Below are positions 1-64,000 of a stretch of DNA of 64,000 nt, piece after piece; position 1 is the stretch's first letter, and the number at the start of each line of letters is the position of its first letter. The position numbers and the translations under genes were made by a program. Under the pieces are notes generated by a model. That model saw nothing but the letters and a program-made list of their open reading frames with translations. It did not search any database and was not told the DNA's origin. Where the stretch lies: assembly GCA_041690135.1 (NCBI GenBank), contig JAWLHY010000007.1, positions 256,001 through 320,000 on the forward strand, given 5' to 3'. Origin of the DNA: Armatimonadota bacterium (GTDB lineage Bacteria > Armatimonadota > SYMT01).

Positions 1-567
1 TGGGCCACCTACCATCCCGGAGAGGTGCGGCGGGAGCGGTTCGTGGCCCAGTGCTTGGAGCTCGACCGGCGCGGGATCCGTTTCAGCGCCGGGATTGTGG
101 GGCTCAAGGAACACCGGGAGGAGATCGCCGCGCTCCGCGAGGAACTGCCGGCGCACGTCTACCTCTGGATCAACGCCTACAAGCGGGTGCCGGACTACTA
201 CACGCCGGAGGAATTGCGGTGGCTGGAGAGCATCGATCCGCTCTTTCCCGCGAACAACCAGCGCCACCCCAGTCGCGGCCGTGACTGCCGGGCGGGTTAC
301 AGCGTGATCTCGGTGGACGGTGAAGGCACCATGCGGCGCTGCCACTTCATCCGGGAATCGATCGGCAACCTGTACGCTCCTGGATGGGAGACCGCCCTTC
401 GCCGCATCCCCTGCACCAACGAAACCTGCGGCTGCCACATCGGCTACGTCCACCTGGACCACCTGCGCCTGGATGCGGTGTTCGGCGACGGCCTCCTCGA
501 AAGAGTACCGGCTTCAGTCCCGCCGGACTATCGTAACACTCCCGCCATCAACGACCTCCGCGAATAG
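1..567 (+). CDS. STM4011-family radical-SAM-associated protein, 5'-truncated by the window edge
   Basis: Frame is open from base 1 (WATYHPGEV...). Motifs VYLWINAY, CRAG..VISVDGEG..RRCHF and a C-terminal CxxxxCGCHIGYVH are typical of this family. Confidence 0.75.
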   Translation, partial: WATYHPGEVRRERFVAQCLELDRRGIRFSAGIVGLKEHREEIAALREELPAHVYLWINAYKRVPDYYTPEELRWLESIDPLFPANNQRHPSRGRDCRAGYSVISVDGEGTMRRCHFIRESIGNLYAPGWETALRRIPCTNETCGCHIGYVHLDHLRLDAVFGDGLLERVPASVPPDYRNTPAINDLRE

Positions 568-885
568 ATTGTGGCCGTAAAGCATTCCCATTCCCACGAG
601 CGCCCCGCCCTCGGCGGCCAGCACAAGTATGTCTCGGGGTGCACCGTCCCATTCGACACGAGCCCAGTAGTAGTGCATCAGCACCACACTACCATCGGCG
701 AGTGTCGCCTGGGTCGGCGCCGCAAATACCAAACCCAGAGAATCGACGACGGTCTGCGGGAGCGTAAGGAAGTCCGTGAAGCCAGTGTCGATTACGGTAT
801 CAATAGTTGCCTGGCGTGCATCAGGACCCAGGACGGTGAGTTGGACTAGCGCTTCTCTGTCAGGTGTTATGATGCCCTGTATCAT
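514..885 (-). CDS. Clan AA (retropepsin-like) aspartic protease
   Basis: Catalytic IDTGF motif, LADG flap and ALVGMGML end motif. Start MIQG at 885 overlaps the upstream stop (ATGA). Confidence 0.85.
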   Translation of the reverse strand: MIQGIITPDREALVQLTVLGPDARQATIDTVIDTGFTDFLTLPQTVVDSLGLVFAAPTQATLADGSVVLMHYYWARVEWDGAPRDILVLAAEGGALVGMGMLYGHNLFAEVVDGGSVTIVRRD

Positions 886-1169
886 CGTCTTCCGCCGGGC
901 CACCCAGCACTTCTACTCCCTCCAAGGACCACCGCAGTTGGAAATCCTACCCTCACTATGTAAGGTACGGCGCCTGGCTCAGTCGTTCGCAACGTGACAA
1001 GCGCCTCCAGGCTGCTGTCGGCCAGGGCGTAGGCTCCGGTCAATACATCAATAGCCAGCATCTTGCCCCGATTTGATGGGTCCAACTCAACCGCATGTCG
1101 AATCTCCCTGTCGAAGCGCTCCTGACCCCGTCGGGCAATCTCCTCGGGCGAGTAGTAGGCGGCGGTCAC
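882..1169 (-). CDS. Small hypothetical protein of the type found upstream of clan AA proteases (DUF5678-like)
   Basis: EEIARRG..GK..AIDV.TG.Y....RVG pattern. GTG start at 1169 follows GGAGAG. Translationally coupled to the protease. Confidence 0.65.
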   Translation of the reverse strand: MTAAYYSPEEIARRGQERFDREIRHAVELDPSNRGKMLAIDVLTGAYALADSSLEALVTLRTTEPGAVPYIVRVGFPTAVVLGGSRSAGWPGGRR

Positions 1170-1481
1170 TTCCAGCTCTCCTTGTGTCACTTCCAATCTC
1201 TTTAACATTTATACCGCTCGTCGCCGGGGTTGACCCCAACTCTGTCAGTTGTGCGGCACAGCTTCACACGGGGCTCGCGCAAGCACAGGCAGTCCACGGC
1301 GCATCTTGTTGCCGAACGCTACCGGTTCGGTATACTCCAACTGGCGCCGTTCCAGAAGACGCCCGCCCGCTTGAGCGTTTCGCGCCATCGGGGAGTAGTT
1401 CGCCCGCCGGTGGCGCTGGCAGCCCCATCCCGGTCCGCGGCGGTCGCTTCGGCCCCGAATTCCGCTCCCCGCAAGCGCGAG

Positions 1482-1516
1482 TTGTCAATTTGAAATTTAC
1501 AATCGTCAATTTGCAA
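1482..1516. repeat. Heptamer tandem array (TTGTCAA-like x5)
   Basis: ttgtcaa tttgaaa tttacaa tcgtcaa tttgcaa. Same family at 35655-35696. Confidence 0.8.
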
Positions 1517-1549
1517 TAGTCCAGGTACCCCTGTAGAGAGAACACCGTC

Positions 1550-3268
1550 ATGTCCACCGTCGATCCTTCTCTGGTTCCTGAGATTCCATATGACCACTAC
1601 CTGAGTTACCGGGAGCTAACGGACCTGCTCCACGGCTTCGCGGCGGCCCGCCCGGATCTCTGCCGCGTGGAAGTGATCGGGAAGAGCCACGAGGGGCGGG
1701 AAATCCACCTGGTTACGGTGACCCGCTTCGAGACCGGTCTCGATACGGAGAAGCCCGCGTTCTGGATCGACGCCAACATCCACGCCACCGAAGTCTCACC
1801 CACCACCGCAGCCCTCACGCTGGTCCGCAAGCTGCTGGTGGAAGACGGTGAGGACGCGGACGTTACCCGGGTTCTCGATACGCGCGTCTTCTACATCTGC
1901 CCGCGGGTGAACCCGGACGGGGCGGAGTTGTTCCTCTGCGACCGCCCGCGCTACATCCGCAGCTCCACCCGGCCCTACCCCTGGGCGGAAGACCCGGTGG
2001 AGGGCCTCCGGCGCGAAGATCTGGACGGCGACGGCCGGATGCTCACGATGCGCGTGCCCGATCCGAACGGGGCGTGGAAGGCCCATCCGGACGATCCGCG
2101 CCTGATGGTCCGCCGCGACCCGATCGAGTCCGGCGGCGATTACTACCGCCTCCTTCCGGAAGGCGTAATCGACCATTATGACGGGGTCACCCTCTCCGTC
2201 CAGCGGATCAAGGAAGGCCTCGACCTCAACCGGAACTTCCCGGCCCACTGGCGTCAGGAGCACGAGCAGAAGGGCGCCGGTCCCTATCCCACCTCCGAGC
2301 CGGAAGTCCGCGCCATCGTTCAGTTCATTACCGACCATCCGAACATCACAGGCGGCGTTACCTTCCACACGTACTCCGGCGTGCTGCTGCGGCCCTACGG
2401 CACCCAGCCGGACGACGCTTTCCCGGCCGAAGACCTCTGGACCTACCAGAAGATCGGCGAAAAGGGGACCGCGCTCACCGGCTACCCCGTGCTGAACGTG
2501 TGGGCCGACTTCAAGTACCATCCCAAGGAAGTGATCACCGGCGTCTTCGACGACTGGCTCTACGACCACCTCGGGATCTTCGGCTGGACGACGGAGCTCT
2601 GGTCCCCCACACGGCAGGCCGGCATCGACGCCCCCAAGCCGATCGACTGGTTTCGCGAGCACCCCGTGGAAGACGATCTCCGGATGCTGCGGTGGAACGA
2701 CGAGAAACTCGGCGGGAAAGGGTTCGTGGACTGGAAGCCGTTCGACCATCCGCAGCTCGGACCGGTGGAGATCGGGGGTTGGGATGCCATCTACGCCTTC
2801 CGCAACCCGCCGCCGGAGTTCCTCGAGGCGGAAGTCAAGCCGCACGCGGAGTGGCTGGTATGGCACGCCCTGATTTCCCCCCGGATGGAGCTGTTCCTCG
2901 CCGACGTGCAGCCCTACGGCCCGGATACCTACCGGGTGCGGCTGGTGGTCCACAACACCGGTTGGCTGCCCAGCTACGTCACCAAGAAGGCCCTGGAGCG
3001 GAAGGTCACCCGCGGCGTGGTGGCGGAGATCTCCCTGCCCGAGGGGGCCGAGCTGGTGACCGGCCTCCCCCGGGTGGAGGGACCGCAGCTCGAAGGTCGC
3101 GCCTACAAGTCCGCCGGCGGGGGCATCGATCCCACCGACGACCGCGCCAAGTTCGAGTGGATCGTCCACGCCCCGCAGGGTGGGGAAGTCCGTCTTACCG
3201 CGAAACACGACCGCGCCGGCGTTGTAAGGGCTTCCATCAACCTCGCTGGATTGGAAGGTACCGGTTAG
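1550..3268 (+). CDS. M14-family zinc carboxypeptidase
   Basis: IHATE zinc motif, DLNRNF, SEPE, TFHTYSG. Confidence 0.9.
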   Translation: MSTVDPSLVPEIPYDHYLSYRELTDLLHGFAAARPDLCRVEVIGKSHEGREIHLVTVTRFETGLDTEKPAFWIDANIHATEVSPTTAALTLVRKLLVEDGEDADVTRVLDTRVFYICPRVNPDGAELFLCDRPRYIRSSTRPYPWAEDPVEGLRREDLDGDGRMLTMRVPDPNGAWKAHPDDPRLMVRRDPIESGGDYYRLLPEGVIDHYDGVTLSVQRIKEGLDLNRNFPAHWRQEHEQKGAGPYPTSEPEVRAIVQFITDHPNITGGVTFHTYSGVLLRPYGTQPDDAFPAEDLWTYQKIGEKGTALTGYPVLNVWADFKYHPKEVITGVFDDWLYDHLGIFGWTTELWSPTRQAGIDAPKPIDWFREHPVEDDLRMLRWNDEKLGGKGFVDWKPFDHPQLGPVEIGGWDAIYAFRNPPPEFLEAEVKPHAEWLVWHALISPRMELFLADVQPYGPDTYRVRLVVHNTGWLPSYVTKKALERKVTRGVVAEISLPEGAELVTGLPRVEGPQLEGRAYKSAGGGIDPTDDRAKFEWIVHAPQGGEVRLTAKHDRAGVVRASINLAGLEGTG

Positions 3269-5046
3269 TCTTGTTGAAGGGCACGGATCGCTTCGATGCG
3301 CCGGACGAGGGAAGGGTGGGCGCTGACCGCTTCGTCGCTGGGCTTCAGGCGGCCCGGCACCTCATTCAGGTGATGAACCCGCTCGATGGCCCGGATCGCC
3401 AGTTCCGGGTCACCGATCCATTGCACTGCCAGGCAGTCGGCGGCGTGCTCGCGCGCGCGCATTCCCCGGCCGATGAGGGCCGCCCGAAGGAGCGGTAGCA
3501 GGAAGATCGCGAAGATGGGGCTCTGGAGCAACGCACGCATGGATAAGGGAAGCGAGTCCCGCAGCGCCGCCTCCAGCGCCCCCCACGCCGCCAGCAGAGC
3601 GACGGTTGCCGTAAGCGTGAGGAAGAGGGTCCTTTGGGGATGACCCAGTTTCAAGTGTGCCACCTCGTGGGCGGCAATCGCGCGGACCTCCTCTGGAGCG
3701 AGGCCCTCGATCAGGCCCGTCGTCAGCCCCACGGTGCCGAAAGCGGTGGCAAAGGCATTGGCTTCCTTCGCCCGGACCAGCACCACATGCTTCACGCGTA
3801 TCTTGCCGAGCGCGGCCAACTCGTGGACCATGGCGTGCCACGGTCCATCGTTCAGAGTCTGCCTGCCCGCCCGGAAGGAGCGAATCCCCATCACCAGCAG
3901 GTACACCGGCAGTAGTCCCAGGAGCCCGAAAATGTAGTTCCGCCGGAGCACGAGACCCTCCGGAGTGTAGATGGGCCAGAACAAGGTCGCGGCTATGAGG
4001 AACGGGAAGCCTATGAGCCCGATCAACCAATCGGGCGCCGCGATCGGCCGATCTTCCGCGGGCTCGTTGGGACGGGCAGTTTCCCGAGCCGCCTCCCGTC
4101 TCCGGAAGAGCAAGACGTTGACTACCCCAAACACGGTTGCGATGCCCCCAGCTCCGATTAGACCCCAGAGGAACGGGAGCGGCAGGAGGACTTCCCAGGT
4201 TGTAAATGCCTGTGGGAAGAAGTCTCCCCCGGCAAGCACGACCGGGATCACCAGAAATCCGAGCCGCGTAATCCAGAGCGGTGACTGCCGGTCATACTGC
4301 TTCTGAACCTCTTCGGGCGAAGGCGGCTCGGGGTCCGCTGCTGGTGGGTCCGCCCGCCGGCCATACCGTGCCATGGTGGCGACCGGGAAGAGGAACAGCC
4401 CACCTAGCAGCAAGCCTACCACGATTCCCACCGGTGTGGCTCGGGCCTCGAAGTGAAGCTGCATTCCTGGTGGGATGTCGTCGAGATTCAGGAAGGTCAC
4501 CTCTTCCAGCCGACGCACCGTGCCGTTGTGGGCCAGCCTGGTTTGCGCCATACTGTCTACATCGATCGCCAGGATGATCGGCCGTGGCAGCGAGCTTTGC
4601 TCGAGGGCCGTTCGCAGGCGATGGAGGTCCAGCGAAAAGGCACTCCGCATGCCGCCCCGCTGCAGGTAGTCGTTGAACTCCAGGTCCACCGCCGCAGTGG
4701 AGCGCCCCTGAAGCGTGATAAAGTCCGTCAGAGGCAGGTCGGTGGTTCTCGCGATGCCGCGAGACTCGGTGAGCAGGCGCTCTGCCCCAAACTCCAACGG
4801 CGTCGCGAGCGTCAGGTCGGCGTTCCTGGGGTCGAACGTCAGCAGCGCCTGGGTGCCGGGCTTTCCATTCCGCGGGTCCGGCCATTGGCTTCGGCCTTGC
4901 TTTTCGGCAGCCACCCGAAATCGACGCAGGGAAAGTCCGTACCCGGAGAGGCTCCCACGTTCCACCTCCTGGGCTGTTGCGTGGGACATCGGCCAAAGGT
5001 TGACCAGGAGCAGGCAGAGAAGGCAGAGAAGGCAGAGGGTCCGCAC
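3265..5046 (-). CDS. Membrane M48-family metalloprotease (HtpX-like C-terminal domain) with a long N-terminal region
   Basis: ANAFA, HEVAH zinc motif, EHAAD and HP...RI. Signal peptide and several TM segments. Confidence 0.85.
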   Translation of the reverse strand: MRTLCLLCLLCLLLVNLWPMSHATAQEVERGSLSGYGLSLRRFRVAAEKQGRSQWPDPRNGKPGTQALLTFDPRNADLTLATPLEFGAERLLTESRGIARTTDLPLTDFITLQGRSTAAVDLEFNDYLQRGGMRSAFSLDLHRLRTALEQSSLPRPIILAIDVDSMAQTRLAHNGTVRRLEEVTFLNLDDIPPGMQLHFEARATPVGIVVGLLLGGLFLFPVATMARYGRRADPPAADPEPPSPEEVQKQYDRQSPLWITRLGFLVIPVVLAGGDFFPQAFTTWEVLLPLPFLWGLIGAGGIATVFGVVNVLLFRRREAARETARPNEPAEDRPIAAPDWLIGLIGFPFLIAATLFWPIYTPEGLVLRRNYIFGLLGLLPVYLLVMGIRSFRAGRQTLNDGPWHAMVHELAALGKIRVKHVVLVRAKEANAFATAFGTVGLTTGLIEGLAPEEVRAIAAHEVAHLKLGHPQRTLFLTLTATVALLAAWGALEAALRDSLPLSMRALLQSPIFAIFLLPLLRAALIGRGMRAREHAADCLAVQWIGDPELAIRAIERVHHLNEVPGRLKPSDEAVSAHPSLVRRIEAIRALQQD

Positions 5047-5163
5047 GGCTCGCAGCCTCCAGTCGCAGCGTCATCCAGCGGGATTCATAAGACATTCCGC
5101 TATTCGCGACTGTCTGCCTTCTCTCCTGCCTGGCAACCTGGCAGATGAGCGTCCGTTCTTCGG

Positions 5164-7293
5164 TTATCGCCTCTGGAGGCTCCCGGAAGCCGCTCCGTTG
5201 CCGCTCGAAGAGTCCCGGGCGGCGCCCACGCGAGAAGTGTTGCGGGTTGTGGCGCCGTCCTTTGCGGGGGTTGAGAAGCCGTTGCCTCGGGGGGTGGGGC
5301 GCCGCTGGATGCCGCCCATTTCCAGGCTCATCGCGAGCCCAATGCCGCGGAGCACCCACTCGCGGTTGCCTCGCAGCTCGACCGTTCCGTCATTGACGGA
5401 GGCTCGTCCGGAGCCGATCAGCCCCAGCACACGCCGCTGCAAGGTGGGAGCATCCACCTTTCCGGGTTTCAGGCGAACCTTGTAGGTGTCCCCCTCGGCC
5501 TCCACGCGCACGTCTCCGAGGGCAATTCCCAGCTTGAGGGTCTGAATGCCTTCACTGCTTCCCTGGGCGAGCAGCGTATTCGTTCTCCGGTCTGCGGCGA
5601 TGGTGGCCACCCCGGAAGGAACGCCGCTCTCCTGGAAGAGCAGATGCCGCAGGTCTTCGGCTTCGATCTGCTGCAAACGGTAAGCCTCAATGACCAGGTC
5701 CTTTGCCGGCGCGCCGCCGTCCAATCTCTGCGCGCCGTTGGTCGCTGCTGGAGACTGGAACAAACGGCCGACCAACGGAAGATCCTTGAGGACCGGGACC
5801 CCTCCCGCGTCCGGCGCTGCGGGTGGCGCTGGGGGCGGTGGGGCTTTGTCTGGTCCGTGGGAAGGGGGAGCGGGAGCCCCAGGCTGGCTTGGCGGCGCTG
5901 CCGGGTCCTCTGCTATTCGCAGGCCCGGAGCACCAGGCTGGCTGCCGGGCGCGGTTGCGGGGGGCGGCGGAGCCAGTGCCTGCAGGGGAAGCGGCGCCGG
6001 GACCGGCGCGACGGTGGGTGCCGCCGGAGCCGCCGGTGGAGCCGGCGGTGCGACCATCGAGATCGGCGGCTCCGGGCGGGGCGGTTTCGGCGCGGCGGGT
6101 AGGGGCAATGGCGCCTGGGCCGGACGGGGGGTAGCTTTTGCCGGCGGGCGGCTGCCGGCGGGATCCTTTCCAGCTGCGGCCCGGCCGGCAATGGGCGGAC
6201 TCCCTCCGGGCGGGCTCGCGACCACTCTCCAGGGTACGAGCGCGGCGGGACCGATGAGGGCGACCACGAGGGCCGCCCGTCGCAGCCGGGTGTGGGAAAT
6301 GGGCCTTACGGTTCTGAGCATCTCAATCCTCCTTCGCAGGGAACGATGGCAGCCAACTATCGAGACCGTGGCGGGCGAGGTGCCTGACGGGCCGCTCCAC
6401 CGGGTGGCGACCGTCAACAGCATCGTGGCATAGCGGGCCGGCGCGGCTTTGGTGGCGGTCAGCACCAGTTCGTCGCAGGCGGCCTCGGTCGCCGCCACCC
6501 ATTCGCGGTGCGCCAGCCACACCGCGGGGTGAAAAAAGAAGAGGCAGCGGGCCAGCGTGGGGAGCCAGGCCCAGCACAGGTCCGCCCGCCGCAGGTGGCC
6601 TAATTCGTGCGCGAGCATTAACCGGACGTCTTCCGTTCCGCCCGCAGGTCCGGGATCCGGCAGTACCACCGCGGGTTTCCAGATGCCGGTGAGCATGGGG
6701 GCCGGAGCTTCGCGCGATTCCAGCAGTGCCGGAGGCCTGGCAACCTCCAGCAACCGGCAAACACGCTCGAAGTCGGTGGCCAGCGACGCGTCGGTGACGG
6801 GTACCGTTGTCTGTCGCAGTCTCCGCGACTCCCGGCAAAGTGTTGCCAGCCGCACCAGGAGGGTGACGGTCCCGGTCCCCCAGAGCAAGAAGAGCCATAC
6901 AGCCGGGCGGTTCGAAGCCGGACGGCGGTTGGGGTGGGCCGGGGCCGGTTCCCTTAGGTTAGGGAGACTCCGCCTGGGCTTTGGGTGGAGCCTCGGGGCG
7001 ATTTCCCGGGTTGCGCGCTCCTCAAGAACCGGCGTGGGGGTGATTGCCGCCGGCGTTTGCTCGCGCGGCGGCAGCACCGGCACATCGATCGGCGTAGCCC
7101 AGAAGAGCGACAGCAGCAGTCGCACGTATGCCAGGCGCCATAACCAGCACTGCACCGTGGGCGACAGGCGCGGCAGGAAGCGGCACAGAGCCCACGCTCC
7201 TGCGAGGGCAAGCCCTCCCTGCCAGGAAGCCCTCATGAGAGCGTCGAGCCAGGCGCCGGCGAACGCGTCCAACAGCTCAATCCTGCCGGTCAT
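5164..7293 (-). CDS. BlaR1-like M56 metallopeptidase with Pro-rich linker and secretin-like C-terminal motifs
   Basis: HELGH, FFHP..W, EAACD. C-terminal VPVLKDLPLVGRLF and ADRRTNTLL. Start MTGR follows AAGGAG. Confidence 0.85.
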   Translation of the reverse strand: MTGRIELLDAFAGAWLDALMRASWQGGLALAGAWALCRFLPRLSPTVQCWLWRLAYVRLLLSLFWATPIDVPVLPPREQTPAAITPTPVLEERATREIAPRLHPKPRRSLPNLREPAPAHPNRRPASNRPAVWLFLLWGTGTVTLLVRLATLCRESRRLRQTTVPVTDASLATDFERVCRLLEVARPPALLESREAPAPMLTGIWKPAVVLPDPGPAGGTEDVRLMLAHELGHLRRADLCWAWLPTLARCLFFFHPAVWLAHREWVAATEAACDELVLTATKAAPARYATMLLTVATRWSGPSGTSPATVSIVGCHRSLRRRIEMLRTVRPISHTRLRRAALVVALIGPAALVPWRVVASPPGGSPPIAGRAAAGKDPAGSRPPAKATPRPAQAPLPLPAAPKPPRPEPPISMVAPPAPPAAPAAPTVAPVPAPLPLQALAPPPPATAPGSQPGAPGLRIAEDPAAPPSQPGAPAPPSHGPDKAPPPPAPPAAPDAGGVPVLKDLPLVGRLFQSPAATNGAQRLDGGAPAKDLVIEAYRLQQIEAEDLRHLLFQESGVPSGVATIAADRRTNTLLAQGSSEGIQTLKLGIALGDVRVEAEGDTYKVRLKPGKVDAPTLQRRVLGLIGSGRASVNDGTVELRGNREWVLRGIGLAMSLEMGGIQRRPTPRGNGFSTPAKDGATTRNTSRVGAARDSSSGNGAASGSLQRR

Positions 7294-7687
7294 CGTCGGC
7301 TCCTTCCTTTTCATCCGATGGGAGTTGGCGGATCACTTCCAGGAGTTCCTGCCGCTCCGCCTCGTCGATCCGACCCTGCTCCGCCAGGTACACCGCAAAC
7401 GGGTGGAGCGAGCCACCCAGCATCTCCTGGACGAAGTCCCCAACGAGTTTCTGGAGCAATTGCGGTCGGCTCTGGGTCGGGGAATACTGGTAGACGGTTC
7501 CCTCCTTCCTCCGTTCCAGGAAGCCTTTCTTCCGCAAGCGCTCCATCGCGCTGAGCGCCGTAGTGCGGGCGTGCCCCCGGGTTTCCGCCAGGAAGTCCGC
7601 CACTTCCCGCACGGTGACCGGGTGTTGTTCCTCAATAAACCGCAGGATCTCCATTTCGGCCTGCCCGATACTCGCCTTTCTCGCCAT
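7277..7687 (-). CDS. BlaI/MecI/CopY-family transcriptional repressor
   Basis: AEMEIL..TVREV..ARTT...ERL.KKGFL winged-HTH pattern. Directly upstream of the M56 gene. Confidence 0.9.
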   Translation of the reverse strand: MARKASIGQAEMEILRFIEEQHPVTVREVADFLAETRGHARTTALSAMERLRKKGFLERRKEGTVYQYSPTQSRPQLLQKLVGDFVQEMLGGSLHPFAVYLAEQGRIDEAERQELLEVIRQLPSDEKEGADDDRQD

Positions 7688-7732
7688 CCTCTGTTCCTGT
7701 AAGACCCTTTGCACGCGTCCTCGTGCTCATTC

Positions 7733-7783
7733 TAGACGGCATATGTAGTCACTCTACGGAAGAGTAGACGGCATATGTCGTCT
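7733..7783. promoter_or_regulatory. Two near-palindromic operators, probably for the BlaI-family repressor
   Basis: tagacggcatatgtagtc (7733-7750) and tagacggcatatgtcgtct (7765-7783), 32 bp apart and just upstream of the repressor gene. Confidence 0.7.
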
Positions 7784-7944
7784 GCGGGTTACAGCGATCT
7801 TTGCGTGGATTTCTGCGACCACCTGAAACCCCCGCACCGATCGCACGTCACAGGAGGTGAACCACCTCTCGTTCCAGCTTCCCCCTGGCACTAGAGGAGA
7901 GCTTCCACCTGCAACTTTCAACCCCTGGCCCTCGCTGGGGGCTT

Positions 7945-7986
7945 CAACCTTCAACTTTCACCCTTCAACCTGCAACTTTCAACCCA
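7945..7986. repeat. Heptamer tandem array (CAACYTT x6)
   Basis: caacctt caacttt caccctt caacctg caacttt caaccca. Reverse-complement copies near 38715-38750. Confidence 0.8.
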
Positions 7987-7990
7987 AACC

Positions 7991-9121
7991 GTGAAACCTT
8001 ACTGGCTCGCACCCCTCTTCAGCCTGGCATTGGTGGGAGCGTCGGCCCAACCCGGGAAGGCGCCCGCTAATCGCACCCCGGCGAAGAAGGCGCCTGTCCG
8101 GAAGGCGGCCGCCAAGCCCAAGACGGGGAAGGCGATCTCGGGGACTGGTTTCACGCTGCAGGAGCGGGGATCGCTGGAGAGCGACGCTCGCGATTACCTG
8201 GGGACGCCCGCCACGGAAGCGGCGGCCCGCCGGGCGCTGGCCTATCTGGCCCGGACCCAGCTTCCCAACGGTGCGTGGGATGGTAACGGCTATCGGGCCG
8301 AGGTGGCCATCGCGGGTCTCAGTGCGCTCGCGTTCATGTCCGCGGGGCACCAGCCGGACCGCGGCCCCTACGGCCGGCACTTGCGGAAGGTGACGGACTA
8401 CCTGGCGGAGAGTTGCCAGCGGAGCGGCCTGATCCTGAACCCCACCTCTCAGGCCGGTCCCCCGATGTACGGCCATGGTTTCGCCACCCTGGCACTGGCC
8501 GAGCTGTACGGGATGACCCGCCGCAGCGACCTCCGGGATCCGCTGGAGAACGCCGTTTCCCTCATCATCCGCACCCAGAATGATGAAGGCGGCTGGCGAT
8601 ACCTGCCGCGCATTGCCGACGCCGATATGAGCGTGGTGGTCTGTCAGGTGATGGCACTCCGGGCCGCGGCGAACGCAGGGGTGCGGGTCCCGAAGCAGAT
8701 CACGAGCCGGGCCGTTGCCTACGTGAAGCGCTGCGCCAACAACGATGACGGCGGCTACAGCTACATGCCCAGCCGCAAAGACTCGGGCCTGGCGCGCACC
8801 GGGGCGGGCGTGCTGTGCCTCATCGTGATGGGGGAGCGGAACGCCCCCGAATGCCTCCGGGGCCTGGAGTACCTCTCCAACCACACGCCCACCAACGAGC
8901 GCCGGCACCCTTTTTACGCGCATTACTACTGCACGCAGGCGGCCTACCAGGCGGGCGGCAAACACTGGCGCTACTGGTACCCGCTGCTGTCCCAGCACCT
9001 CCTCAGCACCCAGCGCGATGACGGCTCCTGGTACGACGGCCCCGGATCCGCCTACGCCACGGCCATGGGCGTGCTCGCCCTCCAGGTTCCCGCCGCCCTC
9101 CTGCCGATCTATCAAAAGTAG
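7991..9121 (+). CDS. Prenyltransferase/squalene-cyclase-repeat (alpha/alpha barrel) exported protein
   Basis: Repeated YL..Q..DG.W / QN.EGGWRY motifs, MYGHGFATLAL, N-terminal signal peptide. Confidence 0.8.
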   Translation: MKPYWLAPLFSLALVGASAQPGKAPANRTPAKKAPVRKAAAKPKTGKAISGTGFTLQERGSLESDARDYLGTPATEAAARRALAYLARTQLPNGAWDGNGYRAEVAIAGLSALAFMSAGHQPDRGPYGRHLRKVTDYLAESCQRSGLILNPTSQAGPPMYGHGFATLALAELYGMTRRSDLRDPLENAVSLIIRTQNDEGGWRYLPRIADADMSVVVCQVMALRAAANAGVRVPKQITSRAVAYVKRCANNDDGGYSYMPSRKDSGLARTGAGVLCLIVMGERNAPECLRGLEYLSNHTPTNERRHPFYAHYYCTQAAYQAGGKHWRYWYPLLSQHLLSTQRDDGSWYDGPGSAYATAMGVLALQVPAALLPIYQK

Positions 9122-9134
9122 GCGTTGGGCGTTG

Positions 9135-9917
9135 TCAGCCGATCTTCACGCCCGCTCGCGCCGACTTATCCAGCCGGAACAGTAAGAGTTGCGGGCGGTA
9201 TTCCTCCAGCCACTGGTCTACGGCCCGGCGGGCTCCTTGCCAGTACCCGTAGTCGTCCAGCACGAGCACCCCGCCCACGGAGAGGCGGGGGTAGAGATGG
9301 ACCAGTTCGTGATAGGTCGACTCGTACCAGTCCGTGTCCAGGCGCAGGAGAGCGATCCGCTCCGGCGCCTGTTCCGGGATGGTTTCCTCCACTCGCCCTC
9401 TGACGAACACCATCTGTGATGGGTCGTAACCGGTGCCGGCCAAGTTTTGACGCACCTCTTCCAACGGGCAATACGCCCACACCCCGCCTTCCGTCCCCTT
9501 CGGCTCCGCTTGCAGTAGCGTGCTGGCGGCCTCACCCCGAAAGCTGCGGTCGTGCTCCGTCGGCTCACACATTCCTTCGTAGGTGTCGAAGAGGTGTAAG
9601 CGGCGATCGGATGCACCGAGCGCCAGCAGAGCCTTCGCCACGGCCATCATGCTCCCGCCCTTCCACACGCCGCACTCCACGATGTCGCCGGGGATCTGGT
9701 GACGGATGAGATACGCCACGCTGTCCCGCAGGGCAAACACGCGCTCGGGGCTGGTCATGGTGTAGGGTTGGACAGTGTGCCAGAGGTCTGCCGCGCCGGA
9801 ATCGAAGTCCGGCGGCAGTGCGGCAGCCGGTGAGCCGGCCGATCCGGCTCGGATCAGGTCATAGCCGAAGTGCCGCACGAAGGAGCGGAGGTTCCTCTTG
9901 AGCGGAGTGCCGAGCAT
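9135..9917 (-). CDS. TylF/MycF/NovP-family O-methyltransferase
   Basis: GDIVECGVWKGGS, LFDTYEGM, LRLDTDWYEST, DDYG.WQG. Start MLGT follows GGGAGG. Confidence 0.9.
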   Translation of the reverse strand: MLGTPLKRNLRSFVRHFGYDLIRAGSAGSPAAALPPDFDSGAADLWHTVQPYTMTSPERVFALRDSVAYLIRHQIPGDIVECGVWKGGSMMAVAKALLALGASDRRLHLFDTYEGMCEPTEHDRSFRGEAASTLLQAEPKGTEGGVWAYCPLEEVRQNLAGTGYDPSQMVFVRGRVEETIPEQAPERIALLRLDTDWYESTYHELVHLYPRLSVGGVLVLDDYGYWQGARRAVDQWLEEYRPQLLLFRLDKSARAGVKIG

Positions 9918-10107
9918 AACCACCTCCCGGAATGACGCGTGAGGAGTAGAAACGTCCTGTTGTGGGCAATAAGCGCCCCCATTAAACGCGGCCTTCGAAT
10001 CGATTCCTCGATCACCGCACTCGCCACCCGGCATTTCAACTGGCTATACGACACCGGCCCTATGCTCCAACTCCTCATCTACGACGATCTTACAATCGGA
10101 GTGTAAT

Positions 10108-10163
10108 CACCCAACCACCCGAACACCTGACCACCTGAACGTCTGAAAGCCTGACCACCCGAA
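10108..10163. repeat. Octamer tandem array (CACCTGAA-like x7)
   Basis: cacccaac cacccgaa cacctgac cacctgaa cgtctgaa agcctgac cacccgaa. Same family at 49353-49553. Confidence 0.8.
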
Positions 10164-10230
10164 CAAAGGTCTCGCCCGCCCCCACCGCTGACTATACTAC
10201 TCAGCATCTGTCCGTCGCTGACCCGATCCC

Positions 10231-12951
10231 ATGCGTTCGCTGCTGACCCACATCGCCGATCTTCGCCACCACCCCGACCGCCGGGTCCGCCTGACCTGGT
10301 GGATCGTCATGGCGCTGGGTGTGGGGATGGTTATTTCGCCGGAAAGTGCCGGCGTTTTGGCGATTGTCGCCTGGTTGGTGCTCAATCTGGGGCTGTTGCT
10401 GACGGGCATGGTGTGGGGCCTCCTGCACCTCCGCGCCCTGCGGCCCGCGCTGCAGCCCGCGGTGGTCGGGAGTTCGGTGCTGGCGCTGGTCTCCATCCTC
10501 CTCCTCGGCAGCTCCTTCGTCGTGGCTGTGTCTGAGCAGATGCCGGAGGTGGTGACGCCCGCAACCCGCGCCATCGTAGGAGTGTTTCTCTTTCTCCTGC
10601 TGGGGGTGCTCTGGGGAGCCATCTACCTCTACGCCTTGCTCGCCGCCTCGTTGGGATTGCTCGCCGGGCGTTGGGTGAAGGACCCCCAGGCGTCGCGCTA
10701 TGGAGTGATTGCCGGGTGGTGGGTGCTCCTCGGCGGGGTGTTGCTGCAGGTAGTCGGCCAGGCGACCGGGACCGTGGATGCGCTGATGGCGGTTGCCGGG
10801 GGTGGGTTCCCGGCCCTCGTGGTTGGGCTCTCGCGGTACTTTTTGAGGCCCGGGGGATCCCCGGATGAGTTGGCGGACCGAACCGCCAGCAGCCTGGCGC
10901 GAGTGCTCATCCGCCGGTGGGGTCCACCGGGAAAGGAGCGTCGCCTCGATCTCCGGGGCGCGTCACTCGGCCTGCTCACCGGCACCATCGGATTGGTGTT
11001 GGCGCTGTCCCCGGTGCTGCTCCCGCTGCAGTCCCGAGTGCTGGTGGCGCTGCTGCAGATACGGAACGGAGTGCCTAACCTGCCGCTCCCGGGCGGAGAT
11101 AGCCCCGAAGGCACTCTCCGCGCGCGGCCGTTCCTGCCCCGGGTCGCGCTCCTGGAGTTCGATCTGGAAACCCGGCGAACCCTCGCAACCGGCAGTTCGG
11201 AGAGCGAGGTCCAGGCGAAGGTGATCCGTAAGCTGGCCAGCTACGGGGCGCGGATCGTCCTCCCACTCCCGCTCTTGGAGACCGAGGACCCGCGGGTGCC
11301 GGTTCTGTTCACAGAAGTGGCTGCCGGCGGCTTCCCCTCGCCCACGGGGGCCGACGTGGAGCGCACTCGCAACAACATCGACCAACTGGCGGAAGCCTGT
11401 CGCACGGCCGGCTCGGTGGTGCTGGCCGTCCCTTCGCCGCACGTGCGAGTGATGGATTCGGCGGGAGAGCTGGCTCTGAACCGGCTCCAGCAGTCCGTGG
11501 CCGCGGTCGGACGGGGGGACCTCTCTTCCTTTGGCGCTCCCGAGTTGCCGGCCCTTTCACTGGCTCCCGAGGAGTTTCCACTGGAATTGGCGCGTCACCC
11601 CCTGGCCCGGCCCGTGCCCCCGGTGCCCTTATTGTTGGCGGAAGGGTTGGATGAATCCGGGGCTCGCGCCATACGCGAGACGAACCTTACTCGCATCGTG
11701 CGGGACCGCGTGCTAATAGATGTGCGGACCACGCAGCCGGGCCGCGCATTCCCCCGGATCAGCTACGGCAGCATTCTGCGGGAAGAGCGGCTTTTCGCCT
11801 CAGGGGCGGACGCAAACGAGGCAGGTGGCCGCTGGGAAAGCCCCCAGGTGTTCTTCCGCGGACGGGTAGTCTTTCTCGACACCCTCGCACCGCGGGCCCG
11901 TGACACCGTGGCGGGCCGTATGTCTCAAAGCGAAGTTCTGGCGCATGCGCTGGCGACGCTGCAGGCCGGGCAGACGGTGCGCCGCGCTCCGGGGTGGCTC
12001 GGTTCCCTGTTGATCCTCGCGGGAGCCGTCCTGGCCGGATCGGTATGCACCGGCCGCAGCCCACTCCAGGCCAGCCGGAATGCCGCCGGGCTGTGTCTCC
12101 TCACGTTCGCCGCCTGCGGCCTGTTGTTCATCCTCACTGCCGGGGGGTTGGCCTCCCTGCGGGCTGGGATGGGGGGTAGCCCGGTGTGGCTGGACCCGGT
12201 GGTTCCCTGCCTGGCGATCCTGGCGACAACCCTGCTTTCGGCGAACCTGACCCTCTCGGTCGAGCGCGCCCGCCGCGAGCAAAACCGGTCGCTGCTGCAG
12301 CGCTTCGTCGAGCCGCGAATCGTCGAGGAACTGCTCCGCGAGATGGAGCACCCCGGCTCCGAAGTGGGATTGGGCGGCACGCGCCAGCAGGTCTGCGTCC
12401 TCTTCGCCGACGTCCGCGGCTTCACCCGCTTCGCGGAGAGTGAGCCGCCGGAAGTCGTCATCGAGGTGACCAACCGTTACCTTACCGCCCTCACCGAGCC
12501 CCTCCGCCGGCACGGGGGCCTCCTCGACAAGTACCTGGGCGACGGCCTGATGGCGCTCTTCCGCGTGACCGACCCCACCGCCGATCTCCCCCGCGCCGTC
12601 CACGCCGCCCTCGCCATGCGCGACGCGGCTCTCGCCGTCTCCGACGAACAGGCCGCCCAGGGGAAACCGGTTCTGACCCTCGGCTTCGGTCTCCACTACG
12701 GCGAGGCGGTCGTGGGCCTGGTGGGCAACCCGGATCAGTTCAACTACACCGCCCTCGGCCACACCGTGGTGGTCGCCCAGCGCCTCCAGACCCTCGCCGC
12801 CGGTGGGGAGGTGATCCTCAGCGAGACGGTCTATCCCCATGTCGCCGCGGAGATTCCCGCCGACCCCGGCGAACCCGTGGCCGTCAAGGGACTTTCGCAG
12901 CCGGTCCGGTTCTACCGAGTGGTCCTCACCACTGAGACACTGAGGCACTGA
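10231..12951 (+). CDS. Membrane class III adenylate/guanylate cyclase with probable CHASE2-like sensor region
   Basis: VLFADVRGFT, DKYLGDGLMA, GLHYGEAVVG, YTALG..V..AQRLQ. Multiple TM helices. Confidence 0.88.
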   Translation: MRSLLTHIADLRHHPDRRVRLTWWIVMALGVGMVISPESAGVLAIVAWLVLNLGLLLTGMVWGLLHLRALRPALQPAVVGSSVLALVSILLLGSSFVVAVSEQMPEVVTPATRAIVGVFLFLLLGVLWGAIYLYALLAASLGLLAGRWVKDPQASRYGVIAGWWVLLGGVLLQVVGQATGTVDALMAVAGGGFPALVVGLSRYFLRPGGSPDELADRTASSLARVLIRRWGPPGKERRLDLRGASLGLLTGTIGLVLALSPVLLPLQSRVLVALLQIRNGVPNLPLPGGDSPEGTLRARPFLPRVALLEFDLETRRTLATGSSESEVQAKVIRKLASYGARIVLPLPLLETEDPRVPVLFTEVAAGGFPSPTGADVERTRNNIDQLAEACRTAGSVVLAVPSPHVRVMDSAGELALNRLQQSVAAVGRGDLSSFGAPELPALSLAPEEFPLELARHPLARPVPPVPLLLAEGLDESGARAIRETNLTRIVRDRVLIDVRTTQPGRAFPRISYGSILREERLFASGADANEAGGRWESPQVFFRGRVVFLDTLAPRARDTVAGRMSQSEVLAHALATLQAGQTVRRAPGWLGSLLILAGAVLAGSVCTGRSPLQASRNAAGLCLLTFAACGLLFILTAGGLASLRAGMGGSPVWLDPVVPCLAILATTLLSANLTLSVERARREQNRSLLQRFVEPRIVEELLREMEHPGSEVGLGGTRQQVCVLFADVRGFTRFAESEPPEVVIEVTNRYLTALTEPLRRHGGLLDKYLGDGLMALFRVTDPTADLPRAVHAALAMRDAALAVSDEQAAQGKPVLTLGFGLHYGEAVVGLVGNPDQFNYTALGHTVVVAQRLQTLAAGGEVILSETVYPHVAAEIPADPGEPVAVKGLSQPVRFYRVVLTTETLRH

Positions 12952-13600
12952 GGGCACACGGAGAAGAAAGGGTCGAGGAAGGTAGCATAGGCCGGGTGCC
13001 GGGTGCCCAGAATGGATGTGGGCGATGGCCGTTGGTGACGGTACCTGCGTACAGTACAACTCGTTCACGCCACTGATCGCGAACCGGTTCCAAAGGTAGC
13101 ACAGGCCCTCGTGCCGTTGGTCACGTTACGAGCCTTTAGGGCAACTCGTACTCCCCTCTGGTCACGGCCCGCACCCGCAATGACTACGGCAATAGGAATA
13201 CTGGTTACCCACCTCGGTATTGCCTCTTGGTAGCGGGCCATTTATCTACCTGCCTGGCATTCGAACGGCCTTGCGACCACGCCCGTCTTCGCGATTTCGT
13301 CCTTTCGCGATTTCGTGTTGGCCCGCGCAGCGCCCGCACCCGTTCCGTATTGCCACTAACGTTGAGCTGACCGAACCCAACTCACGCCCCAAATCTTCAC
13401 GCCTCACGTAACGCAAGGGCCCGAGGCAGCACGCTTGCCCCACGCAGCAACTCCCGCACGTTCCTTACGCATTACGCATCACGCATTTCCCGTTGCCAAA
13501 CAGGACATCATCTAGGGTGGCTCATCTTCCTTTGTGGCTCCCTTCTTTCCGCGTCTTTCAGCGTGTTCCGCGGGCAACTCGCCCATCCGCGGGCAGAATT

Positions 13601-14764
13601 CTACTTCCGCGCGGGTGACACATAAGCATCGGCGCCGATGCCGCGGAGACGAGGATCCTGGCTGGTGACCTTCGCCTCTGGCGAGTCCGACCGGTCGAGG
13701 CGCGGGTCTATCTGAAGGCCGCCCTGTTCCGGCGTCGGGAGCTGCGGCCGGGTGGGGCCGTCGGTGCGGAACCAGGCGTTCCGGCGGAAGGTGAAGGTCT
13801 CCGGAGCGGTACCGCCGCCCACGTTCACGTGAGCGCCCACGCGCCGGTCGAAGACCACCAGGTTCTCCTCGAACACCCCGCCCCGGCACGGTTTGAAGCC
13901 GGGCGCCTGCTGCTCCTGGAGGATGCGTACGATCCAGCGCTCCGGGAAGAGCATGGTGTTGCGGTAGACCCGGCCGCCGTCCGCGGAAACGAACGCCACC
14001 GGGCAGGGGCTGCCGAAGAACCGGTTCCCCGCCACCGTAATCCGGGTCGCCTCGGCGGTAGCCCCCTGCGGCCGGAAGAACTGGAGGCCGGTGCTGCCGC
14101 CCAGGTTGATCGCCCGCTGGCCGGCCCGGTGGAACAGGCTCGTCTGGACCAGGATATCGCTGCTGCCGCCCTTCATCTGCACCGCATTATCCTGGCTGAA
14201 GCCCTCTTTTCCGGTGAAGCGGCATTCCTCAATGACCCCGCGGTGGCAGCCGACCATATCGATGGCGGAGCCGCCCCATCCTTCGAAGCGACAGCGCCGG
14301 ACCACGAAGTCGTCCAGCCCCGATAGCTTCAAGCCGTCGCAGTTGCCCCGGGGGCCGATGTCCGTGATCGTGACGTCCTCCACCACGATGTGGTGCCCCG
14401 GCGTATCGGCATTCCCGCCGTGGTCGATGTTAATGCCGTTTCCCCGGGCGCCGCGGACTGAGATTCCCCGCACCGTTACGTAGGCGCAGCCGGACACCAT
14501 CAACCCCAGGCTCCCCCCACTGAACACCGGCGGCCGTCGGGGGTCGCTCCCCCGGATCACGATCGGCGCCGCGGCGGTGCCGTTCACCCCGCGCAGGTAG
14601 AACCCGCCCGGGTACTCCCCCGGCGCGATGCTCACGGTATCTCCCGGCCGAACCGCGGCCAACGCCGCCCGCAGTTCCGCCGTGTTACGCGCCGTCCGCT
14701 CCGCCGCGGATGCGGGCAGCGTTAGGCAGAGCGTCAGCAAGAAGAGACAGAGGCGACTTTGCAT
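13601..14764 (-). CDS. Secreted right-handed parallel beta-helix protein
   Basis: Signal peptide, PGDTV.IAPGEY, repeated beta-helix turns (DGLKLSG, SAIDMVGC). RBS AGGAG. Confidence 0.8.
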   Translation of the reverse strand: MQSRLCLFLLTLCLTLPASAAERTARNTAELRAALAAVRPGDTVSIAPGEYPGGFYLRGVNGTAAAPIVIRGSDPRRPPVFSGGSLGLMVSGCAYVTVRGISVRGARGNGINIDHGGNADTPGHHIVVEDVTITDIGPRGNCDGLKLSGLDDFVVRRCRFEGWGGSAIDMVGCHRGVIEECRFTGKEGFSQDNAVQMKGGSSDILVQTSLFHRAGQRAINLGGSTGLQFFRPQGATAEATRITVAGNRFFGSPCPVAFVSADGGRVYRNTMLFPERWIVRILQEQQAPGFKPCRGGVFEENLVVFDRRVGAHVNVGGGTAPETFTFRRNAWFRTDGPTRPQLPTPEQGGLQIDPRLDRSDSPEAKVTSQDPRLRGIGADAYVSPARK

Positions 14765-14873
14765 CGGGTTCTCCTGGTGGTTGGTGCGGGTCACCACCTT
14801 TTTACGCCGGCTGGCGGGTTTCTCCTTCGGCCGCTGGCGGGGATTACGCTACGGAGTAATGAGGAGGTGTCGG

Positions 14874-15104
14874 ATGGCCGAGAGGAAACCAGGCGTGGAC
14901 CCCGAGCGGGACTGGAAGGAGTGGCCCGGTCCCGAAGGTCAGATCCCGAAGGAGACCCACGGGCCGGTCGCCACAATCCCGGAGGACGAAGAGATCGATT
15001 ACGGCGCGCCGGACAACCGGGGCACCCTGGAGCGCATCTGCGATGCGGTCCTCGGCGGGGAAGACACCGATCGCGCCGACCAGAACCAGGGCAAATCCGT
15101 GTAG
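14874..15104 (+). CDS. Small acidic hypothetical protein (76 aa)
   Basis: Strong RBS GAGGAGGT before ATG at 14874. Host-like codon usage. Fills the gap between two minus-strand genes. Confidence 0.65.
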   Translation: MAERKPGVDPERDWKEWPGPEGQIPKETHGPVATIPEDEEIDYGAPDNRGTLERICDAVLGGEDTDRADQNQGKSV

Positions 15105-15112
15105 TTTAGGGT

Positions 15113-18100
15113 TCACTTCGGCATTTGGCGGATCCACTCCCGGAACAGCCGGACCGCCTCCTCATCCACCCGCGCGGTCGCCAGGGGCGGCATGTGTCCC
15201 TTGTCGCGGTGGGAGAGGCGGTGGAGCAGCACGGACCGCTCCGGGTGGCCGGGGGCGATCAGCCGCGCTTCCGGCAGGCCGAAGGTGTCGTGCACCGGCT
15301 TCACGTCGAACAGCTTCATCCGCGGCTTTTCCGTGGTGAACTCCAGCTCCATCTGCGCGTTGCCGCCGCCCGCCTCCACGTGGCACTGCGAGCAGTTGCT
15401 GTGGATGTAGGAGCGGGCGCGGAGGTCCAGCGGCTCCTTCGGTGCGTAGGGGTCCACCAGCTTCGGGTAGCGCTCCGGCGCCAGCGCGAGCAGGTTCCCG
15501 GCGGCGGGGGACCGCTGGCCCCGGCTGGAGCCGTGCTTCTGCACGTACTCGTTCACCTTGGCCTCGTCCAGGCCCCGCTTCCGGAGCCGCGCGCGGAGGT
15601 CGTTCTGGGCGTCGCCGGCGTAGTTGTGGCGCAGCAGGCCCAGGTGCTCCAGCACCCGGAGCTGGTTGTCCCGCACCCGTCCGTAGTCGTGCTCGCGGTT
15701 CATCTGCAGGGTGCTCGGGCCCAGCACGTAGTTGGCGGCCCTGCTGTGGCAGACCATACACTCCGCCCGGCTCGGGTAGCGCCACAACTGCTTGCGGGTG
15801 CCGTCCGGGTTCTGCGCGGACCGCTTCACGCGGATGGAGTACTCCTGGTCCGCGCCCTTTCCGTCGACCAGCACGGCGTCGGTCTGCTCCTCGTTCCAGC
15901 GGTAGGAGTAGCCGACCCACTCGCCTTCCTGCTTCGTCAGGAACCGGGTCTCGATCCACCGCCGGGAGCGCGGGTTCCCCTCCTCCATCTCCAGGGCGAA
16001 CGATTTTACCAGCACCGTCCGGTCGGGGAAGTTCCAGCCGCGGTTTGGGGTCATATCGATCTTTGTGTCCGCGTCCGGTAGCGCGATGAACCGCTCCTTG
16101 TGCGCGCCGTCGGACCAGAGGGGGGCGTTTACGCTGTAGGGGATGAGACCGGGGTGAACGATGTGCTCCCGCACCGACCGGAACAGGCCGCTCTCGCTGA
16201 GCCTCCGCGGGAACTGGGAGGGGGGCAGGTCTTTCGGGGTGGGCTCCAGGGTAAAGAAGCCGCCTTCGCCGCCGCCGCGGTAGTCCGTGATCACGATCTC
16301 GCCGTTCCGATCCGTGCCGAAACCGGTGATCTGCAGGGACGTGTCGGCGATCTCCTTGTGCCAGAGGATCTTCTTGCCATCGTGGCGCACGGCCCAGATT
16401 TTGCCCGTGGAGTAGTCCCCGTAGACGTAGGCGCCCTGGAGTTCCGGGTGCTTCTCGCCGTAGTAAACGATGCCGCCCGTCAACGAACGCGCTTCGGAGT
16501 GAGGGTGCTCCACGGTCGGCTTCGAGACCGGCACGGGCGCGAGCTTTCGCGTGGGATAGAACGGATGGCCGCCTTCGTATACGCTCCAGCCGTAGTTCGC
16601 GCCACGTTCGATGAGGTAAGCCTGCTCCCACAGGTCCTGGCCGTTGTTACCCACCCAGATGTGTCCCGTCTTGCGGTCGATCGTCATCCGCCAGGGGTTG
16701 CGGAAACCGAGGCACCAGGTCTCGGGAGCCCAGGCGGCTTTCCCGACGAAGGGGTTGTCTTTCGGCACGGAGTAGTGGCGGCCGGGGTCCGGGCGATCCA
16801 CGTCGATGCGGAGCACCTTGGCCGTGAGCCGGGACGTGTCCTGGCCCACCACGTGCGTATCGGAGTCGGAAGTGCCGTCCCCGGTGGTGATGTAGAACAT
16901 CCCGTCGTGGCCGAACACCATCCCGCCGCCGTCATGCCCGTCCGAGAGCCACTCGATGATCGGGACCTCGCTTTTCGGGTCGAGTTGGTAAGGCGCCGTG
17001 CGGGAGAGGGTGTAGCGGGAGATCCGCATCTTCTTCTCCTCCGGTTTCACGGAGTGCGGACCCTTCCCACAAAGATAGATCCAGCCGTTCTTCGCGAACT
17101 GCGGGTGGAAGGCGAGGTCATAGACCGTCCGGTCCACGGTGAGGAGCGTCTCGAATTGGCTGGTGTCGGCGTCGTCGCGGAAGCGGACCAGCTTCGAGGT
17201 GGGCCCCGGCCATTCCTGCGTGATGCCCAGGAGACGGTCGCTGCCGGGCTCGTGGACGGCAATCACAGGCGCGGCCGGCAGCTTCAGCTTCGGGTAGACC
17301 CGCTGGGCACGGTAGGGGAGGGGCGGGTCCGGCGAACCGACCACGCGCGAGGAAGTTATGGGGAGGAAGCGCTCGATCCCGTAGGGCCGGGCGGTGCGGT
17401 GGTCCGGTCCAACGAAAGCGAGCGACACGTACTCCTCGTAGCGGTGGAAATCCGCGCGAGAGAGGGGGGCGATCGTGGAGAGTTCGGGTTTCGGGGTCCT
17501 GGCATCGTAGTCGTACCGGTGAAGCGCGAACTTCCAGCGTTCACCGGCGGCAGGGCGGCCGCCCGTGCGCAGGAAGTCGACCCATGGGATCCGGCCCTCC
17601 ACGGTCCAGCCGCGGTCGCGATCAGTCCGCTGGTTCAGGGTGCCGCGCAACTGCAAGCGGGAGTCGATGTGGAATTCTCCGTCGCGGAAGTAGCGCTCTT
17701 TCCCCGGCTCGCGGCGCGGGAAGAAAATATCGAGGACCGCCCCCGCGGCGTTGAACTCGAATTCGTAATAGCCGGGCCGGTCCTCCGCGGGCTTGAAGAA
17801 CAACTCGAACACGTCGTTGTTCCAGGCGGCCCCGTCGTGCTCGGTCACGTCGGCGAACAGGTCCCGGTCGTCCATCTCCGCCAGGAAGTAAAGGTGCTCG
17901 CGGTCCCACAACAGCCGGGCGCGGGTCTTCGCCTGCGCGGGTCGGGCCTCGTTCCCCAGCCATGGCAGTGCGAAGCGGTCGATCACCTGCGCGTGCTTCC
18001 AGGCTCCGTCTTTCCCTTTGCCGTCGATCTCGATCGGCGTATCGGCCCACCGGCACTCGAAGCCTTCCGTGGCGGCGGGACTGGGGTTCCCCGGGGCGGC

Positions 18101-18253
18101 GGCGGCCGGCAACCCGGAGCGCGACCCTCCCAGTACTCCCGTCACCACCGGCAAAAGCAGCGCGAGAGAAAGCAGCGCCGGGATCCAGCCACGGGCGGGT
18201 AGAACAGACCGGGTAAGTGTGGTAGGCGCGTGCGCGGAACGATTGATGGCCAT
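15113..18253 (-). CDS. CBM9/DOMON-like domain + PQQ-dependent glucose/sorbosone dehydrogenase propeller + c-type cytochrome region
   Basis: IDG...W / WD..LYF / D.FELF carbohydrate-binding pattern. H.GG...FG.DG..YI.TGDG, P.DNPF, GFRNPWR. Heme motifs CMVCH and CSQCH. Confidence 0.8.
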   Translation of the reverse strand: MAINRSAHAPTTLTRSVLPARGWIPALLSLALLLPVVTGVLGGSRSGLPAAAAPGNPSPAATEGFECRWADTPIEIDGKGKDGAWKHAQVIDRFALPWLGNEARPAQAKTRARLLWDREHLYFLAEMDDRDLFADVTEHDGAAWNNDVFELFFKPAEDRPGYYEFEFNAAGAVLDIFFPRREPGKERYFRDGEFHIDSRLQLRGTLNQRTDRDRGWTVEGRIPWVDFLRTGGRPAAGERWKFALHRYDYDARTPKPELSTIAPLSRADFHRYEEYVSLAFVGPDHRTARPYGIERFLPITSSRVVGSPDPPLPYRAQRVYPKLKLPAAPVIAVHEPGSDRLLGITQEWPGPTSKLVRFRDDADTSQFETLLTVDRTVYDLAFHPQFAKNGWIYLCGKGPHSVKPEEKKMRISRYTLSRTAPYQLDPKSEVPIIEWLSDGHDGGGMVFGHDGMFYITTGDGTSDSDTHVVGQDTSRLTAKVLRIDVDRPDPGRHYSVPKDNPFVGKAAWAPETWCLGFRNPWRMTIDRKTGHIWVGNNGQDLWEQAYLIERGANYGWSVYEGGHPFYPTRKLAPVPVSKPTVEHPHSEARSLTGGIVYYGEKHPELQGAYVYGDYSTGKIWAVRHDGKKILWHKEIADTSLQITGFGTDRNGEIVITDYRGGGEGGFFTLEPTPKDLPPSQFPRRLSESGLFRSVREHIVHPGLIPYSVNAPLWSDGAHKERFIALPDADTKIDMTPNRGWNFPDRTVLVKSFALEMEEGNPRSRRWIETRFLTKQEGEWVGYSYRWNEEQTDAVLVDGKGADQEYSIRVKRSAQNPDGTRKQLWRYPSRAECMVCHSRAANYVLGPSTLQMNREHDYGRVRDNQLRVLEHLGLLRHNYAGDAQNDLRARLRKRGLDEAKVNEYVQKHGSSRGQRSPAAGNLLALAPERYPKLVDPYAPKEPLDLRARSYIHSNCSQCHVEAGGGNAQMELEFTTEKPRMKLFDVKPVHDTFGLPEARLIAPGHPERSVLLHRLSHRDKGHMPPLATARVDEEAVRLFREWIRQMPK

Positions 18254-18484
18254 GCGCGTTGTAGACCCTGTCCCAGAGCGAGCGCCCCAGTGTAGGAGCG
18301 TTCGGGGGTGTGAAACGTGTGAGTGCCTTGAGCGAAGCGGAGGAGATTCTCACACCGTTAGTAAATCCGGATCGATGAACCGCAAATCCTTCCCCGGCTC
18401 TCCACCCGCGTCCATGCGGCGACAGAACCTCGGGACGGTGCGTGGCTGTCCCGCCAGAAGGTGAACTCCCTCGTGCGCGCTAGT

Positions 18485-18525
18485 TGTGCCCGCACAGGCT
18501 TGCGCCCCGAGGCGGTGCGGGCACA
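18485..18525 (+). repeat. REP-like hairpin carrying a 19-nt micro-insert (variant)
   Basis: tgtgcccgc acag [gcttgcgccccgaggcggt] gcgggcaca. Confidence 0.7.
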
Positions 18526-18590
18526 GTGTTGTTTGGGAACCCCAAGGTTCAGCTCGGGAACCCATTTCGGGAAAGGAGACACCACGAGCG

Positions 18591-19781
18591 ATGTCAACCT
18601 CTCGGTGCGGCGTGACCCTCAAGTTCAACAAGAAGGAACTGGGAGTCGGGGAAGACGGGGAGAAGGACCTCCGGGAGGGCCTCTCGGCGGCCACCACGAC
18701 CGGACAGTTCCTCTGGCTGGCGAATGATGAATCCCTGCGTCTGGAGCGCCTGGGGCGCCAGGATGACGGCGACTTCGGCGAACACCGGACCTTCGACCTT
18801 GCAGATTACCTCGACCTGCCGGCGCCGCCACCCGGAGCCACGGATGGGGGCAAGAAAGGGGATGGGGGCAAAACGGAAGAGAAACACGAGTTCGCGGAGG
18901 CGGACCTGGAAGGCCTGGAGTACGAGGGAGGGTATCTCTGGCTGGTCGGCTCACACAGCCTGAAGCGCAAGAAACCGAAAGAAGGCAAGAGCGTGGAGAA
19001 GAACCTGGAGCGGCTGGCGACGGTGACCGCCGACGGCAATCGCTACCTCCTGGCGCGGATCCCCCTGGTCGTTCGCGACGGCGCGCCCGAGCCGGCCGCC
19101 GAGAGCCTCCACCCCGAGACGGGCGCCCCGCTGACCGCGCAGCGCCTGGAGGGGGACACGGAGGGCAACCTGCTGATTGAGGCGCTCTGCAAGGACCCGC
19201 ACCTGGGGCGCTACCTGGTGGCCCTCCCGGTTGCGAGCGAGCCGGAAGAGGAGTCCCCGGGCATTCCCGGTAAGGACAACGGCTTCGACATCGAAGGGCT
19301 GGCCGTGCGGAAGGACCGGGTTTTCCTCGGCTTGCGGGGTCCCGTACTGCGGGGCTGGGCGATCGTGCTGGAGTTGCAGGTTGAGGACGCGGGTCCCACG
19401 CGGCTGAAGCTGAAGCCGTTCGAGGATGGGACCCTGATCAGACGGCATTTCCTGGACCTGGGCGGGTTGGGCATCCGCGACTTGCTCCTCGACGGCGAGG
19501 ACATGCTGGTCCTGGCCGGACCGACCATGGACCTCGACGGCCCGGTCTGGATCTGGCGCTGGCGGGAAGCCACGCAGCAAACCGGTGATACGCTCACGTG
19601 GCGGAAGGACTTGAGCCCGGTGTGGCGGATCCCCAATGGGGACGGCACCGACCACGCCGAAGGCGTCGCCCTGGTGACGAACGACGATGGCAGCCGGCAA
19701 CTGCTGGTGACCTACGATTCGCCCGAGCCCGCCCGTCTGGGGAAAGAGGGCGAATACCACGCGGACCTCTTCGAACTCTAA
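18591..19781 (+). CDS. DUF3616-family protein
   Basis: LWL.NDE, DLEGL, WLVGSHSLKR, KDNGFDIEGLA, GLRGPVLRGWA, LAGPTMDLDG. RBS AAGGAG. Confidence 0.8.
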   Translation: MSTSRCGVTLKFNKKELGVGEDGEKDLREGLSAATTTGQFLWLANDESLRLERLGRQDDGDFGEHRTFDLADYLDLPAPPPGATDGGKKGDGGKTEEKHEFAEADLEGLEYEGGYLWLVGSHSLKRKKPKEGKSVEKNLERLATVTADGNRYLLARIPLVVRDGAPEPAAESLHPETGAPLTAQRLEGDTEGNLLIEALCKDPHLGRYLVALPVASEPEEESPGIPGKDNGFDIEGLAVRKDRVFLGLRGPVLRGWAIVLELQVEDAGPTRLKLKPFEDGTLIRRHFLDLGGLGIRDLLLDGEDMLVLAGPTMDLDGPVWIWRWREATQQTGDTLTWRKDLSPVWRIPNGDGTDHAEGVALVTNDDGSRQLLVTYDSPEPARLGKEGEYHADLFEL

Positions 19782-19989
19782 CCAGCGGACGATCCCTTTC
19801 CCACGGCAATCAGGCGATAATCTGCTGGCGGTACGGGTATGAGTTAGTAGACCATTGGGCACGCGTGGGCTGTGCGCCACCCCTTCAAAAGACCGGATCG
19901 ACCAGCCAATTTTTGTGGCGCGAAGTTGCCACCATGGTTGTGCGCGTTATCCTCTTTGAGGAAGCGAACGCCTTTCCCGGTATCTCAAG

Positions 19990-20060
19990 AGCCTGCGAAG
20001 GTTTACGCCCCGAGGGGGTGCAGGCTTTGCTGTTTGTAGGCACGAGTTTACTCGCCCAGC
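19990..20060 (+). repeat. REP-like element with 19-nt micro-insert
   Basis: agcctgc gaag [gtttacgccccgagggggt] gcaggct, followed by a second weak hairpin. Confidence 0.75.
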
Positions 20061-20123
20061 CGTGTGCCAACGCCCTGAACTCACGGAGACTTTCCATTGC
20101 TCGTCCGACCATTCCATAGTCAT

Positions 20124-21569
20124 ATGTGGGCCGCGTTTGTTATCGCCGTCGGGATGGCCGGCGCGGCGCGGGCCGAGGCTCCCGCGGAAGCGCTGGTGGA
20201 GCGGTACGGGAAGGCGGTGGTGACCATCACCGTGACCACTGTTGACGGACAGGCACGGCTGGGGACGGGCTTTTTCGTTACCCCCGAGGGGCGCCTGATC
20301 ACCAATCTTCACGTCATTCGCGGCGCCGAGAAGGTCGTCGTGCGGAAGACGGACGGCACGAGCTTCGACGCCGTGGAGGTGATGGCGCACGACCTCCCGC
20401 AGGACTACGCCATTCTCAAAGTCGCGACGTCCCGGCAGCCGACCGTGCTCCTGGGAGACTCCGACCTGCCGAAGATCGGCGCGCGTGTCTACGTGATCGG
20501 CAATCCCCAGGGCCTGGAGAACACGGTTACGGACGGCCTGCTGAGCGGAAGGCGGATGCTGAAGGAAGGCGTGCCGCTGCTTCAGATCAGCGCCCCCATC
20601 TCCACCGGTAGCAGCGGCAGCCCGGTGTTCGATGCGGAAGGGCGGGTCATCGGGGTTGCCGTCTCGCGGGTCGTCGACGGTCAGAATCTCAACTTCGCCA
20701 TTCCGATCAACAGCTTGAAGGGGGAGCTCACCCGCACCGCGGGTCGCACGCTTTCGGAACTGGATGCAACGGTAGCACTGGAGGAGGCACTGGCCGCCCT
20801 GAACGAGGATGACCTGGATCAGGCCACGGAGTTGTACGAGAAAGTCGCGCGCTCTCCGCACGATCCGCGCACCCGTCGGCTGGCCGCCTCCCTGGCGTTG
20901 TCCCTGATTTCGGCTCGGATCGCCGCCAACTGCGAGGCCTACGACCTCCTCAAGAAAGCTGTGGAACTGCCGCTCCCGGACAAAGACGACAAGTTGGCGC
21001 CTCCGGACGTCCCTCGTCACCGGGAGGCCTACCGCCGGTTACTTCAGGCCATCCAGCGCCGGTGCCTCTCAGACCTGGATGCCATGACCCGACTTTACCT
21101 GGACTGCCAGGATGTCCTCGACCGCGAGCCGGCAGCGCTGACCTTCCGGCTGGGGCGACCATTCGAAGCCGAGGCGCTGGCCGTGGAGCAGGCGCATGTG
21201 CGCATCGCGGAGGGCGTTCTGAACCAGACCCCCTTTGCGGGAGGGCTGGGAGAGGCGGCCTTCTACCTTCGTGCGCGCCACAAACACGCCTGGCTCCAGA
21301 GCCTGGGCATGGAAACCGCGTTCCTCGGCAACATCCGCGAGTGGCCCCGGCTGCCCCGCCTCCTGCAAACGCGCGCCCTCATCATCCCTCCCACACTGCC
21401 GTTCGGGGTGTTGACGGATGCCGTGTCCGCTCAGATCGTCGCCCACCCGGATCTCGGCGACACTCCCGCCTTCAACCGCCTGGTGAACGAACGCTATATC
21501 CGGATCAAAGAGCTCCACGAAAGCCGCCGGAAGCCCACAACCCCAGCTACAAACACAACCCCAAAATAG
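20124..21569 (+). CDS. Trypsin-like (S1C) serine protease with helical C-terminal domain
   Basis: Catalytic triad TNLHV / DYAILKV / GSSGSP, plus IGNPQGL. Signal peptide. Start uncertain (20097 or 20124). Confidence 0.85.
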   Translation: MWAAFVIAVGMAGAARAEAPAEALVERYGKAVVTITVTTVDGQARLGTGFFVTPEGRLITNLHVIRGAEKVVVRKTDGTSFDAVEVMAHDLPQDYAILKVATSRQPTVLLGDSDLPKIGARVYVIGNPQGLENTVTDGLLSGRRMLKEGVPLLQISAPISTGSSGSPVFDAEGRVIGVAVSRVVDGQNLNFAIPINSLKGELTRTAGRTLSELDATVALEEALAALNEDDLDQATELYEKVARSPHDPRTRRLAASLALSLISARIAANCEAYDLLKKAVELPLPDKDDKLAPPDVPRHREAYRRLLQAIQRRCLSDLDAMTRLYLDCQDVLDREPAALTFRLGRPFEAEALAVEQAHVRIAEGVLNQTPFAGGLGEAAFYLRARHKHAWLQSLGMETAFLGNIREWPRLPRLLQTRALIIPPTLPFGVLTDAVSAQIVAHPDLGDTPAFNRLVNERYIRIKELHESRRKPTTPATNTTPK

Positions 21570-21802
21570 CGAGTTGACTCCGTCGAGGAGGCAACTCGTC
21601 TCAAAGACGAGAACGTGGAAAGGGAATGCCCATGGCCCGAGACGCGGCGCCCAAGCCGAACCGACGCCACTCCAATCGTCTCTGCGAGGAGGGATAGAAC
21701 CCGACCGACTTCACAGACACACGCCGCCGCAAGTTCGGAGCACAGTAACCCTGAATCTGAACCTCGTGACCCGACGCGAGTCTACCCGGCGAAGCTAGGG
21801 CA

Positions 21803-22005
21803 GGCCCCGGGTCAGGGAACCCGCCCTTACCCGCGACTCTTTATCCTTATCCTATTCCTAATCCATCCCGGCCCCCCTGGTCAGGGATGTGGTCTTGAGT
21901 CCGGAGTCTTTATCCTTATCCTGATCCTAATCCATCCCGGCCCCCTGGTCAGGGAACTCGGCATTACACGGGACTCATTATCCTTATCCTTATCTTTATC
22001 TTTAT
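21803..22005. repeat. Tandem repeat of about 68 bp period (about 3 units) containing TTATCC hexamers
   Basis: ggcccc..ggtcaggga at 21803, 21870 and 21939. ga(c/g)tc.ttatccttatcc at 21835, 21904 and 21972. Confidence 0.8.
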
Positions 22006-22023
22006 CAAGTCCAGAGGCACCGA

Positions 22024-22977
22024 TTGGACCTGGCGATTTCCCCTAAAACCCCCTCGCTCCTCCAGCGGCTGCGACCGGCGAACGGCCTGGTGGCCGCGGG
22101 CCTGGTGCTCGTGGCCTTGCTGGCTGCGGCCGCGCTTTTTGCGCCCTGGATCGCTCCGCACGGGCCGGATATGCAGTTCCAGGACGGGTTGGATGCCCAT
22201 GGGATGCCGCTTCCCCCCAACGGACGCTTTCCGCTGGGCACCGACAGCCTGGGGAGGGACGTCCTCAGCCGGGTCATCTATGGATCGCGGGTGTCACTGC
22301 TGGTGGGAACGGTTGCCATGCTCACGGCGACTACCATCGGGCTCTTCGTTGGCCTTCTTGCGGGTTACTTCCGGGGCTGGGTGGAAACGCTCCTGATGCG
22401 TTTCACCGATGTGATGATGACGATCCCCGGCCTCCTCCTGGCGATTGCTCTCGCCGGGATGATGGACGGCCGGACGGTTCACTTGCATCCCGGCTTCATC
22501 CCAGCCCATTTCCTGGACTTCCGGCTCGAGCGCGGCGTGGTAAGTGTCTTCCTGGTGATCGGCGTTGTGAGTTGGACCGGCCTGGCGCGCATCGTGCGCG
22601 GACAGGTCCTGCTGCTGGGAAGTCGCGAGTTCGTGGAGGCCGCTCAGGTGCTCGGCAGCTCGCACGCGCGCATCCTCCTCCGGCATCTTCTCCCGAACGT
22701 CTTGCCCACCCTCGCCGTCCTTGCCACGATGAGTACCGCCGGGACGATCTCGCTGGAGGCTGGCTTGAGTTACCTAGGGGTGGGAGTTCCCCCGCCGGCA
22801 CCGTCGTGGGGGAGCATGATCAGCGAGGGCCAGGCCTACCTCCTGGTGGCGCCCTGGATCGTCCTCCCGCCCGGCATCGCCGTCATCCTGGCCGTCGTCG
22901 GCTTCAACCTCCTGGGCCAGGGCCTCCAGAACGCCCTCGACCCCCGCCAGGCAAGAGCGATCCAATCCCAACGCTAA
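22024..22977 (+). CDS. Peptide/nickel ABC transporter permease (DppC/OppC type)
   Basis: LGTDSLGRDVLSR, EFVEAAQVLG EAA loop, RHLLPN, PSWGSMI. Confidence 0.92.
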   Translation: MDLAISPKTPSLLQRLRPANGLVAAGLVLVALLAAAALFAPWIAPHGPDMQFQDGLDAHGMPLPPNGRFPLGTDSLGRDVLSRVIYGSRVSLLVGTVAMLTATTIGLFVGLLAGYFRGWVETLLMRFTDVMMTIPGLLLAIALAGMMDGRTVHLHPGFIPAHFLDFRLERGVVSVFLVIGVVSWTGLARIVRGQVLLLGSREFVEAAQVLGSSHARILLRHLLPNVLPTLAVLATMSTAGTISLEAGLSYLGVGVPPPAPSWGSMISEGQAYLLVAPWIVLPPGIAVILAVVGFNLLGQGLQNALDPRQARAIQSQR

Positions 22978-23252
22978 TCGGCAAAGGGAACCGAATTAAC
23001 CGCACCGCCCAAGGGGCATCCGGCAGAGGACGCAGAGGTAACGCAGAGAAGTCGAGGAGAAGAAGCACAACGTCTTGGGGTGGGGCGAAGTGTTGGAGCT
23101 TCCCCGGATTTTACGGAATGGAGCCGCAAGGTGCCTTCCGACCAATGTCAATGATCCACCGCGCTGCCTCATAGTGTGGCTTTTCGCGATTTCGCTCTTT
23201 CGCGATTTCGCGTTCTCTTTCGGTTCTTGTGGCGCTGCAGATTGGGGGTGTA

Positions 23253-24419
23253 ATGCGGACACCGATAAGGTTGCTTCTACCGGGGCTGGTGGCCCTGGGT
23301 TCCGTCGCTGTGGATGCAACGAGTACTGCGGGAACAAGAATCGCGGATGCAAATGAGTACTGTCCACCCCTGAGCCTCGCCTCCATCCCAGTTACCAGAA
23401 CCCCACTCCCGCCACGAGCCCTCACGCATTACGCATCACGTATTACGAGCACATCACGCATTACGAGCCCATTACGCAATACAAGCCCCACCCCCACGAC
23501 AAGCCCCACCCCCGCAGCGGCCCCCTTCGCCTCCCCGGTGCTGGAGCGCCTCGCGCCGCTGGTGGGTGGGGAGTGGGTCAGCCGCTCGAAGCTCTCGACC
23601 GCAGAGCCGGCGGCGCGGTTTACCTATTCCTGGGAGCGGGAAGGCAAGACCCTCCGCGCGGAGGGCCGGGTGGGGTCCACACCGACTACTGCGGTCATTG
23701 GGTGGGACCCCGCGGCGAGGAAGACCTACTACCTCGATATCCACGGTCCCGGCACCCTCTACTTCGGACATGCCACTGTGGAGGGGGATGAGGTCGCCTT
23801 CGACTTCCGCAACCTCATCGGCGATGGGGAGCACTGGCATTCCCGCGAGCGGCTGGTCTACGCGAGCACGTATCGAGCGGTACTCCGGCCGGCGAAAGGC
23901 GCTGCGAAGGGCGATCTCGTAAAGATCGACCTGGTGCGCCCGGAAGCGGCCCTCCCGCCGGATCCCCCGCAGCCGCCGGTAGTCCTCAAGCCGGAGGATC
24001 TGCACCCCATCCTCGCGCGGCTGGAGCTACTCATCGGCGGCACCTGGAAGTCCGAAGCCCGCGACCCCTCTGGCAAACCGTTCGTGGAGCTCTCCTACCG
24101 CTGGGGATCCGGCCGCAAGACCATCGTCGGAAAGGGGGCCATGGCCGGGATGAAGGTGGAGAGCGTCATCGGCTGGGACCCGAAAGAAGAGAAACTCTAT
24201 TACCTGGACCGTCACGGCCCGGAAACGGTCTACTTCGGCCATTACACGATCCACGACGAGGACATCACCGTCGATTTCCGCACGCTGGTGGGGCGGCCGG
24301 GCCAGTTCCGGACCAACGCCTGGTTTTCCGACACAAACACCTATATGGCGATTGTCCGTCCGATGAAAGACGGACAGGTCGGCAAAGGCCACAAGGTGAA
24401 ACTGGTCAGAACGAAATGA
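23253..24419 (+). CDS. Exported hypothetical protein with two tandem homologous beta-rich domains
   Basis: Internal duplication: L..L.GG.W ... IGWDP...K.YYLD.HGP.T.YFGH occurs twice. Signal peptide and repeat-derived linker. Confidence 0.75.
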   Translation: MRTPIRLLLPGLVALGSVAVDATSTAGTRIADANEYCPPLSLASIPVTRTPLPPRALTHYASRITSTSRITSPLRNTSPTPTTSPTPAAAPFASPVLERLAPLVGGEWVSRSKLSTAEPAARFTYSWEREGKTLRAEGRVGSTPTTAVIGWDPAARKTYYLDIHGPGTLYFGHATVEGDEVAFDFRNLIGDGEHWHSRERLVYASTYRAVLRPAKGAAKGDLVKIDLVRPEAALPPDPPQPPVVLKPEDLHPILARLELLIGGTWKSEARDPSGKPFVELSYRWGSGRKTIVGKGAMAGMKVESVIGWDPKEEKLYYLDRHGPETVYFGHYTIHDEDITVDFRTLVGRPGQFRTNAWFSDTNTYMAIVRPMKDGQVGKGHKVKLVRTK

Positions 24420-24446
24420 CCGCATTCAGCGACCGAGTGAGGTGTT

Positions 24447-24466
24447 GTGCCTGCGGAGGCAGGCAC
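24447..24466. repeat. Uninterrupted REP-like hairpin (empty-site counterpart)
   Basis: gtgcctgc ggag gcaggcac. Confidence 0.6.
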
Positions 24467-24545
24467 CCCGGAGGGTTCGGGAGCGACGTGGATTTCATCC
24501 CGTCGCGAGAGTCGGGGAGAATCGAATTGCCCTGGAGAAAGCACC

Positions 24546-24637
24546 AGTCGGCGCCGGTTTACGCCCGGGTAACCACGGAGTGGGTGCGGGTGCCCTTAGG
24601 GCGTTCGTGCCTGTTCAGCCTGCGACTTCAGTCGCCT
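24546..24637 (+). repeat. REP-like element with nested micro-inserts
   Basis: agtcggc gccg [gtttacgcccg(ggtaaccacggagtgggt)gcgggt] gcc...cagcctgcgacttcagtcgcc. Homologous to 51039-51108. Confidence 0.65.
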
Positions 24638-24651
24638 ATTGGCTTTCCCAG

Positions 24652-26325
24652 ATGCGTCCACTCCTGGCGGTAATCCTGATCGGCGGCATGGCACTCCCCG
24701 GGTGCGTGCGGGCGAAGGCGGCGCGACCGGATGGGCTGGTGCCGCCCGCGACGCCGGGCAACGTGCTGCGCCTTGCAGTGGAGACGGACATCCGCACCCT
24801 CGACCCGGCGGTTTCGACGGACTGGGACTCGCAGCCACTGGTCCGCCTGCTGTACCAGGGTCTCCTGGACTATGACGATGAGACGCGGCTGATCCCGTGG
24901 CTCGCGAAAGAGTTGCCGGAGGTTTCGGCGGATGCCACGACTTTCACCTTCCGGCTGCGTCCCGGAATGCGGTTTTCGAGCGGGCGCGAGGTGACGGCCG
25001 AGGACTGCGTGTATGCCCTGGAGCGCAGCTTGGACCCGGCCACGAAGTCGTGGGGCGACGGCTTCCTGCGCGGCATTGCCGGGGCGCGCGAGTACAACCA
25101 GGCGCGGGCGCGCGATGGCTCTCTGCCCCTCGGCCCGAATGGGCTCCGACCGCGCCGGGCAGAACCGCGGCACGTGGAGGGGCTGCGGGCGCTGGACCGC
25201 TACACGCTCCAGATCCGGCTGGCGGTGCCGGACCCGGCCTTCCCCTACGTGATGACGATGACCTTCACCTACCCCGTCCCGCGGGAAGCGGTAGAGGCTG
25301 CGGGAGAGGACTTCTTCCGAGAGCCGGTGGGCACCGGTCCGTTCGTCCTCAAGGAGTGGAAGCGGAACCTGCGGATGAGACTGGAGCGGAACCCCGTCTA
25401 CTCGGGTCCCTACCATCCGAAGCTGGATGCCGTGGAGATCCTGATGGGGGTGGACGAGGTGGTCCAGCAAATGATGTTCGAGCGCGGAGAACTGGCCTTT
25501 ACGCCTAAGATTCCCGACCCGGACTTCATCCGCATGACGACCGACCCGCGCTGGAAGGCGTGCGTGGTGACGATGCCCTCGAACGAGGTGGCCTGTTTTC
25601 ACATGAACACCGAGATGGAGCCGTTCGATGACCGCCGGGTGCGCCAGGCCATGAATTACGCGGTCGACAAGGAGCGGATTCTCCGCCTCATCAACGGGCG
25701 TGGATTGCCCGCCCGGGGGGTGGTTCCGCCCGCGATGCCCGGCTTCAACCCGAACCTGCCGGCGTACGAGTACCATCCCGGCCGCGCGAAGCGTCTCCTT
25801 GCCGAAGCGGGATATCCGAACGGGTTCACCGTGCCGATGTGGGTAAGCAACAACACCCGCTATGTGAAACTCTCCCAGGCATTGCAGCAAGATCTCGCCA
25901 AGGTGGGGGTGAAGGTGGAACTGAAAACTGTCGCCCCTACCGTGGCCAGCACGGCGTACCGGAAACGGAAGACGGTCCCATTCGGGTATTCGGGTTGGTA
26001 TATGGACTACCCGGACCCTGGAAACTTTCTGGATACGTTTCTCAACGGAGAGCGCATCACCGAGGATCACTGCCTCAACCTGGCGTTCTACTCCAATCCC
26101 GAGGTAAACGATCTGCTCAAGCGGGCCGGGCGGGAAACCGATCGCACGCGGCGGATCGCCCTCTATCAGCAGGCGGAGCGGCTGGTGGTGGAGGACGCGC
26201 CGTGGATCTTTCTCTATTATCCGGTGCGGCACAAACTCCGGCATCCGTGGCTGAAGGACTTCAGCACCCATGCCGTCTGGCCCGGACAGTACGAACGATA
26301 CCGGATTGAACTTGATGAGTCGTAA
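24652..26325 (+). CDS. ABC transporter substrate-binding protein, family 5 (DppA-like)
   Basis: TLDPA, TFTFRLR.G..FS.G, PVGTGPF, PFDD.RVRQA.NYAVD, W.MDYPDP. Lipobox-like LPGC. Confidence 0.92.
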   Translation: MRPLLAVILIGGMALPGCVRAKAARPDGLVPPATPGNVLRLAVETDIRTLDPAVSTDWDSQPLVRLLYQGLLDYDDETRLIPWLAKELPEVSADATTFTFRLRPGMRFSSGREVTAEDCVYALERSLDPATKSWGDGFLRGIAGAREYNQARARDGSLPLGPNGLRPRRAEPRHVEGLRALDRYTLQIRLAVPDPAFPYVMTMTFTYPVPREAVEAAGEDFFREPVGTGPFVLKEWKRNLRMRLERNPVYSGPYHPKLDAVEILMGVDEVVQQMMFERGELAFTPKIPDPDFIRMTTDPRWKACVVTMPSNEVACFHMNTEMEPFDDRRVRQAMNYAVDKERILRLINGRGLPARGVVPPAMPGFNPNLPAYEYHPGRAKRLLAEAGYPNGFTVPMWVSNNTRYVKLSQALQQDLAKVGVKVELKTVAPTVASTAYRKRKTVPFGYSGWYMDYPDPGNFLDTFLNGERITEDHCLNLAFYSNPEVNDLLKRAGRETDRTRRIALYQQAERLVVEDAPWIFLYYPVRHKLRHPWLKDFSTHAVWPGQYERYRIELDES

Positions 26326-27997
26326 AGCTCTCCCGCGCCTGGCGTGGGTTGTGGTCCTTGTGGCGGTCGGCTGGCTGGCGGTCCGCGGGCTATCCCAGCC
26401 GGGCGGAGCGATGCCTGCCGGCAACGCGGATAACATCCTGCGTCTGGCCCTACCGACGGACGTAAAGTCGCTGGACACCGCGATCGCCTATGAGGTCGAA
26501 TCCTGGCCGCTGGTCCGCCTCACGAACCAGGGTCTGTTGGACTACGGCGAAGGGGCTGACCTGCAGCCCTGGCTCGCGCGCGAGATGCCCGAGATCTCCC
26601 GAGACGGGCGGAGCTTCACCTTCCGCATTCGGCCGGGCATCCGTTTCTCCAACGGTCGCGAGTTGATGGCGGAGGACTTCGTCTACACCCTAGAGCGCTT
26701 GCTCGACCCGGCGACCAGGTCCCCTGGCGATGGGTTCTTCCGTAACATCCGGGGGGCGCGGGCCTTCCAGAAGGCACGGGAGAAAGACTCGGAGTTGGCG
26801 CGGGAGACGGGGGCTCCCCGGGAGCGTCGGACGGCGCCCACCCGGGTGGCCGGTCTCCAGGCGCTCGACTCGCACACGCTGCGGATCGAGCTGGAAGCGC
26901 CGGACCTCTCGTTCCTTCACGTGATGGCGATGCCGTTCACCTACGCGGTGGCGCGGGAGCAGGTGGAGAGGTGGGGAGAATCCTACTACCAGCATCCGAT
27001 CGGTACGGGTCCCTACGTGCTCACCGAGTGGCGGCGCAGTACGCGGCTCCGGTTCGCGCGCAACCCGTACTATAACGATCAGGACCGTCCCGTCCGGATC
27101 GACGGCGTGGACGTGGTCATCGGCCCGGACGAACTGCTCCAGCAAATGATGTTCGAGCGGGGTGAGTTGAGCATGCTGGCCGCTATCCCCGACCCGGACT
27201 TCATCCGGATCACCACCGGGGAGCAGTGGAAAGATCATGTGGTGAGCATGCCGACGTGTGCAATCCGCTATCTCACGATGAACACCGAGATGGAGCCGTT
27301 CCTCGACCGACGGGTGCGGCAGGCGATGAATCACGCCATCAACAAGGAGCGTCTTCTGCAGATCATCAAAGGGCAGGGGACGGCCGCGAAGAGCGTCCTG
27401 CCGCCGAACATGCCCGGTTACAACCCTGCTCTGCCGGAGTACGCCTACAACCCCGCCCGGGCCCGCGCACTCCTCGCGGAGGCCGGAAAGAAGGGCGGTT
27501 TTGAGGTGGACCTCTGGGTGTCGATCGACGACAGCCGCAACGTGAAGATCGGCCAGGCGATCCAGCAGGACCTGGGCGAGGTCGGCGTGAAGGTGAGCCT
27601 TAAGGTGGTGTCGCGTTCCGTGTTCCTGGAGTCGACCGGAACGCGCAGGAAACTGGCACTCGCTCTCAACTCCTGGTATCAGGACTACCCGGACCCGAGC
27701 AACTTTCTCGATGTGCTGCTGAACGGGGAGCGGATCGTCAACACCCGCTCCAACAACCGCGCCTTCTATTCGAACCCGAGAGTGAACGAGCTGCTGAAGC
27801 AGGCAGCTGTGGAGACCGATTCCGAGCGCCGCTACGGGCTCTACCAGGAAGCGGAGAAGATCATCGTGGACGATGCGCCCTGGCTTTTCCTCTTTCACCC
27901 ACGCGTGTACCTGTTGCGGCAGCCCTGGCTGCATGGCCTGAAACCCCACCCGGTCTGGCCGGTGCGCTACGAGAACCTGTGGATGGAACGCTCATGA
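26315..27997 (+). CDS. Second family-5 substrate-binding protein (paralog of the upstream gene)
   Basis: Same motifs. Shares QQMMFERGEL, IPDPDFIR.T and LNGERI with the first SBP. Confidence 0.92.
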   Translation: MSRKALPRLAWVVVLVAVGWLAVRGLSQPGGAMPAGNADNILRLALPTDVKSLDTAIAYEVESWPLVRLTNQGLLDYGEGADLQPWLAREMPEISRDGRSFTFRIRPGIRFSNGRELMAEDFVYTLERLLDPATRSPGDGFFRNIRGARAFQKAREKDSELARETGAPRERRTAPTRVAGLQALDSHTLRIELEAPDLSFLHVMAMPFTYAVAREQVERWGESYYQHPIGTGPYVLTEWRRSTRLRFARNPYYNDQDRPVRIDGVDVVIGPDELLQQMMFERGELSMLAAIPDPDFIRITTGEQWKDHVVSMPTCAIRYLTMNTEMEPFLDRRVRQAMNHAINKERLLQIIKGQGTAAKSVLPPNMPGYNPALPEYAYNPARARALLAEAGKKGGFEVDLWVSIDDSRNVKIGQAIQQDLGEVGVKVSLKVVSRSVFLESTGTRRKLALALNSWYQDYPDPSNFLDVLLNGERIVNTRSNNRAFYSNPRVNELLKQAAVETDSERRYGLYQEAEKIIVDDAPWLFLFHPRVYLLRQPWLHGLKPHPVWPVRYENLWMERS

Positions 27998-28914
27998 TGC
28001 AGCGCCTGTTTTCGCGCCTCGGCTGGGCGGTGGTTACGCTCTTCGGGACGTCCCTGATCGTCTTCCTGATGGCGCACGCCGTGCCCGCCGACCCGGTCTC
28101 CGCCTTCGCCGGACCGCACGCGGACAAGGAGACGGTGGAGCGCATCCGGAAGGAGTTGGGACTGGACGACCCGCTCTGGCAGCAGTATGCCCGCTACGTG
28201 GGCAAGGCGGCGCGGGGCGATTTGGGGCGCTCCTACGTTACCCAGGAGCCGATCACCGAGGCGATCCTCACCCGGTTTCCCACCACCCTGGCGCTCTCCC
28301 TCGGCGGAATGGCCTTCTGGCTGGCGGTCGGGATTCCGATCGGGGTGATTACCGCCCGGTGGCGTGATACGCCGCTCGACCGCACGGTGCTGGTGCTGGC
28401 GATGATCGGCATCTCACTGCCGACATTCTGGCTGGGTCGCATGTTGCAGTTCCAGCTCGCCTACCGCAGTGGGCTCTTCCCGGTGGCGGGCCTCTACAGT
28501 TGGGCCCACCTGCTGTTACCCTGCCTTACGCTTGGCCTGGTGGGGGTGGGGTGGTACGCGCGGTTGGTGCACACGACCATGGTCGAGGTGTTGGGCCACG
28601 ACTACGTCCGCACGGCTCGCGCCAAGGGCACAGCGGAGCGGATCGTGCTGTTCCGGCACGCGCTCCCCAATGTGCTGATTCCGCTGCTCACCGCTATCGG
28701 CCTGGACCTGGCCGCACTCCTGGGAGGCGTGGTGTTCACGGAGACCGTCTTCGCCCTCCCGGGCGTCGGCGCCCTTTCCGTGCAGGCCGTGCTCAATCTC
28801 GACATCCCGATGATCATGGGGACGGTCCTCTTCGCCGCAGTCCTGGTCGTTACCGCGAACATCCTGGTCGATCTCGTTTATGTCCTGGTGGATCCGCGGG
28901 TGAAGAGCGCTTGA
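27994..28914 (+). CDS. Peptide/nickel ABC transporter permease (DppB/OppB type)
   Basis: GLDDPL..QY, GDLGRS, DYVRTARAKG, RHALPN, DPRV. ATGA overlap with the SBP stop. Confidence 0.92.
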   Translation: MMQRLFSRLGWAVVTLFGTSLIVFLMAHAVPADPVSAFAGPHADKETVERIRKELGLDDPLWQQYARYVGKAARGDLGRSYVTQEPITEAILTRFPTTLALSLGGMAFWLAVGIPIGVITARWRDTPLDRTVLVLAMIGISLPTFWLGRMLQFQLAYRSGLFPVAGLYSWAHLLLPCLTLGLVGVGWYARLVHTTMVEVLGHDYVRTARAKGTAERIVLFRHALPNVLIPLLTAIGLDLAALLGGVVFTETVFALPGVGALSVQAVLNLDIPMIMGTVLFAAVLVVTANILVDLVYVLVDPRVKSA

Positions 28915-28987
28915 GAGGCGGGCGAGAAGCGGTAAGATCGAATCGAAACCCGGGGCGCTTGCCCGCGTCTATTCCGTAGACTACCGG

Positions 28988-31849
28988 ATGAAGGCCGGTC
29001 AGGGGTCGCGCACGAGGTGGTGCGCAACGAGGGAGATGCCGCGGATGGAGCGATGCCGCCGGGCCACCTGGATCGGAGCCGCCGTGGGCGGGACGCTGGT
29101 TTTGCCGCTCTGGGCGGGATTGGCGGCCGGCGCGGCACCCGACGCCGTGGCGGTGGATTACAACCGCGACGTGCGTCCCATCCTGGCCGAGCACTGTTTC
29201 TCCTGCCACGGTTTCGACGGCGCCACTCGCCAGGCGGATTTGCGCCTGGATACGGCCGAGGGGGCCTACCGGAAATCGAGCGCCGGGCGAGCGGTCGTGA
29301 CCCCGGGTAAACCGGACGGCAGCGACTTGCTCCACCGCGTCACGGCGAAGAATGCCGGGGTAATGCCCCCTCCCGACAGCGGCAGGCGTCTTACTGAGGC
29401 GGAAGTCGACGTACTCCGGCGCTGGATCGCGCAGGGAGCGAAGTACGCGGCGCACTGGGCGTACGTGCCGCCCAGGCTCCCGGAGTTGCCCGCCGTCAAG
29501 CAGGCGGGTTGGGTCCGTAACCCGATCGACCGTTTCATCCTCGCCCGGCTGGAGAAAGCGGGGCTGAAGCCCTCTCCGGAAGCGGACCGCGCTACGCTCC
29601 TGCGGCGCGTTTCCCTGGACCTGACCGGGCTACCACCCACCCCGGCGGAAGTCGACGCCTTCCTCTCCGATCCTGCGCCCGATGCCTACGAGAAGGTGGT
29701 GGATCGTCTCCTCGTCTCGCCGCAGTTCGGGGAGCGGTGGGCGCGCCCCTGGCTGGATCTCGCCCGCTACGCTGACTCCCACGGCTTTCAGCGGGACGAC
29801 CTGCGCGACATCTGGCCGTATCGGGACTGGGTCATCCGAGCCCTGAACGCGGACATGCCGTTCGACCAGTTCACGATCGAACAGCTCGCGGGCGACCTGC
29901 TTCCCGATGCGACCGAAGCCCAGAAAGTAGCGACCGGTTTCCATCGCTGTACGACGACCAACGTGGAGGCCGGGTCCGAACCGGAAGAGACGCGGGTCAA
30001 CCAGGTGATCGACCGCGTCAACACAACGGCGGCGGTGTGGATGGGCACCACTCTGGAGTGCGCGCAGTGCCACGACCACAAGTACGATCCCTTTACCCGT
30101 AAGGATTACTACCGTCTCTTCGCCTACTTCAACAACACGGAACTGGAGGCGGAACGCAGCGATCCCAAGGTCCCCGGCTCCATCCGTTTCCTCGGCCCCA
30201 CCATGACGCTGGCCGATCCGGAGCGAGAGCCGGCGCGCCGGGAAGCACGTACCGAGTTGAAGCGCCTGGATCAGCTACTCGACGACCGCCGTCGCGACCT
30301 GGAGCCGGACCTGGCCGCGTGGGAAGCGGGTCTTGAGAGTGAAATGCCCGGACAGGCTAAACCGGCCCGGAAAGTCCCGGCGGACATCGCCCGGATCTTG
30401 AAAGTGGCGACCGCCAAACGGACTCCGGCCCAGGTCAAGAAGCTGTTGGATTTCCGCCTCGGGGAGGACCCCACCGGCGCCAGGCTTCTCAAAGAACGTG
30501 CCCGGGCCGCGAAGACGCTGGAGGGGCTGGAGGCGCCCAGCACACTGGTGATGAAGGAGCTGCCGCAGCCGCGCCCCACCACGATCTTCATGCGCGGCGA
30601 TTACCGGCAACCGGGAGAGCCCGTCCAGCCCGGAACGCCCGCCCTCTTCCGGCCGGTCGCGGACAGTGGTACCAACCGCCTGGCCCTGGCCCGGTGGCTG
30701 GTGAGCCCCGAAAACCCGCTGGTGGGTCGCGTCGCTGTGAACCGCTGGTGGACCGAAATCTTCGGCCGCGGCATCGTGGCCACCGTCGAGGACTTCGGCG
30801 CCAAAGGCGAACCCCCCACGCACCCGGAGTTGCTGGATTATCTGGCATTCCGATTTTCCACCCCGGCTACGGTAACCACTCCGCAAGGGAGCAGGGGGCA
30901 GGGGGCGGGGGGGCTTGTTCACGAGGACGGGTACGGTCTAGTAGTACGCAAGGGAGCGCCGGGGAAGGGAGCACGGGAGATCCAAAGTGTGCGTACCGTA
31001 GCCGCTTCTGATCCCCGGGGTTCGAATTACGCAATACGAAATACGCATTACGCCGGCACTTCGCCCCTCGTACCTCAACCCACGCACCTATCACAGGGCC
31101 TTGGCTGGAGTATCAAACGCTTGCTGAGGCTCATCGTCACCAGCGCCGCCTACCGGCAGTCGTCCGTGCTGCGGCCGGAGCTGCAGCAGAAGGACCCGGA
31201 GAACCGGCTAGTGTCGCGGGGCCCACGTCACCGGATGGACGCGGAAATGATCCGGGACAGTGCCCTCCGAGCGGCGGGGCTGCTGAGCCTGAAGCAGTTC
31301 GGGCCCCCGATCCGGCCCTACCAGCCGGACGGCCTCTGGAAGAAGGTGGGCGGGGCACCCGTGGAGTACGTGGTGAGCCCTGGTGATGAGCGGCACCGGC
31401 GCGGGTTATACGTCGTCTGGAAGCGCGCCACCCCGTATCCCAGTTTTGTCAATTTCGACGCCACCGCGCGGCTCGCGTGCACGGTGAAACGGTCACGGTC
31501 GAATACCCCGCTGCAGGCCCTGACCCTGTTGAACGATCCGGTGTACGTCGAGGCGGGGATGGCCCTGGCGCGGCGCATCCTCACGGAGAAGCCGTCGGCC
31601 AATGTGGAAGAGCGGATCCGGCACGGTTTCCGCCTCTGCCTGGCGCGCCAGCCGCAGGAGGGAGAGGTCCGGGTCCTCCGACGCCTGTTCGAGGCCCAGT
31701 TGGCGGCCTACCGAGAGGACGGAAAGCCGGCGTGGGATCTCGTCGCGGATTTCCCCAAGGTAGAGAATGTGTCAGCCGAAGAACTGGCGTCCTGGTACGC
31801 CGTTGCTACCACGCTCCTCAACCTGGACGAAATGATCACCAAGGGATAA
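28988..31849 (+). CDS. Planctomycete cytochrome c + DUF1549 + DUF1553 (PSD1) protein
   Basis: [57 protein letters not shown]. Start uncertain (28988-29045). Confidence 0.9.
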
Positions 31850-31938
31850 CTCTTGGCCGGCGGTGGGGGAAATCTCGCGCAAAGGTTTGCACCCCGAGGA
31901 GTGCGCAAAGATGTGCTGCAAAAGGGGATGGACTACGG

Positions 31939-33411
31939 ATGGATAAACACGGGTTGATTGGAAACTTGCCCGGCCAGATCACCCGGCGCTACTTACTCGG
32001 TCAGGCGAGCGGAGGTCTCGGCCTGGCCGCTCTCGCTGCTCTGATCCAACAAGAAGCAGCCGCCGCCCCTAGCCTCCAGCCCCAAACCCCTGGCCCCCAA
32101 TCCCCGGCCCCCAGCCCCCAACCCATGCCTCACTTTGCGCCCCGGGCGAAGCGGGTCATCTATCTGCACATGATTGGGGCGCCCTCGCACCTGGACCTCT
32201 TCGACTACAAGCCGGAGTTGGTGAAACGGGATGGGCAGGAGTGCCCCGAGGAGCTGACGAAGGGGAAGCGGTTCGCATTCATCGGCGGCAAGCTCACGCT
32301 GGCGGGCACGACGTTCAAGTTCCAGCGGCACGGGCAGAGCGGTCAGGAGCTCTCGGAGTTGCTGCCGCACCTCGGCAAGGTGGCGGACGAGATCGCCGTG
32401 GTGCGTTCCCTGCATTCGGAAGAGATCAACCACGCTCCCGCGCAGATGTTCCTGCATTCCGGCTTTGGGCGCGGGGGCCGGCCCAGTTTCGGGTCGTGGG
32501 TGGTTTACGGCCTGGGAACGGTGAACCGCGACCTCCCGGCCTACGTGGTGCTGCTCTCGGGACCGACGGGTGGGGCCGGGCAGAGCCTCTGGTCCTCCGG
32601 GTTTCTCCCGAGTGTCTACCAGGGGATCCAGTTCCGTTCCAGCGGGGATCCCGTGCTGTTCCTCTCCGACCCGAAGGGCTATCGCGCCGCCGACCGCCGC
32701 CGGGTGCTGGACGCACTCCGGGAACTGAACGAGGCGCGGCTGGGTGAAGTGGGTGATCCCGAGATCGCCACGCGGATCAGCCAGTACGAGCTCTCATTCC
32801 GCATGCAGGCTTCCGTGCCGGAGTTGATGGACCTCTCGAAGGAAGACCCGAAGACCCTCGCCCTGTACGGTGCAGAACCGGGGAAGGCATCGTTCGCGAA
32901 CAACTGCCTCCTGGCTCGCAAGCTGGTGGAGAAGGGGGTGCGCCTGGTCCAGTTGTTCGATGCCGACTGGGACCACCACGGCGGCCTGGAACGCGCTCTT
33001 GCCAACAAATGCAAGCAGGTGGACCAGCCGGTCGCGGCGCTGATCCAGGACCTGAAGCAGCGCGGCATGCTGGACGATACGCTGGTCGTCTGGGGCTCCG
33101 AGTTCGGCCGGACCCCGCTACGCCAGGGCATGAACGGGAACGGGCAGACCACGGCCGCCGGACGCGACCACCACAAGGACGCCTATACCGTGTGGCTGGC
33201 CGGCGGCGGCATCAAGGGGGGCATCTCCTACGGCAAGACCGACGACTTCGGCTTCAACGTGGTGGAGAACCCGGTCCACACCCACGACCTCAACGCCACC
33301 ATCCTCCACCTGCTCGGCCTCAACCACGAGCGACTCACCTACCGTTACCAGGGCCGGGACTTCCGCCTCACCGACGTCCACGGCCGTGTCATCAATGACA
33401 TCCTGACCTAG
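31939..33411 (+). CDS. DUF1501-family protein (Tat-like signal)
   Basis: TRRYLL, AKRVIYL...[36 protein letters not shown]. Confidence 0.9.
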
Positions 33412-34892
33412 GCAAGAAGGTCGCGGACGACGTGTCCATGCACGTCCGTGAGGCGGAAACGGCGGCCCTGGAAGACGTAGTTCAGGCGGGTGTGATCGAC
33501 GCCCAGGAGATGTAGGACTGTCGCCTGGAGGTCGTGGACGTGCACGGCTCCGGGCGTGAAGTGGTCTTTGCTCGGCTGGATGAGGCGACCATCTTTGTCC
33601 GCGATGTTGTAGCCGTAAGCGTCGGTCTGTCCATAGGTAATGCCGCCCTTGATCCCGCCGCCGGCCAGCCAGGTCGAGAAGCATCGGGGATGGTGGTCCC
33701 GCCCGTAGGTCTCCTTCGTCATCTTGCCCTGGCAGTAGCTGGTCCGTCCGAACTCGCCGCCCCAGATCACGATGGTGTCGTCCAGCATGCCCCGCTGCTT
33801 CAGGTCCTGGATCAGGGCGGCGCTGGCCTGATCCGTCTCTTTGCACTGGCCGCGGATCGCGTTGGGCAGGTTGCCGTGCTGGTCCCACCCCTGGTGGTAG
33901 AGCTGGATGAAGCGCACCCCCCGTTCCGCGAGGCGACGCGCCAGGAGGCAGTTGGCCGCGAAGGTACCCGGCTTGCGTGCGTCTTCGCCGTAGAGCTCGA
34001 AGACGTGGTCCGGCTCCTTCGAGAGGTCGGTCACTTCCGGCACGCTGGTCTGCATTCGATAGGCCAGCTCGTATTGGGCGATCCGGCTCTCGATCTCCGG
34101 GTCGAGCTGCCGCTGGAACTGGATCTCGTTGAGCCCCTTCAGCGTGTCCAGCAGCGCCCGGCGGCTGGAGGACGAGACGCCCTCCGGGTTGGTGAGGTAC
34201 AGAACCGGCTCTTTTCCGGAGCGGAACTGTACGCCCTGGAACCGGGAATCGAGGAAGCCACTGCCCCAGAGGCGCGCGTAAAGGGGCTGGTCGCCCTGGC
34301 CGGGAGTCACCAGGACGACGAACGCGGGCAGGTTCTGGTTGGTGGAGCCCAATCCGTAGCTCACCCAGGAGCCCATCGAGGGTCGTCCCGCGATCTGCGA
34401 GCCGGTCTGGAAGAAGGTAATCGCCGGGTCGTGGTTGATCGCCTCGGTCCACATGGAGCGGATGATGCAGAGGTCGTCGGCGACCTTCGCCGTATGTGGC
34501 AGGAGCTCGGAGATCTCCTGGCCGCTTTGTCCGTGCTTGTTGAACTTGAAGGCGGACCCGGCGAGCGGGAGCGCGGCCTGGTTGGCGCTCATTCCCGTCA
34601 GGCGCTGGTTTCCGCGCACCTCATCCGGCAGCGGCTCCCCGTGCTTCTGGTTGAGCAAGGGCTTGTAGTCGAACAATTCCTGGGCCGCGGGCCCGCCGCT
34701 CTGGAACAGGTAGATTACCCGCTTGGCCCTGGGCGCATGGTGCTGTGTGACGGATGCCGCCGGTGCGCCGGCGGCATCGGCCCCCTCCGCGGTGAGGGCC
34801 TGCAGGCCGAGGGCGCCGAGGCTGAACGAGGCTCCCGTGAGGAAGTGGCGGCGCGTAAGCGCGAGGGGATCGAGCGGTTCCATAGGTCTCAC
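33408..34892 (-). CDS. DUF1501-family protein (Tat-like signal)
   Basis: [46 protein letters not shown]. Confidence 0.9.
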
Positions 34893-37800
34893 CGTTTCCA
34901 GACGGTCGCGTCCATATTCAAGATCGCCTGCGCGACGACGGTCGCCGCCGCAACCTCGGCGGGAGAAAGCGTGGTGTCCGGCTTGCGGTCGCCGATCTGC
35001 AGCAGCTGCGCCGCTTCTGGCGCTTGCCGGCGGAAATGCTCCAATTGCAGCGCATAGAGGGTGATGAGGAGCTTCTCCTCACCTGGCAGTGGGTCCCGCC
35101 CCGCGAGGCGGCGGAAGGCAAACCGGACCCGCTCCGCGGGGGTCGCCCCACCTTCCTTCAACATCCTCTCTCCCAGCACGCGCGCGGCCTCGACGAACTG
35201 CGGGTCGTTCAGGAGCACCAGCGCCTGAAGCGGCGTGCTGGTGGTCTGACGGCGCGCCACGCACACTTCCCGGCTCACGGCGTCGAAGGCCAGCATGTTC
35301 GGCATCGGGGCCGTACGTTTCAAGACGGAATAGAGGCTGCGGCGGTAAAGATCGGTGCCCACGCTCTGGCGGTACGCCGGGCTCATCACGTTGGCCTCGC
35401 GCCAAAGGTCTCCCGGCTGGTAGGGGCTCACCGGCGGCCCGCCGATCCTTCCGTCCAGCAGTCCGGACGCCGCCAGCGCGAGGTCGCGGATCTGCTCCGC
35501 ACTCAGCCGATGGCTCGGCCCGCGCGCCAGCAGCAGGTTCTCCGGGTCCTTCTGTTGCAGCTCCGGCCGCAGCGCCGAGGCCTGCCGGTAGGTGGCCGAG
35601 AGCACTATCAGCCGAAGGAGCGCCTTGACGTCCCAGCCAAGGCCTCCGGACGAATTTGCAATTGTCAATTTCAAATTGTCAATTGTCAATTGTCCAGGTC
35701 CGGCCCCCTGCCCCTGGCCCCCCTGCGTACTGGTGGCCACTGCCGGTGCGGAGAACCGAGAAGCCAGGTAATCCAGCAACTCCGGATGGGTCGGCAGCTT
35801 GCCCTGGAGCCCGAAGTTGTCGGAAGTTTCCACCAGCCCCTGGCCGAAGAAGAGGGACCAGAAGCGGTTGACGGCGACCCTAGTGGTGAGCGGATGACCG
35901 GGTCGCGTCAGCCACTCCGCCAGGCCGAGGCGGTCCCGGCGGAGCCCCTGGGGGAACGGCATCACGGCCGACGGCGTGCCCCGAGAAACGCGGTTGGCGT
36001 CCGTCTTGGGCGCGTCGTACTGGCCCCGCTCCAGCACGTAGGCGGGCCGCGGCTGCGGCATCTCATCCATTACGGCGACTTCGAACTGGGCGTCCTCGGC
36101 CTGCACCACGGCCTGCCGGGCGCCAGCCACGGCCGCGGCGGCCTGGCGTGCTTCCGGATCGATGGCGGAGAGGTAGAACTCTCGCAGCGCGGCCTCATGC
36201 CCGGCGGGGTTCTTGAGCGCGTCGAGGAGGGTGCGACCGTCGAAGAGTTGCGTCAACTCGAGACCGGAAAGGCTCCGGTTGAAGATCCGGAGGTCGTCGA
36301 TCCGGCCCCCTTTGAAGCCCTTGTCCCGGAACCGCTGCCCGAAGACCAGCGTGTGTTCTCCGGTGCCCTTCACCAGCCGATCCCGGAGGGTCTCCAGCTC
36401 GGCCGGCTTCCCGTTCACGTAGATCTTGAGGCCGGCGGCCCGGCTCGATCCATCGTAACTGACGGAGACGTGCGTCCAGGCGTCTTTCGCGATCGGGGTG
36501 CGAGTCCGGACGCCGATCGCGTTGCCCGGCCAGTGGCGGAACATGCGCGCCGAAAGCTGTCCTTTCTCGAGGATCAGGTCATATCCGTGGGGCCCGGCAT
36601 CGGTGCCGCTGCAGGCCTGGAACACCACGGCTGGCTCGGCGGCGATGCGGGGGTCGTACATCCAGAAGGAGATCGTGAACGGGGTATGCCGGGAGAAGCG
36701 GCCGAGGTTGGGAAAGTTGACGTTGTTCTCCCCGTCGAGCTGGATCGCCTTGCCGTTCTTCCCCGGCACCAGCGGGACTTCATCCAGCCGCGCGCCGTGG
36801 TGAGTCGCGCCCGGCGACTCGTTCCTCAGAGTCGCTCCCTCGAAGCTCTCGAAGCTGAACTTCCCGGTGCGGTCGGGCAGGGGATCGACCTTCGGTCGTG
36901 AAGTCAGCCAGTTCCGGAAGCGCTCTTCGGCGCCCGTGCGGGCGGCAGCGAGTGTTTGCTCCGCCTGCTGCAGGGCCTGCCGCGCCTGGGCAAGCTGCTG
37001 CTCCTGCGGAGGGGTGGGGAGGAGCAGGGAGGGGGAGGGCACGATGTCCGCGCGGTCGTAGAGGCCGTGCTCGTCGATGCTGTTGAAGAAGGCGGATAGG
37101 GAGTAGTAATCCCGGTGTGAAATCGGGTCAAACTTGTGGTCGTGACAGCGCGCGCACTCCAGCGTCAGGCCCAGGAATGCGGTTCCGAAGGTGTTGACTC
37201 GATCCGCTACCGCCTCGAGGCGCCATTCCTCCGGCACGCTCCCACCTTCGTTTGTCATCCGATGGATCCGGTTGAAGGCGGTGGCCAGCCGCTGTTCCCG
37301 CGTGGCGTTGGGCAGGAGGTCCCCCGCCACCTGGTAGGTGATAAACCGGTCGTACGGGAGATTGTTGTTGAAGGCCTGAACGACCCAGTCCCGGTACGGC
37401 CAGGTGGGAGAGAGCTGGTCGCTCTGGTAACCGTAGCTGTCCGCGTAACGCGCGACATCCAGCCACGGCACGGCCATCTGTTCCCCAAACCGGGGGCTGG
37501 TGAGCAGGCGGTCTACTACCTTCTCATAGGCCTGGGGCGCCCGGTCGGTGAGGAACGCCTCCAACTCCGCCGGAGTGGGCGGGAGACCGGTTAGGTCGAG
37601 GGTGACCCGGCGCAGCCAGTCGCTCCGGCTCGCTTCGGGGGAGGGCTTTAGCCCCGCTTTCTCCAGCCGGGCCAGGACGAAGCGGTCGATCTCGTTGCGG
37701 CACCAGCCGGCATTTTTCACTGCTGGCACGGGCACCCGGGCCGGCAGCGGGACGAAAGACCAGTGCGCCTCGTACTTCGCGCCCTGCGCCACCCACCGGC

Positions 37801-38272
37801 GCAGCAGTTCCTTTTGGGCCGGGGACAGCTTCCGGTGGGAAGCGACCGGCGGCATCAGGAGCGCCTGCTGTTTGGCGAAGACGCGCGCGATCAACCGGCT
37901 CTTCTCCGGCTTGCCGGGCGACAGTACCCCCCGTGCGAGCGCCTCTTCCCGGATGTCCAGGCGTAGTCCCGCGGCGCGGGTGTTCTTGTCCGGACCGTGG
38001 CACTGGAAGCAGTTGTCCGACAGGATCGGGCGGATGTCGCGGTTGTAGGAAATGAGCTGGGCACTGGGCTTTGGGCTTTGGGCTTTGGGCGTTGGAGATA
38101 CCGGCTTTTGCCGGCTGGAGCGGAAGGGGGTCTGTTTCTTTGCTCCCGCCTTCGGGGTCGTTGGTTTTGCGCCGGCGGTGCCGGCCAGCGTGGCCAGGGT
38201 GACCAGGGTCAGGAGGGAACCGGCTGCACTGCCGGCACGAGGACTGCGGAAGAGAACCACGAAACTCACCAA
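34889..38272 (-). CDS. Planctomycete cytochrome c + DUF1549 + LamG-like + DUF1553 protein
   Basis: [26 protein letters not shown], LamG pattern WTHV...YDGS....YVNG..G.IDDLRIFNR, THPELLD. Confidence 0.9.
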   Translation of the reverse strand: MVSFVVLFRSPRAGSAAGSLLTLVTLATLAGTAGAKPTTPKAGAKKQTPFRSSRQKPVSPTPKAQSPKPSAQLISYNRDIRPILSDNCFQCHGPDKNTRAAGLRLDIREEALARGVLSPGKPEKSRLIARVFAKQQALLMPPVASHRKLSPAQKELLRRWVAQGAKYEAHWSFVPLPARVPVPAVKNAGWCRNEIDRFVLARLEKAGLKPSPEASRSDWLRRVTLDLTGLPPTPAELEAFLTDRAPQAYEKVVDRLLTSPRFGEQMAVPWLDVARYADSYGYQSDQLSPTWPYRDWVVQAFNNNLPYDRFITYQVAGDLLPNATREQRLATAFNRIHRMTNEGGSVPEEWRLEAVADRVNTFGTAFLGLTLECARCHDHKFDPISHRDYYSLSAFFNSIDEHGLYDRADIVPSPSLLLPTPPQEQQLAQARQALQQAEQTLAAARTGAEERFRNWLTSRPKVDPLPDRTGKFSFESFEGATLRNESPGATHHGARLDEVPLVPGKNGKAIQLDGENNVNFPNLGRFSRHTPFTISFWMYDPRIAAEPAVVFQACSGTDAGPHGYDLILEKGQLSARMFRHWPGNAIGVRTRTPIAKDAWTHVSVSYDGSSRAAGLKIYVNGKPAELETLRDRLVKGTGEHTLVFGQRFRDKGFKGGRIDDLRIFNRSLSGLELTQLFDGRTLLDALKNPAGHEAALREFYLSAIDPEARQAAAAVAGARQAVVQAEDAQFEVAVMDEMPQPRPAYVLERGQYDAPKTDANRVSRGTPSAVMPFPQGLRRDRLGLAEWLTRPGHPLTTRVAVNRFWSLFFGQGLVETSDNFGLQGKLPTHPELLDYLASRFSAPAVATSTQGGQGQGAGPGQLTIDNLKLTIANSSGGLGWDVKALLRLIVLSATYRQASALRPELQQKDPENLLLARGPSHRLSAEQIRDLALAASGLLDGRIGGPPVSPYQPGDLWREANVMSPAYRQSVGTDLYRRSLYSVLKRTAPMPNMLAFDAVSREVCVARRQTTSTPLQALVLLNDPQFVEAARVLGERMLKEGGATPAERVRFAFRRLAGRDPLPGEEKLLITLYALQLEHFRRQAPEAAQLLQIGDRKPDTTLSPAEVAAATVVAQAILNMDATVWKR
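35655..35696. repeat. Heptamer tandem array inside the DUF1553 CDS (in frame)
   Basis: tttgcaa ttgtcaa tttcaaa ttgtcaa ttgtcaa ttgtcca. Encodes GQLTIDNLKLTIAN. Confidence 0.85.
38058..38092. repeat. Heptamer array TGGGCTT in the N-terminal linker of a CDS
   Basis: tgggcac tgggctt tgggctt tgggctt tgggcgt. Confidence 0.75.
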
Positions 38273-38369
38273 TCTCTACGAGCCGAACCTGGGGAAGAGG
38301 GAAGCCTTACCCATTTGACAACCGGTGTACCCCGCGGGTTTCTGCGGACGGCTCCGCAACCCCGGGTGA

Positions 38370-38675
38370 CTACTCCTGAACGTAATCGTACACCTGCACT
38401 CGTGCCCAGTGTGCCCGGTTGCGCTCGATGAACTCCTGGTGGAGCGGGTGATCCTGGTACACGTCGTGCCCCTCGGGGTCGTCGAAGATCACCGTCAGCC
38501 CGCAGGCATAGGAGTTGTCCACGACATCTCGCGGGGTGTTGGCCGGGGGACCTGCCCAGATCTGCCGGACCGTGGGCACCTGGCCGAGGATGGTTCGGCA
38601 GTCGTCGATGAGCTTCTGTTGCGCGGCTTCGGGGGCTCCGTCGTTGAGCCAGAAGTAAACGGTATGAATGAACAT
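38370..38675 (-). CDS. Dabb-family (stress-responsive A/B barrel) protein
   Basis: MFIHTVYFWL..., YQDHPLHQEF, VYD end. RBS AGGAG. Confidence 0.88.
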   Translation of the reverse strand: MFIHTVYFWLNDGAPEAAQQKLIDDCRTILGQVPTVRQIWAGPPANTPRDVVDNSYACGLTVIFDDPEGHDVYQDHPLHQEFIERNRAHWARVQVYDYVQE

Positions 38676-39035
38676 GGGACTCCTACGGGTACGGTTGGGC
38701 ACTTCCGGGGTGCTGAGTTGCAAGTTGGAAGGTTGAATGTTGAAGGTTGGAACCCTGGATCAACCTGACGAGTTCGGTTGGGCACTTATGGGTTCCTGAG
38801 TTCCACGCCCCGAAAAGCCTCGGCTGCGTCGGTTAGGAGGGGCTGCATCAGGATTTCAGGGTTCAATCGGCTGAGTCAGCGGTTGCCGAGCCGCCAGGAG
38901 CGGTGTTGGCGTTTCGCCACTGGGGTTCCTCCTCGCCGAAGTCTTGAGATGCGGATTTCACTCTCAAGTGGGGAGTGGGGATCGCTCAATATGTAATTGC
39001 GATCTCTCGTTCGCCAATGAGGCCGGGATAAGGAT

Positions 39036-39848
39036 TTGAATCGGAGACAACTAACCTTCGGGCTTGCGAGTTCTGTGGTCGTGGCACATCCGCTGGCCGG
39101 TGGGGCGGCGACTCCGATGACGCCGGAGTCAGCGTTGATGCGCGCTGTCCGCCTCTTGAAGCAGGGGCGGTTGGACGAGTATGCCGCCGCCTTTCACCCA
39201 GGGGCGCTCGCCGGGGCTTGCGAAATGCTCACCCTGCAGATCAAGCAGGCGGAACGGTCCGGCGATGCCGAGAAGGCGCTGCCACTGTTCCGGGGCTGCC
39301 GAAGTATCGCGGAGGTTCGGCAACTTTCCCGGGCGGCGATGTTTGCAGCCTATCTCCGCAGCGCGCTCGCGCAGGCGCCTGACCTCAAGGAAAGCCTCGC
39401 CGCCAATCTCCAGAGTGTGGTAGGCCACTACCGCCAGGCTCCGGATCTCGCGCATGTAGTCTACCGTGATACGGGGTTGGATCGACGGGGCAAGAGAAAG
39501 ATCGGGGTGTACACGCTTCGGAAGACCGCCGGACGTTGGGGGTTGCTGCTTCCGGGAGACCTTCAACTCCGGGTAACGGTGACTCGGATCCGGTTGAGTG
39601 GGGGTGATCCTTCACGCAAGTTACCGGAGCCACAGGTTTTTCCGTGGGAGGTTGTCGGTCACGTGCGTGAGAGCCCCAGTACGGCTTACATTCTGACGCA
39701 ATTGGTCACACGGGTAGTAGATACCCGCCATGTGGAGTGGAATGCCGTTAGGATCGATGATCGCCAACCGGGGTGGGATCTGATGCTGCGAAAGGAATAT
39801 GCTGCGCTGACCAAACTAGCACAAGAGCGCGGAGGGCGGTTGCGGTAG
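39036..39848 (+). CDS. Hypothetical exported protein
   Basis: 270-aa ORF filling the gap. NRRQL twin-arginine-like signal. Slightly lower GC than its neighbours. Confidence 0.6.
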   Translation: MNRRQLTFGLASSVVVAHPLAGGAATPMTPESALMRAVRLLKQGRLDEYAAAFHPGALAGACEMLTLQIKQAERSGDAEKALPLFRGCRSIAEVRQLSRAAMFAAYLRSALAQAPDLKESLAANLQSVVGHYRQAPDLAHVVYRDTGLDRRGKRKIGVYTLRKTAGRWGLLLPGDLQLRVTVTRIRLSGGDPSRKLPEPQVFPWEVVGHVRESPSTAYILTQLVTRVVDTRHVEWNAVRIDDRQPGWDLMLRKEYAALTKLAQERGGRLR

Positions 39849-40090
39849 TGCAAAAAACCCGGCAATACTTCCAGGCCGTACTGAAATGTGGAAAGGGTGT
39901 TTCGGTCGATTCGTCTGCGTACTGGATCGCTCCGAATAGCTGTTAGCACGTCTGGTGCTTGCCGGGCGCGAACGCCACTTGCCTGGAGTTCCGCAGCCCT
40001 TCATTCGAACGCGGCTAGAATACGCATCACGCTGTCCGAGCGCCGGGCGGATGACCTTCCGCCCGGCAATCCCACGCATACCGCTGCGCA

Positions 40091-41428
40091 TTACCCCTTC
40101 GGATGCACCCAGGGCTTCCGGTAGGGCCGCTTCAACAGGCGGGTGGCCTCGTCGTCGCCGGCCACCCGCTGCTTCTCCGCGTCCCAGGTGAGACTGCGGC
40201 CCAGCTTCAGGGACATGTTGGCGAGGATGCAGCTGGCCGTGGAGATGTGGCCCTGCTCGATGTCCGCGACCGGCCGGCCTCCGGTATCGATGGCCCGGAG
40301 CCAGTCTTTCATGTGGCCTCGGATCGCCGGCGCGACGTGCTTCTCCAGGTCTTTTTCCGTCTTGTCTTCGGGATACTGCTCCAGTTCGAAGACCACGTCC
40401 TTGTGGATCGGCTGTCCGTTCCCCATCGGGATGAAGTCGAAGCTGTTTACGCTCAGCTTCAGCGTTCCCTTGTCCCCGTAGATCGTGGCGCCCCAGGGAT
40501 ACTTGGGATCGTTCGGGTGGCCGTAGGTCCGATGCTGCCAGACGACCGGGAACTCGGGGAAGTCGAAAGTCGCGGTCTGGGTATCGCTGATGTTCGCCTT
40601 GCTCTCCTTCTGCACCAGGATCCCGCCCGAGGAAGAGACGCGCGTCGGCCAGCCCAGGTCGAGCATCCAGCGGACCATATCGAGCATGTGGATGCACATG
40701 TCTCCCACGATTCCGTTGCCGTACTCCATGAAGGCCCGCCAGCGGCGCGGGTGGACCAGCGGGTTATACGGCCGCATCGGCGCGGGTCCGGTCCACATTT
40801 CCCAGTCCAGATAATCCGGCGGGGTGGTGTCGGCGGGGTTCTCGCGCGCCCGCATGTGGTAGTAGCAGTAGACCTCAACGAGCCCGATCTTGCCCAGCTT
40901 GCCTTCCTTGACGATGGTATCGCGGGCCTCGATCAGGTGCGGCGTGCTCCGGCGCTGCGTTCCCACCTGCACCACGCGCTTGTGCTTGCGCGCGGCCGCC
41001 AGCATCGCCTGGCCTTCCGCGATATCGACGCTGATCGGCTTCTGCACGTAGACGTGCGCCCCGGCCTCGACGGCGGCGATCATCGGTAGGGCATGCCAGT
41101 GGTCCGGGGTGGCGATGAGGACCAGCTCCAGGTCCTTCTCCTTCAGCATCTCCCGGTAATCGGTGTAGGTGCGCGGCCGCTTTTTCGAAGCCTGGCGCTC
41201 CGCGATCAAGTCTGCCGCCTCGTCGAGCATGCGCCGGTCCACGTCGCAAATGGAGACGACCTGCACCGGCGCCACCTGGATCAGGCGAAGGAGGTCGGCC
41301 TTGCCGTACCAGCCCGAGCCGATCAGGCCCACGCGCGGCTTCTTGTCGGCAAACTCGGCGGCGTAAGCGCCGGTCGCGGAAAGGGCCAGACCGGCGGTTC
41401 CGGCCTGGAGGAGGTGACGGCGGTTCAT
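40091..41428 (-). CDS. Tat-exported Gfo/Idh/MocA-family oxidoreductase
   Basis: MNRRHLL, GLIGSG.YG, IATPDHWH, VYVQKP, QVGTQRRS, GDMCIHMLD. Confidence 0.92.
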   Translation of the reverse strand: MNRRHLLQAGTAGLALSATGAYAAEFADKKPRVGLIGSGWYGKADLLRLIQVAPVQVVSICDVDRRMLDEAADLIAERQASKKRPRTYTDYREMLKEKDLELVLIATPDHWHALPMIAAVEAGAHVYVQKPISVDIAEGQAMLAAARKHKRVVQVGTQRRSTPHLIEARDTIVKEGKLGKIGLVEVYCYYHMRARENPADTTPPDYLDWEMWTGPAPMRPYNPLVHPRRWRAFMEYGNGIVGDMCIHMLDMVRWMLDLGWPTRVSSSGGILVQKESKANISDTQTATFDFPEFPVVWQHRTYGHPNDPKYPWGATIYGDKGTLKLSVNSFDFIPMGNGQPIHKDVVFELEQYPEDKTEKDLEKHVAPAIRGHMKDWLRAIDTGGRPVADIEQGHISTASCILANMSLKLGRSLTWDAEKQRVAGDDEATRLLKRPYRKPWVHPKG

Positions 41429-41644
41429 GGTTCAGGTCTCCGGTGACTCAACACATCCGACAGGCCCAGTTGTCCATCCGTGCCGCAAAAACCTGCTTTC
41501 GATCCCACACCTCGGACGGGAGGCGCGGAATCCATTCCAACAGTTGGCGCATCCACCTCATGCCGAATTGGGGTCACAATTCCACGGGCCGCATCCGTCG
41601 CGGTAGGTTGGGTCCCGTCCGGCAGGCTCTTGAGAACGGCACCC

Positions 41645-41691
41645 GTAGGGAGCGTCTCGTACACCCGGCGAAGTTAGGGCCTTAGCGATCC
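41645..41691 (+). repeat. GTAG-type REP-like element with 20-nt micro-insert
   Basis: gtagggagcgtctc [gtacacccggcgaagttagg] gccttagcgatcc. Confidence 0.75.
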
Positions 41692-41697
41692 TTTCGA

Positions 41698-44600
41698 TTA
41701 CGCCTGCGCGTCCCCAAAGCTGTCCGCTCCATGGAGCATGGCCTCCAGGCCGGCCGGGTCGATGGGTTTGACTAGGTGCTCGTCGAAGCCGGCCGCGGCG
41801 GAGTGCTCCCGGTCTTCCTGGCGCCCGTAGCCCGTCACGGCGATCAAACGGATAGAGGCCATTTCCGGATCGGCACGCAGGCGTCGTGCCACTTCGTATC
41901 CGTCCATCTCCGGCAGGCCGATGTCGCACAGCACGGTATCGGGACGGAACTCCCGCGCCAGCCGGAGACCGGTCTCCCCGTTCATGGCGACGGCCACTTC
42001 GTGACCGGTGAGTTCGAGGAGATCGCGGAGCGTTTCGGCGGCGTCGGGATTGTCCTCGATGACCAGCACCCGCAGCGACCCTCCGGCGGCCTCCGTTCCG
42101 GGCCCAGCGTGATCGGCGGACACTTCACTTTCCGCGAGAGGCAAGTAAACGCGGAACTCGGAGCCCTGGTCGCGACCGCCGCTCCGCACGTCCACGCGAC
42201 CCCCATGCAGTTCGACCAGTCCTTTCACCAGGGCCAGGCCGAGACCCAACCCACCCCGACTTCGGTCAAGACTGCGGTCTTCCTGCGCAAAGGGATCAAA
42301 GATTCGTGAAAGGAGCGCCTGGGGGATACCAATGCCGGTATCGGTGATCGAAAGCACCGCCCAACCCGCACCGGAGCCTTCTTGCTCCGGTGCCTCGCCA
42401 GGCGCAACCGCGGTAACGCCTGCTTGCAGGCGGGCGATCACCCGCCCGCCCGCCGGGGTGTACTTCTGGGAGTTGTGCAGGAGGTTGCTGATCACCTGGT
42501 GCAGGCGCGTCCGGTCTCCCACCACCATCACAGGATCGTCCGGCAAGGAGGTTTCGAGCGTGAGCCCCGCTTCCGCCAGGGCGGGGCGCTGGTCTTCCAG
42601 AGCCTCACGCAGGAGCCCGGAAAGATCGATGCGGGTCTGCTGCAGGTCGACCTTTCCCCGTTGGATCCGCGAGACGTCGAGCAGGTCGTCCACCATCCGC
42701 TGTTGATGGGTGAACTGGCGGCGCAGTACCGCGCGAGCGCGCGCAGCCTGCGGGCTGTCGGGGTCGGAGCGTTCCAGGAGGTAAAGCGCGTTGGACGCGG
42801 ACCCCAGCGGGTTGCGGAGCTCGTGCGCCAACATCGCCAGGAACTGGTCCTTCTGGTGTCCGGCCTCCGCCAGTTCGGCGACATACCGATGAAGCCGCTC
42901 CTCGGTATGCTTGCGGTCGATGAACTGCGCGATCCCGTCGGCCACTGCCCCGAGCTCTTGCAGGGTCGCCTCGGGAATGGGGGAACGGGAGAACATCGCC
43001 ATCACGCCGACCACGCGCTCCTCGACCAGGAGTGGAAAGCCGGCAAAGGCCACCATCCTTTCGCGTTGCACCCATTCCGGATCGCTGATCATCGGGTCGT
43101 GGGCAATGTCGTTGACCAGATGCGGACGGCGGTCGCCGGCGATCCGGCCGATTTTGTATTCGCCCATGCGGATCCGGCTGTGAGGTCCATTGAGATGGGT
43201 GTAAAGGCCGGCGCTGGCCTGCAATTCCAGCAGTTGTGCTTCCTCGTTCAGCGTCCAGATACGGGCAAAGGCCACGTCGAGGTGCCGGACCAGGGCCTCC
43301 GTGCATTCTTGCAGCACCACGCGCTGGTCGGCGTCGCGGGCAAGCACGCCACTGATATCCATCCCGAGTGCACCCAGGCGTGCCCGTTCGGCCAGGTGAG
43401 TCTCGGCCCGACGGCGCTCCCGGACTTCCTCCTCGAGTGCCTGGAAGTGCTGCCGCAGGGCGTGGAGCATGCCCTGGAAGTTAGTCACCAGGAGGGAGAC
43501 TTCGTTGATCCTGCCTTGCGGCCAGGAGACGGCGTGCGGGAGCAGGAGCTGTTCGGGGAGATTGGCGGTCACCTGGGCCAGATGGGAAAGCGGGCGGGCC
43601 AGCCACCGGGAGAGAAGCCAGGCCAACCAGAGCGCCGTGAGCGTGAGGGCCAACGTCAGGGCCAGGCTCTCGGAATATCGCGTCTGGAGGTATCGCTGGT
43701 AAGGCGCCATGGGCACCTCAACCAGTGCGGTCCAGGGAGCGATCCCCGCATCAGTACGGTGCATGTAAAAGGAGCGTTCCCACTGTGTTACGGCGGGAAG
43801 GCCGGCGGCCTGCGGCAACCACTGCTCGACGCCCCCATTCAATGGACGGATCACGCCACCCCGGGACGCCAGGTAGTTCTCCAGCGGCTCGATACCCTCG
43901 ACCGTACTGGCGATCACGCGACCTGCTTCATCCAGCAACGTGATCCGAGTGCCGTCCGCGTCGGCGAGCCGGTTGAGGAGAACCTCCACACGCTCAAGGT
44001 TCGCCGCCCCTAGCGCATAGCCATCGAACCGTCCGCGACGCAGAATAGGGACGGCTATGGTCACAATGGGCGCTTCCACGCCGCCGCGTCCCAGCAGCAC
44101 CCCCGAAATGACGGGACGCAGTGTTTCTCGCACGCGGCGGTAGTACTCGCGGTCGGAAAAATTGAGTCCCAGCGTGCTCCGGCCATTGGCTGCCGTGGGG
44201 GGATCGAAGGCGACCGTAGTTCCGGAAGCGTCCGCCACGTAGAGGTTGTAAAAGCTTGGAAAGGCCTGGTGCACCGCCGTGACTGCGCGCTGGAGTGCCC
44301 CCGGCGAAGGTGCGGGTTCGCTGCCGGCGAAGCGCGCCACGGATTCCACCGCCCCAAGATGACGCAGGCGCCAGGACTCCAGTCTTCCGGTCACGTCCGT
44401 GGAAGATACGGCCAGCTTCTCACGGACGTACCTCTCGATGATCCGCATTTCGTGGCGTCCGCTGGCCACCAGCAGAATCAACGAGGGGACCAGAACCGCG
44501 GCGACCAGAGTATTGAAGAGAACCTGACGAAGCGGTATGACGGTCTCTTCCGTTCTTCCGGCCCACCGGGGAAGGGGGGTGTGGGTGAGCAGCAGGCTCG

Positions 44601-45039
44601 CGATGAGCGCGTTGAGGATTCCGTTCACGCTCTGCTTCAGCATCACGACGATCACGGCTTCCCGGGGTGCGCCCATCAGGCCCCGATAGAAGAGCCAGAC
44701 CAGGGGCATGCCCAACGCCAGCCAGTAGAGTCCGTCAATCAGGACCAGGTTGGTCCTCCGGCGGCGGTGGACGATTCCGACCACGAGGGCTTCCGCGGTA
44801 AAGATTGCGATGGCCCAGGGGTGACTCCACAGAAAGTACGTGTAGATTCCCGCGAGCACGGCCGCCGTGGCTCCCCAGACCAGGCCGTACAGGCTGGTGA
44901 CCAGCAGCACGGCGATGCTGCCGAACAGGAAGTCCACTCCGAAGAAAATCGGTGTACTGAGAAGGTTCCCCACTACTCCCAGGAGGAGCAGGATGCCGAG
45001 CGTGATCGCAGGGTGCGAGCGGGCGTTGGCAATTGGCAT
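41698..45039 (-). CDS. Hybrid sensor histidine kinase (membrane domain, dCache, GAF, HisKA, HATPase, REC)
   Basis: FSDREYY Cache motif, GAF ASAGLYTH, AHELRNPL H-box, N/G boxes (DTGIG, GLGLGL), receiver CDIGLP.MDG..KP. Confidence 0.92.
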   Translation of the reverse strand: MPIANARSHPAITLGILLLLGVVGNLLSTPIFFGVDFLFGSIAVLLVTSLYGLVWGATAAVLAGIYTYFLWSHPWAIAIFTAEALVVGIVHRRRRTNLVLIDGLYWLALGMPLVWLFYRGLMGAPREAVIVVMLKQSVNGILNALIASLLLTHTPLPRWAGRTEETVIPLRQVLFNTLVAAVLVPSLILLVASGRHEMRIIERYVREKLAVSSTDVTGRLESWRLRHLGAVESVARFAGSEPAPSPGALQRAVTAVHQAFPSFYNLYVADASGTTVAFDPPTAANGRSTLGLNFSDREYYRRVRETLRPVISGVLLGRGGVEAPIVTIAVPILRRGRFDGYALGAANLERVEVLLNRLADADGTRITLLDEAGRVIASTVEGIEPLENYLASRGGVIRPLNGGVEQWLPQAAGLPAVTQWERSFYMHRTDAGIAPWTALVEVPMAPYQRYLQTRYSESLALTLALTLTALWLAWLLSRWLARPLSHLAQVTANLPEQLLLPHAVSWPQGRINEVSLLVTNFQGMLHALRQHFQALEEEVRERRRAETHLAERARLGALGMDISGVLARDADQRVVLQECTEALVRHLDVAFARIWTLNEEAQLLELQASAGLYTHLNGPHSRIRMGEYKIGRIAGDRRPHLVNDIAHDPMISDPEWVQRERMVAFAGFPLLVEERVVGVMAMFSRSPIPEATLQELGAVADGIAQFIDRKHTEERLHRYVAELAEAGHQKDQFLAMLAHELRNPLGSASNALYLLERSDPDSPQAARARAVLRRQFTHQQRMVDDLLDVSRIQRGKVDLQQTRIDLSGLLREALEDQRPALAEAGLTLETSLPDDPVMVVGDRTRLHQVISNLLHNSQKYTPAGGRVIARLQAGVTAVAPGEAPEQEGSGAGWAVLSITDTGIGIPQALLSRIFDPFAQEDRSLDRSRGGLGLGLALVKGLVELHGGRVDVRSGGRDQGSEFRVYLPLAESEVSADHAGPGTEAAGGSLRVLVIEDNPDAAETLRDLLELTGHEVAVAMNGETGLRLAREFRPDTVLCDIGLPEMDGYEVARRLRADPEMASIRLIAVTGYGRQEDREHSAAAGFDEHLVKPIDPAGLEAMLHGADSFGDAQA

Positions 45040-45186
45040 GGGGATCGCTTCAGGGGCGGCAGATGGTGAGCAGCGGTTTGTGGAGGATCTGATCCGCAAT
45101 TCGGCTACTAATAGATACGGCGACTCTGCGAAATTGCCCATACGGGTGTGAAATTCGGTATTCGGCCGGCAAAAGGATGGTGACCG

Positions 45187-46572
45187 ATGACAGGCGGCAA
45201 TCTCCCTGGCAGGCGGGGATCCACGTTAGGGTTTCTCCTCTGCGTTTGGCTGGCAGCGGTGGCGTACCTTGCCAGCAGGACGCCCGTCTCCGCCGCGCCC
45301 GCGCGACCGAATGTCCTCTTTCTCTTTACCGATGATCAGCGCGCGGATACGATCGGCGCGCTGGGCAACCCGGTCATTCGCACTCCCAACCTCGACTCCC
45401 TCGTGCGTTCCGGATTCACGTTCACCAACGCCTACTGCCTGGGTGCCAACGTGGGTGCGGTGTGCACCCCCAGCCGGAACATGCTTCTCAGCGGGAAAAC
45501 CTACTTCCGCTGGACCGGTAACCTGGCTCCCGCGGAGGGTCTCAACTTCCCCGTCTCCATGCAAAAGGCCGGGTACGAGACCTATCACCATGGCAAGCGG
45601 GGGAACACGGCCCTGCGCATCCAGGCGAAGTTCGAGCACAACTACTACCTGCGGAACGACATGGCGGAGCGGAACAGCGGTGAGCCGGGAAAGGAGATCG
45701 TGGACGCGGCGATCCGGTTCCTGGGCGAACGGAAGGGGGAACGGCCCTTCTTCATGTACCTGGCGTTCGGCAACCCGCATGATCCACGGGTAGCGACGCG
45801 GAAGTACCTGGACCTCTACGATCCCGCGAAGATCCCCCTGCCCCGTAACTACCGCCCACTCCATCCCTTCAACAATGGCGAAATGACCGTGCGCGATGAA
45901 AAGCTGGCACCCTGGCCGCGCACGGAAGCGGAGGTCCGGCGCCATCTCCACGAGTACTACGCCGTGACGACGGCGCTCGATGGGCATATCGGACGGCTTC
46001 TACAAACTCTGAAGGACCGCGGCCAGTACGACAACACGCTGATCGTCTTTTCCTCCGATCACGGTTTGGCTATCGGCAGTCACGGCCTGATGGGCAAGCA
46101 GAACCTCTACGAGCACAGCATGAAGGCGCCACTCGTTTTCAGCGGTCCCGGAATCCGGCGGGGGAAATCGGCAGCGCTGGCCTATCTGCTGGACATCTAT
46201 CCGACCGTATCGGAGTTGGTGGGAGCCGAGACGCCGGCGGACCTCGATGGGAAGAGCCTGAAGCCCGCCCTGGACAACCCGCGCGAACAGGTGCGAGGCG
46301 CCGTTTTCCTCGCCTATCGGGACATCCAGCGCGCCGTCCGCGACGACCGGTGGAAACTCATCCGCTACCCCCAGGTGAACGTGACGCAGCTCTTCGACCT
46401 CCGCAACGACCCGGACGAGCTCCGCGACCTCTCCGACGACCCCCAGCACCGCCGGCACCGGGAGCGGCTGCTGCGGCGGCTTTCCATGGAGCAGCGCCGC
46501 TATGGGGACACAGCTCTTCTCACCGTCCCCAACCCCCAACCCCAGACCTTCGTCCCACCCCCAACTGACTAA
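45187..46572 (+). CDS. Type I (formylglycine-dependent) sulfatase
   Basis: [35 protein letters not shown]. Confidence 0.92.
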
Positions 46573-46582
46573 ACAGGGGTTG

Positions 46583-46709
46583 GGAAGGAACAGGATGGAC
46601 AGGATGAGCAGGATGGACAAAGTGCGAAAATGGCTGTTGGGTTAGACGCACGCGAGGACCAACCGCCAAATCCACTCATCCTACCGATCCTGCCCATCCT
46701 GTTCCTTCC
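46583..46709. repeat. About 34-bp imperfect inverted repeat built of CAGGATGGA-like nonamers
   Basis: ggaaggaacaggatggacaggatgagcaggatgg versus tcatcctaccgatcctgcccatcctgttccttcc, between convergent genes. Confidence 0.75.
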
Positions 46710-46733
46710 GATCGCTCTCATCCCAATTTGTGA

Positions 46734-47462
46734 CTAAGCCTTGCGTCCCGGAGCCAGCGCGGCGGCCGCCGTGGTCATGACCTCCGTCGGCACGGCGATC
46801 ACCACGGTGTTGCCCAGCCCGTCGCCGACCTGCGTCAGCGCCTCGATCTCCCGCAGGCGGACCAGCATCGGGTTCTCCTGCAGCATCCGCGCCGTGTTGG
46901 CCCGCGCCCGGGTGGCCGCCACTTCCTCCCGCGCCGCGACCAGGGCCGCCCGCCCCGTCCGCTGCGCTTCCAGCTCCTGCGACAGCATCTTCTTCACCTC
47001 GCCCGGCAGGATGATGTCCTTCACCCCCACGCGCAGCAACTCGAGGCCCAGGTCCGTGGCGGCCGCGCGACCCGGTTCCAGCAGTTCCGTGGAAAGCGCC
47101 CCGCGCCCCGCAAGGAGTTCATCCAGCGACCGCGTCTGCACCGCCTCCCGCAGGGAGAGCTGGATCGCCGTGTACAACGAGATTTGGTAGTTTTCCACCG
47201 TGTGGAGCGCGGTAACGGCATCGACCACGCGGTACTCGGCCGCCACGTTCAGCCGCACGGAGATGCCGTCCGCGGTCAGCATTTCCTGGCCGTTGATCGT
47301 CATCTCCGTCCGCCGGGTGTCGACGCGGACGATCTCCTGCTTCAACCACGGCAGGTGCAGCAGGCGGTGGCGCCCCGGCTCCACGGCGCCCAGGAACTGT
47401 CCGTTGCTATAGAGAAGGCCCACTTCCGTCTCGCGTACCGTTTCGTGATCGATCCACAACAT
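46734..47462 (-). CDS. SPFH/band-7 (slipin-type) protein, 242 aa
   Basis: QEMLTADG..VRLN, Q..LREAV....LDELL, VKDIILPG, AREE.AATR...NTAR...ENP.L.RLRE.E. ATG at 47462 follows AGGAGG. Confidence 0.9.
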   Translation of the reverse strand: MLWIDHETVRETEVGLLYSNGQFLGAVEPGRHRLLHLPWLKQEIVRVDTRRTEMTINGQEMLTADGISVRLNVAAEYRVVDAVTALHTVENYQISLYTAIQLSLREAVQTRSLDELLAGRGALSTELLEPGRAAATDLGLELLRVGVKDIILPGEVKKMLSQELEAQRTGRAALVAAREEVAATRARANTARMLQENPMLVRLREIEALTQVGDGLGNTVVIAVPTEVMTTAAAALAPGRKA

Positions 47463-47484
47463 CCTCGACCTCCTACAAACGTTC

Positions 47485-47650
47485 AAAAAAGCACAGCCGG
47501 CCGGCCGCCGGTCGCCACCGGCGGGGGCGCGGTTGACGCCGGAAGCGTTCCGGCCCGTAGGCCGGTTCGGATCCGGCGGGTATCCCCGCACCCGCAAAGC
47601 CGGTTTCGACACCGTCACCAGGACGGCTCACGGCCGGCCGCACTGCGCTC
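47485..47650 (-). ncRNA. Putative structured RNA closed by a long GC stem and a U6 tract
   Basis: Minus-strand GCGCAGTGCGGCCGGCCG can pair with CGGCCGGCCGGCTGTGC, which is followed by TTTTTT. Several internal hairpins. Confidence 0.4.
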
Positions 47651-47702
47651 GCACAGGATTCGAACCTGCATTTGCCCAGATACCGGTTAACAGCCGGTTG
47701 GC
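47645..47702 (-). ncRNA. Partial tRNA-like element: anticodon arm (GUU) plus T arm, no canonical D arm
   Basis: ACCGG CTGTTAA CCGGT (47682-47698) and GCAGG TTCGAAT CCTGT (47653-47669). Confidence 0.55.
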
Positions 47703-47769
47703 ATGTGCCGGCCCGATGCGCGGAACGTCCTTCGGCACAGCCCCGGACGCCGCTTGGGTGCGCGGCACA

Positions 47770-47841
47770 TCGGCGCGCCTGGAGTCGAACCAGGATCAGT
47801 CCCTTATAAGGGGACCGCTCTAACCCTTGAGCTACGCGCCG
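47770..47841 (-). tRNA. tRNA-Ile with UAU anticodon (CCA not encoded)
   Basis: Hand-folded cloverleaf: CGGCGCG UA GCUC AAGGGUUA GAGC G GUCCC CU-UAU-AA GGGAC UGAU CCUGG UUCGACU CCAGG CGCGCCG A. All four stems fully paired. Confidence 0.92.
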
Positions 47842-47850
47842 AAGACATGG

Positions 47851-47897
47851 AAAACAAAACACCCCCGCCGGATCCTGGGGGGACCGGCGGGGGTGTT
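47851..47897 (-). terminator. Intrinsic terminator upstream of the tRNA (attenuator)
   Basis: 14-bp perfect stem AACACCCCCGCCGG / CCGGCGGGGGTGTT, 12-nt loop, then TTGTTTT. Confidence 0.85.
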
Positions 47898-47927
47898 CGA
47901 AAACTTCCCGGAAAGCTGCTCGTACGC

Positions 47928-48083
47928 CTAAAGCGTGAAGAGCCTCCTCCTACCGGTCCGGATGGCCGCAGGGAATGCTATGCGGCCGCTGTTCCCAAAG
48001 AGGTACGGCCACGCATTCGCCCCCAGATTTCTCGGGGCGCGTATCGCGGCTTCTATTCGCTTGGAGTAGCGGTTCATCAACAT
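47928..48083 (-). CDS. Putative leader peptide (51 aa) rich in rare codons
   Basis: MLMNRYSKRIEAAIRAPRNLGANAWPYLFGNSGRIAFPAAIRTGRRRLFTL*. ATA at codons 10, 14 and 35, plus CGA, AGA and AGG-AGG-AGG. Lies between promoter and terminator. No clear SD sequence. Confidence 0.6.
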   Translation of the reverse strand: MLMNRYSKRIEAAIRAPRNLGANAWPYLFGNSGRIAFPAAIRTGRRRLFTL

Positions 48084-48133
48084 CGTCGTTTGCGGTTGCT
48101 CGGTTCCGTGCTGCCTAACCGGCAGTGATGGGA

Positions 48134-48162
48134 ATGGTAGCCGACAGTCCGGGCGGTGTCAA
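48134..48162 (-). promoter_or_regulatory. Sigma70-type promoter
   Basis: TTGACA - 17 nt - TACCAT. Confidence 0.8.
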
Positions 48163-48201
48163 CCCCTTTGGCTAGGTGTCAATGGATCTGCCAACGAAGG
48201 T

Positions 48202-48256
48202 GGCACCGGTAGGGTACGTCTCGTACACCCGGCGAAGTTAGGGCCGCAGCGTTCCG
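48202..48256 (+). repeat. GTAG-type REP-like element with 20-nt micro-insert
   Basis: ggcaccggtagggtacgtctc [gtacacccggcgaagttagg] gccgcagcgttccg. Confidence 0.78.
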
Positions 48257-48581
48257 TTGTCATGGAGCTGATCCCGTCCTGACCACTCTTAGCTGTCCCG
48301 TGGCCGGAAGGGTCCGGCTTGGCCCCACGAGATCAACATCGGCGCCTGCGGAATGGAACGGCCCTAGCTGCGCCGGGTGTACGTCACATTCCCTACTATC
48401 AAGAGTGCACGTGACGCTCCGCGAGCCCGAACCACCTCACCAGAGGTGGATACAAAGCCGTAACGGACCCCCTGATGCACCACATAGCCGACAAATGCGG
48501 GTGACCACAGGGCAGTTGCCATGTGTAGCCGGGGCACCCACTCGTGGGTCGTCACTCGCCCAGCACAGCCCTTGGCAATCC

Positions 48582-49346
48582 CTAATCGGCCGCCCGGTCG
48601 CGGAGTGCCCGCCGCTCCCAGTGCGCCAGGACTACCCGGCCCCCTTCCACTTCCAGGCGGGCGATACCGGCGAAGAAGGCAAAGGCGTAGACCTGCAGGA
48701 TCGGCACGCCGTTCACCACGGCCGGCTCCAGCAGGTCCGTGTGGCTGTGGCCGCCGATGATGAGGTCCAATTCCGGGCAGGCTTCCGCCAGGGCCTGGTC
48801 TTGCCGGAACCCGATGTGCGTGAGCCCCACCAGCACGTCCACCCGCGGGCGCAGGTCCGCTATCTGCTGCCGTGCCGCCTTCAAGGGGTCGTCGAACCAG
48901 TAGTCGCAGAACGGCTGGGACCACTGCTTGCGCGTGAACATGGGGACCGTAACGCCGAAGACACCCACCTGGACGTCTCCTATCGGCAGGACTACGTGGG
49001 GCACGGTCGGCAGGGGAGCTCCACCCTTGGCGGTGACGTTGGCGCAGAGCAACGGAAAGCGGGCACGATCGACCTTAAGCGGGAAGCACTCCCGCCGGGG
49101 ATGCGTTTCCCGATTGCCCAGGCACATCGCTCGGCAACCGAGATCGGACAGCGTCTCCAATGCCGGTTCGCCACCGATCCGAAAGCCCAGGTTGCCCGCC
49201 GAAACGGTATCACCGGCATCCAGGTAAAGCGCACCGGGATGCTCCGCCAACAGCGCGCGCAGCCGCTCGGCCGGGGGCGGTCCGGGCTCCTTCCACTGCG
49301 CTCCAAAGCGCCCGTGGCTATCGTTGGTATGGATCAGGGTGAGCAT
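48582..49346 (-). CDS. Calcineurin-like metallophosphoesterase (5'-nucleotidase N-terminal-like)
   Basis: IHTNDSHG, LDAGD, GNRE, LTHIG, GGHSH. Confidence 0.85.
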   Translation of the reverse strand: MLTLIHTNDSHGRFGAQWKEPGPPPAERLRALLAEHPGALYLDAGDTVSAGNLGFRIGGEPALETLSDLGCRAMCLGNRETHPRRECFPLKVDRARFPLLCANVTAKGGAPLPTVPHVVLPIGDVQVGVFGVTVPMFTRKQWSQPFCDYWFDDPLKAARQQIADLRPRVDVLVGLTHIGFRQDQALAEACPELDLIIGGHSHTDLLEPAVVNGVPILQVYAFAFFAGIARLEVEGGRVVLAHWERRALRDRAAD

Positions 49347-49352
49347 GGGAAT

Positions 49353-49553
49353 GGTGTTCAGGTGGGCAGGTGTTCGGGTATTCAGGTGTTCGGTCCCCCC
49401 TGTGGGGGTAAACGTTGGGCATCGGGCCACCCCGCGGGTGGTAAACGTTCAGGCATTGGGCAATCAGGCTTTGGGCCGCTCCAAATACCTTGTGAAAGCC
49501 TGACTGCCGGAAAGTTTGGGAGCTGAACACCCGAACACCGAACACCTGAACAC
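49353..49553. repeat. Octamer arrays in inverted orientation, interrupted by two GTTTAC-hairpin inserts
   Basis: ggtgttca-type units at 49353-49460 and tgaacacc-type units at 49524-49553. Inserts at 49396-49413 and 49428-49446. Confidence 0.75.
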
Positions 49554-49556
49554 CCT

Positions 49557-50135
49557 TTACTGCCGGGGCGGGGCGCCATGTTCTTGCTCCAGGCGGGCGC
49601 GGAACGCAGCGGCGGCCTCTTCCCAACGCCCCTGTGCCTGGAGCACCGTTTCAACGACTTCCCGAACCGCGCCTCGCCCGCCCGGCAAAGCCGTGATCCA
49701 GTCCGCGGCTTCCTTCACCGTCGCGGAGGCATCCGCCACGGCGACCCGGACTCCGGCGGCCTCGAAGGCCGGCAGATCGTTCAGGTCGTCCCCGATGTAC
49801 AGGACCTCGTCCTGTGTGTAGCCCAGGCGGCCTGCGATCTCCTCCAGGGCGAGGCGCTTGTTCCGCGCCCACTGGCTCACTTCCCGGATCCGCAGTTCCG
49901 CCGCGCGGCGGGCCACGATGGGGGAAACCCGGCCTGTGATCCACGCCACATCCATTCCGAGATCTGGAACCATGCCCAGGGCCAGGCCGTCCCTCACATT
50001 AAAGGACTTCAGCTCTATCAGGTTGCCCGCGGCGTCGGCGCCCCAGGTGATGCTTCCGTCGGTCAGGACGCCGTCAACGTCCATGGCAAATAGCCGGGTG
50101 GATTTCAGTTTTTTTGCAAGCTGAGTGTTCGGCAT
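49557..50135 (-). CDS. kdsC: 3-deoxy-D-manno-octulosonate 8-phosphate phosphatase (HAD family)
   Basis: DVDGVLTDG, K.FNVRDG, ITGR, GDDLNDL, GGRGAVRE. Confidence 0.88.
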   Translation of the reverse strand: MPNTQLAKKLKSTRLFAMDVDGVLTDGSITWGADAAGNLIELKSFNVRDGLALGMVPDLGMDVAWITGRVSPIVARRAAELRIREVSQWARNKRLALEEIAGRLGYTQDEVLYIGDDLNDLPAFEAAGVRVAVADASATVKEAADWITALPGGRGAVREVVETVLQAQGRWEEAAAAFRARLEQEHGAPPRQ

Positions 50136-50188
50136 GGCGAGCCCAGGGTAATACCGGTGCGGTAGGACGCCGCCCTCGTAAGCGGGTC

Positions 50189-50197
50189 ATTATAGCA
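50189..50197 (-). promoter_or_regulatory. Extended -10 promoter element upstream of kdsC
   Basis: TGCTATAAT, about 55 bp upstream of the start codon. Confidence 0.55.
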
Positions 50198-50342
50198 CGC
50201 CCTCACAGGCTGGTAAGTCGTGGGAGGTGTCGGTGGCACGCGGGGGGTGTGAACAAGAACACTTGGGATTGCCCGAGGAAACGCCGATCACTCGGTTAAG
50301 ATCGGCCTCTTGGACGCGGGTAGATGGGGCGTTGGGATAACC

Positions 50343-50963
50343 ATGAAAAACGAATTCGTTATACGCTGGTCCAAGATTATTGCTCTGGCCAGCGTGCTCT
50401 ACGGCATAGGCAATCTGTATCAGCCCACGGTGGTGGTGGGCAACTCCATGGCGCCGACCCTGGACAGCGGCAAGATGATCTGGGTAGACCGGACCTATTA
50501 CAAGACCCACACGCCCCAGCGGGGCGAGGTGATCATCTTCACCCATGACGGGGAAACGCTGGTGAAGCGGGTCTACCGCGCGCCGGGCGAAACGGTCCAC
50601 TACATTACCAATGGACAGGAGATCATTGAGCCGATCCGGGAGAACCGCGTGGCGGAAGCGCGAGCTCGTTTCGCCCGCGCCAACACCCGTCTGCGGGTGG
50701 AAACCCTGAAAGTGCCAAAAGACTCCGTTTTCGTGCTGGGAGACAACTACACCTGCTCGATCGACAGCCGCCAGTTGGGTCCGATCCCCCTCTCCAGCAT
50801 CGTTGGCCGTGCGCATCTTGAGCCCGATCCCACGGTCGCCTTGCCGTATGAATACGTGCCGCGGCAGGTGCGCCCCGTCCAGCATGTCCACCACGAGGCG
50901 CCGCGCCCGAGTGCGGGATTCGGAACCTCCCAGGCGTCGGAGGCGAGCCCCAAGGGCGCTTGA
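50343..50963 (+). CDS. lepB: Signal peptidase I (S26)
   Basis: GNSMAPTL (catalytic Ser), RGEVIIF, VKRV (catalytic Lys), GDN...SIDSR..G. Confidence 0.85.
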   Translation: MKNEFVIRWSKIIALASVLYGIGNLYQPTVVVGNSMAPTLDSGKMIWVDRTYYKTHTPQRGEVIIFTHDGETLVKRVYRAPGETVHYITNGQEIIEPIRENRVAEARARFARANTRLRVETLKVPKDSVFVLGDNYTCSIDSRQLGPIPLSSIVGRAHLEPDPTVALPYEYVPRQVRPVQHVHHEAPRPSAGFGTSQASEASPKGA

Positions 50964-51038
50964 TAAGTAGCAGATTCAGCGGCTTGGAACTGCAGGCGCA
51001 CTTGTCTAGATGCAGCCAAGAAGCGAGATGACGATTCC

Positions 51039-51108
51039 AGTCGGCGCAGGTTTACGCCCCGAGGGGGTGCCGACTTTGTGCCTTTCCAGCATGCGACTTC
51101 TAGTCGCC
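51039..51108 (+). repeat. REP-like element with 19-nt micro-insert
   Basis: agtcggc gcag [gtttacgccccgagggggt] gccgact ttgtgcct...gcgacttctagtcgcc. Confidence 0.78.
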
Positions 51109-51200
51109 TACTAACAAGTGCGGCGGCAACGCCCCAGGATGCAAGTCTTGCGGCCGGGGAAGCGGGCTCTCTTACCCGCTTCCCCGGTGGTTCGCGAGGG

Positions 51201-51440
51201 TCACTGGCTTTCGGGTAGACTCTCCAACTCCAGTTCGGCCTCCAGGCGGCGTAGTTCCGCCTTGATGCTGGCGTGAGCGCGCCGGAGAGCGGGCGGCACG
51301 GGTCGCCCGTAGGTTTCGCATTCGAGCTCGTGGAGATACAGCTCGTTCGAGGCGTTGATCAGGTGCTGCCGCAGTTCGGCGGCGCCGGGCTCCCGGCGCG
51401 GCGGCTCGTTCAACTCCACGCCCTGCCGCTGGCGTGTCAT
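51201..51440 (-). CDS. Small helical hypothetical protein (79 aa)
   Basis: RBS GGAGG before ATG at 51440. Coiled-coil-like composition and host-like codon usage. Confidence 0.55.
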   Translation of the reverse strand: MTRQRQGVELNEPPRREPGAAELRQHLINASNELYLHELECETYGRPVPPALRRAHASIKAELRRLEAELELESLPESQ

Positions 51441-51599
51441 TATCCATCCTCCTAAGCGAAACCGGGGAAGGGGCAACCCTACCTGCTTTCGTGCCCATTC
51501 CGCCCGAGAGGGACCGCTTCCTGCTCCGTTTGGCCCAGGCAGGTGTCGTGGTATGACCGGTGGGAGCATCGCCCACTGTCCTGGCGGTTGCCCCAGGAG

Positions 51600-52559
51600 G
51601 TGGCTTTGACCCAGTCCGCCCTAGCGTCTCAACCGGCGCGGCCCTCCAGCCAGGATGATGATCGATACGGATGGAGGCGGGAAGGGAAGGATCTTTTGCG
51701 CGCAGTGGCGGCAGGCGCCATCGTCGGCATCCCACTCCTTTACACGATGGAGATGTGGTGGCACGGCATGATCCTGCCGGAAAGCCATCTGCTGCTCGTC
51801 CTGGGCGCCATCCTGTTCTTCAACTTCCTGTTCAGCCTGTTCTCCGGGTTCCGGGAAGAATGCACTCCGGCTTCCGCCGCGATGGAAGCTGTGACCGCCG
51901 TGGGAATCGGGATCGTCTTCTCCGCCGTTATCCTGTGGCTGGTGGGGGAGTTTCGCGTCGGCCAGTCCACGGGCGAGATCCTCGGCCGGATCGTGTTCGA
52001 AGCCGCTCCGGTCAGCATCGGCGTCTCCTTCGCTAATGCGCAGATGCAGGGCAAGTCGCGAACAGGAGAAGAGACGGGGAGAGAGGGCCAGGTCGGAGGT
52101 GCGGGAAAGGAGGTAGACGGGACGGGGGATCCACCGCCGAGCCTGGCGGACCGGGAGCGGATGCAGCTACGCGCTGACCTCAAGGATGCGGGCGCCACCG
52201 CCGCCGGTGCCGCCGTGTTCGCGCTGAACATTGCGCCTACGGAAGAGGTGATCATGATCGCCACGCGTCTGCCTTACTGGCAGGTGGCAGTGATGCTCCT
52301 GGCATCCCTGGTGCTGGGCTACGTCATCCTGTTCGCTTCCGGGTTCGAAGAACTTCAGGTCTACGTTCCCAGCGTCTTCCAGCACCCGGTCGCGGAAACC
52401 ATTGTGGTTGGCGCCATCTCGTTGGTCGTGGCGGCCTGTCTCCTCTTCCTGCTGGGCCAGCGCGAGTTGTTGGGCCACCCCTCGACTTTCCTGGCCGCGG
52501 TGGTGACCCTGGGGCTGCCAGCCACGGTCGGAGGCGCGGCGGGGAGACTGATCCTATGA
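51600..52559 (+). CDS. TIGR02587-family membrane protein
   Basis: G.PLLYTMEMWW.G, FALNIAPTEEV, LPA.VGGAAGRL. Start approximate. Confidence 0.85.
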   Translation: MALTQSALASQPARPSSQDDDRYGWRREGKDLLRAVAAGAIVGIPLLYTMEMWWHGMILPESHLLLVLGAILFFNFLFSLFSGFREECTPASAAMEAVTAVGIGIVFSAVILWLVGEFRVGQSTGEILGRIVFEAAPVSIGVSFANAQMQGKSRTGEETGREGQVGGAGKEVDGTGDPPPSLADRERMQLRADLKDAGATAAGAAVFALNIAPTEEVIMIATRLPYWQVAVMLLASLVLGYVILFASGFEELQVYVPSVFQHPVAETIVVGAISLVVAACLLFLLGQRELLGHPSTFLAAVVTLGLPATVGGAAGRLIL

Positions 52560-53008
52560 GCCAGGCCGGAGTGCGGGAGCGGCCGCAAGAAAAGGCAGCA
52601 CCAGAAGCGCGGGGCGAGCGGCGCTCGGGAGGGCGCCTGTTGGCGGAGTGGGTCTCCCTGGGAGTCAGCGTGCTGCTGATTGCCGGGATCGCCGGTTACC
52701 TGCTCTATCAGGCACTGCTCCAGCAACACCGCATCGTCCCGGTGCTGGCGACTGCCCGGGTCGGAAGCTCCGGCCGGTCCGGCGAGCGCTACGTGCTGCC
52801 TGTGGAGCTTCGGAACCCCAGTTCCCGTACCCTCAAGGACCTGAAGGTGGAGGTTTCCTACACCCCGCCCCAGGGCGAGCGGGAGACCCGCGATCTGGAA
52901 GTCGCCTACCTGGGCGAGAAGTCCACCCAGACCCTCTACGTCTACCTGGACCACGACCCCCGCCAGGTCAACGTGGAAGTCACGCCCCAAAGCTATCGAC
53001 TGGAATGA
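52556..53008 (+). CDS. TIGR02588-family protein
   Basis: AEWVSLGVS..LI N-terminal TM plus Ig-like domain. ATGA-coupled to the TIGR02587 gene. Confidence 0.75.
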   Translation: MSQAGVRERPQEKAAPEARGERRSGGRLLAEWVSLGVSVLLIAGIAGYLLYQALLQQHRIVPVLATARVGSSGRSGERYVLPVELRNPSSRTLKDLKVEVSYTPPQGERETRDLEVAYLGEKSTQTLYVYLDHDPRQVNVEVTPQSYRLE

Positions 53009-53176
53009 CGGTCTAATGTTCTGGGAATTCGGCACTTCACTTGGCAGCGCGAACCCAGGGTAATTGGACTTCGGCATAGCATCATTGGCCCCAATGCCAC
53101 TATGCCCTTTCGTTTGCCTGCCCACCTGGCAGGAATCCGTTATTTAGTCCGGCAAAGTAGCGGCGGAGGAATCGTC

Positions 53177-54391
53177 ATGCACCGTCGCCGCAGCACACTC
53201 ATCGCCGCCGTTCCGGTGGCTGCCATGCTATTCGCATCCACGGGCGCACGTCGCCCACGTCTCCTGCCCATCAAGCAGCTCACCGCCGAAGCTGGTCTGA
53301 CCGGCGGCGGCACCGGCCCGACCGTCAGCTTGGGTCTCGCGCCAGGTGGGGTGACCAGTGCCCACGTCCAGGATGGGGCGCTCACGGTGAATGACTTTGC
53401 CCTTTCGGCGCGGGAAGCGCTCAAGGGTGAGGTGGGAGCGCAAGGACCCCAAGGTGCGCCGGGCGTGCAGGGAGAGCCCGGTCCGGCCGGGCAAGGCCCG
53501 GCCGGCGCGATGGGGTTGAAGGGCGATGCCGGCGCGGAAGGTCCCGTAGGTCCGCAGGGGCCGCGAGGATTCCCGGGGGAGACCGGACCGCAGGGTCCCC
53601 AGGGTCTGCAAGGCCTGATGGGGCTTCAGGGACCGATGGGGCCGATGGGTCTGCAAGGATTGAAGGGTGACACCGGGGCGACGGGTGCGAAGGGAGGTAC
53701 CGGAGCGCAAGGACCGAAAGGGGACACCGGCGACACCGGACCGCAGGGGCCGGCGGGAGAGAGCGCCATCACAGACGGACCGGGCTCAGGGGGTACGACC
53801 ACGGAGTTCGCGCGTAGGGGGACACCAGCGCCAGGTGGGGGATTGTTCTACGGCGGCGGAATCGGAGGTGACCTCCTGCCTCGTTCAGTTGGAAACCGCC
53901 GAGGTGAATTGCTGTTCGCGACAGGGGTAGATGTAAACAGCGACGGAGCCTGGGTGAATGGTGTCGACACAGTCGGCTTGTTCCTGGCAGGACCAAACGG
54001 GATGGTCCGAATCGCCCATACGGGCATGGAAATGCCTGGGGGTGGGGTATTTGAGGTGTTTCCTGGTCTCGAAGAGGGGCAAGGCCTTAACGCTGTCCGT
54101 CAGGGAGTTTCCCTATTGCTGACCGATACCGGCGGTGTATACTTCGTGGTTTACACAACCGATGGAGTAGCCTCGGAGCGCTGTCTCTTCGGCTGGAAGG
54201 ACGGGCAGCTGTTCCCAATTAAGGGCCGTAGCGCAACCACCGTGGATGGACTACCCATTGGGGACGTGGCCGACGTACAGATACTATCACCGAACCGGGT
54301 TGGATATCGTGCCAGGGTGGCATCGAGTGCTCTTGGGCAAGGGTTCACTTCGTACATCGGTTCATTCGTCTATGAAACGCCTGCACCTTGA
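53177..54391 (+). CDS. Exported collagen-like (Gly-X-Y) protein with globular C-terminal domain
   Basis: Long G-X-Y run at about 53425-53760. Signal peptide. RBS GGAGG. Confidence 0.85.
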   Translation: MHRRRSTLIAAVPVAAMLFASTGARRPRLLPIKQLTAEAGLTGGGTGPTVSLGLAPGGVTSAHVQDGALTVNDFALSAREALKGEVGAQGPQGAPGVQGEPGPAGQGPAGAMGLKGDAGAEGPVGPQGPRGFPGETGPQGPQGLQGLMGLQGPMGPMGLQGLKGDTGATGAKGGTGAQGPKGDTGDTGPQGPAGESAITDGPGSGGTTTEFARRGTPAPGGGLFYGGGIGGDLLPRSVGNRRGELLFATGVDVNSDGAWVNGVDTVGLFLAGPNGMVRIAHTGMEMPGGGVFEVFPGLEEGQGLNAVRQGVSLLLTDTGGVYFVVYTTDGVASERCLFGWKDGQLFPIKGRSATTVDGLPIGDVADVQILSPNRVGYRARVASSALGQGFTSYIGSFVYETPAP

Positions 54392-54570
54392 TCCGGCTGG
54401 CTCAAGAGAGCGACCCTCGTATTGCTTGAACAGTGATGGACTTGATTTGAGTTGGTTTCGGGGCCTATCAGGCCGCGATGCATCGCAGGCGTGATGGTCT
54501 CGCCTGCCTGTCCCGCTACATCTAGAGTCCTCCCCGTTTGGTGGGGAAGGGCTCTGGATATAACGGGCTG

Positions 54571-54789
54571 ATGTGGACAGGAAATGAACTCGACAACCTG
54601 CTGATGCGGGCCGCCGTGGCCCTGGACCTGGGCCGCTGGGAAGCCGGGCTGACCGATTGTTCGGTCTTGCTGCTCGCCCTGATCCTGGCGGAAGACCCCA
54701 CCTCGGACACCGGAGGGTGGGCGTGCGAGCCGTGTGTGTGCTCCCTGGAAACCCCGAGCTACGTGGCCCTGGGCATGCTGCGGGATTGA
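54571..54789 (+). CDS. Possible small protein with CxxCxC motif
   Basis: 72-aa ORF with GC-rich third codon positions. Weak RBS. Confidence 0.35.
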   Translation: MWTGNELDNLLMRAAVALDLGRWEAGLTDCSVLLLALILAEDPTSDTGGWACEPCVCSLETPSYVALGMLRD

Positions 54790-54914
54790 GAGTCGCCGGA
54801 TCCACCGCTCCCCTGTGAGGCAAATCACCGCTACGGGGGGCCCCTGCTCGTCTAAAGGGATGAGCCTGAACGATGGAGAGCTACCTCCATCGGTTGAGAG
54901 AAAGGGGCGGTGCG

Positions 54915-55115
54915 ATGCGGAACCTGTTCATCCTGGTGGCGACCCTGGCGGGAGCGTGGTTCATGGGCCAGTGGGCGCTGGCGTTGGGGGGAACCCTGGC
55001 GGTCGGTTCCGCGGAGATCTCCCCCCTGGGTGGGTTGCTGATGGCGCCCGCCGTATTGACGGGTGCCCTGGCCGGCGCTCTGCTGGGCGGGCTGCTTTAC
55101 CCCCGAGCGCGCTGA
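54915..55115 (+). CDS. Small two-TM membrane protein (66 aa)
   Basis: Strongly hydrophobic, Gly-zipper-like end. AAAGGGG upstream. Confidence 0.65.
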   Translation: MRNLFILVATLAGAWFMGQWALALGGTLAVGSAEISPLGGLLMAPAVLTGALAGALLGGLLYPRAR

Positions 55116-55152
55116 CGCTTATCTAACGCCCGCCAGTTCTGTAAAAGTGTCC

Positions 55153-55197
55153 AAACGCAAACGAGCGCCGCCTCTCCATCGGAGTAGCGGCGCTCGC
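55153..55197 (-). terminator. Hairpin terminator between convergent small genes
   Basis: cgagcgccgc...gcggcgctcg stem, preceded on the plus strand by aaacgcaaa. Confidence 0.55.
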
Positions 55198-55230
55198 GCT
55201 TACTGTATGCACACTCGGGTGTGGAGCGGA

Positions 55231-55314
55231 TCAGGCGCCCCGCGCGAGGAAATATCCCACAATTGTCATCACCCCTGCGCCGAGCAGGGCCACCAGAACC
55301 GACGCGACTTCCAT
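55231..55314 (-). CDS. 27-aa single-TM peptide
   Basis: MEVASVLVALLGAGVMTIVGYFLARGA*. GGGAG RBS, TATACT -10 at 55335-55340, downstream hairpin. Confidence 0.55.
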   Translation of the reverse strand: MEVASVLVALLGAGVMTIVGYFLARGA

Positions 55315-55440
55315 ATTGACTACTCCCAGAAGCCAGTATAACCACTTCGCAACACAAATACGCAAGATTTCTGCGGCCGGCGCGCAAAGTTTCAGGTTTA
55401 TTTTCGGCAAGAGGATGTCAAACGCGAGGGTCGCAGCTCC

Positions 55441-57027
55441 TCAATTTCTCGCGCTCGTCCAGAGGGCCGCAGCCGCCACCGCGTAGAAGCTGAGGGCCAC
55501 GAGAAGTACGGATAGGGCCGCCACGTGGGGGCCGGGGGCGAAGTGGAGGTAGTCGTAGATGCGGAAGGCGACCGTATCGAATTCGGGGTGACGCACCAGT
55601 GTGGTGGCGTCGATCTCCCGCGCGGCCAGCACGGCCACCAGGAGGGCGCCGGTCACCGCCCAGGGTCGAACCACCGGCCACACGGCATGCCGGAAGCGCG
55701 ACCAGACGCCGGCGCCGAGAATGCGGCCTTCGTCCAGCAGCGCCGGGTCCACCTGCCGCCAGCCGAGCTGGACTGTGCGGTGTGCGAAGGGGAAAAAGAG
55801 CACCCCGTAGGTCCACACGACCCCGACCGGCGATTCATACAGGTCGCCGGCGAGCCCCGGCCGGTTGAGGAGCTGGACCATGGCGATGCCGATGAGCGAG
55901 GCGGGGATGGCGTAGGGCAGGGTGACCGCCAGGTCGAGAAGACCTCCGGATTTCCGGCGCCGGCCGAAGAGCAGCGCCGCGCCGGTCGTCACGAGCGCTG
56001 CCGCCCCGCTGGAAAGGAGGGTGTTGCCGAAGTGGTCTCGGCTCTCCGCCCACACGGCCGCATAGGTCTCCACCGGCAAGGAATGGGCGGCGAGCGTACC
56101 CAGGGGTAGGAAGACACTGAAAAGGAGGACGATCAACGCTCCCACCAGGGACCACCCGGCCGCGACCCGCGAGCGGAGCAGTGCAGGCTGGCCGCCGCGA
56201 TCTTCCCCGAGGGGGGTGTTTTCGAACCAGGCCCGCTGCAGCCACACCAGCGGAATCACCACCAGTAACAGGGGCAGTGCAAACCGTGCCACGGCGCCCG
56301 GGTCCCGGTCGAGTTGGTAGCGGTTGACGATCTCCACCGGATAAGTGGGAACGGCCAGCGTGTTCGCCACGCCGAAGTCCGCCAGGGCGAGCAAGAACAC
56401 GAGCAACAGGGCCGCCGGCAGCGTGCTGCGGAGAGCCGGCCCGGCCGCCCAGCGTGCCGCCGCGGCGTCCGGCAGGTGCAGGCGGGCGCTTTCCTCCAGC
56501 TCTCGCGGTACGGAACGTGCGGCCAGCAGCACCAGGCCCCCGACCACGGGCCAGTAGGTGAACGCCAGGATCAGCGCCGTCATGTACGGGCAGCCCTCGG
56601 CGCTGAAGGAACGTTCGATCCAGCCCCAGGCGATCAGCGTGCGGTTGATTGGCCCCTCCCGCAGCAGGAGTAGGATCCAGGCGTGCGCGGTCGCGTAGGG
56701 TGGAAAGAGAAGAGGCACGACACCCAGGAACAGGAGCACTCGTCGACCCGGAACGGGGTAGCGAAGCACGCACCAGCCGTACGCCAGCCCCATCAGCCCG
56801 GCCAGCCCCACGGCCATGCCCGCGATCCAGAGACTCCGCGCCAGGAGGTTCCAGGAGATAGGGTCGAGCGCCGCCGGACCGGACTCGACGATCGCGGCGC
56901 CGCATGCCCACGCCAACCAGAAGAGCGGGGGCAGCACCAGGCCCGCGGCCACCCAGCGATGGGTAGGAAGCGGACCGGGTGGGCGCGCCCCAGGCAAACG
57001 CACGGACTGGCGGGTCTTATTCGTCAC
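55441..57027 (-). CDS. Fe3+/thiamine-type ABC transporter permease (two permease domains)
   Basis: PLLFPPY, ELEESARL, ADFG, PYAIP...IG, second EAA-like loop LLDEGRILGA. Confidence 0.85.
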   Translation of the reverse strand: MTNKTRQSVRLPGARPPGPLPTHRWVAAGLVLPPLFWLAWACGAAIVESGPAALDPISWNLLARSLWIAGMAVGLAGLMGLAYGWCVLRYPVPGRRVLLFLGVVPLLFPPYATAHAWILLLLREGPINRTLIAWGWIERSFSAEGCPYMTALILAFTYWPVVGGLVLLAARSVPRELEESARLHLPDAAAARWAAGPALRSTLPAALLLVFLLALADFGVANTLAVPTYPVEIVNRYQLDRDPGAVARFALPLLLVVIPLVWLQRAWFENTPLGEDRGGQPALLRSRVAAGWSLVGALIVLLFSVFLPLGTLAAHSLPVETYAAVWAESRDHFGNTLLSSGAAALVTTGAALLFGRRRKSGGLLDLAVTLPYAIPASLIGIAMVQLLNRPGLAGDLYESPVGVVWTYGVLFFPFAHRTVQLGWRQVDPALLDEGRILGAGVWSRFRHAVWPVVRPWAVTGALLVAVLAAREIDATTLVRHPEFDTVAFRIYDYLHFAPGPHVAALSVLLVALSFYAVAAAALWTSARN

Positions 57028-58657
57028 CCTGGGCCACGCGCGTCAGCGCCCGCTCCAGCAGCGGCAGAATCAGCTCCGGGTCCGCCACGCGGCCGTCCGC
57101 CCAGGCGAGGACCGCCGCCCGGAGCCCGGTAAACGCCTCGGGCGCGACGGTATCCGTTCCGGTGGGTACATAGCGGGCTCGGAAACGCCTGCGGTCCGCG
57201 GCGTCGGCCAGCCCCAACTCCAGTCGCCCGTAGACGGCGGCTCCCAACGCCAGTGCCTCCAGCAATTCCGCCGTGCTTCCCGCATCCAGGAGCGCGGCTT
57301 GCGTGTGAGCCAGCCCGAGACCGCGCGCCAGGGCGGTCCACGCGCCGACGTCGTGGATGAGCGCCTCGGCCGTGGTGAGGTCGACGGTCTCCGGGAGTTT
57401 TCCGCCCGGCAGCAGGCGCAGGCGGGGCTCGCCCTCCGCCGTCAGGGTGAGGCGGGGCTTTGCGAGAGAGGCCACCACGCTGCGCTGCTCGTCGTCGAGC
57501 ACCTTCTCCAGCGGCCGCACGCGCAGGGCGACCTGGCGCAGGCGTTCGACCTGTCGCGCGCCGGTCAGGTGGATCTTGTGGAGGGAGCGCGAAAGCAAGA
57601 CCTGGCTTTCGTGTTCCCGGGTCCCGCCGCTCTCGGCTCGCAAACCCAGTTGCAGATAGGCTTCCACGCTGCGGGCGACCCGCGTCAGGTCGTCCAGGAG
57701 GAAAGATCCCCCCTCGGCTACCGCCTGTCGGAGGAAGAGGTACTGCAGCTCGTCCGCCACCCTCTGTTGCTGCAGCGTGGGCAGCGCGGCGGCGAGACGC
57801 ACCAGGGGCGAGCGGTCCGTCGGAACGAGCGCCAGCGCCATCTGCGGTTCCTCGGGCGCGGGTTCTTCTTCCTCGCCTGGGGACGGTGCCGCCGCTTCAA
57901 CTTCCGGGGCGGGAGCGAGCGCGTCCACGAGGATCGGGTCCTCCGTGAGCGTCTCCCATTCCAGGGGATGGTTCTCCTGATAGTCGATCGCGCGCAGCCC
58001 CTCGCGGATCAGGTCGACGTAGCGATCCTGATCGAAGTCCAACAGGTTCTGAAGGACGCGGGCCAGCGTGGGCTCCTTGATTGGGAATTCGGTGAGCAGG
58101 TTCTCGGGACCGATCAGGTCGACCAGCGTCTGGGCTGGGTCGACGAACAGGTCCGGCGCGATACGGGCGTCTTCCAGCGGATAGTCGCCCAGGGCGCGGA
58201 GGTGATCCTCGAATTCGGAGCGGGTGAGAAAGATGTCCACCAGCTCCCGTGTGGAGAGCAGCAGCGGCAGGATGTTAGCCCGCGCGTCCGTGAAGGAGAG
58301 CGCGGTGATCAGCCAGTAGTACTTCCGCTCCGGGCTGCAGAGGCTGAGCAGCGCGCGGAACTGGTCGAGGCTCACGTCCCCGAGCAGGTAGCGGTTCTCG
58401 TCCTCCACATTCTGGACGAGCGCGCCGATCAGCGGGGCGGGAAGAATTTCCAGCACCTGCCGGCGCTGAGGGTCTTCCATGGCCCAGAGAAGGGCGGTCT
58501 TCTGCTCCAGGGTGCCGCTCAACGCGACCGCCCGCGCGGCCGTAAGAGCGTCCACCTCCGCCAGTAAGTCTTCGAGCTCCGCTTCGTCCTCGGTGGTGAC
58601 GAGGGTGCGCAGGAGTTCCGGATCGCCGGTGCGTGCGAGAGATTCTGTCATGGGCAT
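57017..58657 (-). CDS. Conserved acidic alpha-helical hypothetical protein (possibly DUF6178-like)
   Basis: 546-aa ORF with host codon usage, overlapping the permease start. Family call is tentative. Confidence 0.6.
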   Translation of the reverse strand: MPMTESLARTGDPELLRTLVTTEDEAELEDLLAEVDALTAARAVALSGTLEQKTALLWAMEDPQRRQVLEILPAPLIGALVQNVEDENRYLLGDVSLDQFRALLSLCSPERKYYWLITALSFTDARANILPLLLSTRELVDIFLTRSEFEDHLRALGDYPLEDARIAPDLFVDPAQTLVDLIGPENLLTEFPIKEPTLARVLQNLLDFDQDRYVDLIREGLRAIDYQENHPLEWETLTEDPILVDALAPAPEVEAAAPSPGEEEEPAPEEPQMALALVPTDRSPLVRLAAALPTLQQQRVADELQYLFLRQAVAEGGSFLLDDLTRVARSVEAYLQLGLRAESGGTREHESQVLLSRSLHKIHLTGARQVERLRQVALRVRPLEKVLDDEQRSVVASLAKPRLTLTAEGEPRLRLLPGGKLPETVDLTTAEALIHDVGAWTALARGLGLAHTQAALLDAGSTAELLEALALGAAVYGRLELGLADAADRRRFRARYVPTGTDTVAPEAFTGLRAAVLAWADGRVADPELILPLLERALTRVAQGDE

Positions 58658-58707
58658 CAGGGTGCATTCTAACCCTGCGCTCGCGGGATTTCCAGACCGG
58701 CGTGCCG

Positions 58708-59784
58708 CTACCAGAAAATATGGGTGATCTGGCTCGTCCGGGGATCATACCAGAGTCCGGCGGCACCATTCTCTGGAACCCGTCCGTCGAACGGCACCCG
58801 CAGGCCGCTGCGGTCGTAGACTCGGACGTCCGGGCGCGACCAGAGCGTTTTCTTCTGGGCATCCGTGGCGCCGTTCTCGATTGTGACGGCGAAACCCCAG
58901 CGCCCCTGGGCATCCTTCTTCAACTTCAAACCGTCCGCGGTCGGTTCCGCCAGATTCAGCAGGTCGTAATCGCCCCCGGAAAAGCTGGTGGTGGCGTTGA
59001 TCTTGAACGCGTCGACGTACCGGGCGCGGCGGGACGCGTCGGGGAGGATGTGGACGACGCTTCCCTTTTCGAGCTTCATCCGGGCCGAGGACACGGGGTC
59101 CAGGTTCACGGTGCAGGTGACGTTACCGGACAGCGGAATGCGGATCACCTGCGAGGCCGCCGTCGCGTAACTCTCCGGGTCCCACTCCGACCAGTCGGCG
59201 CACAGTTCCCGCGCCGGGCTCTCAATCCGTCCCCGGATCACCACTGCGTCCGCTTCCAGGGAGACCAGCCGCCCTTTCCAGATCCAGAGGAAGCTCTCAA
59301 GCTGTTGCACCCAGCCGCGCGGACTGAGCGTTGCCCGCACCACGGGAGAGCGGAAAGCCGAGCCGTAGGACTGCAGGTCCGGCAGCTCCTCCTCGGCGAT
59401 GGAGACGATGCGGCCCTCTTCCACGGCGTGGGTGCGGAACCGGACGCCGGGTTCCACGTGCAGCCGCTCTCGCCGGACGCCTCCCTCGGTGACCAGGAGG
59501 TCCACGTACGAAGTCTCCGCCGCGGGTTGGAGCCCGTCTCCTCCGCCGTCGCCTTCCGATCTGGTTTCTACCCGGGTGATCTGGTAGTTGAGGAGTTCGC
59601 CGCTCACCGTGCGGGGGCTGATGGTTACCGCGGGCGCGGGCGCTTTAGCCGGCGCCTTCGGCGGGGCGGCCCGAACGGCGCTCGGCGCTTGCAGGTCCAC
59701 CCCCCACAGCACGCCCAGCACGACCGTTGCCGCCAGGCCCGTGCCGACCGGGGGCCAGGAAGTTTGCAGCCCTATTCTTGCCAT
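58708..59784 (-). CDS. Hypothetical exported protein
   Basis: N-terminal hydrophobic segment and Pro/Ala linker. RBS GAGGAGG. Confidence 0.65.
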   Translation of the reverse strand: MARIGLQTSWPPVGTGLAATVVLGVLWGVDLQAPSAVRAAPPKAPAKAPAPAVTISPRTVSGELLNYQITRVETRSEGDGGGDGLQPAAETSYVDLLVTEGGVRRERLHVEPGVRFRTHAVEEGRIVSIAEEELPDLQSYGSAFRSPVVRATLSPRGWVQQLESFLWIWKGRLVSLEADAVVIRGRIESPARELCADWSEWDPESYATAASQVIRIPLSGNVTCTVNLDPVSSARMKLEKGSVVHILPDASRRARYVDAFKINATTSFSGGDYDLLNLAEPTADGLKLKKDAQGRWGFAVTIENGATDAQKKTLWSRPDVRVYDRSGLRVPFDGRVPENGAAGLWYDPRTSQITHIFW

Positions 59785-59879
59785 CTCCGCCCGCCTCCTC
59801 TCATTCCTTATAACCAGACGTTGGAGGGACGGTTAAGGGTTCGGGAGAAGGTTGCCTGTTTCCTTGTTGCGAGTGAGGA

Positions 59880-61271
59880 CTACCAGTCCGGTCCCAGGGC
59901 GGCCTCCGCCAGTTCGGGCGCGTACGGCTTGACGACTTCGATCGGCGTGGCGAGCGCGCGGCTGAGTTCGTCCAGCGTCATGTCGTCCATGAAGTAGTCT
60001 TCGCGCACGGCCACGCTGGGGAGCAGCAGTACGTCGCCGAGATCCCGGCCCGCGAGCTGCTCGGCAATATCCTGGCCCGTCAGGAGGCCGGCGACCGTCA
60101 CCGTCTCCCCGAAGAACCGGTTGACGATCGGCTCGACCGCCACCTGCAGGTTCTCCACGGACGAGAGGCGTTCCGCGAACGGGCGCAGGACGGGTTCGGC
60201 GAGAGTACCCGTCACGATCGTCACGCGCCGGGGTTGGCCGATGCGGGCGGGAATCCGCTTTTCGATCCGCTTCCAGTCGGCGTTCATCCGCGGGATCATC
60301 CCCACGCCGTTCTCGAACTGGGGGAATGCTTCGTAGGTGCGCGCGGAGGGAAGGGGCTCACCCGCCAGGAGATACATCTCATCGGAGGGGTAAACGAAGC
60401 GCGTCCCCAACTCCTTCTGGAACCGCTTCTGCCAGGCCTTGGCTTTGCCGATCACTTCCCGCGCCTCTTCCGGGCTGACGGTACGGAGGGCCGGGAGGTT
60501 GGAACGGTAGGTCGTGAGCCCCACGGGCACGATTGCCAGGGTCAGGCAGCCTCCGTGCGGCGGGTGGTACGCCGCCATCTCCTCCACGGTCCGATCCAGG
60601 ATCGCGCCGTCGTTCAGGCCCGGCGTGTAGACGATCTGCCCGTGGATCTCGATGTCGTGGGAGAAGAGGCGGTCCAGGTGCTCCTTCAACCGGGCGCCGT
60701 TCGGGTTCCGCAGCATCGCCACCCGCGCTTCCGGGTCCGTGGCGTGGATGCTGACGTAGAGCGGGCTGAGGTGGTACTTGAAGATCCGCTCCCAGCAGTG
60801 CTCCGTCAGGTTGGTAAGCGTGATGAAATCGCCGTGGAGGAACGAAAGGCGGTAGTCGTCGTCCTTCACATAGACCGACTTCCGCATCCGGCGGCGGTTC
60901 TGGTACACGAAGCAGAAATCGCAGTTGTTGCTGCAGATTCGGATGCCGTCGAACACGTCCGCCGCGAAGGTAACCCCCAGCGTCTCGTCGAGCTCCTTCT
61001 CGACGACCACGCTGTACGCCTCTTCCTTGCGCCCGCCCGGCGCCACCACCACTTCCACTTCCTCTTCCGTGATCAGGAAGCGGTAGTCGATCACGTCCTC
61101 CATGCGCTCGCCGTTGATGGTCAGGATCTCGTCGCCCGGCTCCAGCCCGATCTCCTCGGCGATGGAACCCGGCTCGATCTTCTCCACGATGGCGTGCGGC
61201 TCCGGCGGCCGGTACGGGTTGATCGGCCGTGGGAAGGCCGGCGGTTTCGGGCTCAAAACAGTTAACGACAT
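59880..61271 (-). CDS. PDZ + radical SAM (DUF512 / TIGR03279-type) protein
   Basis: PGSIAEEIG PDZ, CSNNCDFCF, KDDDYRLSFL.G.FITLTN, Q.ENGVGM, VAGLLTG.D. Confidence 0.92.
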   Translation of the reverse strand: MSLTVLSPKPPAFPRPINPYRPPEPHAIVEKIEPGSIAEEIGLEPGDEILTINGERMEDVIDYRFLITEEEVEVVVAPGGRKEEAYSVVVEKELDETLGVTFAADVFDGIRICSNNCDFCFVYQNRRRMRKSVYVKDDDYRLSFLHGDFITLTNLTEHCWERIFKYHLSPLYVSIHATDPEARVAMLRNPNGARLKEHLDRLFSHDIEIHGQIVYTPGLNDGAILDRTVEEMAAYHPPHGGCLTLAIVPVGLTTYRSNLPALRTVSPEEAREVIGKAKAWQKRFQKELGTRFVYPSDEMYLLAGEPLPSARTYEAFPQFENGVGMIPRMNADWKRIEKRIPARIGQPRRVTIVTGTLAEPVLRPFAERLSSVENLQVAVEPIVNRFFGETVTVAGLLTGQDIAEQLAGRDLGDVLLLPSVAVREDYFMDDMTLDELSRALATPIEVVKPYAPELAEAALGPDW

Positions 61272-61683
61272 TCAGATTTGCTCCGGCCGCATGATACGGG
61301 CTCGGCAGCGGACACGCAACCCCGCGAAAAGGACAAGGAAGAAAGGGATAAGGATAAGGAAGTCGTGTGCGTTGGGTAGTGGGAAGGGTTGAGCCAGGAA
61401 GGGCACTGTGGAAAAGGGCGAAGCTAAGGGGTTTAGGCAACTATATGAGCAGACATTGACCTCTCGGTAAGAACCTGTTTCTTATCGAAGGGCAGCGAGG
61501 CTTGCCGGAGTGACGGCGCTTGCGCGGCCTTGCTATGCCGAACCGTACGTGTTCAGTTGCTTGCACACACTTCTTGGGGCAATCCCCCAGGTACGTGGTC
61601 GTCGCTTTGGACAAAGATGCGGTCCGGCGGTGGTTCCGGCGTTGGGATGGGGCGAAGGGCGCCAATCTCTTGTATCTTCCCAT

Positions 61684-63084
61684 TCAACCATTGGAGCCTT
61701 CCTGTGTTGGGCCATCCACCGGACCTCTCACCCTTCGTATCCCCTCCCCACGGGCCATCCACGTAATCGCCAGCGCCATGATTGCGAACACGATCTGTGT
61801 GGGGATCTGCGCCTGGCCCTCCATCGGCGGCCAGAGCATCTTGAGAAAGGAAAGCCCCGTGTGCGCCCATGCCGTCAGGATCAACAGCCGGGCGGCGGCG
61901 CGCGGTCCTTCCGCCAGGCTCGCGGCGGCCCGCCCGATCACCGCCGTAAACAGCGCGAGGAGGGGGACCGCTACGGCGACGGCTACAGCCTTCTTCTCCA
62001 GGCAGAGATACTCGGCCACGTTGAACCCGGAAGCGTAGGCCAGCACGCCGCCGGTGACGAGCAGCGGGGTGATGCGGCCCGCGAACGCCGCTGGCAGGAG
62101 CAGCGCGGTGTGGACGAACGGCCAGTCCCAGTACGGCTCCGCGCCGAGCCACTCCTGGGTGGCGCAGAGGTGGAACGCTACCCAGAGCACGACCGCCGCG
62201 GTCTCCACGCGCGCCGGGATCTCGGAACGGGCGGGCTCGTCCTCCGGAGCAGCGGCGGGGTGGGGGAGGCGGGTCCAACCCCAGGCGAGCCCCGCGCCGG
62301 CCACCATCCCGAAGCCGACCTCCATCACCTTCCACCAGTCCAACCACGCCTGCACGTCCGCACCAAAAGGCTTCGCGTGCACACCCCAGGCGTTCACCAT
62401 CTCCGCGCCCGCAAACCCGATCCCGCCGGCCCCCGTGCCCCAGAGGGCCAGTTGCAGGGCCCCGCGGTCTCCACGCACGCAGCGGGCATACGCAACGAGC
62501 CCCAGCAGGGCCAGCAGCATGCCGCCCCAGTTCTCCATCCGGGGCTTGGGGTCGTACCAGCGGGAGAAATAGATTGCCGGGAGCCGTCCCGCCGCCGGGT
62601 CGTGGGGCCGGTTCAAGAGGTGCTCGCCGATCAGCGCCAGAAGGACCATCCCGCCGATGACGGCCAGGATTTCCCGGGCGCGGTAGCGGGTGCCGCCCCC
62701 CGCCATCCCGAGGAAGGCGCCGGGAATCCCGATCCAGACCGCCCCCTTCACTACCAGCCCCAGTACCCCCCACCAGTAATGGGGAGCCGGGTTCTGCTCC
62801 TGCACCAGGCCGATGGTCTGCGCGTAGGTCATCGAGCCGCCGACCGAGGTTGCCACCGCCCCGATCGCCGCCAGGCGGAGCGTCTCCAGGGCCGAAGCGC
62901 CGCGCAGGTAAGCCAGCACCAGCCCGATCAGCGCTCCCGGCACCATGGCCCCCGGCTGATGTCCGAACTGCCCGCGGATGCCCCAGCCCAACCCCATGGC
63001 CAGCGCCCCCAGGATCAGGGGGTACCATGCCCCGCAGCACGACTTGGCAGAAGGCGAAGGATGATCGGACAATTCCGCGTGCAT
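61684..63084 (-). CDS. Polytopic membrane hypothetical protein
   Basis: LGWGIRGQFGH..GAMVPGAL, GGSMTY.QTIG. Many TM segments. Confidence 0.75.
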   Translation of the reverse strand: MHAELSDHPSPSAKSCCGAWYPLILGALAMGLGWGIRGQFGHQPGAMVPGALIGLVLAYLRGASALETLRLAAIGAVATSVGGSMTYAQTIGLVQEQNPAPHYWWGVLGLVVKGAVWIGIPGAFLGMAGGGTRYRAREILAVIGGMVLLALIGEHLLNRPHDPAAGRLPAIYFSRWYDPKPRMENWGGMLLALLGLVAYARCVRGDRGALQLALWGTGAGGIGFAGAEMVNAWGVHAKPFGADVQAWLDWWKVMEVGFGMVAGAGLAWGWTRLPHPAAAPEDEPARSEIPARVETAAVVLWVAFHLCATQEWLGAEPYWDWPFVHTALLLPAAFAGRITPLLVTGGVLAYASGFNVAEYLCLEKKAVAVAVAVPLLALFTAVIGRAAASLAEGPRAAARLLILTAWAHTGLSFLKMLWPPMEGQAQIPTQIVFAIMALAITWMARGEGIRRVRGPVDGPTQEGSNG

Positions 63085-63246
63085 GGGCGCCACTCTTCCG
63101 CAGGGCACGTTCCCGGCCGGAACGCATCGCAACTGCCTCCAGAGTTACACCCGCAACCAATCCCCTCCTGCCACTTCCGCGTAGTGACGCACTCCACCCC
63201 GTTCGCTGCGCAGTTTGGGGCAGGCCCAGTCCGACGACCCTCAGCT

Positions 63247-63284
63247 AACGGCACCGGTAGGGAACGTCTCGCCGTAGCGTTCCG
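63247..63284 (+). repeat. Uninterrupted GTAG-type REP-like hairpin (empty site)
   Basis: aacggcaccggtag ggaacg tctcgccgtag cgttcc g. Confidence 0.72.
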
Positions 63285-63532
63285 CTGGCCGGGGGGTGAT
63301 CTTGTCCTGCTAACTCGTAGCGGTTCGGGTTCGGTAGGGTCGGCGGTTCGGAGGTCATGTGGCGTCCGTCGAGTACATCGATGTCACCGCGAAGTACCGA
63401 GAACCAGGTCAGCACGGCCGCCCTGGCCCGTCCCCAACTGTGGGAGTTCGCGGTGGCTGCCACGCGAGACCATTTGGGATGGCGCGCTGTAGGACCCGGG
63501 GGAAGAGCATTCCAGTTACTGCGCCCAACTGC

Positions 63533-64000
63533 TCAGCGCCTGGGAGACGCTGTCTTTTCCATCGAGCGCTTCAACACCCGCGGCTGTTCGGGCAGCGGCA
63601 GTTCAATCCGGGCCTGCTCGGCCGCCACGGTGACGAAGCTCTCCAGCAGCATCCCACGTTTCTTCATCGCCAGGATAGCCTCCGCCGCCGCCCTCCGCAC
63701 CGGGTACAACAACACCACTTCCTTTTTCGCCCCTGCCTGGCTCTTCCAAGCAGAACCCGAGTTGGTATCTTCTTGAATTCCACGCGCATTGTGGGCCTTT
63801 ACATTCCCACTCACTTTCTCTCTCCGTGTCGATCTCCGTGTCTCCGTGACTCCGTGGTGAAGTTCCGAAGAGGCACGCAAGGCGAAGATCCCCTGCACGT
63901 CCTCCCGGATCACCTGCGCCAGCAGCTTCCCCACGGAAGGATCGTCCTTCGCCAAGGCCTCCTTGCCCAGCGCCCTCACGCCCAATTCTCGGATCCGCAC
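63533..64000 (-). CDS. 3' part of a gene extending beyond the window (HEAT-like helices) with an in-frame repeat-derived insert
   Basis: Open to the window edge. VRALG..A and VRRAAAEAI helices flank a lower-GC segment containing ctccgtg repeats. Confidence 0.5.
   Translation of the reverse strand: MRIRELGVRALGKEALAKDDPSVGKLLAQVIREDVQGIFALRASSELHHGVTETRRSTRREKVSGNVKAHNARGIQEDTNSGSAWKSQAGAKKEVVLLYPVRRAAAEAILAMKKRGMLLESFVTVAAEQARIELPLPEQPRVLKRSMEKTASPRR

Follow-up and report, generated by a model that had tools for sequence, protein, structure and literature searches.

The window, a 64,000-nt stretch of an Armatimonadota genome, carries on its minus strand, in this order, a promoter, a leader ORF, an intrinsic terminator, a tRNA-Ile(UAU), a structured RNA and an SPFH gene (Table 1). 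The gene 3' of the SPFH gene is a convergent sulfatase. This arrangement is best explained as the regulatory region, together with the RNA portion, of a 'b7a-tRNA'-type Band-7/SPFH operon, a kind of module for which a link to RNA repair has been predicted. Two sequencing runs, both of soil-metagenome DNA, contain small shares of the window. A first-pass annotation of the DNA had listed these features, all of which lie where it had placed them, and had read them as an attenuator that senses a rare codon and switches on a back-up tRNA.

Table 1. Features of the control region and operon, with positions in the window
Feature	Position	Strand	Basis
sigma-70-type promoter, TTGACA-17-TACCAT	48134..48162	-	sole such site in 46000-49000
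5' leader hairpin, CUGCC-GGUUA-GGCAG	48111..48125	-	nascent-RNA fold
leader ORF, 51 codons + TAG	47928..48083	-	ORF list; ORF kept across related leaders
ATA codons of the leader ORF	48056-48054, 48044-48042, 47981-47979	-	in-frame
G-rich tract CAUCCGGACCGGUAGGAGGA, candidate antiterminator strand	47945..47964	-	within last ORF codons
intrinsic terminator, stem ACACCCCCGCCGG / CCGGCGGGGGUGU then UUUUGUUUU	47851..47897	-	fold
cloverleaf tRNA, anticodon UAU (Ile), A73, C1-G72	47770..47841	-	Rfam, ARAGORN
conserved structured RNA, b7a-type, tRNA-like, ~300 nt	47487..47768	-	comparative structure
tRNA-like module within the structured RNA	47645..47722	-	ARAGORN 'tRNA-Asn gtt'
SPFH/Band-7 gene, 242 aa	46734..47462	-	Pfam Band_7 E 1.3e-27, residues 8-180

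The SPFH gene is preceded by a Shine-Dalgarno sequence (AGGAGG, 47474-47469), and its product, single-copy in the genome, is 62% identical to the G007 orthologue. NCBIfam returned only weak HflK-like matches below the cut-off for this protein and PADLOC none; neither resource gave a defence or specific family name to the SPFH, GNAT or divergent 221-aa proteins. A link between band-7 genes, tRNA-like RNAs and RtcB, which the first-pass annotation had raised, is real: it is cited in 10.1101/312249, and an RtcB homologue adjoins the SPFH gene in 14 of 80 related loci, L010 included. No RtcB lies beside the SPFH gene of the window, and the genome's two copies are on other contigs (C2 and C3). Among 52 related loci drawn from many phyla, 37 have a T-loop motif no more than 1 kb upstream of the SPFH gene, as against none of 52 control stretches. 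In L010 the leader precedes GNAT, the core RNA, SPFH and RtcB, a gene order that fits a stress-induced RNA-repair operon. The two families that hold the closest orthologues (32 and 24 genomes) yielded one further locus, L118. Sixteen of 25 stretches from a metagenome pattern scan proved to match by chance, since neither an SPFH gene nor a T-loop or GAUACC motif follows them, and the impression that most loci are without the tRNA was rejected for that reason.

The structured RNA consists of a closing helix (GUGCCGC/GCGGCAC), an internal stem, a T-arm (CAGGUUCGAAUCCUG) and a 3' domain (GGGGAUACCC...GGCGUCAACC). Its consensus has 27 pairs, 18 of them with compensatory change, and in the window its 3' end is a terminator-like hairpin followed by T6 (47511-47487). 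The tRNA-like module within it shows a 7-nt anticodon-like loop, CUGUUAA, and a T-arm; the Rfam tRNA model gives it no score at E<=1. At the same threshold, a search of positions 46000-49000 against Rfam returned only the tRNA and weak chance-level matches, leaving the leader and the structured RNA unmatched, with no T-box, Y RNA or YrlA among the matches. BLAST found no paralogue of the region in its own genome. A second ARAGORN 'Asn gtt' call, at C16:40502, was considered as a paralogue and set aside as spurious, as it sits within a coding region.

The tRNA scores 67.1 bits on the Rfam model (E 9e-14) and has the anticodon loop CUUAUAA. Across nine distinct orthologues, 97.4% of cells are paired and 12 of 21 pairs carry compensatory changes, a level that none of 500 shuffles reached; judged by this covariation, the cloverleaf is under strong selection. 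Positions A73, C4-G69, A35 and U36 are kept in all nine orthologues and A37 in eight; we take these to be IleRS identity elements. The anticodon is of the Ile type at 9/9 distinct loci, with GAU instead of UAU in one lineage (L009), and the tRNA of L007 has C37 while that of L066 has its anticodon stem out of register. The missing encoded CCA was rejected as an oddity, given that most tRNAs of the genome are without one (by eye).

Whether this tRNA decodes AUA is a separate matter. The first-pass annotation had cast it as a back-up reader independent of lysidine, and this role now looks doubtful: a TilS N-terminal domain is encoded at C19:60303-60881, where it scores 188.5 bits (cut-off 93.6), and the genome also has a gene resembling tRNA-Ile2(CAU), so that AUA is already decoded, its IleRS has CERCW aligned to CPRCW of E. 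coli, which puts Trp at the W905 position, and one lineage carries the GAU tRNA. Whatever the leader does, we see a serious, close to evenly balanced possibility that the tRNA(UAU) does not function in AUA decoding and is instead a Band-7-associated tRNA, acting as a bait, a mimic, an SPFH(/RtcB) cofactor or a processing signal for RNase P/RNase Z. Such a role would accommodate the GAU anticodon, the C37 of L007, the displaced stem of L066 and the fact that the window SPFH gene uses no ATA (by inspection), but it sits less easily with the strong selection on the cloverleaf, with the presumed identity features that are retained and with an Ile-type anticodon, at every one of the nine loci, that matches the codon enriched in the leader. 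The Trp residue matters here in that the preference of E. coli IleRS for LAU over UAU falls from 360-fold in the wild type to 18-fold in the W905R mutant (PMC3575796). Linkage points the same way, as the tRNA is always found with the SPFH/tRNA-like RNA module, which 10.1101/312249 treats as a predicted cofactor RNA. On the other hand, some other bacteria are described as having tilS, a tRNA-Ile(TAT) gene and a Trp-type IleRS together (Taniguchi et al. 2013, PMC3575796), a combination that speaks for decoding.

One sigma-70-like site was found in 46000-49000, against 0.3 expected from shuffles, and by inspection TTGACA or TTGACC promoters also stand at the head of the leader in L007, L009, L010, L011, L064, L066, L068 and L102. 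A GTTGCC...GGCAGC hairpin resembling the 5' hairpin of the window is present in L007, L010, L011 and L066 (partly by inspection) and absent from L064, L068 and L009. The terminator forms a hairpin at 47897-47861 followed by TTTTGTTTT, with an RNAfold energy of about -37 kcal/mol; a simple terminator scan missed it, as the rule of that scan does not allow for such a bulged stem and loop. Downstream of the related leader ORFs the terminator is conserved in sequence, the homologues sharing the core CGCCCCCGC...GCGGGGGCGUUUU. An objection foreseen in the first-pass annotation, that the tRNA might have a promoter of its own, finds no support in the promoter scan of the window: nothing resembling a promoter was detected after the terminator and ahead of the tRNA, where only 10 nt separate the T tract from the tRNA start. 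Related leaders likewise leave no space for a promoter ahead of the tRNA.

Ten distinct related leaders from Armatimonadota genomes and metagenomes (that of the window, L007, L009, L010, L011, L064, L066, L068, L102 and L110) provide the comparative evidence. All ten contain an ORF of at least 40 codons whose stop lies 24-34 nt 5' of the terminator arm (31 nt in the window), so the upstream ORF whose conservation had been put forward as a check is indeed kept, at a fixed distance from the terminator. This ORF and stop geometry arises with shuffle frequencies of 0.03-0.085 per locus, the product of which, 4e-13, is optimistic since the loci are related and the 24-34 nt window was chosen post hoc. 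More generally, the shared ancestry of the loci and the post hoc choice of several windows make the P values given for the leaders optimistic. The frame of the ORF has a coding look: compared with dinucleotide shuffles, it holds an excess of the C-ending codons GCC, TTC, TAC and ACC, and L064 differs from the near-identical L112 by two synonymous changes and one non-synonymous change within the ORF. The ORF is probably translated. It has no Pfam match, the leader peptides are weakly conserved and rich in Arg, Gly and Ala, and the lack of a clear Shine-Dalgarno sequence, already remarked on in the first-pass annotation, is borne out in that none is recognisable in the window, L011, L064 or L068.

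These properties would also suit a plainer arrangement, in which the leader ORF is an independent small gene or transcribed spacer, a leaky terminator allows a constitutive, low and fixed read-through, RNase P separates the parts by cutting at the tRNA, and the ATA codons and G-rich tract are non-regulatory. Genes in general end in this way, with a stop 24-34 nt ahead of a terminator, long ORFs are common at 65% G+C (an estimate) and the peptides are weakly conserved with a biased composition. We consider this arrangement unlikely nonetheless. A strong terminator placed, at every locus, 0-30 nt before the sole downstream genes would be odd for constitutive expression, and the codon content of the leader is a further difficulty.

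Three of the four Ile codons in the window leader are ATA (codons 10, 14 and 35) and one is ATC. The earlier, uncounted impression that ATC dominates in this DNA was right: over 5469 long ORFs (2.2 million codons) of the genome, ATC makes up 81.9% of Ile codons, ATT 14.6% and ATA 3.5%. The ten leader ORFs contain 12 in-frame ATA codons in 556, spread over 9 of the 10 ORFs, against a shuffle mean of 4.8 (P=0.0005) and 0.7 predicted from genome usage, and ATA ranks second among the 61 codons. ATA accounts for 12 of the 24 leader Ile codons, whereas third-position composition predicts a share of 0.22 (P=0.002). The enrichment foreseen for homologous loci is thus present, and it persists when the window is left out (9 ATA, found in 8 of the 9 remaining ORFs; P=0.013 by total count and P=0.001 by number of ORFs). 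An arrangement with a merely leaky terminator leaves this replicated in-frame excess unexplained. Other rare codons also exceed genome usage in the leaders (ACA, 10 vs 1.5; AAT, 10 vs 2.7). Where present, ATA occurs in only 1-3 copies per leader, never in tandem, and in 8 of the 9 ATA-bearing ORFs the last copy lies 61-108 nt from the terminator arm (82 nt in the window). The sole ATA of L010 is 169 nt from the arm, and the L009 leader ORF has none.

The frame specificity of ATA is not clear over the whole ORFs (12 in frame, 13 out of frame, P=0.09), and the ATA trinucleotide is over-represented in the leaders when all frames are counted (33 vs a dinucleotide expectation of 20.8, z=2.7). A conserved A-TAY island accounts for much of what is counted out of frame. 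The nucleotide island GCNACAACNNNNUAYCG is conserved in the leaders, and the AUAY-containing island is kept even though its reading frame in the window and L064 differs from that at the other loci. The leader could act as an untranslated RNA, riboswitch-like or tRNA-sensing, in which the open frame is incidental; its AUA might, for example, recognise the UAU anticodon by base pairing, as a T-box would, or a protein might bind the island or the G-rich tract. That L009, with its GAU tRNA, has AUAUC at the island (by inspection) and that the G-rich tract is independent of frame would agree with this. We regard it as distinctly improbable all the same, given that beyond codon 20 there are 9 ATA in frame and 1 out of frame (P=0.0004), that the open frame and its stop position are kept in 10/10 leaders despite heavy divergence and that the bias towards C-ending codons is coding-like. 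No Rfam family, T-box included, matches the leader at E<=1, and a MAFFT alignment of the leaders, with a mean column identity of only 50%, gave no usable consensus structure.

What would connect the ORF to the terminator is an SD-like, G-rich tract, located 13-36 nt before the leader stop in all ten leaders and complementary to the C-rich 5' arm of the terminator; shuffle frequencies for the tract are 0.05-0.36 per locus, with the 13-36 nt window chosen post hoc. It is found in all three reading frames and is therefore a feature of the RNA. The complementary strings that the first-pass annotation had pointed out, at 47959-47946 and 47893-47881, do pair in the nascent-RNA fold, and the best duplex of the window tract with the 5' arm has an energy of -13.9 kcal/mol. 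In all 9 nascent folds modelled with a ribosome at the ATA, 7-11 bases of the arm are engaged by upstream sequence. Most of the comparative check proposed in the first-pass annotation came out in its favour, but the part on matched antiterminator and terminator pairing across loci gave mixed results. The tract is conserved throughout, and its pairing with its own arm is stronger than with arms taken from other loci (-219.5 vs -201.1 +/- 8.7, P=0.02), but a general test on 8 leaders, with the whole upstream region shuffled, showed no excess antiterminator pairing (fractions of shuffles at least as good: 0.40, 0.59, 0.12, 0.48, 0.05, 0.14, 0.15 and 0.69). In the equilibrium fold the terminator is ahead by 26 kcal/mol (-128.0 vs -102.2), and the window tract pairs only with the inner stem and loop, leaving the 9 outer G-C-rich pairs beside the U tract free (by inspection). 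A terminator far more stable than any alternative fold and a non-significant general test are what a leaky terminator with fixed read-through would lead one to expect; such a terminator does not explain why a G-rich tract sits at one position across three reading frames, or why it matches its own arm.

The best reading of the leader is a ribosome-mediated transcription attenuator, which we put forward tentatively, as falling a little short of probable. The anatomy first proposed for it stands, as do its conservation, the ATA enrichment, the complementarity and the intrinsic terminator directly before the genes with no promoter between; we infer that the ORF is translated, that ribosomes stall on it and that antitermination follows, and any part of the tRNA in decoding is likewise inferred. 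In such an attenuator, the sigma-70-type promoter would drive a leader of ~290 nt with a translated 51-codon ORF, ending at the strong intrinsic terminator, and the tRNA, the tRNA-like RNA and the SPFH gene would be transcribed only by read-through. A ribosome that reaches the stop would cover the G-rich tract, so that the terminator forms and transcription ends. A ribosome held at an in-frame AUA would leave the tract free to pair with the arm, and the polymerase would read through. As the rarest Ile codon, and one read by the TilS-dependent tRNA-Ile2, AUA would therefore serve as a 'canary' codon for decoding trouble. The induced tRNA, with its matching UAU anticodon, could close a negative feedback loop.

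Codon-specific feedback in this full sense, with AUA stalling relieving termination and inducing its own AUA-reading tRNA together with the tRNA-like RNA and the SPFH scaffold, seems to us unlikely. In relatives, it would add RtcB or GNAT to the induced set. Control directed specifically at the tRNA did not hold up: two loci keep the leader without any tRNA, and the leader therefore would control the whole SPFH/tRNA-like RNA operon. With the same layout kept in related genomes, the leader looks like a switch through which stalled decoding would bring an RNA-repair-type module into expression.

If this is true, the cell monitors the decoding of one rare codon and answers with the matching tRNA and an RNA-repair-type module. 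Codon feedback would make this the first tRNA gene controlled through its own codon and would reveal, for the first time, a signal that induces the b7a-tRNA/Band-7 RNA-repair module, itself uncharacterised; our literature search found no report of leader-peptide attenuation of a tRNA gene or non-coding-RNA operon. The leader would tell when the module is switched on, and hence possibly for what purpose, and it would give an experimental handle on a system that since 2016 has been no more than a bioinformatic prediction. Even if the tRNA is a mimic and not a decoder, the conserved leader ORF, G-rich tract and terminator constitute a testable regulatory element.

Transcription attenuation by leader peptides, of the trp, his and pheST type, is a textbook mechanism, known for amino-acid operons, some synthetases and resistance genes. 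The window shares with these attenuators a promoter-proximal short ORF enriched in one codon, with its stop before an intrinsic terminator, an ORF 3' end complementary to the terminator 5' arm and the controlled genes directly downstream. Unlike them, it would respond to a single rare codon, AUA, present in 1-3 scattered copies, instead of a run of codons for the same amino acid, its outputs are RNAs and an SPFH protein, including a tRNA that matches the sensed codon, and its antiterminator is much weaker than its terminator. Leader peptides that turn stalling into the expression of resistance or rescue genes are known from ermC, bmrB-bmrCD and PA5471.1-armZ/MexXY, and such stress leaders respond to antibiotics or to CCA/tRNA defects through particular peptide or codon contexts. 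The proposed link from stalling on a short upstream ORF to downstream stress genes is the same, whereas we found none of these leaders in control of a tRNA gene or an SPFH/tRNA-like RNA module.

The remaining relatives are RNAs. YrlA/Y RNA with Rsr (Ro60) beside RtcB (10.1101/312249) likewise places a tRNA-like ncRNA next to a presumed scaffold protein; the partner in the window is SPFH instead of TROVE, and its RNA has no Rfam Y RNA/YrlA match. In Mycoplasma mobile, and also in some bacteria with tilS, tRNA-Ile(UAU) is described as the AUA decoder (Taniguchi et al. 2013, PMC3575796). The window resembles the latter cases in having a bacterial UAU cloverleaf that coexists with tilS. It differs from the M. 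mobile type, defined by Arg or Lys in IleRS and by the absence of tilS, in that its genome keeps both Trp and tilS. Its tRNA, moreover, is an accessory one with a patchy distribution, bound up with the SPFH module and a leader terminator.

The closest counterpart is a module that Burroughs and Aravind 2016 (NAR 44:8525) predicted under the name 'Band-7-associated tRNA', as discussed in bioRxiv 10.1101/312249. There too, an SPFH/Band-7 gene directly follows a tRNA-like ncRNA. The window is without the adjacent RtcB that belongs to the module as 10.1101/312249 presents it, and in its clade the RNA portion is double, with a larger tRNA-like RNA besides a true cloverleaf tRNA-Ile. The unit of promoter, leader ORF and terminator is not mentioned in the passage of 10.1101/312249 on the module. 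The tRNA, the structured RNA and the SPFH gene match the predicted module, and the new part is the leader.

On the minus strand of the window, from 48600 to 45800, each feature listed in the first-pass annotation was found in place (see the table). A leader, comprising a promoter, a short open reading frame (ORF) and a terminator, stands before a tRNA with a UAU anticodon, a structured RNA and the gene of an SPFH protein. The terminator hairpin is not reported by a simple terminator scan because of its bulge and loop. Several other elements surround these features. The T run of the additional hairpin ahead of the SPFH gene is not kept in L007, L009 or L010 (L-numbers denote the related SPFH loci fetched for comparison). 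The Rfam matches of the downstream inverted repeat were weak, miRNA-like and far under the gathering scores. A metallophosphoesterase gene lies upstream, and the upstream gene at L069 is likewise a same-strand metallophosphoesterase, judged by eye from its GHTHGGQ motif.

Features of the window locus and of the related loci L010 and L110
Feature	Position	Strand	Remarks
Metallophosphoesterase gene	48582-49430	minus	calcineurin-like; same strand as leader; Pfam, E 6e-06
Promoter	48162-48134	minus	sigma-70-like, TTGACA-17-TACCAT; sole such site in 46000-49000 (1 found, 0.3 expected)
Leader ORF	48083-47928	minus	51 codons; ATA at codons 10, 14 and 35; ATC once
Terminator	47897-47861	minus	long G-C-rich hairpin, then TTTTGTTTT; RNAfold about -37 kcal/mol
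tRNA	47841-47770	minus	anticodon loop CUUAUAA; Rfam tRNA 67.1 bits; starts 10 bases past terminator
Second tRNA-like call	47722-47645	minus	ARAGORN only
G-C-rich structured RNA	between second tRNA-like call and AGGAGG of SPFH gene	minus
Terminator-like hairpin with T6	47487-47511		between core RNA and SPFH Shine-Dalgarno sequence
Band_7/SPFH protein		minus	242 aa; AGGAGG then ATG; E 1.3e-27
Imperfect inverted repeat	46583-46710		~130 nt; between SPFH stop codon and convergent sulfatase gene end
L010 divergent ORF	852-1517	minus	~221 aa
L010 GNAT gene	1982-2374
L010 RtcB homologue	4141-5193		directly downstream of SPFH gene
L110 GNAT gene	about 300-690

The SPFH gene belongs to a widespread module. 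Its orthologues span many phyla (52 loci in one search); within the phylum, 73 of 401 genomes contain one at E<=1e-30. A T-loop motif lies on the same strand, at most 1 kb upstream of the SPFH gene, in 37 of the 52 loci, against 0 of 52 control stretches. Of 80 fetched loci, 14 have an RtcB homologue directly after SPFH; these are mostly Clostridia MAGs, together with one Verrucomicrobiales locus, L010 and L063. The window has no adjoining RtcB gene, and both copies of this genome are on other contigs. The conserved tRNA-like RNA ahead of the SPFH gene (the core RNA, ~300 nt) keeps both sequence and structure among close relatives. Its closing helix is GUGCC/GGCAC; it further has an internal stem, a T-arm and, in a 3' domain, GGGGAUACCC and GGCGUCAACC. 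RNAalifold gives it 27 consensus pairs, of which 18 show compensatory changes, and it matches no Rfam family. Some of its hairpins bear 7-nt anticodon-like loops (window 47690-47705; L066, L069, L102), reading CUGUUAA in the window, L066 and L069, and CUGAUAA in L102 and L066. Close SPFH orthologues are patchy, occurring in 6 of 32 genomes of one family, in 2 of 24 of another and, among seven genomes searched of its own family, in the genome of the window alone, which suggests that the module is accessory. No SPFH paralogue was found elsewhere in this genome. More distant orthologues, scoring 191-203 bits, in L071, L072 and L073 (three genomes of the phylum) sit within same-strand arrays of 10, 4 and 14 tRNAs, respectively, extending on both sides of the SPFH gene.

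Ten distinct leaders were compared (window, L007, L009, L010, L011, L064, L066, L068, L102 and L110). All ten carry a strong, sequence-related terminator with the core CGCCCCCGC...GCGGGGGCGUUUU, and all ten have an ORF, 40 codons long or longer, that stops 24-34 nt ahead of the terminator 5' arm (hereafter the arm); a second ORF of this length upstream of the arm occurs in L068 only, ending 81 nt before it. A comparable ORF arises in 3-8.5% of dinucleotide-shuffle trials per locus. The peptides are barely alignable between loci, the C-ending codons GCC, TTC, TAC and ACC are in excess in the ORF frame, and the ORFs of the near-identical L064 and L112 are separated by three changes, two synonymous and one non-synonymous. 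That the leader is just a small transcription unit of the usual sort, ending in a leaky terminator, seems unlikely to us.

The first-pass annotation proposed that homologous loci be checked for an upstream ORF enriched in ATA, and this expectation was borne out: ATA is present in nine of the ten ORFs. Of the 556 codons in these ORFs, 12 are ATA, compared with a shuffle mean of 4.8 (P=0.0005) and 0.7 predicted by genome usage. Because the hypothesis arose from the window, the test was rerun without it, leaving nine ATA codons (P=0.013), which are spread over eight of nine ORFs (P=0.001 for the count of ATA-bearing ORFs). Past codon 20 there are nine ATA in frame versus one out of frame (P=0.0004), and 12 of the 24 Ile codons are ATA, where third-position composition predicts a fraction of 0.22 (P=0.002). 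The final ATA lies 61-108 nt from the arm in eight of the nine ATA-bearing ORFs. The ATA-free ORF, that of L009, uses ATC twice and precedes a GAU tRNA; as a single event, this pairing is no more than suggestive. All statistics of the leader comparison refer to about ten related loci, with search windows that were partly post hoc. Near the ORF N-terminus, six leaders (L007, L010, L011, L064, L066 and L110) share a conserved island, peptide A-T-T-x-Y-R and nucleotides GCNACAACNNNNTAYCG, whose counterpart in the window is read in another frame, giving ATA codon 14.

The complementary strings previously proposed as antiterminator and terminator partners are correctly positioned and pair in the nascent-RNA fold, and the pairing drew support from some tests and not from others. 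A general test over eight leaders, with everything upstream shuffled, found no excess of nascent-fold stabilisation (-7.2 kcal/mol in the window vs -6.5 +/- 3.1 in shuffles; proportion of shuffles that equalled or beat the real leader, 0.05 to 0.69 across leaders). Moreover, the terminator is favoured by 26 kcal/mol at equilibrium, and the candidate antiterminator strand of the window reaches only the inner stem and loop of the terminator. On the other hand, position-specific tests point to a G-rich, Shine-Dalgarno-like tract (GGAGG, GGGGG or GGNGG), found in 10 of 10 leaders at 13-36 nt before the stop-codon end, an interval set post hoc, with per-locus shuffle frequencies of 0.05-0.36. The strongest duplex with the arm coincides with this tract in six of ten leaders, and nine of nine nascent folds with a ribosome modelled at the final ATA show the arm paired to upstream sequence. 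In addition, tracts match their own arms better than those of other loci (-219.5 vs -201.1 +/- 8.7; P=0.02). We regard the candidate antiterminator as moderately supported. The tract occurs in all three frames (AGG AGG, GGA GGA, GAG GAG) and is therefore an RNA-level feature. A sensor working at the RNA level without translation could be imagined from this; beside the in-frame ATA excess, we consider it distinctly improbable.

Ribosome-mediated attenuation is the best reading of the leader from these comparisons, and one that we hold tentatively, at somewhat below an even chance. A ribosome at the stop codon would cover the G-rich tract, so that the terminator forms; a ribosome held up at AUA, acting as the most stall-prone Ile codon, would leave the tract available for pairing with the arm, giving read-through. 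Provided that it is charged, the induced tRNA(UAU) would complete a negative feedback loop.

What follows the leader varies. After the terminator come a GNAT gene, the tRNA(UAU) and the core RNA in L110; a GNAT gene, an inverted repeat, the core RNA, SPFH and RtcB in L010, where the tRNA is absent; and the core RNA and SPFH in L068. From these varied orders the leader is therefore predicted to govern the entire operon, with the tRNA as one frequent output. No such leader was found in L067, L106, L095 or more distant loci such as L013. The inserted acetyltransferase genes (Pfam Acetyltransf_10/1/7) received no specific name from NCBIfam or PADLOC. In five loci (L010, L009, L011, L064 and L068), a conserved divergent ORF that precedes the leader promoter has no Pfam, NCBIfam or PADLOC match.

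A cloverleaf tRNA lies right upstream of the core RNA in nine distinct loci (window, L007, L009, L011, L064, L066, L102, L110 and L115), with a common acceptor stem CGGCGYG/CGCGCCG and A73. Covariation strongly supports the cloverleaf (97.4% of cells paired, with changes on both sides in 12 of the 21 pairs; none of 500 shuffles reached this level). Eight loci have the anticodon UAU, and one lineage (L009, to which L065 and L111 are identical) has GAU. Among the UAU tRNAs, the one of L007 carries C37, and in that of L066 the anticodon stem is out of register. The lack of an encoded CCA is meaningless as a peculiarity of the UAU tRNA, since most tRNAs of the genome also lack it.

In 5469 long ORFs of the host genome (9.1 Mb, 65% G+C, 25 contigs; closest relatives labelled Armatimonadota), ATA makes up 3.5% of the codons for Ile and 1.3 in every 1000 overall, in agreement with the rarity noted at first sight. 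The genome encodes TilS (188.5 bits) and, among five CAT tRNAs, one at C9:186297-186368 (contig C9) that we take to be tRNA-Ile2, as it resembles the E. coli tRNA; the UAU tRNA is thus an additional AUA reader at most, not the sole one. ARAGORN found no tRNA-Ile(GAU) in the assembly, which we assume reflects unassembled rRNA operons. Outside the window, contig C4 carries a single-strand array of 10 tRNA genes, including a CAT tRNA (52411-53600).

The proposal that the tRNA is a lysidine-independent back-up reader of AUA fared less well: the genome's IleRS has Trp at the E. coli W905 position, which counts against a decoding role. According to Taniguchi et al. (PMC3575796), wild-type E. coli IleRS prefers LAU over UAU 360-fold and the W905R mutant 18-fold, and some species possess tilS along with a TAT gene and an IleRS of the Trp type. 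Irrespective of the leader mechanism, the tRNA may be a mimic rather than a decoder, a view to which we give slightly less than half our confidence; such a mimic would be of the type in the Band-7-associated (b7a) tRNA module predicted by Burroughs and Aravind (2016; cited in 10.1101/312249).

In the full-text literature searched, which did not extend to Burroughs and Aravind (2016) or to supplements, no leader-ORF attenuator is described before a tRNA gene or a Band-7/b7a module. Compared with known systems, the locus could perhaps, though we would not put this quite at evens, join leader-peptide attenuation to a known but uncharacterised module.
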